A DNA stretch of 64,000 bases, taken from Octopus sinensis (Eukaryota). Below are positions 1 through 64,000 of the stretch, in pieces. Within the stretch, counting starts at the first letter, position 1, and every line of letters begins with the position of its first letter. The translations under genes and the position numbers were made by a program. Location of the stretch: assembly GCF_006345805.1 (NCBI RefSeq), contig NC_042997.1, positions 148,614,001 through 148,678,000 of the forward strand, written 5' to 3'. The notes under the pieces are model-generated. The model did no database searches. It had not been told where the DNA came from and saw only the letters and a program-made list of their open reading frames with translations.

Positions 1-66
1 TTTTGCATCTGATTTTTCAGTGGATGTATGTGAGTGTTCCATCTAACCTACAGAGTTGGTTCCTAG

Positions 67-600
67 AGCAGTGGAAGAATGTTATTTTCTCGGGCGAGTA
101 ATCCTTTACCTTATTTCCGACAACCGACGGAGTGTACGTCTGGAGACAGCCAAAGGAAGCATTTGACCCAGACTGCCTTCTTCCAATTGTTAAAGAGGAA
201 CTGTAATGATCGGGAGGGAGGGCTATAACTTGGAGATCCGCCGGCCAAATGGTTTCCCTTCATGGCAGAATTAGTAATCAAGACTATTAAGCACTTTATC
301 TGTTCAAATTCATCCTATGTTTGCCGAACTGTTTCCGGAGGGAAAAGCAATCTTTCAGGATGATAATTCACCAATTCACACAGTTAATGTTGCTACTGAA
401 TGGCACGAGGAATATTCTAGAGATATTGAGCACCTTATCTAGACAGTACAGTCCCCAGATCTCAATATTATTTACCATTTATGGTGCATTTTAGAAAAAA
501 AAGTAAGGAATCGATATCCTCCACGATTATCACTACAAGAACTGGAGGTTGTTTTAGCTGAAGAATGGACAAAAATTCCTTTGGAAACAATTAAAACACA
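67..600 (+). pseudogene. Tc1-family DDE transposase remnant (catalytic domain)
   Basis: Manual translation gives EQWKNVIFSGE*SFTLF...VWRQPKEAFDPDCLLPIVK and FQDDNSPIHT...LI*TVQSPDLNIIYHLWCILEKKV...LQELEVVLAEEWTKIP. These match the Tc1 motifs W..VIFSDES, FQQDN.P.H and WPSQSPDLNPIE.LW; stop codons are present. Confidence 0.85.
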
Positions 601-816
601 TATGTATGGATTTGATGCATCAGAGTTAATCTTCTCTTTATAAAGTCTATGTTAAGTTAATGCCAGCTTCGGCCGGTGTATTGAGTAGGGGGTAACTAAG
701 GTTTCGCAGTAGGTTGCTATACATTAATATGGATATGAACCCTTGTGTATTTGTAAATTTATTTATATGCGAATATCCATACCACGCAAGCTTAAATTCT
801 ACTAGAATGTGTGTGC

Positions 817-818
<2 letters not shown>

Positions 819-881
<63 letters not shown>

Positions 882-953
882 TTATTATATGTATTTATTA
901 TATATATCTCTCTATATCTATCTTATTATCTATCTATCTATCTATCTATTTCT

Positions 954-986
<33 letters not shown>

Positions 987-1081
987 TATCTATCATCTAT
1001 CTATCTATCTATCTATCTATCATCTATCTATCTATCTATCTCTATCTATCTATCTATATATATATATCTATATATATATAT
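819..1081. repeat. Compound microsatellite (TA)n/(TATC)n
   Basis: Read directly. Similar tracts occur throughout (e.g. 1885-2205, 2900-3105, 16880-17030, 17820-17925, 23030-23215, 42280-42430). Confidence 0.95.
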
Positions 1082-1490
1082 TAAGGTATGTAGAAAAATA
1101 CAACATGGACAAGAACGTATACTCATAGAAGGACGATACAATAAACATGGACAGACTTCGAAACCCCTCAGTCTTCATCAAGAACGGATCATCGTAGTAA
1201 TTTCGGCTGATTAATCTGAGATTACTAGATCACGGCCACCCTCAAGAAAAACTAAGCTGGAAGCGTAGATTTCCTGGAAGAAGGATCGAATGCATACGAA
1301 CACCAGGACAGCAAAAGGGACAGATATAAAAAAAAACAAAAAACAATAATGGAATACAGAAACATGAAATACAGAAGCTAACGGTGGGAAACAGCAAGTG
1401 TCTTACGATGATACAAGCAAACAAATTTTTCTCTGCGCATTGGAAACACACACACACGGGTTGGGAAAAATAATGGAAATACCTTAAAAT
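1082..1490 (-). mobile_element. (TA)n-flanked interspersed repeat resembling the 36815-37387 element, possibly a Penelope-like terminal fragment
   Basis: Shares the motif order ttcatca...tttcggc...gag..ggcca...ctaag with 36923-37020 and has (TA)n on both sides. Confidence 0.4.
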
Positions 1491-1910
1491 TAAATATATA
1501 TATATATATTGAGTGAGAGAAAATTAATTTTAATGATAAGTTTATTATAAAAACAACTTTATAGTAATCTTGTAGGTAAATCTTTCATTTTGAAGAGTAT
1601 AAAGTATTCTTAAACAAGAAGGTTGTTGATAGTTACTTCAGTGTTTCGAAAAGCTAAACCATCCTCGCACTCCGATGCATTAGAGTTAATCTTCTCTTTA
1701 TAAAGTGTATGTTGAGTTAATGCCAGCTTCGGCCATGTGTATTTGAGTGGGATGGTAATTAAGGTTTCGCAGTAGGTTGGTATACATATATATGGATATG
1801 AACCCTTGTGTATTTGTAAGTATTTATTTATATGCGAATATCCATACCACGCAAGCTTAAATTCTACTAGAAATGTGTGTGCATAATATATATATATATA
1901 TATATACATA

Positions 1911-1979
<69 letters not shown>

Positions 1980-1990
1980 GTATATATTCA

Positions 1991-2045
<55 letters not shown>

Positions 2046-2143
2046 TATATATATATATATATACATATATGTACACACACACACATATATATACATATAT
2101 GTATATATATATATGTATGTATATATATATGTCTATGTATATG

Positions 2144-2184
<41 letters not shown>

Positions 2185-2919
2185 TATATATATACATACA
2201 TACATACTCACGCACTCCCACACATTCGCTTATAATATATGCACATCGTCTTTGAACATTTTTACTGTTAAACGTTATTCCATCTTAAAGGAGATATGTG
2301 TTAATATTAGGTAACTTAGTGACAAGGTAGTTCTGTGTGACGTAACCAATTATTCGTTGTTAGTTTTCTATGGGTGTTGAAGACGGAATTCTCATTATTA
2401 ATGTTAAACGAATTAGATAGTCTCCCAGTCTTAGTGTCTGCCTTGTACTGAAGATATTTTTTTCTTAGTGTGTATCTTTTCACAGATGCGCCACATACGC
2501 ACATTTTCTCACAGTCTTTTCTACTATTTTCTTTTTTTTTTTTTTTTGCTTTGTCTTGACATATATTCCATACGTACCTCATGGTGGTCTGTTAACTCAA
2601 ATTCCAATCCATTTCCGTCTTTCTCAATCTCTATCTCTGTATGTTACTCGCGATTCCAGTGAACAGCCCTCGGTCGTCTGCTTTTCGCATCTTGAAACTT
2701 CCTAATAAAGTTTTGAAGAGCTCTAGTCAACGGTAATGCATTTGATCTCAGTTAAAAACGAGCGGAGTCTAACACTTGACGACGAATAATTATCTAATTC
2801 ATATTTTCAGCATCTGAGAACGGATAGACAGACACTCGAGCACATCCAAACAGATATAGATATATTTTTGTGCATCAATTTACGTACGCATGTATGCATA
2901 TATGTTATATATATATATG

Positions 2920-2982
<63 letters not shown>

Positions 2983-3001
2983 ATAATATATATACATATA
3001 T

Positions 3002-3052
<51 letters not shown>

Positions 3053-3567
3053 GATACATACATACATATATGTATTATGTATGTATGTATGTATGTATGT
3101 ATGTATTAAGAGCATGTAAGAGGTTACGGAATAGGATATCAGTTTTCTAATACATAAATCATTCTAGAACCTTTAGATACGGAGGTTATATAAGACATTA
3201 CATACATCATTATACATGGGAGTGTGTGATGTTTTTTTTTCTCTGTGTGTATATGTGCGTGTATATTTTGGTTTAGAGAAAGGAGAAACGAAATGAGTGC
3301 AGTGCAAAATAATTCAAAGAAGAGACAACCGAAAATTCAGTTGTGGACTACGAATAGGGCGAGAACGATAGAAACGTTAATTTTCGGTAAAATGTGAAAA
3401 CAGTTAGACATAAACAAATGAAACGACCAGAACAGAGTAAAAACAGAATCACCAGCACACATTTCTATTTATCATCGGTAGGATTCGGTTATCGCAGATT
3501 AACAACTGCATTGCCTGCTACAGTCTGTAGATTTATAGAAAAAATTTTGGTTAGTGTATTGAACAGT

Positions 3568-3885
3568 GTGGAGGCGCAATGGCCCAGTGGTTAGGGCTGC
3601 GGACTCGTGGTCGGAGGATCGCGGTTTCGATTCCCAGACCAGGCGTTGTGTGTGTTTATTGAGCGAAAACAACTAAAAGCTCCACAAGACTCCGGTAGGG
3701 GGTGGTGACGACCGTTGTGGTACTCTTTCGCCATAACTTTCTCTAACTCTCTCTTCCCGTTTCTTGAGTAACGCTGTGATGGACTGGTGTCTCGTCCAGC
3801 TGGGGGAAACACATACGCACAGAAACCGAGAAACCGGACCTATGAGCCTGGCTAAGCTTGAAAATGGTGACGTGTATCGTTTATC
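3568..3885 (+). mobile_element. tRNA-derived SINE with V-domain-like central motif and 12 bp TSD
   Basis: A box tggcccagtgg, B box ggtttcgattccc, central gatggactggtgtctcgtccag. TSD GTATTGAACAGT at 3556-3567 and 3886-3897. A second copy starts at 33793. Confidence 0.85.
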
Positions 3886-6800
3886 GTATTGAACAGTAAA
3901 GTTGTACAAGAAGACATTTTTGGGATCACGCAATACTTTCATAAGTACTTTCAAAAATTGTGGAAAGGATTCATAAAAATTACGTACGGTAACTACTGAA
4001 ATCTGTCGAATTGTCAAAAATGGTAAAGAAGAAAATAATTCTTTCTGTTGATACATATGTTGCTCTGAAGTTCCCACGGACACACACACACACACATATA
4101 TTTATGTGTATGTGTGTGTGTACACGTGTGTATAGTGCGTGTGCGCATGTGCGTGCATGCATCCGTGCGTGTATATGTGTGTGTCTGCGTGTATTTGTTC
4201 AGGTCTTTTGCGCGCGCCTATGGATAAACTCCCAAGTATAGAACCTTACTAGTAATTCAGCCTCTATAATTGTACGTTACAAAATCTAATGTGTTATTGC
4301 AAGAGTAGCTGTACTTTCCATAGCGTGTTGTCTTCTAAGTGAATGCTCTAGACAAGGAAATTTCAAGACATAGATTAGTGTTCTAGTATTCTTATAAAGA
4401 CTAAACAGTTCTGAATATATTGCATTTATTAAGTTGTATGTAAAATCTATCACGCATTGTCCAGTTCTTTTATTATCAACAGTCACGGACTGGTAAGTAA
4501 ACATAGAATTAATTGAGTAAATTGATTGAAAGCATGCTTATACAGTCATTAGTTTGCTTTCAAAAGTAAGAAAATGAAACTGTAGAGCACGCATTGAAGT
4601 GTTTTCAGATTCATGACGTTTGCTTTTACAATGATGTAAACTAAAGAGCAATCAAACAATTAATTAATGCAAGTAATTAAAATATTCAAAGAAAATAATT
4701 AAGAATTAGAAAACAGTAAGAAAACAAATACGTACTGAGTGACTCTGTATATGTTTTCGATATTTCTTTGTCAATATAATGTTATGAAGTGTCTGAACGT
4801 ATTATAACCGTAAAAAATATATAATTCGAATACCACGAACATAACGGAAATATAGTAAACAATTCTATATTAAATATAATGATTTCTTAATTTCGATTAA
4901 ACATTTTTCTGGTTCATCTCCATTAAAACAGATCACATTTATTTCATCATTATTCCGACATTCCCTGCTGATGTGTTCCATGATGCTTGGAATAAATGTT
5001 ATTTGTTCGCAGTATTTTCTACTCCCATACACCTCCAGGCTAAAGTGCCTTTAAACAAGCGATTAAAAGATTCAACCTATTAAATTGTAAGTCAACACAG
5101 ACCTAAGATAAATAAAAAAGCAATCAGAAGATAATTTCAAATGGTATATTTATTCATTGCATTGATACCATTAACGATACTCCTCAAACGTTCCAAATCC
5201 TACATACTTTCACAGACGATGAGTTATTCAAATATTATTGAAGATGTGAGTTATTTAAGTGCTATTCCAGTTTGTCTTCCAAAATAGCCGTTAAGGCCAT
5301 GTGTGGCTTTCACGTAAAAGGAAATTATGAGATAACATTACTTGGTTACCTTAAGGGGCTCATATGTGATTCATATTTGCAATCATTCAGGTAAAAGAAT
5401 AAACTTTGTTCGACGGAAGTCGTATGGAGCAAGAATTATAAGTAATAAGGGTATGTAATTAAAAATGGACAAAGTAGCGTTTATTGAACCCGCTATAATC
5501 AAATTAATTAAATTCATTAAAATGTAATTAGAGTTAGTGGAATTTAAACTAAAATCTCTTACAGGATTAACTAGCAGTGGGATGATTTTAGATTGTTACA
5601 AAGCAGATATCTGTCATTAACAATATATTAAATTAATTAAATATAAAAGAGTGATAGTTAAATAGATAGTGTCTTATATATTATGGCATGACAATAAGGT
5701 GAACCAAAAAGAAGTTTATATTTCGAAATTGCGTAATTATGTTCACAATTTACAGATATTTGTTTCGGGATATTACTTGCATACCCAAATATAATCATCA
5801 TATTACCCGGCAGAAGTGACACAGCAAAGTTGCAGCAGATTACAGGAGTTCACACCGGAAATTTTGATATTGCAAATAATAGTAAATCAAACGAAGATAA
5901 TTAAAATTTTCAACGCATGGGCAATACCAATATTGAAACAGTGTACAACATTACTTCGAGAAACTAAAAACAAATGAACTGAGGAGGTTTATCGAACAAT
6001 AATCTAAATATGCGTATCGTTGTTAGGAATCTGTACCTATCAAGAAAATAGGGACAGAATGGAATATTTAATACAATATACACGGTACAGTTAACAATTA
6101 TTGAATTCGAGATGTACGTTAACAAATTGAAGAAAAGCGTATTTACGCATCCAGGAAAATAAATACCAAATACAAGATAGCATTAAAACTTTTAGAATCA
6201 AAATAGGAAAATTAGATGTTGAAAAGCATCAAGAAAATATGTTACAGATATAATCTGACAGACAAGCGAAAGGCAAATGGAATAAATGGTCATCTCAGCT
6301 GAAATATGCAGATCTGATGAGAGAAACGAAATCCTGATTAATGATTATTGACGACAAAGAAGGGAAGACAACAATTATTGTTAATATATATAGAGAGAGA
6401 ATATTCAGCAAGATTCTGACAATGGGGCAATTGTCAAAACAGATGGCATTCACTACCCTGTGGAATATAAATGTTGCTATATTACATATGCAGAAGACAG
6501 AGTCACAAAAACGTGAAGATCTGGAAATAGAGATTATAAAATGTGGATATTGAAAAAAGAAACTAATTAACATGACAATAACGAGGATTACATTGTCAAT
6601 AAGAACTACGAAGGCTACCGCGACGATGATGATGATTATATATTGGAAATTGTAAGATAATTTTCTAATAAATATATAATCTTACTGCAGTATCTAAACA
6701 TGCTGCCAGCGAAGTATAGAACTATTGTGCAATGAACAAATTTATATATTAAATATGTTCAGTTTAATACAAAAAGAGTATGCTTCCAGGGGACAGAAAA

Positions 6801-8474
6801 TCGGGATGTGTATTCACTGAGAATCCTCGTTGCTGATTTGAAAAGGTGTTTTCGGTAGAGGAATATGTGAAGCGGCTATGAAAATAGGTAACGTGATTAG
6901 AGAAGCAGATGGCTTTGAAGCAATGATTAGAAAATTGGGAAAAAAATGTGAAAAGAAATATAACAAGCCTCTGTGAACTTTTAGTCGATCAAAATCGATA
7001 CATATTTGACTTTAGAGGTGATTAAGGAGCACCACATCTAAATACACACGTAGACAACCTCTAGTGTTGATGAACTGAGAAAGCATTGCTCAAATTCAGA
7101 TCTCTTAAGATTGAAAATAGGCAACTAAAATGCTATCCTATAACTTAGAAACCATTTAACAGTGTTGTTCACAGAAGATACATATATACCGTGCTAAAAG
7201 AATCACAATAGAAGTAATACAAACAGCAACTTTAAAGAAATATTGTAATTCCTGATAATATTGGAGGTATCGCCAGATATGCTTGTTTAGGAAATACTAT
7301 AGTTATATACGTTGCTTGAATTTATTACTATAGGCTATCGGTGAAAAAGGAAAAGTTCTAAACAACAATTATACTAAGATTAATACTACCGCACCACCAC
7401 CATTTCACGAAACGCATTTACTTCATGCAATATGATGGTTTGATCATATTCAAGGTTTGTTACGCGAATTGCTTATTTCTGGTGAATAGTACATTCTTAG
7501 GAGCGGAAACAAGTAGAAAAATGTTGAGAGAAGTTAGAAACTATCAACAAAATGCTGTTATCTTTATGGGGGAATAGCTTTCCCTGTTTGTTTTCCCTGA
7601 TATATATGATACATTTAACGCTAATCTTAAACATATATAGGCGAGCGTTTATATTTTTAAGGTCACGCAGCTTAACGTAAATCAACGTCTCATACGGATG
7701 ATTTGAATCTTTTCGCAAATAATGAAAACAAACAGAGCATGGATTTAGTGAATATATTGTGATGGAATTTGCGATAAACTCGTGTGCAGTTTTAAGAGGA
7801 GGGAAAACGAAGTGAGATTATCAGATAAGGATATCATACAACAAGGAGGAAAGTAAAAGTATTTGGGTAAAGCAGTAACATTTATGATAAAGGAAACAAT
7901 ACTTCGTAATACTTCATTTTGGAACATAGTTCTTTAGAAGTTAAAAACAGTAGTTAAGATTAAATGAAAATGCAATCCAGCAGCTATTTCCCGATCAGCC
8001 ACATATATTGTTATGGTTTAACTACATTTTTCACATGTCGAGAAGATGACTGGATATCAGTTTTTGTGCATGATAATAACAATAATTATGTATTGTACTA
8101 TTTCCATTTTAAGATGGAAATGTGTAATCTGTATAGGATTTTGATTCGATTCCTACGCGATTATGCAACAGTACAGAAGTTCCCTTGTTGATGGTTGGGG
8201 ACGTTGTTAACACATGTTGGTCGATAGATATGCTCTGCAAAGAGTACCTGTCAAAGCCAATCAACGAGCATTACCAAGCATACACCTGGAATATTGAAAT
8301 GTCAGGCAGGTTCCACGATATTGAATGATAGTAAAGGCAACAGTATTACGTTCGCGTAAATTTTCAAGTCGACTGACCATCGGGTAGTTACACAGTAGGC
8401 CCCATTTAAACAGCTAAATTAACAAAGAGTTGTATTTGCCGGAGCATCAACAAAACATGGATTGCAAATTTATT

Positions 8475-8720
8475 AGGCAGTAAGTGGCACAACCGTTTTC
8501 AACGATCGAAATACTTAACGTCTGTTCTTCTGACTTTACGTTCTGTGTTCAAATGCCACCGCGGTCCACATTGCATACATTCTTTCGAGGTCTATAAAAT
8601 ACAGTAACAATCAAATAGTAGTGGTGATGGTGTTGGTGGGTGTGGTGTTGGGGGACTCGACGTAATTGATTGAAACGCTCTGCCGAAAAAATTCAGGCCT
8701 TGTGCCCATACCAGGAATGA
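8475..8720 (+). mobile_element. Degenerate Nin-domain-type tRNA SINE
   Basis: Diverged match to the 11091-11634 family (ttctgtgttcaaatgcc...cattctttcgaggtctataaaata). Confidence 0.55.
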
Positions 8721-8896
8721 TTATATACAGTATTTCTAGTCTCGTCTTGAAATAGAACGCTTTGGTAGATAGGAAATGGGAGTTTGCCAAAAGATTTATT
8801 TACTAATTAACAGCTTATTAACATTCGTTCTTCCCTGTTTTGAAGATTTGAATAGAAACTGATGGAAACTTATCAACATAAAAAAGAAGATATATA

Positions 8897-9268
8897 GGCG
8901 TAGGAGTGGCTGTGTGGTAAGTAACGTGACACCTTGGGTAAGTGTCTTCTACTGTAGCCCCGGGCCAACCAAAGCCTTGTGACTGGATTTGGTGAACGGA
9001 AGCTTGAGGAGGCCCGTCGTATATATGTATATGTGTATATGTGTGTCTATGTATATATTTGTGTCTGTGTTTGTCTCCCAATATCGCTTGACAACCGATG
9101 CTGGTGTGCTTACATCCCCGTAACTTAGCGGTTCGGCAAAAGAGACTGATAGAATAAGTTCTAGGCTTACAAAGAATAAGTCCTGGGGTCGATTTGCTCG
9201 ACCAAAGACGGTGCTCCAGCATGGCCACAGTCAAATGACTGAAACAAGTAAAAGACTAAAAAGAGTAA
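8897..9268 (+). mobile_element. tRNA-derived CORE-like SINE with internal microsatellite (cephalopod-type)
   Basis: Head ggcgtaggagtggctgtgtggtaag (partly deleted), ccttgggtaagtgtcttctact, tail ggtgctccagcatggccacagtcaaatgactgaaacaagtaaaaga. Many other copies in the window. Confidence 0.9.
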
Positions 9269-10064
9269 GAATCATCCTACGCATTTTCTTTCTTTTCGTT
9301 TTTGTACAAATGTAAGAAATCTAGAATAGTTAATATGGGATCTTTTATTGTATCAATGCGGTATGGTTCCTCAATGTATAAACACGTGCATACACATACA
9401 CAGACACTGACACACACACACACACACACTCATTCACACACACATAATTAAATAACACTCGGGTGCACTTATGCAAAGCTTGTTCAGAGTTATTGGATAC
9501 CTGATATCATCAGTCAGTGAAAATGCGCACGTTACTATCATTAATCGCCGAAACCCAGCCTCCAAATACTGCAATTGGATCTGATACCTGTAATGTAGGA
9601 TGTAATCGACAGTAATGAACTTTGCCGACTGAGCGCAGAAACAGAAAATCAAGTCATTAAATGCTGGATTAAGAAGTGTATTTACTTGGAAAAATGAGTA
9701 TACAAATTAAAGAATGATATAATCCAATGTCTTCAGATGAAAAATAGAGGAATGATTTCAATATGGGTATTATCAAGTAATAATGCTTAATATTTCAAGT
9801 GTATGGGTTAGAGGATATTTTGAGCTATCCGTGATGTGAAACATCTTAAACAAGGCGGATATTCGCTTTCAACAAACGGAAAGTACAGCAGGCTATCTAG
9901 CTTGACGATATTCTTGTTAACCTGCTCAATGTGTCCTCTGGATGGCATATGACACTCGCACACAAACACACACACCACGTACACAAAAATACACACACGC
10001 ACATATATAAGGGTAGAGTGGGCAACGGCAATGCTAGAAATACAGTCATAATTTATATACGGAA

Positions 10065-10596
10065 TTAGCATGCTGATATAATGCAACTCGCTTGCTGTGG
10101 GCAGGTTATCTTCCCCTGTCAGTTCAAATAGAACACGTGCTTTATGTAGCGAAAGAGTTTATATCTGTTATATCTAGCAAAACTGGTGCTCACAGCACCC
10201 TTGGACACATTTAGTGACGGTGAATTATTTCATTTTTGGTTTAAAATTGCGTCTAGCCACCTTCATTATTTTATTATTTTCACTTTACCATATTGTGGAA
10301 TCATCAAATGATTCCTATGATATTTTGTATATTACTGACAGGAGAGTATTCAAATTTACCATCTGTAAAGGAGTGAGAATTACAGAAGAGTATTAATTTC
10401 TATATGAAATTTGCATGCTAATCTAATGCAACTCGCTTCCTGTGGGGAGGTTGTTTTTCCCTGTCAGTTTAAATACAGTACATGCTTTATGTAGCTAAAG
10501 TGCCTATGACTTTTTTTAGCAATGCCCTTGGTCACATTTAGTGACGGTGAATTATTTCCTTTTTGGTTTAAAATTGCATCTAGCCACATTGAATAT

Positions 10597-10644
<48 letters not shown>

Positions 10645-10715
10645 GTGTGTGTGTGTGTGTGTGTGTGTATAAAATCAAGGTGATTACATGCAATTTTAAA
10701 CCAAAGAGGAAATAA
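10065..10715. repeat. Degenerate tandem dimer (period ~345 bp) plus a short inverted copy beyond (TA)n/(TG)n
   Basis: aatgcaactcgctt...cacatttagtgacggtgaattattt...ggtttaaaattgc.tctagccac at ~10080-10260 and ~10425-10590; inverted fragment at ~10680-10715. Confidence 0.8.
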
Positions 10716-11090
10716 ATATCCTCTATACAGTGGAAACTGATTTTAAGATTAGGCTATTATATGCTGCACTGTAAGCGCCCAGTGCATCACATATTAAAAT
10801 TTGGTGTACGACAAGAGTTGATATCTTTACACCAATGGTCTCTCCGCAGTCATCACTCAAAACGAACATGCATCTTCCGTGAAATTGCTGGCCTTCTGCC
10901 AAAATTTGAAATCAATAGTATAACTCATTCTTAGTAGCGTCTCTAAAAGATCGGATTGCTTGACTAAGATACAAAGCCTCTAAAGTAAGTCATTCCACTC
11001 TCTCAGAAACAGCACACGTCTTTTTTTTTATACTCTGTGTACAATCTTTCGCTGCATTATGGAATTAATACAAGTCTTAATCTGAATGCA

Positions 11091-11634
11091 AAGGGATTAA
11101 GTCGATTATCGACCCCAGTGCGTAACTGGTACTTAATTTATCGACCCCGAAAGAATGAAAGGCAAAGTCGACCTCGATGGAATTAGAACTCAGAACGTAG
11201 AGGTAGATGAAATACCAATTTCTTTACTACCCACAAGGGACTACACACAGAGGAGACAAACAAGGATAGACACACGGATTAAGTCGATTAAATCGACCCC
11301 AGTGCGTAACTGGTACTCATTTAATCGACCCCGAAAGGATGAAAGGCAAAGTAAACCTCGGCGGAATAAGAACTCAGAACGTAGCGGCAGACGAAATACC
11401 TATTTCTTTACTACCCACAAGGGGCTAAATACAGAGGGGACAAACAAGGACAGACAGACGGATTACGTCGATTATATCGACCCCAGTGCGTAACTGATAC
11501 TCATTTAATCGACCCCGAAAAGATGAAAGGCAAAGTCGACCTCGGCGGAATTTGAACTCACAACGTAACGGCAGACGAAATACGGCTACGCATTTCGCCC
11601 GGCGTGCTAACAATTCTGCCAGCTCGCCGCCTTT
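11091..11634 (-). mobile_element. Nin-domain tRNA SINE with three tandem ~183 bp body units
   Basis: Minus-strand head ggcggcgagctggcagaa, B box gagttcaaattcc, Nin-like gcctttcatcctttcggggtcgat. Units start at 11101, 11283 and 11467. TSD-like TCTGAAT(G/A)CA at 11081-11090 and 11635-11644. Confidence 0.85.
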
Positions 11635-12393
11635 TCTGAATACATTTCTATATATCTGAATGTATATCTGAATACAGTTCTATATATTTTTACCTTATTC
11701 AATCTTCTTGAGGGTTAAACGATTATCGCAACACCAACATGTTACATTAAAGCCAGAGAAGTGGCTGCAGCTTATTTGACAGCCTGTGAACACCCACATG
11801 TTAACTGTCAATGATGCAATTTTGAGCGAGTTTTGAAAACCAGCATGACCTACTGTGATGTTTTACTCTTAGTACTAGAACTATTTGTTTTATTCAGGCT
11901 ATGGAGCATACTTAAGTCACCTAACTGTATAACATTTTGTGAGTATGATGTGTTATGCTGATTTATGTACACTATGCTTACGTTTAATTTTCAATTATAT
12001 CGCTTCTATTCTATTCTGTTATTGTATATTTCAATTTCGACAATATTATCCAGTCTATCATAACGATCAGTAATCATAAAAAAAAACAGACCGCCAGTTC
12101 GCTGTCACCACCGAGTCGCAGTAAAACTTCTGCTTTAGTTTTAACGTTTAAAGTTTTTTTCTTTTCCGTTTCTATCTACAAGCAGGAGTGGTGCGCAGTA
12201 AATTACTAGTCGCCATTTTAATCTGAAACAAACAAACAAAAAAATCACGGTATATATACTTGCAGATTCGATCTTTACATCCAAAACGAGAAGCGCAAGA
12301 AAAAACATTTAAAACTAAATATTCAGATTTCATTGAAACTCCGTAGTAGTTCGCCGATAGTTCGCTCGCTTGTATTAATTAATCGCAAGTGTA

Positions 12394-12748
12394 TTTATTA
12401 TCCCCGCCTTAGTGAAGGCAGAGGTATTGTTTTCAGTCGTGATTGTTTGTTTGTTTGTCTGTGGACAAGTATCTCAAGAGCCGTTAAATGAATCCAAATG
12501 AAACTTTCAGGGATGTTTGGCTTCGCAACTGGCATGAACTGATTAGATTTTGACATCGATCCGGTATCGGACTACGATTCTGGATTATTTTTCCTGTTTT
12601 CTTTTTACTTAATTTTTGAGAGTGGTCTGGTTCATTTTTAGAATTTTGAGAGTAGTTGAGTTTATTTCAGATATTCTCATTTTTAAAATCATCTCTGGAC
12701 GTTAGTGTTGCCTTGGTTGAGGTTTGCGCTCTCTGAGTGCTCTTGCTT
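12394..12748 (+). mobile_element. Non-autonomous Helentron/HINE-like (or CryptonV-type) element
   Basis: 5' ttattatccccgcc..aaggcagaggtattgttt, (TTTG)n tract, subterminal inverted gccttggttgagg, 3' stem-loop gcgctctctgagtgc, T-rich ends. Confidence 0.65.
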
Positions 12749-12799
12749 ATATATGTATTCATTTATTTCTTCCAACACGTTCTTTAGAAAGGAGTGTTC

Positions 12800-13218
12800 G
12801 GATCTTTTCGGTTTGAACGGCAGTTTTTTTCTAGCGGTGTCATATGAAATTGTCACCCATAATTATGACCCTAGTATCGATCTATTGCATTTCAATCTGT
12901 TTTAGGGTTAGGGTTAGGGTGGGGAAATGGTATATTTTTTTCTTCATAAATGTAAATAAACCCAATCTGTTTCTTAAACGAGGGACATATTCATACGGCA
13001 GAGAATGCTTTTTTTTTTACCTCAATTGAGGTCATTGATTGGTTTAAATTGCAGAAATTGAAGAAAAAAACGGCAAATATCTTACAAACTATATAATTTT
13101 CTCAATAAAGCCAAGAGAAAAGATATTTTATAAACACATTCTACCAGTATACGAAGTTTAAAATTTTTTAGTTACCTAGAAATTATGTTAAAAACTGCCG
13201 TTCAAACCGAAAAGATCC
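12800..13218. mobile_element. MITE with ~28 bp TIRs and 8 bp TSD (Merlin-like), carrying (TTAGGG)3
   Basis: TIRs ggatcttttcggtttgaacggcagtttt / aaaactgccgttcaaaccgaaaagatcc. TSD GAGT(G/A)TTC at 12792-12799 and 13219-13226. GG termini. Confidence 0.85.
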
Positions 13219-13980
13219 GAGTATTCTTCTGGACAATTGAAAAGGAAGTATTTTATACTCAGTAACTTATTAATTTCGTTCTTTTATCATTTATCACTTA
13301 TTTTTTACCTGTTTTACTCATTGAATTATGGTAATTCTTGGGCATCGCATTGAAAGGTTTAGTCGAACAATTCGCTTCAGTGCATATTTCTAAAAGCTCG
13401 CTTCTTATATTTGATGCATCTTTCTCCTAACCACTAAATTACGGGGCTGTAAACAAACTACAACTTGTTATCAGGCGGTGGTGGAGACAAACAAATCACA
13501 AAGACACACATGTACTTAGATGCATAGATACATAGATACATAGATACATAGATACACACACATACACACGGGTTCAGGATTCACTTGAATCAGGTTCCTA
13601 AATAATAAAGCACCACAGTTTGAGTCTAAGAAACAGCATTTGTGTAGAAAAGAAAATTAGTGGGATATTTACGCACATATCGAAATACAGACGGATTAAT
13701 ATTCCAGTTGCTTAGAGGACCACCAATGCCTGATGGACTATACAATCAGTCTCAAGGTTGTACCTAGGAAGAAACACGGAACCATTTGCACTGCACTTAA
13801 TCGACTCCAGATCCACACTAATTGCAGGTTCCGAGTAAGGTGAATAATGAACAAATGACAAAAGGTGAATATCGGTTCATTCACAACAGTTGTTTCAAAG
13901 GAATATTTTTATTGCTGAATAGAGTTATTACATCATGCTCAAAATAAACCTTTACTGCATGATATAGCAACTCTATTCAT

Positions 13981-14025
<45 letters not shown>

Positions 14026-14137
14026 AAAAGCAATAAAGATTCAAGTTAATTTAAATGAATTTACTTGAATATGGTACCTAACTTAGATGCACCAAAAAAA
14101 ACTATACTGTTTTAACAATACAGTAATGTGGGGTGAT

Positions 14138-14531
14138 TATAAGCGAGAAAGAAGCAACAAGAATGGATAGGTTTTTAGTACAATCGTTTCATACAAGGAC
14201 AGGCTTTATTAAAAGTTGTAAAAATTACAGCATATAAATGTGTCCCGTACTCATCAGCTAAAATACATGTGAGTTCTCTAGACATCCTAGTGGTTAAGGC
14301 TATACTCATGAAGTAATGAAGATAATTAAGTAATTACTTACTTACTTAATTATCTTCATTACTTCATGAGTATAGCCTTAACCACTAGGATGTCTAGAGA
14401 ACTCACATGTATTTTAGCTGATGAGTACGGGACACATTTATATGCTGTAATTTTTACAACTTTTAATAAAGCCTGTCCTTGTATGAAACGATTGTACTAA
14501 AAACCTATCCATTCTTGTTGCTTCTTTCTCG

Positions 14532-14537
<6 letters not shown>
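14138..14537. repeat. Perfect fold-back palindrome (196 bp arms, 8 nt loop) between (TA)n tracts; Penelope-like inverted terminal repeat
   Basis: 14138-14333 is the reverse complement of 14342-14537 with no indels seen. Confidence 0.95.
14412..14502 (+). ncRNA. Type I hammerhead ribozyme motif (mirror copy on minus strand at 14173-14263)
   Basis: Stem I ttttag/ctaaaa; core CTGATGA; long stem II gtacgggaca...tgtccttgtat; GAAA; near-palindromic stem III ACGATTGT; cleavage triplet GTA (14494-14496). Confidence 0.8.
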
Positions 14538-14601
<64 letters not shown>

Positions 14602-14899
14602 GTGTGTGTGAGTATGCTAGCTTAAAAGCAACCCCATCGGGCGGCTTTTAAGCTAGCTCCTATGGAGGGCTCATCATTGGGCCATGAGCCCGATAATGAC
14701 ACTTCATCTATTGAGTACAGATTAAATTGACCAATATTTTTCAAGCAATGAACAATGTTCGTCAAGACAATGATGTAATATGTCGACTTCGAACTTATCG
14801 CAAAGCTTCGTGGTAAATAACATTTTTTGTCTTCCCATTCAGGAGTCAGAACAATATTTCTAACAATATCCAGCCTCTTTCTTTCTTTCTTTCTTTCTC

Positions 14900-14930
<31 letters not shown>

Positions 14931-15418
14931 CTTTGTCTCATTCCTGTTGATTATATTCAACCATTACTATTACCAGAACCACCACCATCGCCACCGCCAC
15001 CACAACTGCCATACACACACCATTAATACTTTTGACACCATTACCACCACCACCACCACCACCATCTTCACCATCACCAACACATTTGACTTTGCCTCCT
15101 TCCCTTCCACCACCATCACCAGAGTCTTTCCCATCCCTTTATATCACCGTCATGCTTGACCGCCTCAGCTACCACCATCACCACCATCATCACCGACGAC
15201 TCCGCCTCTATCACAACTGTAGCTCATATTATTACTATCACCCCATTGCCATCTCAACTGTTTTACTACTAACGCCTTCTATGCTTACTATTACTCTCAC
15301 CTCAGCAAGAGGAGTAAAAGTGTCATTGAATAATGAGAGAGGGGGTTCAAAGTGTGACACACTTATATACAGAAATTATAGATAGATATATGTATATGTA
15401 CGTATATATATATGTGTC

Positions 15419-15452
<34 letters not shown>

Positions 15453-16889
15453 ATACATACACAAAAACACACACACAGGCATGCACGCACACACACACAC
15501 AAATATACAAGATATGTACGATGAGCTTCTTTCGGTTTCCGGTCTACGAAATCTACTCACAAGATTTGGTTTTGAATTTTATGTTATATATCCCTATACT
15601 TTAAAACTTTTATCTGTGAAAATTAGACGGTTTATATTTAAGGATTATAGCTGAATGGTATACCTGAAAACAAAACTTAACGACTAGTATTGTTAGCTAT
15701 CATGAGTATAAATTTTGAAAAAGACAACAAATCAAAATAAAGAAAGAAAAACTAAAGAACATGCAAATTCAGTTAGAGAAGTGAACATTTTGCGGTTATT
15801 CGCTTTCTTTTTTTGTTTTCGTTTTACTGTATTTGGTTTTATATTATTAACATCGACGTTATAACAGTGTTATGTTAGTACAGGTTAATGTTATATCCTA
15901 AAACAATAATGAATCTCCTAAAATCGCATTCGTTATATTCAGCAAAATATAATATTAATATCAATTAACATTATTTACAATGAAGGAAGCCATAACATTA
16001 AATATAAAAGAGCTATCAAAACGATTGAAATCCCTATTACATAATTGATATTTAGTTTGTTGAAGTTGTGATGATGAAAGGCAATGTGAATCTCACCAAC
16101 ATTACTGCTGAAAAAGTTAATGAACTTAATTTGATACCACAAATTATCAATGTTCCGTTCTTACTTTTTTTTACATTGAAATCGCATTTCCCTCGGCTAT
16201 TGAACTTTATATTCAATCTAATCGAAACATTTACAACATATCTGTAAAATCACTGGAACCGATTTCAAATATTAATGAAATGGTATTAAGTCCGTTCCCG
16301 CTTCAATGATACTATATCGATCATGGTAACTTGCATGCTGCATTGCTATATATATCTATGAATGAAAAATGGAAAACTATTCAATCATTGCTTGGAGCAA
16401 AATTTTACAGATTAATATCAAGCGTTATCTTACACAATTAGAAAAACTTGGAGAGAATTTAATGCTTAGCTCAACTCGAATAAATTCTAAACGATAAGAA
16501 ATGTAATGATAGAACAAAAAAAAAAAGAAAACAAAAAATAGGAAGTTTTGAGTCTTTAAAAAATGTCATGCAAATGTCATTGAATGCCTAAATAAATGAC
16601 ATTTCGCCTCACGTAAACATCATGTTCTTATGAAACCTAAGACAAGGAGATTAATTAATGTAAATATCAGATATGCCCTATTTGTAAATGATTCATTGCG
16701 ATAAGTATGTTTAAATACGTAATTACTTATATCTCTGTATTTACGTACGTATATACGTCTGTGTATATGCATCTACGCATGAATGTGCGTAAGTATGTAG
16801 CTATGTATAAATGGACATATCTATGTTTACCTACATATACATACAAATACACATACATATTCATACATACGTGTATATAACTATATCTA

Positions 16890-16959
<70 letters not shown>

Positions 16960-17819
16960 ATCTATCTATCTATCTATCTATATCTATCTATCTATATATA
17001 TATATATATTATATATATATATATATATATAAAACGTTTTAGTAAAATATCTTTTAAAAGAGGACAATGACGGAATATGGAATTTCGATAGAAGCAATAT
17101 ACAAAGTAGAATATTCCACAACGACTGGCATTTATAAATTATTTCCTCATGGAGAATAATTCCATCGTTGTGAATTCCGTGATACTGACATTTTCTAAAT
17201 TTCCAAAGACTTTAACCGTGAAAATGAAGTAAAATCCTTTTAAATGGCAAATAACTATCACGACTAAAACTTAAGATCCCTCCCTATTTCTCTTTTTCCT
17301 GCTTTATCTCTCACTACACACCCACCCCACACGTGTATATATATACATATACATATATATAGGTGTGTGTGCTTGTGCGTATGTGTCTACGTATGTGTGG
17401 TACGTGTTCATGTGTGTGTGTATGTGAATATACATACGTTGAGCGAAACATTAAATACTCTTGACGTTTTGGAATTGTCTATAGGTATCTTTGTCTGTCT
17501 ATATGAATGTATGTATATATATATATATACATGCATGTACGTATGTAAACATGCATGTATATAGGTATGAATGTACGTGCGTATATATGTATGTGTGTAT
17601 GTATGCATGTGTGTATGTATGAGATTCCACTTAGGTTTGTTATTTTCATGGAAATTTAACAATAGTAACGATACAACCACTAGAATAAAATTTCTTATAA
17701 AATTATTTTTACGTACCATTTCAAGTTTCGTTACACATAAAATTCTTAATGTTTGTGGTATCAAATTAAGCTCATGTACTTTACTATTTCAGTAATACAT
17801 ACTTACACAAAAGCGCGCG

Positions 17820-17926
<107 letters not shown>

Positions 17927-18026
17927 ACGTTCATATTGAACCACTGTCGCAATTGCAACGGATTTTTAAAACACTCTGAAAGCGATGCTGGATTCAATAA
18001 TTCAAGAATTTATCATGTACATACTG

Positions 18027-18187
18027 AGGAGTGGCTGTGTGGTAAGTAGTTTGCTTACCAACAACATGGGTCCGTGTTCAGTCCACTGCATGGCACCTTG
18101 AGCTAGTGTCTTCTAATATAGCCTCGGACCGACCAAAGCCTTGTGAGCGGATTTGGTAGACGGAAACTGAAAGAAGCCCGTCGTATA

Positions 18188-18234
<47 letters not shown>

Positions 18235-18494
18235 TATATGTGTTGTGTGTGTGTGTGTGTGTATGTGTGTGTGTGTGTGTATGCATGTGTGTCTGTGTTT
18301 GTTCCCCCCAACATCACTTGACAATCGATGGTGGTGTGTTTACGTCCTCGTAACTTAGTGTTTCGGCAAAAGAGACCAATAGAATAAGTACTAGGTTTAC
18401 AAAGAATAAGTTCTGGGGTCGATTTGCTCAAGGCGGTGCTCCAGCATGGCCACAGTCAAATGACTGAAACAAGAAAAAGAGTAAAAGTAAAAGA
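18027..18494 (+). mobile_element. tRNA-derived CORE-like SINE, near full length
   Basis: Same family as the 8897 and 52746 copies; internal (TA)n/(TG)n. Confidence 0.9.
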
Positions 18495-19117
18495 GACATC
18501 TAATAAAATTTTATTCATATTTGTTGTCCATATTCATGCTTTGGGAAAACCTATTATTTTCCCTATATCATTTTTGATTTAATTATGGAAATGATTATAT
18601 CAGCTGGTATTTCACATGACTTTACTTACGTCAGTAGTAGCCGATTTAAGGCAACGGTTGTGCGTATTAAGCTTATTGAGACGGAAACATTTGGCAAAAA
18701 CTCTCCTCCAGTCTTCAGAAAATGAATCACAAAAATGGGGCTTTCTTTCCTAATATGCAAGTAAAGTATAGAGAAAGCTTTATGTTTGAGATTACCAACT
18801 ATTCTAATGAGGTTTCGGCCGCATTTTCGACTAGTCTTTTGTTTGACTTTCATTTACTGTGAAGATAGTTTCAAAAACTGAAGAATTTATTTTATATACG
18901 ACGCTGAAAAGTACCTGCATTTAAGGGTTTGGCGAAAGGCCTGGTTGGTGGCCCAAACTTCCGTGATGTTTTACAGGCCTCAGAAAAAAATGAAGGACCG
19001 CTGCAATAAGTGTTTGAATCTGAGTGGGGTATATGTTCAATAAAATCATAATTAAGTGAGCCTCCTGCATTATCTTTTACTCGAAGCCGGAAATATTTCA
19101 GCACCCACTCATATATA

Positions 19118-19152
<35 letters not shown>

Positions 19153-19805
19153 ATCGTCTGATAATTTTAATTTATTTAGGCATACTTAAATAAAACATGT
19201 ACTTTATATCAGCAAAGCGCACACTTGAATGTGTACTAAACATATCATGTGTTATACAAATATTAAAGGGAAAGAGATGAAGCAAATATAGTGTGGCTGT
19301 CAGTATTGGTTTTCAAGTAGTATATGCTTAAGCTAAATGTAACTCACTTCGACATTGCCTGCATCATTTCGTGACAATCCTATGTTGTTAGTCAGGCGAA
19401 AGAACGATTGGACCATCTGTTGTATATAGCAATGATAATAAAAGTATTTGACGTCAATCTTCACAGATGAGCAGCAAAGAAGATTTTACCTCCTTTGGAG
19501 ATAGGAAATGGGCGCCAACACTAATGTCAGGCATTTATTCGCTCTGTTAAATAAGCCTTTTCCCCTCGAGTTTTAGAGGTCAAATTTGGCAGAGTATGGA
19601 ACAGATTTTTGCGTTTATATATTGAAATAATCATATTTGAGCTGTATTACACACACAGACTGAAACATATAATTTCTCAAAAATTGTTAGAACTATTGTT
19701 TGGTAAATGAAAAAATAATAAGAAACGAATAAAAAAGAGCACTATCTAAAAAATTTGAAGAATTACCCTTGAAATTTCTAATTACATATTCATAAAAGAA
19801 TTTAA

Positions 19806-20031
19806 AGGCTGTTGTCATATTTTACGTGGCTGTTGTATGCAGCGCAAATGTTACAATATTTTAACCACAGGAAAACATCTTCTCCCGCTGGCTAACGACA
19901 CAACCCGTGTCTGTTTTATTGTAAACAAAGGTTGTGTGTCATTAGCCAGCGGGAAAAGATGTTTCCCTGTGATTAAAATATAGTAACATTTGTTCTGCAT
20001 AAAACAGCCACGTAAGATGTGCCAACAGCCT
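19806..20031. mobile_element. Palindromic MITE in a TTAA-like site (Kolobok/piggyBac-type)
   Basis: ttaa|aggctgttg...caacagcct|ttac; ~100 bp imperfect inverted arms around a ~25 bp spacer. Confidence 0.75.
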
Positions 20032-20385
20032 TTACTATTTAGTAATGTGAATCTCTCTCAGAGATTTAAACCAGCTATTTTAGCTTGTTAAATTACTATA
20101 GATTTGTTATTTATAGCGAACTGATATTTAGAGTACCTTATTTAGCGAACTGATATTTCAGTAACCTTATATGATGTTAACCATCGGTGCATCTGAAATG
20201 ACTTATTTATTTATGATCCATTTTTTGATCGGGGCTGTGTGTCAAAAAGCTTGCTTCTCAAATACAGGGTTGAAGGTTCAGTCCCACTGCATCGCAACTT
20301 GGACAGGAGTCTTTTCGTATAATCTCGAGCTCACCAATGCCTTATGAGTGGATTTGGTGAACGGAAACTAAAAGAAGACCCTCGC

Positions 20386-20452
<67 letters not shown>

Positions 20453-20605
20453 TATATCCACGGTGTTGGATTCAATCTCACTGCGTGACACCTTCGGCAG
20501 GTGTCTCCCACAATAGTCTCGGGCCGACCAAAGCCTTGCGAGTGGATATGGTGGACGGAATATAAAAGAAGACCATCGTATATATATATGTTTGTAAATA
20601 TGAAA

Positions 20606-21750
20606 GTAATAAATTAAAATAATTTATTACCAGTGATGAGCAAATATGATTAAAATTCATAAGACATAACATATTTAAAAAAATATAAGTGTGTATAAAA
20701 TATTTTTAAACACAAAGAGGAGATCCTTAAAACGTCTCCATACATGCTAAAAAGTGCGTTTAAAACCCAAACTACTAAAAAAGAATTCATTGGGCACGCT
20801 GTTATAACACTAGAACGAACAAAAAAATGAATTAGATAATCCCGAACTCGAGTTTCACTATTAATTGACAAATAAAGTAATTTGGAATCTGGAGATCATC
20901 AGCGAGATCGCTAATTAATGAATAATTATGAAGTTGCAATTATTTACCGAAAACACGTGCTCAAGACTGCTACATATGGATTCGAACTTAGGATTCGAGC
21001 GTAAACATATAGTCAGGAGTAAATAAATTTAAGGCTGTATCCTATACGTCCTCAGAATTATAAATATTTCTATCGTTAGTATGAGGGTAATAAATTAAAA
21101 TAATTTATTACCAGTAGTTAGCATGTTTAAATAAAAGTATCATGAATTCATTTTTTTCATGGTTTGGGCTTTAACTGTCCTTTTTAGCATGTAAGGAAAC
21201 CTGTCAAAAGTCTCCTTTCTGTATATAAAAATATTTTATACACCCATTTTTTTCAAAAAATATGTTATGTCTTATGACATTTATTTATGCATGCTAACCA
21301 CTGGTAATAAATTATTTTCATTACCCTCTTATTTATGATGGTAATATTTGTTATTCCGAGGCTATATAGTTCCCACAGTTTTGAATCTACTTACTCCTGG
21401 ATTATGTTAACACTCGCGTAATAAGTCCAAATCCATAATGGATATAGATGTAGCTGTCTTGCGCACGTATTTGCGATACGTATTTTCAACTACATAATTA
21501 TTCATTAATTACCGATCGAGTTGATGATCTACAGATTCCAAATTAGTTTTTTTGGTAGTTAATAGTGAAACTCGAGTTCGCGATTATTTGATTCATTTTT
21601 TGCTCGTTCTAGTGTTATAAGAGAGTGCCTCATGAATTCTTTTTTTCGTGTTTTGGGTTTTAACTGCCCTTTATAGCATATAGTGAGACCTGTCAAGGGT
21701 CTCTTCTCTGTGTTTAAAAATATATTATACACTCTTATATTTTTTAAATA
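20606..21750. mobile_element. Diverged tandem-plus-inverted repeat (unit ~480-490 bp) carrying hammerhead motifs
   Basis: gtaataaattaaaataatttattaccagt at 20606 and 21087. The right half is the reverse complement of the left, with catgaattc at 21141 and 21631. Confidence 0.85.
20838..20909 (-). ncRNA. Type I hammerhead ribozyme motif (degenerate mirror copy at 21514-21585, +)
   Basis: Minus strand reads gatctcg CTGATGA t...t GAAA CTCGAGT t cgggatt. Stem III is the palindrome ACTCGAGT and the triplet is GTT; stem II pairing is weak. Confidence 0.7.
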
Positions 21751-22810
21751 TGTATATGTTTGTGCGTCTATCTTTGTCCCCACCTCGCTTGACAAGCGAT
21801 GTTGATGTGTTTACGTCCCCTGTAACTTAGCAGTTTGGCAAAAGACACCGATAGAATAAATACTTGGTTTACTAAGAATAAGCCCTGGGGTCAATTTCTT
21901 CGACTAAAGGCGGTGCTCCAACATAGCCGCAGTCAAATGACTGAAACAAGCAAAAGAATATACAGTGGTCTTCTGAATTAAATGACGTTATACCACAAGA
22001 GCTATGAGTAGAAAATGGATCTTGAAGCAGACAACATCTCCAACAGACACACATATGCACAAACACATACACGAACAAAACGCGCGCCCAGCCATGTGCA
22101 AACACATATAGTTGCATTTCAGAAGATTAAGATATTAAGGAAAAATTCAATGTGTGATGTTGTCAACTGTGACAGGATGTCAAAATTTCAATCGATTTAA
22201 ACCCACGAAACTTCATGTGATATGTGCCAAGCATTTGTCACTACAATCGACTACTTTCCGTTTCCGCGCAGAAACCAGACAATACAGTACAGTCTTTCAA
22301 ATAATCTGAAGCATGAAAAGCAACTCTATGTATACATACATCGGTACACATCGTTTATCCCTGTCAATATTCGTTAAATGATGAGGTGCGTTGTCAAAGC
22401 ACATACTATAACGACTTCTTTTCGTTCAGACTAATAAGTTGTTGAATATACAGTAAACTAGGTACACCAACCTACCTAATGTAAACTATACCATAAGCTG
22501 TCCTCTGTAGGGAAATTTACTAATGCTGACAAGATGTAAAATCTCTGATCTGTTAACTATTGAAGATTCTGATTGATAAAATATCACTAAATTTGTTGCT
22601 AGACTTAGACTACACTTTCGGGTACCACAGAAAAATATGACATGGTATGTTTTCAATCACAGGATTTGGAGTATAATGCGACCAACGATTCAGATGCACC
22701 AAAACCGTGCATTTCGTCCATTAATTTGAGTGCCTAACATAGGTTGATAATACTTTTTCTTCATTATGTTAGAGGGATCTTCCCTATAATACACTCATAC
22801 ACACACACAC

Positions 22811-22843
<33 letters not shown>

Positions 22844-23031
22844 TGTATGTATGTATGTATGTTAATTTATGTTTTTAGGTTCAGTTATCATAAAATCAAT
22901 TTTTGATTTATTATTCTTATATAAGACTGTTGTTGTCAGTGCCTGGTAAGTTTCAGCCGGCTGACACATCGTCCGAAGTCACTTTCAACAACATTCTTAT
23001 ATATGAATAATACATATACGTAAATATACAG

Positions 23032-23135
<104 letters not shown>

Positions 23136-23899
23136 TTATCTATCTATCTATCTTTATGTATGTATGTATGTAGGTAGGTACGTATATTTATGTATGTATA
23201 TATATATATATATAAAATAAAACAGGAAAATGTAAACAGTTTACATACTTTAAATATATTTTAAATGGAATAGTATTGTGATTGTCAACCGATTTCACTT
23301 TCGTTAATCCTGTTATTGACAGTGTTGTAATTTCGTTCCTTCTTAAGAAGGGTTTAATCTGAACTCTTGTATGAAAGTTGGTGAATGATTCAACAAATAC
23401 AAAACTCTAAGCGGTGGTAATTTTCTACTTGTTGATTCTATTGATTTGAATTTAAATCAGTAGGGCATGTTGTGGCGGTCTAGGTTGCTATTAATGCCTA
23501 ATGAGGAAGACAATTTGCGTAATACGGTATATATCAATTGCTTGCAAGCACACGGTATTTCATATTGCGACCGTAATATACTAGCACATATCTTAAAGGT
23601 TTACAATTGAAATTATATCTTACTTTTTTGTTAGCAGTGCGGCATTCTCATTTTTCTGCTTATCATTATAGATTTTCTATATAAAACAGAGCCAGCAAGA
23701 CAAGTTACGAGGTGCGTCTGTATGCGTATTTGTGCGTGCGTGCATGCAAGCGTATCTTGTTTGTGTACGCATAAGATGCAACATCTCAGAGAGAAACTGC
23801 ATTTTTGCCATTCGCCTTGTTCTGCTAAACCATTGTAAACGATTTGTGTAAATCTTTGTTTATATATATACGTGTGTGTTCGTGTATATATGTATGTAT

Positions 23900-24455
23900 G
23901 TCAGGTCACTTTTGAGTGCTACTGGTAAGATGTAGCCCAGTGCAACCTGTTGCATGATCGGGTCGTTGGCGATTAAACCGGCAACCCCACCAAGCTTGCT
24001 TGGTGAGAAGGGTGTTTATTGGACACTCTGCGAGATGAAAAACAAAACCCGTCAAAGGGTGGATGAACTCTTGAGAGGCAAGGGCCATCCAATAAATGTC
24101 TTAAGGCTGTATCATGCGCAGGGACATAGAAATAATCGGACTGAATACCCGATCGCGCGGTTAAACCATTGGGAGTAAAGGACTCCTAGCCTTTCTTAGG
24201 GCATCCTTCTAGGAGAAGGTAACTCAGGTAACTGGGATAACTCCGACATAAAACCTGTGACTCAGTGGTTACCGATGATGTAGACTTGTTCTTCTTTACA
24301 GATTAAGGCTGCTGTTGCTTAGTGAGTGAGATTGACTCACTGCACAGCCTTTCCTCACTTTAAAAAAAATCTTCTTGCACAGGCATTGCACGATAACGAC
24401 ATTGATTAAGCTTCGAGCAATGGCCATACTCGATAATGAGGGGGCAGCCACCATG
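23900..24455. repeat. GC-richer interspersed repeat-like island bounded by (TATG)n
   Basis: Composition shift between (TATG)n tracts; no recognisable protein or TIR. Confidence 0.35.
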
Positions 24456-24544
24456 TATGTATGTATGTATGTATGTATGTATGTATGTATGTATGTATGT
24501 ATGTATTTTTGTTGTTTGTATGTATGTATGTATGCATGTATGTA

Positions 24545-24748
24545 TGTGATCTCTTGAGCACCACCAGCAAAAAAAATTTTTTCCTCTGTCTTCCCTTCTC
24601 GGGATCTTTCCTTCTCCTTTGTTTCCGACGAAGAGCTCCGCTCGAAACGTTAAACCCGCCTTCCCTTCTTTCCTGAGCGTCAAATAATACTTTAATTGTT
24701 CCACGTCCTCGCGTTGCTGTGTTTTCTTCTGTGTTTCCTTGTTTGGAT

Positions 24749-24755
<7 letters not shown>
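24545..24755 (+). mobile_element. Penelope-like 3' terminal fragment with minimal HHR-like motif (24621-24655), ending at (TA)n
   Basis: gttt CCGACGA a gagc-tcc-gctc GAAA CGT t aaac. Homologous copies at 36596-36775 and 45220-45430. Confidence 0.7.
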
Positions 24756-24836
<81 letters not shown>

Positions 24837-26699
24837 GCGTATACATAGATTTGAAATAGCTTTGGATAAGATTTGAGGTAGAAAGTACACGAACACATAA
24901 ACAACATTGACCCTTATATGTATTTTATTCAACGTTTTGTTTGACTCCATATAAATAATCCCTGCTTAGCCATTTTTGCTTAAAAACAGACACAAAGACA
25001 TACACGCACATGCACACCTACTTGCATACATGCGTATATACTTGCATACATATGTACATACACACACGCACGCGCGCACAGACATATACACATATATGCA
25101 AATGTGTGGAGACCTACACAACATTGTTATTTATAAGTGAAAAATTTATTCAGAATTGAGTAGACATGTGTCACAACTCAGAGTTTTTTTTTATCGTGTA
25201 TGTGTCTCCACACGCACATACACGAGCAAGACATATATATGTCTGTATGTGTGAAAGTTGTTTTGTGTATATGCGTATGTGATTGAGTGTCTCTCTATAT
25301 GCATATGAGAATGAATTTATATATGTATACATACCCATGAATGGCTGTCGTTCTTTGTTTAAGGGAATATTCAGGAAATGGAAGTATTTATTATTTTGTC
25401 TTGTTGAGTATTCATATATTACTTCAATTTTATTTTCTACCCTATTGAAACTTCAGGATAATAAAAATACCGGTATCTTCCTTTCTGTATTTTCAATTTT
25501 CTTCTCCTCATCATGCAGTATATTACTCTTCTACATTAATTCTCCAAATATCCAACTGTGTTTTCTGTTTGTTTCAACTCTGTATAAATCTTTATTTAGC
25601 AATAAGGTAGCGTCTTAACCTGAATAAAAAAGCTATCAAACTATTTTATTGTATTTTCCTTGTATTTTCCTTTACAAAACTAGGGTCTAACATTCTTTTC
25701 TTGATCACTTGCTATTTCTTTATTGACATCAACTAGTTTTATGCTGACTTAATCTTTTGAAACGCTGCATCTCAAAATTTCATTCGATGCTGATCTATGC
25801 CTCGGCCACGTGACATTTGCATGCAATCATACTAATTTAATTGCCGTGCTCTTGACATAACCAAATTGATAGTGTTCGCTGTTCACCCTGAATGTAATTA
25901 GAGTTTGATTTATGATATGGCTTTAAATATTTTTTTCTCCGTAGAAATAATAGAAATCTCTGCAGTTTTAGAAAGCAGTAGATTTTGATGAATTATCTCC
26001 TTTGAAGTGAATAAGTTCGTTTCTTCTCTCGAAATAAACTTGCCCTGTAGCACTTTACTGCAAACTGAATTAAGATTTAAGAACTTGATTAGTGTGTGGT
26101 ATTAAAATACCTGTCTTCTTCCACACAGTGTAGGAAATAATAAACCGATATATTTTTTATCCCATGAAATTCTACCTTGTTAAAAGTAAACGATGTATTA
26201 CATAAAAAATACCACTAAAGACTATGAATAAACAAAATATGGGCGTTTCAGAGCCAGAATTGTTTTGATAAATTTTTAACCAAGGCTGAGTTAAGCTGGG
26301 TTTGAGCAACAGCAAGAGCATCCTTCTGATTGTGTATCACATGAAACCAAGCTGGCCAGCTGTCTATACACATAACACATTGAAAGTTTATCTCTAGAGT
26401 ATAATTCAATACACACCAAAACAAGTGCTAACGGTTTTCTTTTCCTTTGTTTATACTCTTTCAGTAGTTGCAAGGATAGTGAATATAAATCATATAACGC
26501 TGAAATGTTTAGGTATACGTTTCTCTATTTCTTTTTCGTCTCCCATTTTCCTACATGCAATACGTACAGGAAAAAAACATACACGTGCACGCACATGTAT
26601 CTAACTATCAAAACACACATACACAAACACACGCACATATACATATGCGCGAACACACGCACACACACACACACACACACACATACACACACATATATA

Positions 26700-27110
26700 T
26701 ACACGGCGTTCGGGCTTAAATTTTTGAAGTCCTTTTTATGTAATTTTTTTCGTCGGTAAACAGTCAACAGCGTTGGAGAGTATCAAAGGTAAAATTGTTA
26801 TTCATAAAACTTAGTTGTAGAACACTGCAAAAGAGTTACCTGGATGATGATGATTTATGCTCAGCATCAAAATACTAGCAACACGACTACTGTTCAATGC
26901 TTTGTAAAAAATCTAAAGGCAGCGGATCGTATCATGGACAGCTAAAACAGTGACTACAACACTACGGCCAGCAGGAAGAGACACAACAGGCGTTCTAGTT
27001 GCGTTTCCATGCAAAACTTCATCTCCCATATCTTTGAATATGGGTTTCTGCTCAATTCAGAGGGCTATAAAGCTGCTGGAAACATTAGTCAAACACTAAC
27101 TCGAGACAGT
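26700..27110 (+). mobile_element. Degenerate mariner-type transposon fragment
   Basis: Start tacacggcgttcgggcttaaattt resembles the TIR at 41432; gctgctggaaacattagtcaaac resembles 41695-41720. Confidence 0.4.
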
Positions 27111-30100
27111 TGCTGTTACAGGATCATATGTGTGGCAATAGAAATCGGCTAGGTGAGATACCGCCAAAAACTGTGAAATGTAGTTGTCGAAAGATTTCTA
27201 CGACATCGCCAGATTTAATATGTGACTCACGATTTCGCTTAATAGTGATCTCATGTTTCAATACGCATGGGATGCAGTTGAGAAATACATCAATACCTCT
27301 ACCTAAAACACCACGGTCAAGCTGATATTCAACATCAAAGAGATGTTCTTAGACCTTCCCAGCATCACTTACTTATATATAACACAGAGGCCTAACACAG
27401 ATACATAGCTCCAACTTCGGCATTAAGGTAATAATGTCGACTCACTTTGCAGATTCGTTAAAAAAATACGAGTTTAAAATAGGTTCCAAGACCTGGAGAA
27501 AGGAAACGTAAGTTCCTGCACAGTTTCTGTCATTCTTTTCTTAATAGGAATAGATGTCTTTATGGCCACTGCTGAGAAAAAGGTTGATGCGCCAACAGTG
27601 GAGTCCTGTACCTGAAGACATCTTTTAGTTTCCTGCATGATCTCACGGTAACAGCCACAATCCGTATAGAGGTAAAACGGTTGTTGATTGCTTGACCACG
27701 CAGAAACACGAGCGAGAATGAAGTTTAAGTCGAAAAGATCTAGGAAAATGTTGATCAGGAAATGCATATCACAAATGAGATCGAGTTACACGTACAGCAA
27801 GTGAGTGGAATTAGATCCATCGCAGCTGTGGTTTCGTGTGTAAAGTGACAGCTAAAATAGTTTCTTGCTGGTTATATACTAACATACAGGAGCTACAGTG
27901 GAAACTTGGAGGGGAAGAAGAGTGATTTGACCACCACTGCCGGACAATCCAGGAAAGGGTGTTAGGTTCAGTTTAGGAAGTAACGATAATCGTTGAACAT
28001 CGGTTGATTACATCGATTCCGTCTGATCAAGATTATTTTTATGAAAAGCAAAGATAAAAGAAATATATTTAGTTGTAACCAATCTCTCCCTTCAGCTCTC
28101 AGGAATATGTAAGTAAATTATTTTCAATAAAATGCAATATATTGCACTCAATTAGTACGTTATAGTGGAGTAGAGATCTGTGGTAATCAAAGCTGATGAA
28201 ATAATATTTAACAAAATACTCTTAACGCTGTACGCGTGTGAAAGATAGAGAGTGGCGAGAGGGAGAGAGAGAGCAGTTACTCTTTTCAGTTAGTACTGTC
28301 ATTTTGCTGGAAGCAATGAAATTCTGTGTCGACCTGTGCGGGATTTAATCTCAATGAACAACGAAAGCTAAATAGCACAAAGTCTTTTTGTCCAACACTG
28401 TAGTGCTTCTGCCAATTCACCAGTCTCCCGTTGAAAAATATTCATTACATAAAAGAGACGAGACCAATAAAGAGGATGCAGGAGAAAAATAAGAAATATA
28501 GCGATACACCATATCTAGTAATGATTATTATACTCAATGTATGAGCGATTCTCCCAGTTAACCATACCTCAGTGGAGCTATAATATAACAAACAAGGAAA
28601 GCAATGTAGATGATGGTGAATAAAATTGAGAACTATCGTTACACACCATTTCTAATAATAGTAATTATGATATTAACAGTAATAAATTATAGTGATAAAT
28701 TACATAAATATTATCATTTGTTTATCTAGTTAACCAGCTTCATTATTGGTTCAATACATTTACCGCTAGTACTATCTTAATCAGGAATATTCGAACAGAT
28801 CTCGCCGAAGTTTTAGTATTACAAATACAGAATATTATTTAGAGTTACTGTGATATATGCTAATAATAAATTAGCTTCAGTATTTTAAAAATAGAACAAA
28901 TATTTTCTTTCTTCATCTTGTATATTTTCATATGTAATGTGATATAAAACAATAAAAATATATATCGGATAATCTACGGGAAAAACAATGCAAGATAGAA
29001 AGACATTCCCTACTACAACACCCATTACCAAAGTGAAAACAGTAAGGCAGCAGGAAGTCATACTTTTCTTTCATTGCAAGTTGTTCAGTAAGGAAGTATC
29101 ACAGGTCACTCAGTGGGGAGTGAAGTCAGATATATTTCAAATAACTGACACGGTTAGAAAATTTGTAGTCTTACTTTTAAAGGCCAAAAGTCTCAGCAGA
29201 AATACCAAACGAAATCACGCTGTGCCATATGTCAAAACATCAGAAGAGTATTTCGATAGTAAAAATTCTTGAAATATCAATAATCTAGAGATTCAGGAAT
29301 TTTTGAAGCAAACAATCTTGCGTACAAAGAACATCATTAACTGACATAAACAAAGGAATTCACAAAATGTAAGGCGAGTGCGTAATCAAGTGCAATATTT
29401 GAATACTGTTATCAAAGGATCTTATAACTGAAAAATTGACGTGTGTTATTGTAGGAGTAAAAATACCAAGGGGCGCCTTTTGTAAGAACAACAGTCCCTA
29501 CAGCAATGATATTTCATATGGTGTACCAATAATATTTATAAAGGATATACCAGTCCTGAGGACAAAAATTGGAATAATTCCAATGAAGAAAGACAAAAAA
29601 TAAATGAAGCGCTAAAACAGAATGTTGTATAGCGTTGAAATTTTTTTACAATATCTATCATAGCTATATCTGTATTACAAGAAACACGTTAGAAATCCAA
29701 AGTGTTTCATTTGGGTTTAATTAACATTAGTAATATTTGGGATGTTAAATTATATAAGTGAAAATCATTACATATATGCTGCACATTAAAATTAATACAT
29801 TCTTGCCTTTAGTGTATATCTGGTAAATGTACTTACTTCTCATTTTGTTGTCCAACGAAACAGGGAATAAAAAGCTCAATTTTGAGGCTTACATGAAGAT
29901 ACATTGTTACCACATTCCGTGCGGACCAAAAACATTCTTTCGTTAAGTAGATTAGATATATACGTAGAGGCAGGAATAAACTTATACCAACATAGATATA
30001 TAGAGACATACTTACGCACATGCATATTTATATATACATGTAGTTATGTGTATATATAAATATATAAAGAATATATATTTATCTATACGTCTATATGCAT

Positions 30101-30128
30101 ACACATACATATATATATACATATATAG

Positions 30129-30160
<32 letters not shown>

Positions 30161-30501
30161 ATAAATCAAATGGCAGAGAATGACAATTTAATGTATAGGA
30201 AGCTTTATTGCTCACAGCGAACGTTTCGCCATATCCTTCGGCGCAGAAGCGTCACGCCAGTTGATGCAACAAGAAGCGTTTTGTTAAATGAACTCTGCTT
30301 CGTTGGCGAAACGACCGATACGATCATTGTGAGCAATAAATTTTGCCGCGTATTCCATTTTCCGTCTCTATTATTTTATTTACCTCCTATCCTGTTGTGA
30401 GGAATTCCTGAGATAGATCCGGCGGCAAGTGTGTAATTTCCACGGATGGCGTTTGGCAGCGAACATGCTTTATCGGGGTACATCTAGAAACACACCCAAC
30501 A

Positions 30502-30561
<60 letters not shown>

Positions 30562-30932
30562 ACTTACTGTTCACAAAAGTCGGGATGCGTGGCGTTCAGT
30601 TACTCAATAAATGAAACATGCATGAAATACTACAAAACTTACACGTAGAACAGACACACAAAGACCCTAATTCTTGATCAGTTATCGACCAAAATACTAA
30701 TACTCTGTTACATACCTTAAACGATAAAACTGAGAATTCGTATATTAGCGGTACCCGGAAAATTTACGGTGAATTAGGACTCGAACAAACAAAAGATACA
30801 AGGTGAACGTACGAAAGAAAACAAATATAATTAAAAGCGATAGACGAAGACGGAATACGGACTTTTGGCCAAACACCTGATTGGGTGTAACGCCTATATA
30901 TGTGTAAGTGTGTATATATATATACATACATA

Positions 30933-30970
<38 letters not shown>

Positions 30971-31175
30971 AGTGTAAACAGAGTTAGCGGTTATGATAAC
31001 CGACTAAGGGATAAAATAGCCGTGTATACTATTGGTATCCGTTATCCGTTATCCAACTTATAAATGTGGTCCAATCGAAGTGTTTGTTAATCTGAGGCTT
31101 TCTCCATTTTCTGATTATTTGTAAATATATATATATATATATATATATAAAGCGGGTCCACATAAAGTGAGATAT

Positions 31176-31221
<46 letters not shown>

Positions 31222-31311
31222 CATAACTGTGTATGTTTGCAAACTAATACACCTAATTGTTGTTTATACACCAGTCTTCGACTTTTGTTTTACTGTAAAT
31301 TTCAATTATAT

Positions 31312-31355
<44 letters not shown>

Positions 31356-31364
31356 ATATATGAA

Positions 31365-31890
31365 CAGTAATATCTCACTTTATGTGGACCCGCTTTATGA
31401 GACTCCGGGTTTACGAAATTTAGTTTTCAAGTCCCCAATTTTGCACGAAGTGCAAAGGTTTGTAGTACCATAGCAAATGCTTCTACCTGTTACCGAGAAA
31501 TTTATAGACTGTGAAGAAAAGCTCTTAAGCAATCAAATCTAGACTTCATTTGTAAAAAGAAATCTACAAGTCAGTCTACATGCTTGTGAATCGGTGATTG
31601 CGTCTTCAAGTGATGGTGTGCGCGTGTCTAGAGCTAGTGAAAGCGCTTATGATAATATTTATTATTATAAATGATCTTGACATTATTCTTACCTTACAAA
31701 AATATTCTTTACATTCTACTTTTGTTTCATTGTCATTTATTTGCTAGTGATGTAAATTTTATTGGTAAAATAGTTTTTTTCTGGGAACGAATTACGATTT
31801 ATAAATTGCAGCTACGGGAAATTGTTGCTCTACTTCACGATTTTCCGCTTTACGAGCGGCCTCCGGGAACAAATTAACTCATATATCGAG
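31365..31890. mobile_element. pogo/Tigger-type non-autonomous element remnant
   Basis: Termini cagtaatatctcacttta / actcatatatcgaggcgtgactct resemble Tigger-type TIRs. Confidence 0.5.
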
Positions 31891-31902
31891 GCGTGACTCT
31901 TC

Positions 31903-31953
<51 letters not shown>

Positions 31954-33792
31954 ATATATATATATATATATAATATATATATATATATATTGTTTGCTAT
32001 ATATTTTCAGAAAAACTTCACTATTGTAATCAGAAAAATCTCTTTTCCCGAAAATATCTTCTTCATTGGAGCACCATTAATTAGCAAGTTCTTTAAACCT
32101 GCGGTTAACTTTGTATGAAATCTCTTGCATCTAATTTATCACCTTATTTCATAATCTGCTCACTTCTACAAAAATATATATTATTTGTGTGATGTCATTT
32201 GAATTGTCAAACATATGTATTAATGCTTTGATACATACGTACACTCAGGCACTCCCACATATATATCTACTATACCTCGTCCGTGTAAATCGCACCGGTT
32301 CTGCTTTTAAACAGTTTCACTCTACAAATTTATTTTCATAATAGCCAACTCTAGGACCTACTATAAATTGCATCTATGTCTCCATGGAATCATATATATT
32401 TATATGCAGAATAGTCTAGTAGTGGAGGCAATGTTCCTTAAAAAATATATAGCAAATTCACGTTAATGCATTTCGTCATAAGGCTGCTGCATTATGGGCG
32501 TCCTGCAGCTAAAGAAATCTCATTATAACACCGAGAACATTTTAATTCAATAAACTAAATGAACCTAACTGGCGCCATGATTTTAATTTTCTGTTTCATT
32601 TAAGAAATTCAGTATATAATGCAGTTGTAATTACTTACACTTATCCAGGATCTGTCATTGAGGATTACGTCTTGGCAATGCACAGAGACGCCATTTGCAT
32701 TATTTTGTTTTGCACTGCCATATAATAGATATTAAAGAACATATCATATATATTCGTATACTACAAAAATAAATATATATTCCATCCATTAATGTTCTTA
32801 GTTCGAAGACAACACAAATATGAAAAGTGATCTCAAATTTAACCACTTTCGTATATTATTAGTTTTAAATCATTTACTCGCAACAGTGTAATGAAATACT
32901 AATTGATCATTGAAAATACTGAAATTCAAGTTGGGATGTAAAAATCGAAAACGAGTTAGAAAACGCCGCTTAATTGTCTCATATATTTTCATTTCTTAAT
33001 TTCTTTGGAGATAGATATACTTAAAAAATGATATGATTCACAGTTTGATATTTTAGTATAGAATAAATTTCTACTGGCGCCAGTTAAAGCAATATATCAA
33101 ATGTAGGAAACCAAAACTAAGAAATAGAGACGAAACGTGTGTGTATATATGCTTCTGTGTGTGTGTGTGTGTGTGTTCGTTTCTGAGTAGAAGCGAATAA
33201 AGAAATATATTGCCACACGAAAATATTGAGGAAAATTAAAGATGTCAAGATTAAGATCAAATTAAAATTTTAATTAAAGTATGTCCTATTAAAAAAAAAG
33301 AACGGTATAATTTTAACTGGAAACGGAAATTCGTAAATGTGAAAATAATATTATTCGGTAATTCAGCTAAAATACGTAGAATATGGCAAACTATTAGACA
33401 ACATCTGAGACTAGTTTAGAAGGCTTCGATGACTTTCTTATTTCTTTCAAAAACATGTTCCCATATACTTACTACTATACATAACGGTATCTAATTAAAC
33501 AAAAACTTCAAGAAGCATTCGGATTAGTTGGTTAAAGTCAAACGTCGCTAAACTCAAAATATTTCTAGTAAAGAAAACTGCTACAGCCATATTTCAGAAA
33601 AGGAACGAAGTTTTTCCAGGCATTCAAAATTAATAGGAAATGAATATAAGAGAAATGCGGTCTCATTTGTTAGCGCATTTGCAATATTTAAAAGAGAAAC
33701 ATTTGAGCTGTGATGGGATGTAATAGCAAAGAATGCATAAGAAGCTGAGTTTCATATCCTGCTAATATTCCTTCCTGCTAAATGCACAAACA

Positions 33793-34105
33793 GGAGGCGC
33801 AATGGGCCAGTAGTTAGTGCAGCGGACTCGTAGTCGGAGGATCGCGCTTTCGTTTCCCAGTTTGGACGTTGTGTGTGTTTATTGAGTGAAAACACATAAC
33901 GCTCCAAGAGGCTCCGGCAGGAGGTGGTGGCAACCCCTGTTGTAGGTTTTCGCCACAACTTTCTCTCACTCTCTCTTCCTGTTTCTTGAGTCACGCTGCG
34001 CTGGACTGACGTCCCGTCCAGCTGGGAGAAACATACGCCACAGAAACTGGGAAATCGGGCCCACGAGCCTGGCTAGGCTTGAAAAGGGTGCATAAATATA
34101 TAAAT
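33793..34105 (+). mobile_element. tRNA-derived SINE, same family as 3568-3885
   Basis: ggaggcgcaatgggccagtagttag...ggactgacgtcccgtccagctggg...gagcctggctaggcttgaaaa. Confidence 0.85.
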
Positions 34106-34109
34106 AAAA

Positions 34110-34550
34110 AGGCACAACGCCTGGAATTTTGCGGAGAATGGGATATATCAAATATATCGACCGCAGTACTCGACTGCTACTTATTTTATCGACCACAAAA
34201 TGATGAAAGCCAAAGTCAACCCTGACCGCATTTGAAAATTGAACTTAGAAAAAAAGAACGAAATGCCGCTAAGTATTTTGCCAGGAACGCTAACCATTCT
34301 GCCAGCTTGTCGTCCTATTTCCTGTTAATATTATCATGATTATTAAGACGGTGAGCTATCAGAATTGTTTGAACTCAGAACATAGAGACGTCCGTCTTTA
34401 TGTTCTGAGTTCAAATTTCGCTGACTTTCAACTTTTCTTTCATTCTTTAGGGATAGAAGTAATAACTACCAGTTGAGAACTGGAGTCAATATGATCGACT
34501 AACCTCTCCTTCGAAATTGCTGGCCTTGTGCCAAAATTTGATACCAATAT
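34110..34550. mobile_element. Two degenerate Nin-type SINEs in opposite orientation (34110-34315 -, 34345-34550 +)
   Basis: ttctgccagcttgtcgtc head on minus; aagacggtgagctatcagaa...ctgagttcaaattt head on plus. Confidence 0.6.
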
Positions 34551-36595
34551 GATCATGAGTATTATTCTCTTCAAATAGAAAAGATATATAGCGATGCTTA
34601 ACCTTATGGTGGAATGCAGAATGTTTCTCTTCAAGTTGTTTGCTGAGAATAGAGTAACCCTGAATTTCTGGTTCGTATGGGTGGTCATCAAGAATTAAGA
34701 GTTGCTGCGGGGTCCACGAACGATCTGAAGTAAGCCTTCCACTTTATTTTGTATCACATGATAAATTTATGTTTTTCTGCAATTGCTAAGGTAGTTGAGT
34801 CATCATACGGCACACGAAGGCAGATTGCACTGCCACTATACCTCTTACTTCTTCTTTTCTTTTGCCTACCAACGTTACTGTTTGTTTTAATGTATTTGGA
34901 CGGCTGACACGCGGAGAAAATAATTGAAATGATTAATTTTTAACAGAAATATATGCAATCTTTCTGTAGTGTAGTCGATCAGTTATTTCACAGAAAACGA
35001 TATATTCGTGATTGGTATCGTGTCTGCTTTCCTTTTTGTCCTCAGAATTGTGATCTCTCTTTCTTGATGACTATCATATTTACTTTTTCTATCTCTCTCT
35101 ATATATACATATTTGCGTGTCTACATATGTATTTATGCGACTTTCATTCGAGTTTGTCACTCAAGTTTGATTTATTTTGAAAACACGTTCACATGGAATT
35201 CATTGACAATTTTCCTCAAAAGTATGCATGTCATCTTTTCACCTTGTGCGGAAGAGTTAACAAAATTTTTAAAACGAATTGTTAAGACGAACGTCACTGT
35301 GAAATATAAGTTACTCTCCACCAAGCCCAGGAAAACTTGTTGCACAAACCTAAACGCTTACACTACGCAAACCTCCGGCTACAATCAACTTTCTGTCTGA
35401 ATTCGCTCCGCATATCTGCTCAGCACGCATAACATACAAAGAAAGAAACCGATCAATTGCCTTACTTTTTGACGTGAGGTCACTTTCTCCTGACGTCTCC
35501 CTTTTCTTCACAACACCTTGTCATCCTATTTCAATATGTAATACGTACTAAAGATCCTAAATTAACAATATTAACTAAAACATACGCTGTCTTTGTCTAA
35601 GAATAAATAGTATAGCCAAATGTAATACAATGCATTAAAATTTAATGCTTGAATTATTGTGAAAATATTCCTGCCTTAGAATTTAATGTGATATGGTATG
35701 CTGAGAACTGTGACTACATCACACTATAATCCCACTGAACTTAAGGTATCGTCTTACTCTATATTTCACTACATTATTATAACTTAAGATGGCATTGTCA
35801 AAATATTCAAATTTATGTATATGTTTAGGCAATGCATTAAATTAATGCAGGCAATAGTTTTCATAAATAATTCTCCAATGAGATTATTATTGGAATCTCT
35901 TTCTTGTAGATGAATTGCAGCTGCCTATATCCCTGCAAATTAAATCTTGAGTTTGCCTGAAGTTCAAAGAGCATTTCATGCAACACTCTGTGGCTAGATT
36001 CGTTCAATTGAAATCTGTTATGGGATTTGAAGTGATTTTAAACTCTCTTTGTAGATTTCAACGAAATTATATCACGTTTCATTGAAGAGTCCTTCAAATA
36101 TTTTCAAGCATAAGATTTTGAAGAAACATATTTATGTTCTCTATTGTTATATATCGCTAGAAGACATATTTTTGAGACATAAAATATTCACATTGTATCA
36201 ACTGTTACAGAAATTACTTTATATTTCCCTGTTGGGAAATTTTAAGATCTTTTGTTAACATTTTGAAGAATAAGCATTTGTATTCTATTTCCTGTATTTC
36301 ATTTTAGCTTTAACCTAGCAGCAATATTCTGCGTGGAAATATATATGTGTCACAAGTAATTACTTTTCTAATTCCAAAGCTATTCTATCCGTATATACTG
36401 ATAAAGTTTGCTTTAACATTAATATATTTCACACGACTGACTATTTTATAATCAATTAATAATTGAATTCAGAAATACCTACATATATATGCACGGATAC
36501 ATAACACCCACCCATACCATCGCAAAGTATTACAGACACACACATGCACACACCCACGCATACATACATATATACATGCACATACACGCATATGT

Positions 36596-36775
36596 GACTG
36601 CGTTTGTAACGTTTGCGATTTTCTTTCTCCGTCTTCCCTTCCTTGGATCTTTACTTTTTCTATGTTTCCGCTCGAAACGTTAAATCCTCCTTCTTTCTTT
36701 CCTTTCCTGAGCCTCTAATAACACCATACTTGTTCCACGTCCTCGCGTTGTTGTGTTTTCTCTTTGGATTAACTA
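36596..36775 (+). mobile_element. Copy of the 24545 family with the HHR core deleted
   Basis: Reads gtttccgctcgaaacgttaaa; 13 nt are lost between TCCG direct repeats. Confidence 0.75.
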
Positions 36776-36814
36776 TATATATACTTACGTACGCTGCTAT
36801 ATGCATATATAAAT

Positions 36815-37387
36815 AGAAAAGATGCAGTAAGAACATAACAGACGAGACTAAAAGCATACGAACAGATTGACGATACAAATACGGACAAGAAAAACAAGGA
36901 TAGATCATTAGTAGCCTTCTATTCATCAGTCAAGTTTCCAAATTATCATTACAGTTTCGGCCTGTTACACTTGAGGCTGTTCAAAATTGGCTGGCACCAA
37001 AAATTTAATCTAAGAGCATTGTTCGGCCAAGCATGCCCTTACTTTCTTGGCGCGCCCGCCATCCGTACAGCTCCTTTTATTTTCTTGTCTCCTGACTCTC
37101 ATTTGTGTTCGTGCCTCACAGCTTCCACTCCACACACCAGTTTAACTTGATTCGTCCTTATTAGTCGAAAGACATCAGCTGTTATTCTTTTGTTCTTTGT
37201 ATTTGTAATTGTGCAATATTTTCTCCGTCTTCTCGTTTTTTATTTACCTGTGTTGTCGTACACACTCGCTTGCTTTCTTCCGAAAATTTAATGCTCTTAG
37301 CTTAGATCTTTGGGGCCAGCCAATCTTGAACAGACTCAAGTATAAGAGGCCGAAATTGTAATGATAATTTGAAAACATGACTGATGA
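36815..37387. repeat. Inverted repeat, 98 bp arms (36923-37020 / 37290-37387) with ~270 bp spacer
   Basis: The arms are ungapped reverse complements with scattered substitutions. Confidence 0.9.
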
Positions 37388-37394
37388 TATCTAT

Positions 37395-38030
37395 CGATAT
37401 CTGTTGCAAAGCCGCTAAGTTACAGGAACGTAAAGCACCAATGCCACTTATCAAGCGATACTTGTGGGGACAAACATAGACTGAAATACGCACACACATA
37501 GATACACACAGACACACACATATATATACATGTATATATATATGTATATTTGTCTCTCCCAGGTCTTTTACTGATGAAGTGTAACCTATGGTAGATTGGC
37601 TTAATTTAATTTAATTAAGCTAATTTAAACATTAATGACACAGAAACGTTGCAACGTCTAAAAGATGAATTAGGGTAAATGTTTTTAAATTTTCACCTAA
37701 TTTCGTGAATTACTACTACTTGGCGGTGTGAGTTATGGCTGCTCTTTCTGGTGGACGAGTGACCTGTTGGGGTCACTCCTAAATTGTTTATATATATATA
37801 TATTATATATATATATATTGTATATATATATGTATATATATATATGTATATATATATGTATATATATAATAAGTATAATATATATGGGATTCTCTCAGTT
37901 TCCTTCTACCAAATCACTTAGTAGTTAGTATGCTTTAATCGGCCCGAGAAGACACCCGGCCAAGGTGCCACGCTGAGGAACTGAACCCAGAAGCATGTGG
38001 TTTGGGAAGCAAGCTTCTTACCACACAACA
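37395..38030 (-). mobile_element. CORE-like SINE on minus strand, split around the 37555-37790 insert
   Basis: 3' part at 37395-37500 and 5' part at 37885-38030 match the family consensus in reverse. Confidence 0.65.
37564..37665 (+). ncRNA. Type I hammerhead ribozyme motif with canonical GUC site
   Basis: Stem I tctttta/taaaaga (7 bp); CTGATGA at 37571-37577; stem II gtgt...acac with a long inner hairpin; GAAA at 37643-37646; stem III is the perfect palindrome ACGTTGCAACGT; GTC at 37656-37658. Confidence 0.85.
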
Positions 38031-38499
38031 ACATACATACCTTTGTATATGTATATACCTATATGTTACTCACACAAACAGACACATAGACTCACGCATA
38101 CACAACCATGTATTTGATACAAGTAAGATGAAGGAATTTAGTGAATCCTCATTATTCGTTATTCTCGCATCGATACGACTCGGTTTCTAGTGCAATTATG
38201 CGTCAATGATTGCACGTGAAAGGTTGCGCAATATTGATTATATTGGAGTGACACTTCATCGGACCAGCAAGAAGATGTGAGCTCTTATATTGCGTGATCA
38301 ATAAGAATAAAATTTTACTTATATGGGAAGGAAGCATGTCATGAAGTGTAAAAGAGGACTAAGGAAAATGAAAAAAAAAAAAAGATAAAAGCATGTTAAT
38401 GATATTTGCAGCAAAAGCATAAGGGAAGGAAATGATGATCAGGATGATGTGGATGTTGCCGGCGAATGACGTCGAACTACGAGTAAGAAGATTACGACA

Positions 38500-38623
38500 A
38501 TGAAGACGGCGACTACGGCAACGATGATTACGACGACTATGACGATGACGATGACGACGTCGATGATGATGATGATGATGATGATGATGGTAGTGGTGGT
38601 GGTGGTGGTGGTGGTGGTGGTGG

Positions 38624-38669
<46 letters not shown>

Positions 38670-38673
38670 GATG

Positions 38674-38704
<31 letters not shown>

Positions 38705-40066
38705 GATGATGATGATGATGAAAATGAGGTAGAAGTGGAGGAGAGCAGAAAAACTGAGATTGAGGAGGAGGGAAAGAAGAAGAGGAGGATAAGGAGAAGA
38801 GGGGGAGAAGAAGAAGAAGAGGAGGAGGAGAAGAGTAGGTGGAGAATAAGAGGAGGAGAATAAGAAGAAGATGAGGGGGGAGAAGACGGGGAGGGGGTAG
38901 AAGAAGGGAAGGAAGAGAAGAGCCGGGGGATGAGGATAAGGAGAAGAAGAAGAAGAAGAAGAAAAGAAGAAGAAGAAGAAGAAGAAGAAGAAGAAGAAGA
39001 AGAAGAAGAAAAGAAGATGAGGGAGAAGTAGAAGAAGCATAATAATAATAAGAAGAAGGAGAAGAAGAAGAAGAGAAGCAGGAGGAAGTGGTTGTAGGTT
39101 TGAAAATAATTCAACTTATACGTTTAAATGTATGTCTAAACATATTTGCATGCATACCTATGTGTGTGCATTGGAGTAAGGTAGGGTGTCTTGTTTGGCG
39201 TATATATAAAACAAACGTATATACCTTTATCGGATTGTCATATTCCTTACAATGTAGTAACGAACTCTCTGAATTACGAACAGCGTCGCGACGATGATTA
39301 CGACGACGATGACGATGAATGATGATGAGGATGATGATGATGATGATTGATGTGTGTTGGTGGTGGGGGGTGGTGTGGTAGGGTGGTGGTGGGGATGATG
39401 ATTAGGGTGATGGTGATGAATGGTGATGATGAAAATGAGGTAGAAGTGGAGGAGAGCAGGAAAAAAGAACTGAGAGGAGGGGAGGAAGAAGAAGGATGAG
39501 GAAAGAGAAGAGGAGGAAATAAGAGAGGAAAAGAGGACCAAAGATGAGAAGAGAAGAGGATGTGAGAATAAAGGAGGAAAAAATAAGATGAGGAGAAGAG
39601 GAGGTGGAGAATAGAGGAGAAAGAAGAAGAAGAAGAAGAAGTGGAGGAGGGGAGAAGATGTTGACGGTAGAAGAAGGGGAGGGGTAGAAGAAGAGAGGAA
39701 GAGAAGAGCCGGGGGAGGAGGATAGAGGAGAAGAGAATAAGAAGAAGAAGAAGAGAAGAAGAAGAAGAAAAGAAGATGAGGGAGAAGTAGAAGAAGCATA
39801 ATAATAATAAGAAGAAGGAAAAGAAGAAGAGAAGCAGGAGGAAGTGGTTGTAGGTTTGAAATATTCAACTTATACGTTTAAATTATGTCTAAACATATTT
39901 GCATGCTACCTATGTGTGTGCATTGGAGTAAGGTAGGGTGTCTTGTTTGGCGTATATATAAAAACAAACGTATATACCTTTATCGTATTGTCATATTCCT
40001 TACAATGTAGTAACGAACTCTCTGAATTACGAACATCGTCGCGACGATGATTACGACGACGATGAC

Positions 40067-40120
<54 letters not shown>

Positions 40121-40497
40121 GGTGGTGGTGGTGGTAGTGGTGGTGGTGGTGATGATGATGATGATGGTGATGGTGATGATGATGGTGATGATGAAAATGA
40201 GGTAGAAGTGGAGGAGAGCAGGAAAACTGAGATTGAAGAGGAGGGGAAGAAGAAGAGGATGAGAAGGAGAAGAGGAGGAGAATAAGATGAGGAGAAGAGG
40301 AGGACAATAAGATGAGGAGGAAAGGGATGGATAAGAAGAGAGAAGAAAATAAAATGAGGAGAGAGGAGGTGGAGAATAAGAGGAGGAGAAGAGAAGAAAA
40401 AGAAGTGGAGGAGGGGAGAAGATGGGGAAGGGTAGAGAAGGGGAGGGGAAAAGAGGAGGAAGAGAAGAGCCGGGAGAGGATAAGGAGGAGAGAAGAA

Positions 40498-40528
<31 letters not shown>

Positions 40529-40815
40529 AAGAAAAGAAGATGAGGGAGAAGTAGAAGAAGCATAATAATAATAAGAAGAAGGAGAAGAAGAAGAAGAGAA
40601 GCAGGAGGAAGTGGTTGTAGGTTTGAAAATAATTCAACTTATACGTTTAAATGTATGTCTAAACATATTTGCATGCATATCTATGTGTGTGCATCGGGGT
40701 AAGGTAGGGTGTCTTGTTTGGCGTATATATAAAAACAAACGTATATACCTTTATCGTATTGTCATATTCCTTACAATGTAGTAACGAACTCTCTGAATTA
40801 CGAACATCGTCGCGA
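38500..40815 (+). repeat. Tandem triplication (~760-790 bp): (GAT)n/(GGT)n/(GAA)n low complexity plus a ~200 bp unique block
   Basis: gaagtggttgtaggtttgaaa...ctctgaattacgaaca.cgtcgcga ends at ~39290, ~40043 and ~40815. Confidence 0.9.
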
Positions 40816-41137
40816 GTCGATAAAAAAATAACCAATTCAAGATGGAGAATTGACGGAACTATCGGACGTTTGCACACAAGCTTCGGCACTTGTTTTAATA
40901 TTTATTGCTTTCCGGTGTCTAAATCATGCCTTGAAAGAAATGTGTTGCAGACTTAACCCGTCACCTGATTCAACAATACTATCCAGTCGTTTGGCTAACT
41001 CTAATTGTTCGAGAACTTCTGTCTTAGATGTTTGTGCATAATAAGTCTGAATGTCAGTAGCCCTATGAGGGACCATAGGCACTGCCTTTCCTCAGGATAT
41101 GAAAGATAAGCTCGCACCCAACCACTCATAGTTCCTC

Positions 41138-41168
<31 letters not shown>

Positions 41169-41204
41169 TGTATCCCTGTACGTGCATATATATATATATA
41201 TTTT

Positions 41205-41314
41205 TATTATATTAAATTAGAGACAAAACCACTATTAGGCAAATCAAACAATGAAAAACTTAAGCCATTGTTTGATTTGCCTAACAGTGGTTTTGTCTCT
41301 AATTTAATATAATA
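41205..41314. repeat. Hairpin with 49 bp arms and 12 nt loop, in a (TA)n-flanked insert (41200-41405)
   Basis: 41205-41253 is the reverse complement of 41266-41314 with one mismatch. Confidence 0.9.
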
Positions 41315-41398
41315 TAACATTTTACTATAAAATTGGATTCAATCCTAAATCTGATTTTTCCCTGTAAGTTTGGATTTATTCCCTAATATTTATTATTA

Positions 41399-41431
<33 letters not shown>

Positions 41432-41436
<5 letters not shown>

Positions 41437-42230
41437 GGTATTTGGGCTAAGTTTATTGATTTTTCTATGTCGCATTTTCAGGAAAAGCCTTGTAGAACAT
41501 AAGGATTATTCACGTTCTAGTTCAGAAAAATGCGGACGTTATGACTGCTGCTCAGTTCTTTGTTAACACAAAGACGTCATATGCACGTCATGAACAACAA
41601 GTTCCCCCAAACTGTTGTGGTTTCTGTGTATGTGTGTCGAGTGAGGGTGACATCATGCCGCCCCACAACTTGAATAGAGCATTAGGCTTTGTAATGCTAT
41701 CTGGAGACTGTTGTCAAATCTTGGCTGGAGAGGGTTGCTGTTGGAAGTAATGTGTGGTTTCAGGATTTGGTTCCTTTCTACACTCGCGGAAAGAGTGAGA
41801 AGTAGTTGTCGGAGAATTTCTACGATTTAATCCACTCCGATTTATGTCCTAACTCCCCTGATTTTAACCTTATGGTTAAACCAAAGTTTGTAAGATACTT
41901 GTATAATATTTAATTTCAACCAGTCATTGACGTCTATTGAGTTAAAAAGGTATGGTTGAGAAAGATATCAACCGTTTTGCCTGTAACCCAAAGTCCGCTG
42001 ATAGCCAAGAGCAAGGAGGAGTTCAAATATCTTCCCAAAAAGATAGCGAAGAAAGCATGCGCAGGTTTAGAATCCGTGTTGAGGCTGTAGTAGAAGCAGA
42101 TAACGGCTTCTTTCCTAACCGTAATCTAGATGATATTTTTTTGATTTTTAAAAACACTTATAGTCTTCATTAGGATATTGTGCTTACTTTTCCTTTAACG
42201 TAAACTAATTGAACCTAAACACCCTGCATA
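41432..42230 (+). mobile_element. mariner/maT-type DNA transposon remnant with degenerate TIRs
   Basis: QDLVPFYTRGKSEK*LSENFYDLIHSDLCPNSPDFNLM resembles QDSAP.H...WPPNSPDLNP.D. Ends tacatggtatttgggct / aacctaaacaccctgca. Confidence 0.7.
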
Positions 42231-42285
42231 CATACATAAAACAAACATACATATATGTATGTATATGTATATCTATCTATCTATC

Positions 42286-42379
<94 letters not shown>

Positions 42380-43083
42380 TTATGTATGTATATATGTGTG
42401 TGTGTGTGTGTGTATATATATATGTATGTATGCTAGTATGTAATGTATGTATAAGTGGGTGCTATGATTGCTGGTACTTTGTGTTTTTCCTCTCACCTTT
42501 AAGTAGGAAGTATGAGTAAAAGAATTTTGTATGAAATTGATTTCAGGTCTCCCTACCTATTTCGTGACGTGCCAAAATATGGGAGTGTCAGACAGCAAAT
42601 TCTTTTTCAATTGTATTCTGTTCTTCGGTCAGATTGCAGATGAGAAACACAAAAAAGTTCTCAAAATACAAATGGCATATGAAACTAAGAGTTACTAATT
42701 TTCATATTAAATGAGTCGTTCGTTATCGACAAAGAAAACGTACAGATGTTGTAAGTTACATACCGTAAAAACTGAAGAGAAAATTCACTTCGAAACTAAA
42801 AGCATGTGGAGGTCTCAGATGTTTACAAAGTGTTTACGATATCGGAAATTCATGTCCAGCTGTTCAGTCAAAGGAATTTACATTAACGCTAAATGAAGCT
42901 ACCAGGAACACGAACTTTAATTGGAAACTGAATCATGTCTGCCATGTATTGCTTAATATTGTGTCGTCTGATATTTATTCGCGTATGAAAAATAAAGTAA
43001 CGTTATTTTAAATTCTCCAAATGTGCATCTAATACCCGCGCGCGTACACACATACACAAACACACGCATATATATATATGTGT

Positions 43084-43162
<79 letters not shown>

Positions 43163-44155
43163 ATATACATACATACACACAAACGCACAGATAGACACAT
43201 GTATATATTTTATAAATGTATTGTGTGAATGGTCGCGTATGCGTATGGGTTTTTAAAAACTATTTTGTTTGTTGCTCTGAAAAACAAATGCTATTTTATT
43301 CTTTTAATAAAAGTTTGAAAATTAAAATGAAATTCAAGAATTGCGTAAAATATTTTATTTTAATTTCGTGCATGGGAAGAAGATATTACTTTTAAGTAAA
43401 AACGAAATTAATCTTATCCAGGATGAGATTAAATAAATATAATTTTAATTTCTTTTGAGGATACTTGTGGCAAGCAGGAACAATATCCTTGATCGTTAAA
43501 AGCCGTGAACAAAATTACTCTTAATAATATAGTGCGTCAACAAGCTGGAAAAATTCTGCCTTCAATCATCCCTTGGAGGATAGATATAAGATCAATTATC
43601 TCTAAGTGAAAACTGTTTCCGAATCACACACTTCCTACAAATATAAATAGTTATTACTCACGTGCATACAAGATATTTGCTATGCTATTTTGAAATGTTT
43701 TAACAGCTTCTCAGATCATTGTGTTAAAATAGAAACATTAAAAAATTGTTTACACTTTCACTTGGTTGTCATGAATTTCTACACTTGTATGTTAATATTA
43801 TGCTGGCTACATCATCTAACAACATCAATGCAGGTTTAAAATTTATTTATTTTTCAATTAACATTTATTCGACGCTTAAGAAGTGCACTTTTGTTCCCGG
43901 AAAACAAGGGATCATATCACAAAACTTCATTAGTTATTTAGAATTTTCCTATTAACATCTCGTATACACACATCAAGTTACAAATGTTTCAAGCCATATG
44001 ATTATGGTAGATGTTGATAGCTAATTATGGTGTCGTCCACGACAAAAGACGCAATATATCATAGTGTACAAGCTGTACTCCGAGCGGCAAGGCAAATCGT
44101 AGGCAAGCAATCCGTTACGTGGGTTTCAACGTGGTGGGAGCGGCGCCAGAAAAGC

Positions 44156-44184
<29 letters not shown>

Positions 44185-44189
<5 letters not shown>

Positions 44190-44606
44190 TCAAAATAAAA
44201 ACATGATGCTAAGAATTCAGCGGTACATATGTTTCGGGCCTTTATGAGACGGATTTATAACAATGCATAATGTGTGTCTATGGCCTTCTTCAGTCGCGCA
44301 CAATTACTATTTCAAGGACATGTATTACATCAAAAATTCTACGTTGGGGATGCAAATCCTCTCAGTCGCTTACGACATAATGTGGCGTACGAAATAATGC
44401 TGGTGCCACATTATGTCGTATGCGACTGAGAGTATTTGCATCCCCAACGTAGAATTTTTGATGTAAGACATGTCCTTGAAGTAGTAACTGTGCGCGGCTG
44501 AAGAAGGCCATAGACACACATTATGCATTGTTATAAATCCGTCTAGTAAAGACCCGAAACATATGTACCGCTGAATTCTTGGCATCATGTTTTTATTTTG
44601 ATTAAT
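44185..44606. repeat. Fold-back inverted repeat (202 bp arms, 18 nt spacer, about 10 mismatches) adjacent to (TA)n
   Basis: 44185-44386 is the ungapped reverse complement of 44405-44606. Confidence 0.95.
44494..44571 (+). ncRNA. Type I hammerhead ribozyme motif (mirror copy on minus strand at 44220-44297)
   Basis: gcgg CTGAAGA aggcca-tagac...gtcta...gaccc GAAA CATATGT a ccgc. Stem III is the palindrome ACATATGT and the triplet is GTA. Confidence 0.8.
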
Positions 44607-44720
44607 TTACTTCACCACATACACCATCAAATGGTATATACAGGTGCTTACAATTATCAAGTACTCACCCTGAAGTTACATATATATATATATCATATAT
44701 ATATATATATATATATAGCA

Positions 44721-44788
<68 letters not shown>

Positions 44789-44884
44789 GATACGAAAAGG
44801 TTTGCTTCGAAACGACATTGTTCCAGGTTTAATCCTACCGCGTGAAACATTGAGCAATCGTCTTCTGTTATAGATTCGGGTCCA

Positions 44885-45215
44885 CCGAAGCCCCATGAGC
44901 GGATTTATTAGACGGAAACTAAAAAAAGCCCTGTCGTATTATGTATATATGTTCATATATACGTGTGTGTCTTTGTGCATGTGCTTGCCCCCTCCCCCAA
45001 AGTGTTTGCTCCCTCCCCACCGATGCCGGTTGAAAACCGGTATTGGTGGGTTTACGTTCCCGTAAAGCAGCAGTTCGAAATAGGGAACGCAAGAATAAGT
45101 ACCAGGCTTAAAAATAAGAGAGAATAAATCATGGTATCGATTTGTTTGACTAAATCCTTTCAAGGTAGTCCTCTCGCATGGCCGCACTAAAATGACAAAA
45201 ATAAGTAAAGGAATA
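44885..45215 (+). mobile_element. 5'-truncated degenerate CORE-like SINE
   Basis: ggatttattagacggaaactaaaaaaagcc...gcatggccgcactaaaatgacaaaaataagtaaagga. Confidence 0.7.
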
Positions 45216-45219
45216 ATAT

Positions 45220-45430
45220 GTGACCTCGTGAATACCGCTGGCGATTTTTTTCCTCTGTCTTCCCTTCTCGGAATCTTTCCTTCTCCTATGTTTCCGACGA
45301 AGAGCTCCGCTCGAAACGTTAAACCCTCCTTCTTCTCTTCTTTCCAGACCGTCCAATAATACTTTATTTGTTCAACGTCCTCGCGTGTTGTTGTGTCTTT
45401 TTTTGTGTCTTCTTGTTTGGATTAACTTTA
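45220..45430 (+). mobile_element. Penelope-like 3' terminal fragment with minimal HHR-like motif (45290-45324)
   Basis: Motif identical to 24621-24655; followed by (TA)n. Confidence 0.7.
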
Positions 45431-45451
45431 TATATATATATATATATATAA

Positions 45452-45524
<73 letters not shown>

Positions 45525-48500
45525 TTATATATAGAGGGCATAATTATATCATACATGCCAGGAGGCATTATATATACCTGCCAACGCTAAGAGGGACAAT
45601 CAGTCATTTCTACCAAAATATTACTAATCCCACCGAATGCAATTTTTCAAAGTAAGACATTTAAATATATAGGCCTGTATCACAGTGATTTTATACTTAC
45701 GTAATCATCAGCAGGCCTGAATGTATTATAAATAAACAACGACCCTGCCTCGCTTAAGCCGAACAGCTAACTGATCAACATCAACGAAGCACGGGGAGTT
45801 TATATATATTACATCCGGGTGAATGGCAAACTTTTACAAAATTGCATTTCGGGAGAGGAAAAGTTTTTCGGAATAAAAATTTTGCAATTAAGGACAACTA
45901 TTAATAAGGAAAACTTAACAAGAAATTGTCAGGTAGATAGCGTAAAAACCTCATAAGAGAAAAAAATTCGAAAATAATTATTCTTATTGAACATATAATT
46001 TATATATAGAGGGCATAATTATACATACATGCCAGGAGGCATTATATATACCTGCCAAACGCTAAGGGGACAATCAGTCATTTCTACCAAAAATATTACT
46101 AATCCCACCGAATGCAATTTTTCAAAGTAAGACATTTAAAAATATATAGGCCGTATCACAGTGATTTCATACTTACGTAATCATCAGCAGGCCTGAATGT
46201 ATTATAAATAAACAACGACCCTGCCTCGCTTAAGCCGAACAGCTAACTGATCAACATCAACGAAGCACATGGGTGAGTTTAATATATATTACATCCGGGT
46301 GAATGGCAAACTTATACAAAATTGCATTCGGGAGAGGAAAAGTTTTTTCGGAATAAAAATTTTGCAATTAAGGACAACTACTTAATAAGGAAAACTTAAC
46401 AAGAAATTGTCAGTAGATAGCGTAAAAACCTCATAAGAGAAAAAATTTCGAAAATAATTATTTCTTATTGAACATATTAATTTATATATAGAGGGCATAA
46501 TTATACATACATGCCAGGAGGCATTATATATACTGCCAAACGCTAAGAGGGACAATCAGTCATTTCTACCAAAAATATTACTAATCCCACCGAATGCAAT
46601 TTTTCAAAGTAAGACATTAAAAATATATAGGCCTGTATCACAGTGATTTCATACTTACGTAATCATCAGCAGGCCTGAATGTATTATAAATAAACAACGC
46701 CCTGCCTCGCTTAAGCCGAACAGCTAACTGATCAACATCAACGAAGCACATGGGTGAGTTTATATATATTACATCCGGGTGAATGGCAAACTTTTACAAA
46801 ATTGCATTTCGGGAGAGGAAAAGTTTTTCGGAATAAAAATTTTGCAATTAAGGACAACTACTTAATAAGGAAAACTTAACAAGAAATTGTCAGGTAGATA
46901 GCGTTAAAACCTCATAAGAGAAAAAAATTCGAAAATAATTATTTCTTATTGAACATATTAATTTATATATAGAGGGCATAATTATACATACATGCCAGGA
47001 GGCATTATATATAACTGCCAAACGCTAAGAGGGACAATCAGTCATTTCTACCAAAAATATTACTAATCCCAACGAATGCAATTTTTCAAAGTAAGACATT
47101 TAAAAATATAGGCCTGTATCACAGTGATTTCATACTTACGTAATCATCAGCAGCCTGAATGTATTATAAATAAACAACGACCCTGCCTCGCTTAAGCCGA
47201 ACAGCTAACTGATCAACATCAACGAAGCACATGGGTGAGTTTATATATTACATCCGGGTGAATGGCAAACTTTTACAAAATTGCATTTCGGGAGAGAAAA
47301 GTTTTTTCGGAATAAAAATTTTGCATTAAGGACAACTACTTAATAAGGAAAACTTAACAAGAAATTGTCAGGTAGATAGCGTAAAAACTCATAAGAGAAA
47401 AAATTTCGAAAATAATTATTTCTTATTGAACATATTAATTTATATATAGAGGGCATAATTATACATACATGCCAGGAGGCATTATATATACCTGCCAAAC
47501 GCTAAGAGGGACAATCAGTCATTTTACCAAAAATTACTAATCCCAACGAATGCAATTTTTCAAAGTAAGACATTTAAAAATATATAGGCCTGTATCACAG
47601 TGATTTCATACTTACGTAATCATCAGCAGGCCTGAATGTATATAAATAAACGACGACCCTGCCTCGCTTAAGCCGAACAGCTAACTGATCAACATCAACG
47701 AAGCACATGGGTGAGTTTATATATATTACATCCGGGTGAATGGCAAACTTTTACAAAATTGCATTTCGGGAGAGGAAAAGATTTTTCGGAATAAAAATTT
47801 TGCAATTAAGGACAACTACTTAATAAGGAAAACTTAACAAGAAATTGTCAGGTAGATAGCGTAAAAACCTCATAAGAGAAAAAATTTCGAAAAATTATTT
47901 CTATTGAACATATTAATTTATATATAGAGGGCATAATTATACATACATGACAGGAGGCATTATATAACCTGCCAAACGCTAAGAGGGACAATCAGTCATT
48001 TCTACCAAAAATATTACTAATCCCACCGAATGCAATTTTTCAAAGTAAGACATTTAAAAATATATAGGCCTGTATCACAGTGATTTCATACTTACGTAAT
48101 CATCAGCAGGCCTGAATGTATTATAAATAAACAACGACCCTGCTCGCTTAAGCCGAACAGCTAACTGATCAACATCAACGAAGCACATGGGTGAGTTTAT
48201 ATATATTACATCCGGGTGAATGGCAAACTTTTACCAAAATTGCATTTCGGGAGAGGAAAAGTTTTTTCGGAATAAAAATTTTGCAATTAAGGACAACTAC
48301 TTAATAAGGAAAACTTAACAAGAAATTGTCAGGAGATAGCGTAAAAACCTCATAAGAGAAAAAATTTCGAAAATAATTATTTTTATTGAACATATTAATT
48401 TATATATAGAGGCATAATTATACATACATGCCAGGAGGCATTATAATACCTGCCAAACGCTAAGAGGGACAATCAGTCATTTCTACCAAAATATTACTAA

Positions 48501-49500
48501 TCCCACCGAATGCAATTTTTCAAAGTAAGACATTTAAAAATATATAGGCCTGTATCACAGTGATTTCATACTTACGTAATCATCAGCAGGCCTGAATGTA
48601 TTATAAATAAAAACATATAATATAAACTCACCCATGTGCTTCGTTGATGTTGATCAGTTAGCTGTCGGCTTAGCGAGGCAGGGTCGTTGTTTATTTATAA
48701 TACATTCAGGCCTGCTGATGATTACGTAAGTATGAAATCACTGTGATACAGGCCTATATATTTTTAAATGTCTTACTTTGAAAAATTGCATTCGGTGGGG
48801 ATTTAGTAATATTTTGGTAGAAATGACTGATTGTCCCTCTTAGCGTTTGGCAGGTATATATAATGCCTCCTGGCATGTATGTATAATTATGCCCTCTATA
48901 TATAAATTAATATGTTCAATAAGAAATAATTATTTTCGAAATTTTTTCTCTTATGAGGTTTTACGCTATCTACCTGACAATTTCTTGTTAAGTTTTCCTA
49001 TTAAGTAGTTGTCCTTAATTGCAAAATTTTTATTCCGAAAAAACTTTTCCTCTCCCGAAATGCAATTGTGATAAGTTTGCCATTCACCCGGATGTAATAT
49101 ATATAAACTCACCCATGTGCTTCGTTGATGTTGATCAGTTAGCTGTTCGGCTTAAGCGAGGCAGGGTCGTGTTTATTTATATACATTCAGGCCTGCTGAT
49201 GATTACGTAAGTATGAAATCACTGTGATACAGGCCTATATATTTTTAATGTCTTACTTTGAAAAATTGCATTCGGTGGGATTAGTAATATTTTGGTAGAA
49301 ATGACTGATTGTCCCTCTTAGCGTTGGCAGGTATATATAATGCCTCCTGGCATGTATGTATAATTATGCCCTCTATATATAAATTAATATGTTCAATAAG
49401 AAATAATTATTTTCGAAATTTTTTCTCTTATGAGGTTTTTACGCTATCTACCTGACAATTTCTTGTTAAGTTTTCCTTATTAAGTAGTTGTCCTTAATTG

Positions 49501-49503
<3 letters not shown>
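45525..49503. mobile_element. Retrozyme-like tandem array: 6 full + 1 partial ~480 bp monomers, then ~1.8 inverted monomers; one HHR per monomer; (TA)n on both flanks
   Basis: Unit marker agag(g)gcataatt at 45533, 46008, 46490, 46971, 47448, 47926 and 48408; orientation flips at ~48615. Confidence 0.92.
48708..48755 (+). ncRNA. Minimal type I hammerhead ribozyme, representative of 9 copies in the array
   Basis: aggcctg CTGATGA t-tac-GTAA-gta-t GAAA TCAC-t-GTGAT a caggcct. Second plus copy at 49189-49236. Minus copies at 45671-45718, 46148-46194, 46629-46676, 47110-47156, 47586-47633, 48066-48113 and 48546-48593. Confidence 0.85.
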
Positions 49504-49535
<32 letters not shown>

Positions 49536-49614
49536 TGAAGTCAATAACAGCATTCAGCAGAATATAATTCTTAGTCATCAATGTAATGTACATATATATG
49601 TATATATGTTATAG

Positions 49615-49780
49615 CATCAGGTGTGGCTGTGTCGTAAAAAGCAGACTTCCAAACCTCATGGTTCCCTCGTCAGTTCTACTGCGCGGAAACTTAGGCTAGT
49701 CTTTTTACTATAGCCTCGGTCTGACCCAAGATTTGCAAGTGAATATATTAGGCGGAAACTGAAAGTAGCCCGTCATATAC
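49615..49780 (+). mobile_element. 5' half of a degenerate CORE-like SINE
   Basis: ggtgtggctgtgtcgtaa...tactatagcctcggtctgacccaag...ggcggaaactgaaagtagcccgtc. Confidence 0.7.
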
Positions 49781-49965
49781 CTTTATAGAGTCAGCCACAA
49801 CCCCCAGCAACGACGACGATACAAAACTATAGCAGACGGTCAAGGATTCTACCGACATCATAACACATGGGCTACTGGGCGAGATTAAAGGAACTGGGAG
49901 TCCACTACCTGGAGATATGTGAGCGATATGTAGTGCTATACATATGGAAATTAATGGAGGGTCTA

Positions 49966-50123
49966 CGCCATATGCCCATGGTCATATGCCGTAGTGGTTA
50001 AGAGCGAGGGCTACTAGCCCCAAGATTCCGAGTTCGATAACAGGCAGTTACCTGAATAATAATAATAATAATAGTAATAATAATAATAATAATAATAAAA
50101 TAATAATATAATAATGATGATGA

Positions 50124-50185
<62 letters not shown>

Positions 50186-50200
50186 TAATAATAATAATAA

Positions 50201-50234
<34 letters not shown>

Positions 50235-51816
50235 GTAATTTAAAAATAATAATAATAATAATGATAATAAAATAATAATAATAACAAGAACAAACATACA
50301 AATATTTAGGGATAAATGAAGGCTCTGGTATTCAGCATGCAAGCATGAAAGAGAAATTCAGGAAGGAATGTTATAGGAGAGTTCGTGCAGTCCTGAATCT
50401 GAACTAAATGCACGTAACAGGTGTTAGCTATAAATTCCTTAGCAGTTCCAGTTGTTACTTATAGCTACAATGTGTTGAACTGGAATATGAGTGAAGTAAA
50501 GAATATAGATAGGAAAATACGCAAGCTGCTGAGTTGTAATAGGATGCCACCACCCAAAGGCAGACGTAGATCGCCTTTACCTTCCCAGAGCCCAAGGAGG
50601 TCGAGGCCTGATCCAATTTGAACTAGCTTACAAAACAACCACAATTGGACTGGCCAAATATCTCGAAATATCGAATGACTGGATGCTAAAGCTCGTGGAA
50701 AATCACGAGAGACGAAAGAAGCTTCATTCTATCATCAAGGGAAAGCAAAAAATTTGCTATTGATCTCGTGCAGGACACCCAAACTGAACAACCCGAGGGA
50801 AGTACGGCAACTATTGTTGCAAAGAAGGTGAAAATGATGGCAATGAAAAAAGCGCACGAGCAATTGGCTGATAGGTGGGAGGAGAAACCTCTGCACGGCA
50901 AATATGTGATCCGCAGCAAACAAGCTGATGTTGACCAGAAGCATACCCATCAGTGGCTACGGAGCTCAGGGCTAAAAGCAGAGAGCGAAGGTTTCATCCT
51001 GGCTGCTCAAGATCAAAGCCTATTAACCCGGAACTACCAGGCCAATGTGATGAAAAATGGAGCAGACCCAAAATGCCGATTCTGCAACGACATGATTGAA
51101 ACAGTGGACCACCTAATCTCTGGATGTAAAGTCTTAGCACCAGTGGAGTATAAATTAAGACATGACAGAGTTGGCCAATATCTCCACTGGCTAATAAGTC
51201 GGCATTACAATATCAAAACTGCCGACAAGTGGTATAATCACCACCCTGAGGCTGTAACTGAAGGAGAAAATGTAACCATTCTGTGGGACTTTCCAGTACA
51301 TACAGACCGAACCATCAAGGCCAATAAACCAGATATTGTTGTGAAAGACCAAAACAATAAAGTTTGCTTATTGATCGACATGAGCATCCCTGTGATCATA
51401 ATATCTCAGCGAAAGAGTTTGACAAGCTCAGAAAATATAAAGACCTACTCATTGAAATTGAGAAAATGTGGCATCTCAAGGCGGTTACAATACCAGTGAT
51501 CGTAGGAGCACTAGGAATGATCAAGAAGGGAACCGAAAATTATATGAGAATGATCCCTGACTTACCATCCCTGCAAGAAGTGCAAAATATTGTCTTAACT
51601 GGTACATCACACGTATTGAGAAGAGCATTGTCGATGTGAGAACTGTTGCTGCTCATGTATTTTAATTTAACTTAAAAAATAAAAAAAATAAAAAATGAAC
51701 GAACTACTGAGTTTGGTTTAATGGCCTACCAATGTATACTATGAGTTTCTTTGCCCTAGGAGTCGGGAAGACACTCGGCAAGAAATGGAAGCAAATTTGA
51801 AAGAAGAAAAAAAAAA

Positions 51817-51850
<34 letters not shown>

Positions 51851-51876
51851 TAATAATAATAATAATAATAATAATG

Positions 51877-51929
<53 letters not shown>

Positions 51930-51936
51930 CATAGTA

Positions 51937-51977
<41 letters not shown>

Positions 51978-51989
51978 TAATCATAGTAG

Positions 51990-52068
<79 letters not shown>

Positions 52069-52257
52069 CAACAACAACATCGAAAAATACCTTAGGAATG
52101 AGAACTCGGGTTCGAAATTTCCCCCAAGACACCTGATGAAGGCCGGAGGTTATATCAACCAAACCTTTGTGTTAACAACAAACAAGATGAGTACAAATAT
52201 CCCTCAATTGTAAATAATGTAAATAATATACATACTCATCTCTTAAATATAGAAATG
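49966..52257 (+). mobile_element. SINE with tRNA head, internal (AAT)n and HHR-like tail, bounded by a 13 bp TSD and split by a Dong/R4 LINE
   Basis: TSD AATGGAGGGTCTA at 49953-49965 and 52258-52270. Head gccgtagtggttaag...gagttcgat. Tail acac CTGATGA aggccgg...tcaacc aaac ctt t gtgt (52129-52172). Confidence 0.8.
50295..51815 (+). mobile_element. 5'-truncated Dong/R4-clade non-LTR retrotransposon (RT C-terminus, CCHC knuckle, restriction-like endonuclease), frameshifted
   Basis: AINSLAVPVVTYS, LYLPRAQGGRGL, ILAAQDQSL, CRFC..MIETVDHLISGC, RHD, KPDIVV, LIDMSIP, KYKDL, VIVGALG. Inserted in (TAA)n, the known Dong target. Confidence 0.92.
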
Positions 52258-52674
52258 AATGGAGGGTCTAGCTCCAAATTTCGGAATCGAAATCTACAAC
52301 AATCCCCGAACTTGACGGCACTGCACAGTACCAAAGGTCCCATGTTCTCCATCGAGGACACGAACCCAATATTATAATAGCTTGGGATTCTTGAGATCTG
52401 CGAGGGGTAGACATGGAAGTCTTCTAAAAAATGTTTAGACAAAAGTTAAATGCTGTGGTAGATTTATCAAAATGGTACCCCAGCGTGGCCGCTGCCGCAG
52501 GAGCCTAAAAGATATAAAATAACAGATGTGCGTGTATATATTTATATATGTATATACGCATGTATATATATATATACACGCACCCGCACTTACATAACAT
52601 ATATGTATATATATATATATATGGATATATACCTATACATGTATATGTATATAAACATGCACATATACATATAT

Positions 52675-52745
<71 letters not shown>

Positions 52746-53145
52746 GGCGCAGGAGTGGCTGTGTGGTAAATAACTTGTTTACCAACCACATGGTTGCGGG
52801 TTCAGTCCTACTGTGTGGCAACTAGGGCAAGTGTCTTCTACTATAGCCTCGGGCCGACCAAAGCCTTGTGAGTGAATTTGGTAGCCGGAAACTGAAAGAA
52901 GCCATCGTATATATATATATACATGCGTGTGTGTGTTTGTGTGTCTGTGTTTGTCCCCCTAGAATTGCTTGACAACCGATGCTGGTGTGTTTATGTCCCC
53001 GTTACTTAGCGGTTCGGCAAAAGAGACCGATAGAATAAGTACTGGGATTACAAAAGTATAAGTCGCGGGGTTGAGTTGCTCGATTAAAGGCGGTCTTCCA
53101 GCATGGCCGCAGTGAAATGAATGAAACAAGTAAAAAAGTAAAAGA

Positions 53146-53146
<1 letters not shown>
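52746..53146 (+). mobile_element. Full-length tRNA-derived CORE-like SINE
   Basis: A box tggctgtgtgg, B box ggttcagtcct, gggcaagtgtcttctact, tail gaaacaagtaaaaaagtaaaaga. Confidence 0.9.
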
Positions 53147-53217
<71 letters not shown>

Positions 53218-53734
53218 TATATACACACACATTTATATATATATACACACATATATGTCAATTGGCAGTGAGGGAGAGAAATAGACGAAAAGAGAGAGAG
53301 AGAGAGAGAGGGAGAGACAGACAGAGAGAGAATCGCGTGTGTATGAGTGGTAGGTTCACATTAGAACACACACGAAGGATCAATGTATTTACTTATGTCA
53401 GATGTCACTGATAAACAGCTGTTTTCAGGCGGGGAACTATTTATTACTATCTTGATATTACGTCAGTGTCGCTTGATAAAATCTGAATTACATTTCTATT
53501 TGGAACTGCACTCTTTAGCATTAACACAGCTTCTACCAAACGATGTTTACACAAACTGTGCCGGCAAGTGCAATTACGAAAAGCTATGAACATTATACAA
53601 AGTCTACTCTCTTCGTAATTAAATCTTAAAATCCTTTTGAACCAATAACGGAAGATATCTATGGATACCCTGTTTCATATACTTCTCCGAAACTCCTTGC
53701 CTCACTCTCATGTTCTCTATAAACACATGCATGA

Positions 53735-53847
53735 AGACACGCATACACACACACACACACACACACACACATATGTATAAATATGTATAAATGTATGTAT
53801 GTATATATATATATATTTATTTGTATATATATATATATTATATATAT

Positions 53848-53890
<43 letters not shown>

Positions 53891-53891
53891 T

Positions 53892-53932
<41 letters not shown>

Positions 53933-54041
53933 ATTCATACACACACACACACAACACACACACACACACACACACACAACACACACACACATATGTATAA
54001 ATATGTATAAATGTATGTATGTATATATATATATATTTATT

Positions 54042-54088
<47 letters not shown>

Positions 54089-54089
54089 T

Positions 54090-54132
<43 letters not shown>

Positions 54133-54144
54133 ATTCATACACAC

Positions 54145-54205
<61 letters not shown>

Positions 54206-54225
54206 AAATATATATATACATAAAT
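53735..54225. repeat. Tandem duplication (~218 bp) of a compound (CA)n/(TA)n cassette
   Basis: acatatgtataaatatgtataaatgtatgtatgtatata at ~53768 and ~53988. Confidence 0.8.
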
Positions 54226-54480
54226 ATCACTCCGTCGGTTACGGCGACGAAGATTCTAGTTGATCCGATCAACGGAACAGCATGCTCGTGAAATTAACGT
54301 GCAAGTGGCTGAGCACTCCACAGACACGTGTTCCCTTAACTAAGTTCTCGGAGAGAATCAGCGTGACACAGTGTGGCGCAAGGCTGGCTCTTTGAAAAAC
54401 AGTACAACAGACACTGGAAGAAACAGTGAAAGAGTACAGCAGGGTTCGCCACCACCACGTGTCGGAATCTCGTGGAGTTT
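54226..54480 (-). mobile_element. SINE-like interspersed repeat
   Basis: GC-richer block cactccgtcggttacg...gatccgatcaacggaacag...gtggctgagcactccacagacacgtg, next to (TA)n. Family assignment is from recall, not from a search. Confidence 0.5.
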
Positions 54481-54569
54481 CGGTTTTTTCGCTCAATAAA
54501 TACTTACAGTATTTTCATTTAGTTTATGTATTTTTTGCCATTATTTTATAATAATTAGTTGTGTTAGCC

Positions 54570-56070
54570 ATGGGTCCTAAGATGGTTAGTGCAAAGGATA
54601 GTGCTGAGAAAAAGAAAAAGCTGATTGCGATAGAATCGAAGAAGGAATTCTCTGATAAATATGAGAGTGGAGTGTATGTAGTGGACATAGCATATTGATA
54701 CGACCGAAACAAGTCGATGATCTTCACCATCCTGAAGAAAAAAGGACGAGATCAAGGCCGTTACAACAACATAGGATCTGTCCAGGCTCACTAAACAACA
54801 CACATGTGACCACGAAATTATGGTAAAATTGCTTCAATGGATCAAGGAGAAGCAACCCGCAGCGCATACGATTACAGAGACCATAATCTGCGAGATGGAA
54901 CATTACAGGACTGGTGTTTATAGCGTCGTCAGATATGGAGAAGCAGCGAGTTGTGACACGAAGGCACCTGAATATTTCTTGCACAAATTCCGTCAGTTCA
55001 TCGCAACCGAGGATTGCACCACACAACAAGTATTCAACTGTGCAGAAACTGGCCTCTTTTTGTGGGAAAAATGTCCAGGCAAACCTACATAACTATAGAT
55101 GAGAAGAAAATGCCAGGCCACAAGCGTATGAAAGATAGGCTAACTCTCACCCTTTGTGCCAATGCGAGTGGAGACTTGAATATTAAGCCGCTCCTTGTCT
55201 ACCATTTCAAGTGGCACAAAATTTTGTTGCAGGTCATATGGAGTGCAAACATCAAAGCCGGGGTCACCAGGCAATTTTTCTCCAGCCTTGTATTCGGACC
55301 AGCAATGGAAAAGTACATTCTGGAGAACAATCTTCCTCTCAAAGCTTCTGCTCACCCTCCTAACCTCGAAGATGATATCCTAGACGAATTTAAATTTATA
55401 AACGTTATTTATATTACATGCAGCACCACCCCTACCTCGCAGCCCATGGACTAACAGGTGATTTCTAATTTTAAAAATTGTACACCATACAACTGTTTCG
55501 TCGGTGCTTGGAAGTCACCGAAAACACAAATCTAACCTTCCGTGACTTTTGGGAGGATTACCACAGCATAGGAAATTGCCTGAAAATCATCGATATGACC
55601 TGACAGAGTGTAACGAGGGGAACGCATAGTTCTGCATGGAAGAAACTCCTGCTTGGCTGCATATCCGAAAGAAACTTCGAGGGGTTTCAGTGCGAGAGTT
55701 GAAGAGAGTGTCTTTTGGCAAGTCCATGGGCATCGAGATTTATTGAGGGAATATTAACGATCCCGTCAAGGAACACTCAGTGAAGCTGACGACAGATGAA
55801 CTCCTGCAGCATCAGGAGCAGCAACATTTGGATGCGGTGGAAGGGATTGGTTCTATGGCGGAGGACTGTGTAGCAGAGAATGTTATCACCACGAGTGACA
55901 TAAAGGCAGTGATGGCAAAGTGACGTTACGAAAAGCTAGCAAATTCTATGGTTTATTAGTTAAAAACGAAAACTCACATGTTGACAGCCAGAACAATAAC
56001 TATCCTTAGTGATGTATTTTATCGCAACTTGACAGTTCTGAATCCACCAGAAACCGCTTTGACAGATTTT
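54570..56070 (+). pseudogene. pogo/Tigger (TIGD1-like) transposase remnant
   Basis: MGPKMVSAKDSAEKKKKLIAIESKKE...KYESGV (CENP-B-type HTH); QQVFNCAETGLF, MPGHKRMKDRLTLTLCANASGDLNIKPLLVYH, TSQPMD (DDE_1). Frameshifts and stops present. Confidence 0.9.
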
Positions 56071-56074
56071 TTCA

Positions 56075-57350
56075 AATGCCAATGTGATCCGTTTGCCCGA
56101 ACACTTTTGAGGACCCCGTGTACTATACCTGGGCACACAATAGATTGAACAGACGGAAGCAAGGAGCACTCGTTGACGGCTGGGAAGAAGACACTGTATT
56201 CAGAAGTGCACCCTAAACAGCGGGAATGCTTCTTTCTGCGTCTATTGACGCACACTATCAGGAGACCTTCGAAGAGAAATTGTGGACGTCTGCACGACCA
56301 AACATGGACTACTGGAGAACGATACACACTGGGACCAGACACTGGAGGAGGCAGCACCAAGTCAACTGCGCCAGCTGTATTCTATCACGTTGATGACGTG
56401 GTTTGGGTGAAACTCTCATGATTCGGGCGACACACAAAACGAGAATGGCAGAGGACAACCTACAAAGGATTCAAAGGCAAACCTCAGCGGAAATTGCAAC
56501 GTTCAATAACGCCATTTACAATGTGGCATTACTTGACCTGGACACCTAAGTACAACCTATGGGAGGTCAAAGTATTGCCACATTTGGTCTGCTTCAACTG
56601 GAGCAGGCGGCAAACAATCTCGCAATTGAGTACCTTCGAGAAATCAGCTGTGATATCGAGGAAAAGACAGCATGTGTAGCTGATATCGAACACACATTGA
56701 TAGAGTATCAACTGGGGGTTTATAAGACCATTATTTCGAGCATTGAAATTTAAAGGAGTCTTGTATTTCTAGCAGCTCCAGGTGGAACTGGCCAAACATT
56801 TATCATGAACTTTCTTCTGGCTAAACCGCGCCAAATGAAACACGTTGCCATCGCAGAGGCAAAGCTGCAACTCTGCTAACTAGTGGCCGCACAGCTCATT
56901 CCTGTTTCAGTGAATTATCCATGTGAATTCTTGAATAGTCAAACACCACCCGGTCTCCTACCTCACAACTTTCACCTCAAGATTGGGGCACTAGTTATGC
57001 AGCTTCGAAATCTCGATCCACCAATGCTTTACAAAAGTACACGACTTATAATAAAGCAGATGATGCCAACAGTCTTGGAGCATTATTCATTGCACTTATT
57101 TCCTAGGATATGCCTTTTCAGTACAAGCGCCTGTAATTCCCGCTGAAACCGAACTTTGCAATGAGCATTAACAAAGTACAGGGGCAGTCCTTGGATGTGG
57201 TAGGTCTGAACCTTGCGGAACCAGTTTTCTCCCATGACCAACTTTATGTGGGATGCTCAAGAGTCGACAATCCTAAACATTTGTTTCTTTATGCCCCACA
57301 AGGAAAGACCAAAAATGTTGCTTATCAAGAAGTTCTGCAACTTTGATAAC
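56075..57350 (+). pseudogene. Helitron RepHel remnant including PIF1-type helicase
   Basis: VHPKQRECFFLRLL, GLLENDTHWDQTLEEA, FLAAPGGTGQTF (Walker A), EFLNSQTPPGLLPH...LRNLDPP, FAMSINKVQGQSLDVVGLNL.EPVFSHDQLYVGCSRV. Confidence 0.9.
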
Positions 57351-57941
57351 ACCAAATCATAAGGTATCTATTATCTAGCTGTGATATTTGCAAGTGTTGT
57401 AGATATATTGATATTCTAAATGCTATTTTATTTTAAAATTTGTATGTCTACTGTAAAACTAAATGTCAGTGTGTATCAACAATCATTTGTGAATCTCTTT
57501 CACCACAAGAACCCCTAAGGGTTATTTTCTCTATGAACGCACAAAAGCCCTTTTCAGAGTTATTTACTTTGAATTGTTATTATCTCATATCCGATTAGCC
57601 TGTTATTACGTAACATGCTTCACGATTTTGGTATACATAAATTATTGGTATTTCCTCCTAAGTTCTATATACTTTGAGAACCCATTAAAATAGCCCCGGA
57701 AAGGGCTACTTTATTTCAATTCTTCCTATCGGGTATTATGTAGTTGACTTTACGATTTGGGTATTCATAACTTATTGGGATTTCCTAAAAACAAATCCAG
57801 TGTAAGACAGTTCGGTATTCTCTGTAAATGCACAAAAGCCGTTTTAAGGGATACATACACTGTATTGTTGCTATTGGATTAGGGAAACAATTATTAGAAT
57901 GGAAAAGCCCAACTTTTACAGGAATTACGGTACGTCAGTTA

Positions 57942-57980
<39 letters not shown>

Positions 57981-57986
57981 GTATAT

Positions 57987-58042
<56 letters not shown>

Positions 58043-61000
58043 TACGTATATGTTTCTGTATGTGCATATGTATATATATACATGTACGTGCATATATATA
58101 TGCGTGTGTGTGTTTGTATGCATATAAAACCACATCCTAACATCTAATTACAAGAATCCATTCCTTTGCAAACAAATTAAACACAGAAACATCAGGATTG
58201 TCACACTATGGGCATTTGTCCGATTAGACTATGAATTTGAGACCAACAAACAGCAAAGATTCGAATGTAAATATTTTCAATTGTTCTTACTGACGTTTCT
58301 AATTTCAAATACACTGAATAAAATTCAGGCAATTACATGGTAGGCTCCTTTCTAAATTGATATGCCCTCTAACAACTTTGTGTTTTAGTAGATATTACTG
58401 AATATAGGAAAATGTTTCGCTGACATAAAAACAGAAAGCAGCCAAAAATATTCATCTATGCTATGTTGCTAAACAGCCAAAATAGTTGAAAGTAAAGTAT
58501 TATGATGCAATCTAATGTATAACTGCCGCCACTCTCAAACTAATTTGGCAACAAAATACGAAGTGATGATTATTTAATATCCTAATTGCTCGGTAATGTG
58601 TTGTTCTATAACTGTTATATTGGCAACATTCCGTATCATGAATACCGATAAATATGTAGTAATTTTCATTATAGCAAGGTAATGTTTTAGTATACTTAAA
58701 TAACAAGTGAATGCATTCAAACTTATTTGTAACTTTTAGCCCATTTATATTTGATAAAAAAGAAGTAACTTAGACGTAAACTATTAACCAATTCTCTCCT
58801 TGATTCGATTTACATTTTTGAACATGAGAATTTGACTTAAGTTCCTGTATCCTCAGATGATGTACTAATTATTAACCTTCTATACTGATGTAGGTAATCC
58901 AATTCTTATACGACATATTAGATCTGTAGTTTATATCTAATAAGAAATAATTCTCAGATATTTATTTGTCGTTTCACCGAATACATACTTTGAGAATATT
59001 TGAGATATTTCAGTGAAGGTTCCAAAATGATAGAAAACATCCTGTAGCTGCATTTGTTTGATTCTCCAAAATCACATTTTAGTCTAATGAAAACAATTAT
59101 ATTTAAAGGAAAAATCACAGAATGATATTCGCAATTATTACACATTTAATATCATTAAGAAGATTTTTTTTGTATTTAATTAATTGGAAATTTGATTTCA
59201 ATCCCTATAAATAAATATTTGTATTAAGATATTCCGATAAGTACAATAATTAGGTATACGTTAACTTGCTTGTGCCTTTTATATATATTAGATTGCGACT
59301 TTCGATTTTTCTCATTCAATTTTTTTATAGCTCAAAATTATATTCGATGAATTATAATCCTCCCTAACTTGCTATAAAAATCTGTTTTTGCTAAAATGCA
59401 ATAAAACTGGGAAAAGCAAAGCATCAAATAAATTCCGTATAGTATTGGGTTCCTCAACTGACACATAAAAAGAAATTGAGTTCGTGAACGCTGTTGTATA
59501 GTTTGTATATCGTCTATAAACGGCAATTAATATGAAGGGGAAAACGCTGAAGCAACAAATAACTATGGTGCCTCCATTACACATGCTAGGCTAAAGAAAG
59601 TGACACGACGGAAAAATGCATGGAATAATGAAAGGAACATAATATTACTTATCTTCTCTTACATACTTATCTACTTATCTTCTGTAATGAGAATTTCGCA
59701 CCGCCGAGTTCTTGAACACAGTTATGAAGATCCTTACGCTGTTCTATTAATGATCGATAAATTTAGTGTTGTCAGCCTAAACTAATTTATTTTTGGTCAT
59801 GCGTCCGTATGCATATACCATTGTTATTTAAATGCTTATAAGATAATAATTGTAATGATCTTTATATACAACAGAATATTACAGGACAGATCTTAGAGAG
59901 GATAATTTAAATCGAGATGGAAATTATCAAAGAGAATACAGCTTTATTTGTTAATTTTATAGATGGTGCAAGATAATTATCTAAATGAAACAATGTATTA
60001 CATGATATGTCATATTAAATACAAATTACATAATTGGAAATAACCATTAAAAGGATGACCTCCAAACTGAAATTTTGCACTTTGTCCTGAGACAAGATAC
60101 ATAAAGGAGATCAAGTTGTCGTTGTTTATGTCCGAAGAAACTCTGTAAAACCAAATGTGTGATCACCCATATTACAGCCATCATCATGCTAACTTTATTT
60201 CAGATATATTCAGCAGATTACCAGAGAAATCAATGGACAATGTATCCTTTGTTCTAAACAGTAGCGTGTAATTTCATCGAAATATCTTTAGCAAGCTAAG
60301 TTTACGAGTTGTGGCTCCTGCAAAGGAAAGTTGACGAGGGTTCGAATCCAAGGAGTGTGGCGTCACACAATCTCTGTTACACTAGAGAATTTTTTTATGA
60401 TATTACAACGTCGCAGCATGCGATAACCATCATCACGACACTATATTTATCTAACCAAGCAGTTTTGTTCTTTTTTTCCTAAATCAACAGATCCGAACTT
60501 ATATTACTCAATATACAAATTCATGTTCAAATCATTAATTTTTATGAGCTAAGTTAATGTTCGCGTAAAACACAAGGAAATACAATAACAAATAGGAAAC
60601 AAAACAAAAAAATAGATGCCTTGCGGTATATGTGTTTTCCATCCTAAATGTTTTTTTCTTTTGTTTTCAGTAAGACGAAACGATATTGATTTGAATACAA
60701 ATACAATCAATCATGCATGAAAGATTCGTTACGGGTAAAAGTTTAATTATGTTGTGAACTGATCATGAATATCTAATGAGACGCTAAAATATAATATCTC
60801 AAGTTGTGTTATGCCGACAAACTAATTCTAGATTACAATCTTTTATATCAAAGTGGATGATTCCTGAAACATATTTTAATCCTTTAAATACTCAAATTTG
60901 TCCTGTTATGAATACTCAATAGGGCATCACAATTAGCTATAAATAATTTTTTAATACAAAGCTCTAATACATTTATGTATGATAGAGCGCTTCTATTGTT

Positions 61001-61359
61001 ATATGAGGATTAAAACAGACCCAAGCTGCAAGAATATCGTTTGCATTTCATCTATCATTATTACACACAATTATAAAGACGAAAATTCCGATAATTTATG
61101 CCGCTTTCTGACTCTCTCTCTCTCTCTCGCGCGCTCTCTCTGACACAGAAATACACACAACCACATATTCATTTATATGTATAGATAAATAATTATATAT
61201 TTGCTTGCGTGTGTACGCCTGTATATTGCAGCAGTCATTTCTGTGTTGTTACGAAACACGGTTTCCAACCAAATAGTTTCGATTTCAGTCCTACTGCATG
61301 TTACCTTGGTAAAGTCTCTTCTACAATAGCCTTGACCCAAACAATGCCTTGCATGTCTC

Positions 61360-61775
61360 TTTCACTCCTTTACTATTTTACTTGTTTCAGTCATTTTGAC
61401 TGCGGCCATGCTGGAGCACCGCCTTTAGTCGATCAAATCGATCCCAGGACTTATTCTTTGTAAGCCTAGTACTTATTCTATCAATCTCTGTTGCCGAACT
61501 GCTAAGTTTCGGGGACGTAGACACACTAGCATCGGTTGTGAAGCGATGTTGGGTGAGACGCACGCACAAACATTCACACACACACACACACACACATATA
61601 TATGTGTGTGTGTGTGACGGGATTCTTTCAGTTTCCGTCTACCAAATCCACTGACAACGCTTGGTCGGCCCGAGGCAATAGTAGAAGACACTTGCCCAAG
61701 GTGCCACTCAGTGGGAAGGAATCTGGAACCTGTGGTTGGGAAGCAAGCTCCTTACCACATAGCCACCCCTACGCC
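61360..61775 (-). mobile_element. Full-length CORE-like SINE on minus strand, between halves of an older plus-strand copy (61255-61350, 61780-61960)
   Basis: Reverse complement of the 52746 family. Confidence 0.85.
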
Positions 61776-64000
61776 TCTATATGTCTGTGTTTGTGTTTCT
61801 CCACTACCATCAATCGACCACTTCTGTTGGTTTGCTAACATTCTCTTGTTATAACGTTCGGCAAAAGTAACCAATAAAATAATTTCAAGTCTTTAAAAAA
61901 TGCCGGGCTCCATTTGTTCTTCTTAAGTTGGCGCCCCAGCATTGGCACGGTCCAAGGCCTAAATGGTATTATAATATACATTGCAAATATAAATAAATAG
62001 ATAAATAAAACAAAACAAAATAAATAAAGCCAAATAAAAGTAAATTACATATGTTATATCATGGCTCTCTACAATACTGAATACGACCTGAAAGAGAATT
62101 ATTTGGGCTTATTTGTAGTCACTGTGTTGGCGCAATTTTCGTGTAAAAAATAGAACAACCCTTCCTTCTTATTGCCATTATGGTATTTAGATAGCATTTA
62201 ACCAATATGTTGCGATGCATATGTGCTATCGTGTAATTCTCCTTTTCAACATTATAAACAAGTGAGTACATCGTAGATGCTTGACAAGGGTTTCGTGCTT
62301 TCCCTTGTACGCGTGGTTGTAGAGTCGTAAATTCGTTCCCGATGAATTCCTCAGGTTTAAGTAGCGCACTTAATTATCTCACATGTATTTTCATTTCTCC
62401 TTACATAAAAGGATTGACACTAGTTATAACATGTCGATGTTTGGTGGACGACATATTAACTCTGACCTTCACGGCTAGCCGTCCTAATGTAAGAGGATGA
62501 AGATCATTTTCTTGACACTAATATTGGACTTCTAATGAGTTTTTGTGACAATCAAGATTTGTCTTGCTCACCATGGGAATGATAAATAGCTTCTGTGACC
62601 TAATTCTTTTCGAAAATCTCTGTATTTGCGATTGTCTAAAACCCATTGACCTTTTATGCTTTTGCTTTAAAAACTTACTGAACATTACTGGGCTTTTTCC
62701 AGATCTGCAGTGGAACGTTTAACACGGCTTTTCTTTTCATATTAAATACCTTACTTTGCTTGGTATTAATTTTCGTTGCTGATATCGCTCTGCAGTTCTT
62801 GCATTGGTGAACGATCTCTAGCGAGACCCTGCTTTAGTATGTATATCCTTGTGATTTTTCTCTGAATGTCCTATATCTGCTATACAAAACGAATACATCT
62901 ACAAGTATGACATAATTGGGGTTCCGATGAACAGGAAATTATTCCACCATTATTTATTACAAAGGAAAATTATGGCATATCCATACACGTGAAGTTGTTT
63001 CAAAGTACTGCAAAGTTAATATTCCTCCAGACATGCCGATCCAAATACACGATGAGATCAATATTAATTCACCATAGATTTTTGCCTGGGACAACAGATA
63101 AGGAAGACCTTCCTTATGGTGTATTCGTTCCATGCAATACTTTCACAGAAATGAAAAACATTTTGAAAAGCTAACAGAAAAAAAAAAACGTTTAACCTTA
63201 TACCAGAGAAAGGTCTCATAGTATGTCAAAACATTGTGAGGAATAGTTTGTTGCGCACCAGCTGGAATATCAGGGTTCATCCAGTGAATATTTCTAGTCA
63301 ACTCTTAACGGCAAATGAATCATCTCGTAGTCCGAATATATAATAGAGTTTCTATAAACGAAAGGGTGAAATTATCCAAGTATATATGTATAAATCTGGA
63401 AATATCGATAAGCAGAATGCGGTGAATGAATATCAAAACAATCCCAGTAATATGCTTTTAGGACATGCTTAAAACAATGCAGGTGAAAAAAAAAAGCAAA
63501 AAGAAACACGTATTTAAACAGTATACTCAGTATTCAGTAAAGAACGTAACTACACTCTACATAGTGAATACGTTATGAAAAGCATATTCAATACAATAAA
63601 AATGATATACAATATATTGCATACAGCCATGAGCAGAAGAGACGAACTCAATAGTGAAGTGATAGTACGCATTACAAAGTCAGTCGCAGCAGTAATATTA
63701 AGAAGATAAATAAGAATAACAATAAGAATATATTCTATTTTTTCTTATGAATTTTCTGACGTTAAAGTAATATATTAATTTAATACAAAAGAAATAAATC
63801 GTGTGCATGAGCTTCTTATTATTAGAAGAACGAAATAAAAAAATCAAACGCGTAGAACATAAACCATTTATGCATGATGGTGAAAGAGAGAAATAAAGAA
63901 AAAAAAACATTTAGGGTATAGCTATATCATCAAATAAGATAACGAAAGTACAAAATACACAAGCAGAGTATCGTGCCTGCAGCGGGGGGAAAATAATAGA

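What the first reader, a model, noticed from the sequence alone, without database searches (positions are those of the whole stretch)
45525..49503. ~4 kb retrozyme-like array: nine hammerhead ribozymes in ~480 bp tandem monomers
Seen: near-identical ~480 bp units, each containing aggcctg-CTGATGA-ttacgtaagtat-GAAA-tcactgtgat-a-caggcct. This gives a 7 bp stem I, an intact core, a 3 bp stem II with a GNRA (GTAA) loop, a palindromic stem III and an AUA cleavage triplet. The units have no ORF and (TA)n lies on both flanks. Established: tandem non-coding repeats with one type I HHR per unit are the architecture of metazoan non-LTR retrozymes and Penelope-like terminal repeats, which self-process multimeric transcripts into monomers or circRNAs. 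Inference: this is a young, possibly undescribed cephalopod retrozyme family producing ~480 nt monomers/circles and mobilised in trans by a Penelope-like RT.
Basis: partly seen in the sequence, partly recalled or inferred. Interest (0 to 1): 0.88.

Follow-up and report, generated by a model that had tools for sequence, protein, structure and literature searches.

The report
Back-to-back hammerhead retrozyme, Penelope footprint
This is one copy of a young, protein-free jumping repeat with a predicted self-cutting RNA motif in each 483-letter unit; its copies across the genome lie back-to-back with two fixed ends in TA microsatellites, so it is likely pasted in by a borrowed Penelope-type enzyme, probably reading round one RNA circle.

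Summary
The array is real but is not one tandem run. It is a head-to-head palindrome: 6.4 units on the minus strand (7 hammerhead motifs) joined to 1.8 units on the plus strand (2 motifs); 6 of 9 motifs are fully intact. Four sister families show compensatory stem changes, so the fold is under selection; cleavage is untested.

Of 39 genomic arrays examined, 32 are two-armed. In 29 of these one arm ends at unit position ~159 and the other at ~279, both in (TA)n; none has two like ends, and the centre varies. Both arms share array-specific variants (31 of 37 sites; shuffled mean 5.9). This matches Penelope-like (PLE) two-site internal priming and favours one monomer template, probably a circle.

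No autonomous partner and no RNA evidence were found. A 5.3-kb Tx1-like LINE inserts site-specifically into this family with an 18-bp duplication.

Verdict: new member of the known non-LTR retrozymes, with a clear mechanistic footprint. This scan has already noted the same kind of element, including the nested retrotransposon, on other DNA of this genome.

The parts
45429..45522 (.). left (TA)n target microsatellite
45523..48611 (-). arm A: 6.4 units in ribozyme sense; 3' end fixed at unit position ~159 (end A) against (TA)n; 5'-truncated at unit position 424
48612..48619 (.). head-to-head junction, 8 unaligned bases
48620..49503 (+). arm B: 1.8 units; 5'-truncated at unit position 353; 3' end fixed at ~276 (end B)
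49385..49503 (+). ~120-nt 'tail' between end A and end B; inferred region between the two RT start sites
49504..49532 (.). right (TA)n target microsatellite
48749..49229 (+). one full unit from predicted cut to predicted cut (481 nt here, ~483-484 in cleaner copies), 33% GC; folds at z -5.7 against shuffles
45671..45718 (-). hammerhead motif 1, core broken (G12A)
46148..46194 (-). hammerhead motif 2, one base missing in the 3' strand of stem I
46629..46676 (-). hammerhead motif 3, intact
47110..47156 (-). hammerhead motif 4, one base missing in the 5' strand of stem I
47586..47633 (-). hammerhead motif 5, intact
48066..48113 (-). hammerhead motif 6, intact
48546..48593 (-). hammerhead motif 7, intact
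48708..48755 (+). hammerhead motif 8, intact; predicted cut after 48748
49189..49236 (+). hammerhead motif 9, intact; predicted cut after 49229
49129..49146 (+). 18-bp site (present in each full unit) that a Tx1-like LINE duplicates when it inserts into other copies of the family; unoccupied in this window

Best explanation
This is a single insertion of a young, non-coding ~483-nt hammerhead repeat with two back-to-back arms and two fixed ends in (TA)n, likely written into the genome by a borrowed Penelope-like (PLE) reverse transcriptase-endonuclease that probably read round one RNA circle. Steps: (1, inferred) arrays are transcribed; the hammerheads, probably working as dimers through the palindromic helix III, cut out monomers that a host ligase closes into circles. 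(2, inferred from the footprint) A PLE protein, probably a dimer, binds the RNA and nicks both strands of a (TA)n tract. (3, ends shown, chemistry inferred) One DNA end primes reverse transcription at internal site A (~159) and the other at site B (~279), not at the ribozyme cut. (4, inferred) Each polymerase runs round the same monomer for a variable number of turns and falls off at a near-random point. (5, junctions shown, repair inferred) The two cDNA ends are joined by short microhomology or a few filler bases, giving the palindrome.
For: Fixed ends: 67 of 71 arms end at A (35) or B (32), and 67 of 71 have (TA)5 within 30 nt. Coupling: 28 of 32 two-armed arrays are A+B, 29 once L054 is read across its LINE insertion; none is A+A or B+B. 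Five further arrays, picked for the LINE rather than the repeat, are also A+B. Centres vary: 12 junctions overlap by 2-14 nt, 3 are flush, 17 have 1-15 filler nt. Only 1 of 71 5' ends lies within 5 nt of the cut site, and 149 of 162 unit junctions at the cut site are exact, so the template is not a cleaved linear monomer. The two arms share minor alleles at 31 of 37 sites in 30 arrays; 10,000 permutations give mean 5.9, max 14. Several alleles are fixed in every covered unit of both arms, e.g. L063 7 of 7, L058 4 of 4, L049 4 of 4. Arms reach 12.8 units. Ribozyme: five of seven stem I pairs change on both sides across four families while pairing is kept, and N7 is the core position that varies among the common motif types. 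Sister families share the two ends. Intact RT+GIY-YIG PLE ORFs in the genome also end in (TA)n at two alternative points. Literature: PLE protein nicks and extends both strands and starts at two internal sites (PMC11167929); inverted truncated copy plus a tail at one end is the PLE hallmark (PMC8557442).
Against: No autonomous PLE with a matching terminal repeat was found in 70 PLE-centred loci. No RNA-level evidence of cleavage or circles. Rfam found no hammerhead, and the MFE fold does not form helix III. Helix II has a U.U base and no loop-loop contact was shown; only 1 of 9 Xenopus retrozyme dimers cleaved in vitro. In the anole PLE, uncleaved RNA was the main substrate. The tail is ~120 nt against 30-40 nt for described PLEs. 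The 39 arrays were the best-scoring of 922 candidates, so they are biased to full units and arm lengths are inflated. Assembly indel noise blurs within-array variation, and a few arrays are mixed (L042, L062). Gene conversion between arms could mimic allele sharing.
Confidence: 0.68

Rival explanations
1. Same PLE enzyme and same two start sites, but the template is an uncleaved linear multimer transcript (one or two molecules from one source locus); the ribozyme is incidental or acts later.
For: For the anole PLE, ribozyme mutants did not affect insertion and unprocessed RNA was the main substrate. This hammerhead looks weak (U.U, short helix III). A young homogeneous source array would also give allele sharing. 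No circle has been observed.
Against: New alleles fixed in all units of both arms imply a one-unit bottleneck. Arms of 10-13 units are hard to sustain under constant 5' truncation. By hand count, at most 4 of 32 arrays have one arm stopping near the other arm's start site, which classical twin priming on one linear RNA would predict.
Confidence: 0.17
2. PLE-type insertion gives short arms; the tandem units then grow and homogenise in DNA by unequal crossing-over and gene conversion, as bioRxiv 10.64898/2026.07.22.740005 suggests for vertebrate retrozymes.
For: Established satellite mechanism; a few arrays are internally mixed (L042, L062).
Against: Copies differ by only about 1% including errors, leaving little time. 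Homogeneity crosses the inversion even in arrays of 3-4 units. Expansion still needs an arm longer than one unit at insertion.
Confidence: 0.1
3. A foldback-type DNA transposon with repetitive terminal inverted repeats, or a long-read fold-back assembly artefact.
For: Palindromic outline; indel-rich copies.
Against: The two termini always differ (A versus B) and the centre differs per locus, with different outer flanks. The family is present in contigs of independent runs. Run X16 shows 7 joints consistent with head-to-head junctions at other positions, though with only 20-27 letters on the short side.
Confidence: 0.03
4. The Tx1-like LINE that targets this repeat is also its mobiliser.
For: Young, intact-looking LINE tightly associated with the family.
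Against: The LINE inserts inside existing A+B arrays with an 18-bp duplication. BLAST of the family unit against 10 LINE-bearing loci hit only the repeat arms, nothing inside the LINE. The head-to-head two-end footprint is described for PLEs.
Confidence: 0.02

Closest known systems
Metazoan non-LTR retrozymes (Cervera and de la Pena 2020, PMC7229834; Li, Clavereau and Pollet, bioRxiv 10.64898/2026.07.22.740005)
   Same: Non-coding tandem units with one type I hammerhead each, GC under 45%, dispersed arrays, highly self-paired unit, coexistence with PLEs; U.U at the base of helix II as in axolotl HHR_Amex2.
   Different: Unit ~483 nt (coral, mussel and axolotl 170-400 nt; the vertebrate survey spans 51-972). 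Head-to-head two-arm insertions with two fixed ends are not described in either paper: 'inverted' 0 times in PMC7229834; 'tail' and 'head-to-head' 0 times in the preprint, 'inverted' only in a reference. 'Cephalopod' occurs 0 times in the first and 'mollus' 0 times in the second. Their supplements were not seen.
EN+ Penelope-like elements (Penelope/Poseidon, Neptune) and their insertion signature (PMC8557442; PMC11167929; PMC4209133)
   Same: Partial tandems, inverted 5'-truncated copy, tail at one end only, AT-rich or (TA)n target, hammerhead upstream of two internal RT start sites.
   Different: No ORF; tail ~120 nt rather than 30-40 nt; many full turns per arm; no sequence match to the PLE terminal repeats sampled here.
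Tx1L in Tx1D (Xenopus; passage in PMC4494074), for the nested LINE
   Same: A two-ORF APE-RT LINE that inserts at a fixed site in a non-autonomous transposon.
   Different: The target here is a retrozyme; the clade was not tested by phylogeny.

Membership tests
Type I hammerhead ribozyme | Core CUGANGA / GAAA / NUH with three helices, open helix I | tested here: met
   6 of 9 window copies intact; the constrained fold scores -10.6 to -11.0 kcal/mol against an MFE of -13.0
Type I hammerhead ribozyme | Covariation in helices; free variation at N7 | tested here: met
   272 motifs from four families; stem I and helix II compensatory changes; N7 = T, C, G or A
Type I hammerhead ribozyme | G10.1-C11.1 pair | tested here: not met
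   U.U in this family and family 2; G-C in families 3 and 4; precedent in axolotl HHR_Amex2, which cleaves
Type I hammerhead ribozyme | Match to an Rfam hammerhead model | tested here: not met
   no hammerhead family among 59 matches at E<=1
Type I hammerhead ribozyme | Self-cleavage | not testable with these tools
   needs in vitro transcription
Non-LTR retrozyme | Non-coding tandem units, one type I hammerhead each, low GC, dispersed copies | tested here: met
   33% GC; 39 arrays scored of 922 candidates
Non-LTR retrozyme | Highly self-paired circular fold | tested here: met
   circular MFE z -8.7 (family 1), -10.7, -5.9, -2.7 (sisters), only 12 shuffles each; linear z -5.7 on 100 shuffles
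Non-LTR retrozyme | Expression as monomeric linear and circular RNA | tested here: inconclusive
   only contigs available; a 511-nt contig in X5 (RNA is a guess) is a closed 481+30 cycle, which a circle or a homogeneous tandem would both give
PLE-mobilised element | Inverted 5'-truncated copy with a tail at one end | tested here: met
   29 of 32 two-armed arrays are A+B
PLE-mobilised element | AT-rich or (TA)n target | tested here: met
   67 of 71 outer ends
PLE-mobilised element | Sequence homology to the terminal repeat of an autonomous PLE | tested here: inconclusive
   no match in 70 PLE-centred loci; only 150 of 5029 and 148 of 5893 candidates were scored
Tx1 clade (nested LINE) | ORF1 zinc knuckle, ORF2 APE-RT-zinc finger, target specificity with duplication | tested here: met
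   Pfam zf-CCHC, Exo_endo_phos, RVT_1, zf-RVT; 18-bp duplication in 9 of 10 loci
Tx1 clade (nested LINE) | RT phylogeny places it in the Tx1 clade | not tested
   no named Tx1 reference in the listed homologues; the label rests on architecture and recall

The most novel reading that the evidence does not exclude
Each array is a frozen record of one PLE protein dimer running two reverse transcriptases round a single ribozyme-made RNA circle from two fixed start sites, one per DNA strand. This would be genomic proof of rolling-circle retrotransposition of animal retrozymes, in a three-level parasite system (PLE helper, circular-RNA retrozyme, and a LINE specialised to insert into the retrozyme).
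Probability: 0.5. Interest if true: 0.75.

Novelty: new member of a known kind. Interest (0 to 1): 0.55.

Why it matters
How animal retrozymes return to the genome is open: PMC7229834 proposes reverse transcription of circles by a LINE or PLE, while the 2026 preprint favours PLE origin followed by local DNA amplification. This family gives near nucleotide-level predictions: two start sites ~120 nt apart, one per strand, a (TA)n target, and one template for both arms. The genome also holds identical copies of intact PLE ORFs that can be tested as helpers. The strict A+B coupling bears on PLE chemistry itself, since it implies the two start sites seen in vitro are used together in one insertion. 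An enzyme that makes multi-turn copies of a small RNA circle at a chosen site would be of biotechnological interest.

Tried and rejected
Rfam scan: no hammerhead hit.

Sequencing-run search: no RNA holder listed; only contigs could be laid, which show presence of the family but not expression, cleavage ends or this locus's own junction.

Partner search: one Pfam accession recalled from memory is not in the library. GIY-YIG and PLE-protein searches found intact PLEs. BLAST of the family units against 50 loci (families 1-3) and 20 loci (families 1-4) found only separate retrozyme insertions nearby, no terminal-repeat match. PLE fragments beside a few arrays looked like shared (TA)n targeting; the 3' flanks of four of them were read by eye without a match.

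Cleaved linear monomer as template: rejected (1 of 71 5' ends at the cut). L1-type twin priming on one linear RNA: not supported (hand count).

L052's inner flank is a different dispersed repeat, not the LINE. One search's stem I tally was mis-registered by 3 nt for families 1 and 2 and was redone. By-sequence and by-words searches of earlier notes gave nothing on a partner.

Literature searches for a cephalopod retrozyme and for this architecture listed no paper describing it; subscription papers, Repbase and Dfam could not be searched.
Full report
1. Observation. The region 45523-49503 holds a 480-bp repeat between two (TA)n tracts. Self-BLAST shows two inverted arms: 45523-48611 on the minus strand (6.4 units, 7 motifs) and 48620-49503 on the plus strand (1.8 units, 2 motifs), joined 5' to 5' by 8 unaligned bases. 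The core pattern occurs 8 times in the array and once elsewhere, against 1.32 expected for the window. Copy 1 has G12A; copies 2 and 4 lack one stem I base; six are intact. Against a unit from L031, the seven full window units show 1-5 substitutions, 4-8 deletions and 0-3 insertions each. This indel excess suggests long-read error (inference), so true divergence is probably under 1%. There is no ORF of 120 aa or more in the array. Positions below count from the base after the predicted cut (window 48749 = 1).

2. The ribozyme. Read directly from the sequence: stem I of 7 bp, CUGAUGA, a U.U mismatch then 3 bp with a GUAA loop, GAAA, palindromic helix III, AUA. Rfam does not detect it and the MFE fold misses helix III. 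Two helix III strands pair with each other at -10.1 kcal/mol while one alone does not fold. This fits the dimeric hammerhead described for metazoan repeats (PMC4209133, passages). Three sister families were found in flanks (L061, L044, L174), 68%, 76% and 52% identical to this one (one unit each). Among 272 motifs, stem I reads AGGCCTG/CAGGCCT, AGTTCTG/CAGAACT, AGTCTTG/CAAGACT and GTTGCA/TGTAAC, so five of seven pairs change on both sides and stay paired. Helix II of family 3 shows a T-A to C-G change, and N7 takes all four bases. The U.U base has a precedent in axolotl HHR_Amex2, which cleaves weakly as a monomer and well as a dimer (PMC7229834). Cleavage here is untested.

3. The family's footprint. 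A genome search scored 39 of 922 candidates; I fetched the 38 arrays outside the window. Of the 39, 32 are two-armed and head-to-head and 7 are single-armed. Of 71 arms, 35 end at ~159 (A), 32 at ~279 (B) and 4 elsewhere; 67 have (TA)5 within 30 nt. Twenty-eight two-armed arrays are A+B. L054 becomes the 29th when read across a LINE insertion. Three keep one odd end (L055, L064, L068), and none is A+A or B+B. All 7 single arms end at A or B, and L059 carries an 18-nt stub of a B arm. Ten LINE-bearing loci fetched for another reason gave five more A+B arrays, L054 again, one single B arm and three cut by the fetch edge. Sister families show the same two ends: 16 of 16 visible ends in family 2, 43 of 45 in family 3 and 32 of 40 in family 4 fall in the two main bins (de-duplicated by flanking context). 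Inner 5' ends are scattered though not quite uniform (KS p 0.014), with 1 of 71 at the cut site; 149 of 162 junctions at the cut site are exact. Centres overlap by 2-14 nt in 12 arrays, are flush in 3 and have 1-15 filler nt in 17.

4. One template for both arms. At variable columns, units in opposite arms of one array differ at 0-4% of pairs, against 8-53% between arrays (six columns). Arm majorities share the minor allele at 31 of 37 sites in 30 arrays; 10,000 permutations give mean 5.9 and maximum 14. The columns were chosen from the same data, and column 105 may reflect an indel. Alleles fixed through every covered unit of both arms include 100C (7 of 7, L063), 260T (4 of 4, L058), 435G (4 of 4, L061) and 99A (4 of 4, L049). 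A mutation arising in one unit of a parent array can only fill a daughter array if one unit is the template, which favours a monomer circle (inference). L042 and L062 are mixed and count against a clean picture.

5. Mechanism. The purified anole PLE protein cleaves and extends both target strands at AT-rich sites, is predicted to be a dimer, and starts cDNA at two internal sites that define the genomic tail (PMC11167929, abstract and main text, parts 1-2 of 4). PLE insertions typically carry an inverted 5'-truncated copy and a 30-40 bp tail at one end (PMC8557442, passages). The footprint here is that signature with a ~120-nt tail and multi-turn arms. Shown: ends, coupling, target, junctions, allele sharing, stem covariation. 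Inferred: transcription, cleavage, circularisation, PLE enzyme, rolling synthesis, microhomology joining. The genome holds intact RT + C-terminal GIY-YIG ORFs. Their CxxC linker suggests the Neptune clade (clade label from the description and recall; no tree built). They end in (TA)n at two points 32 nt (L226/L227) or about 40 nt apart, and one family carries a hammerhead-like motif with the same U.U base. None matched the retrozyme in sequence in 70 loci, so the helper is unidentified.

6. Independent data. Contigs of several public runs hold the family. A 511-nt contig in X5 spans 48817-49324, and these two window ends share the same 30 bases, i.e. a closed 481-nt cycle; the run's RNA status is a guess and a homogeneous tandem would look the same. 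Seven joints in X16 link the two orientations at other positions, with only 20-27 letters on the short side, which is weak support that such junctions are not long-read artefacts. The window's own junction was not bridged.

7. A nested parasite. L054 is interrupted by a two-ORF LINE. Of the 20 best 5'-end matches fetched (40 listed, 157 candidates), 16 directly follow this family's sequence: 13 at the same base (one of them a tandem LINE copy with only the 18-bp target before it) and 3 shifted by 14-18 nt; 4 more diverged copies do not. All 10 full loci fetched hold a 5.26-5.28-kb insert; 9 have an 18-bp duplication and one a longer one. This parallels Tx1L in Tx1D (PMC4494074, passage); the Tx1 label is from architecture and recall. 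An earlier scan note (e1-8807173) gave the lead.

8. Known versus new. Non-LTR retrozymes are an established class (PMC7229834, parts 2-4 of 6 read), with PLE mobilisation of circles proposed but not shown. A 2026 preprint (parts 1-3 of 5 read, plus word search) links them to PLE terminal repeats in vertebrates, samples no mollusc and suggests local DNA amplification. I found no paper on cephalopod retrozymes or on this architecture in retrozymes; the supplements of these papers, Repbase and Dfam were not seen and may hold such a family. That the genome is an octopus comes from earlier scan notes and my recall of a SINE at 11094-11583; I did not test it. My reading was noted before I opened earlier notes, which show the scan has reported the same kind of element several times on other DNA of this genome; these are not independent support.

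9. Verdict. A real, young, dispersed element; a new member of the non-LTR retrozymes; PLE-type mobilisation about 0.9 likely, the full circle model 0.68. Interest 0.55: the class is known, but the footprint makes the mobilisation question testable at specific nucleotides.

Noticed in passing
L269-L278 (e.g. L269:1459-6731); target site equivalent to window 49129-49146: A 5.27-kb Tx1-like LINE (zinc knuckle ORF1; APE-RT-zf ORF2) inserts site-specifically into this retrozyme family with an 18-bp duplication; some copies are in tandem.
   Followed up: yes
L061:365-845, L044:741-1119, L203: Three sister retrozyme families (481, 482, 495 nt; 52-76% identical) with the same two fixed ends and compensated ribozyme stems; 1286, 2064 and 2000 first-look candidates.
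   Followed up: yes
window 44187-44679: Small palindromic element between (TA)n tracts with a hammerhead-like motif in each arm and one arm ~70 nt longer: the same PLE-type layout in an unrelated family; 80% match to L165:6520-6651. The MFE fold did not give the hammerhead.
   Followed up: partly
window 45130-45428: Dispersed repeat ending at the (TA)n into which the array inserted, with a degenerate hammerhead-like core near 45295; similar pieces occur in several PLE loci and beside other arrays.
   Followed up: partly
L161, L163, L226, L227: Intact 775-784 aa PLE ORFs (RT + GIY-YIG), some in identical copies, ending in (TA)n at two alternative points; candidate helpers. The hammerhead-like motif of L227 has G at the cleavage position where L169 has A.
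   Followed up: partly
window 50690-51499: Non-LTR retrotransposon remnant with a weak zf-RVT match, between (TAA)n tracts.
   Followed up: no
window 11094-11583: 184-bp unit in 2.7 tandem copies, recalled as an abundant octopus SINE; not tested.
   Followed up: no
window 6314-6331: Isolated CTGATGA...GAAA match outside the array.
   Followed up: no
39 arrays: Inner 5' ends are under-represented at unit positions 61-240 (KS p 0.014); may reflect selection bias or RNA structure. Some junction overlaps (L045, L053) join segments that are complementary within the unit.
   Followed up: no
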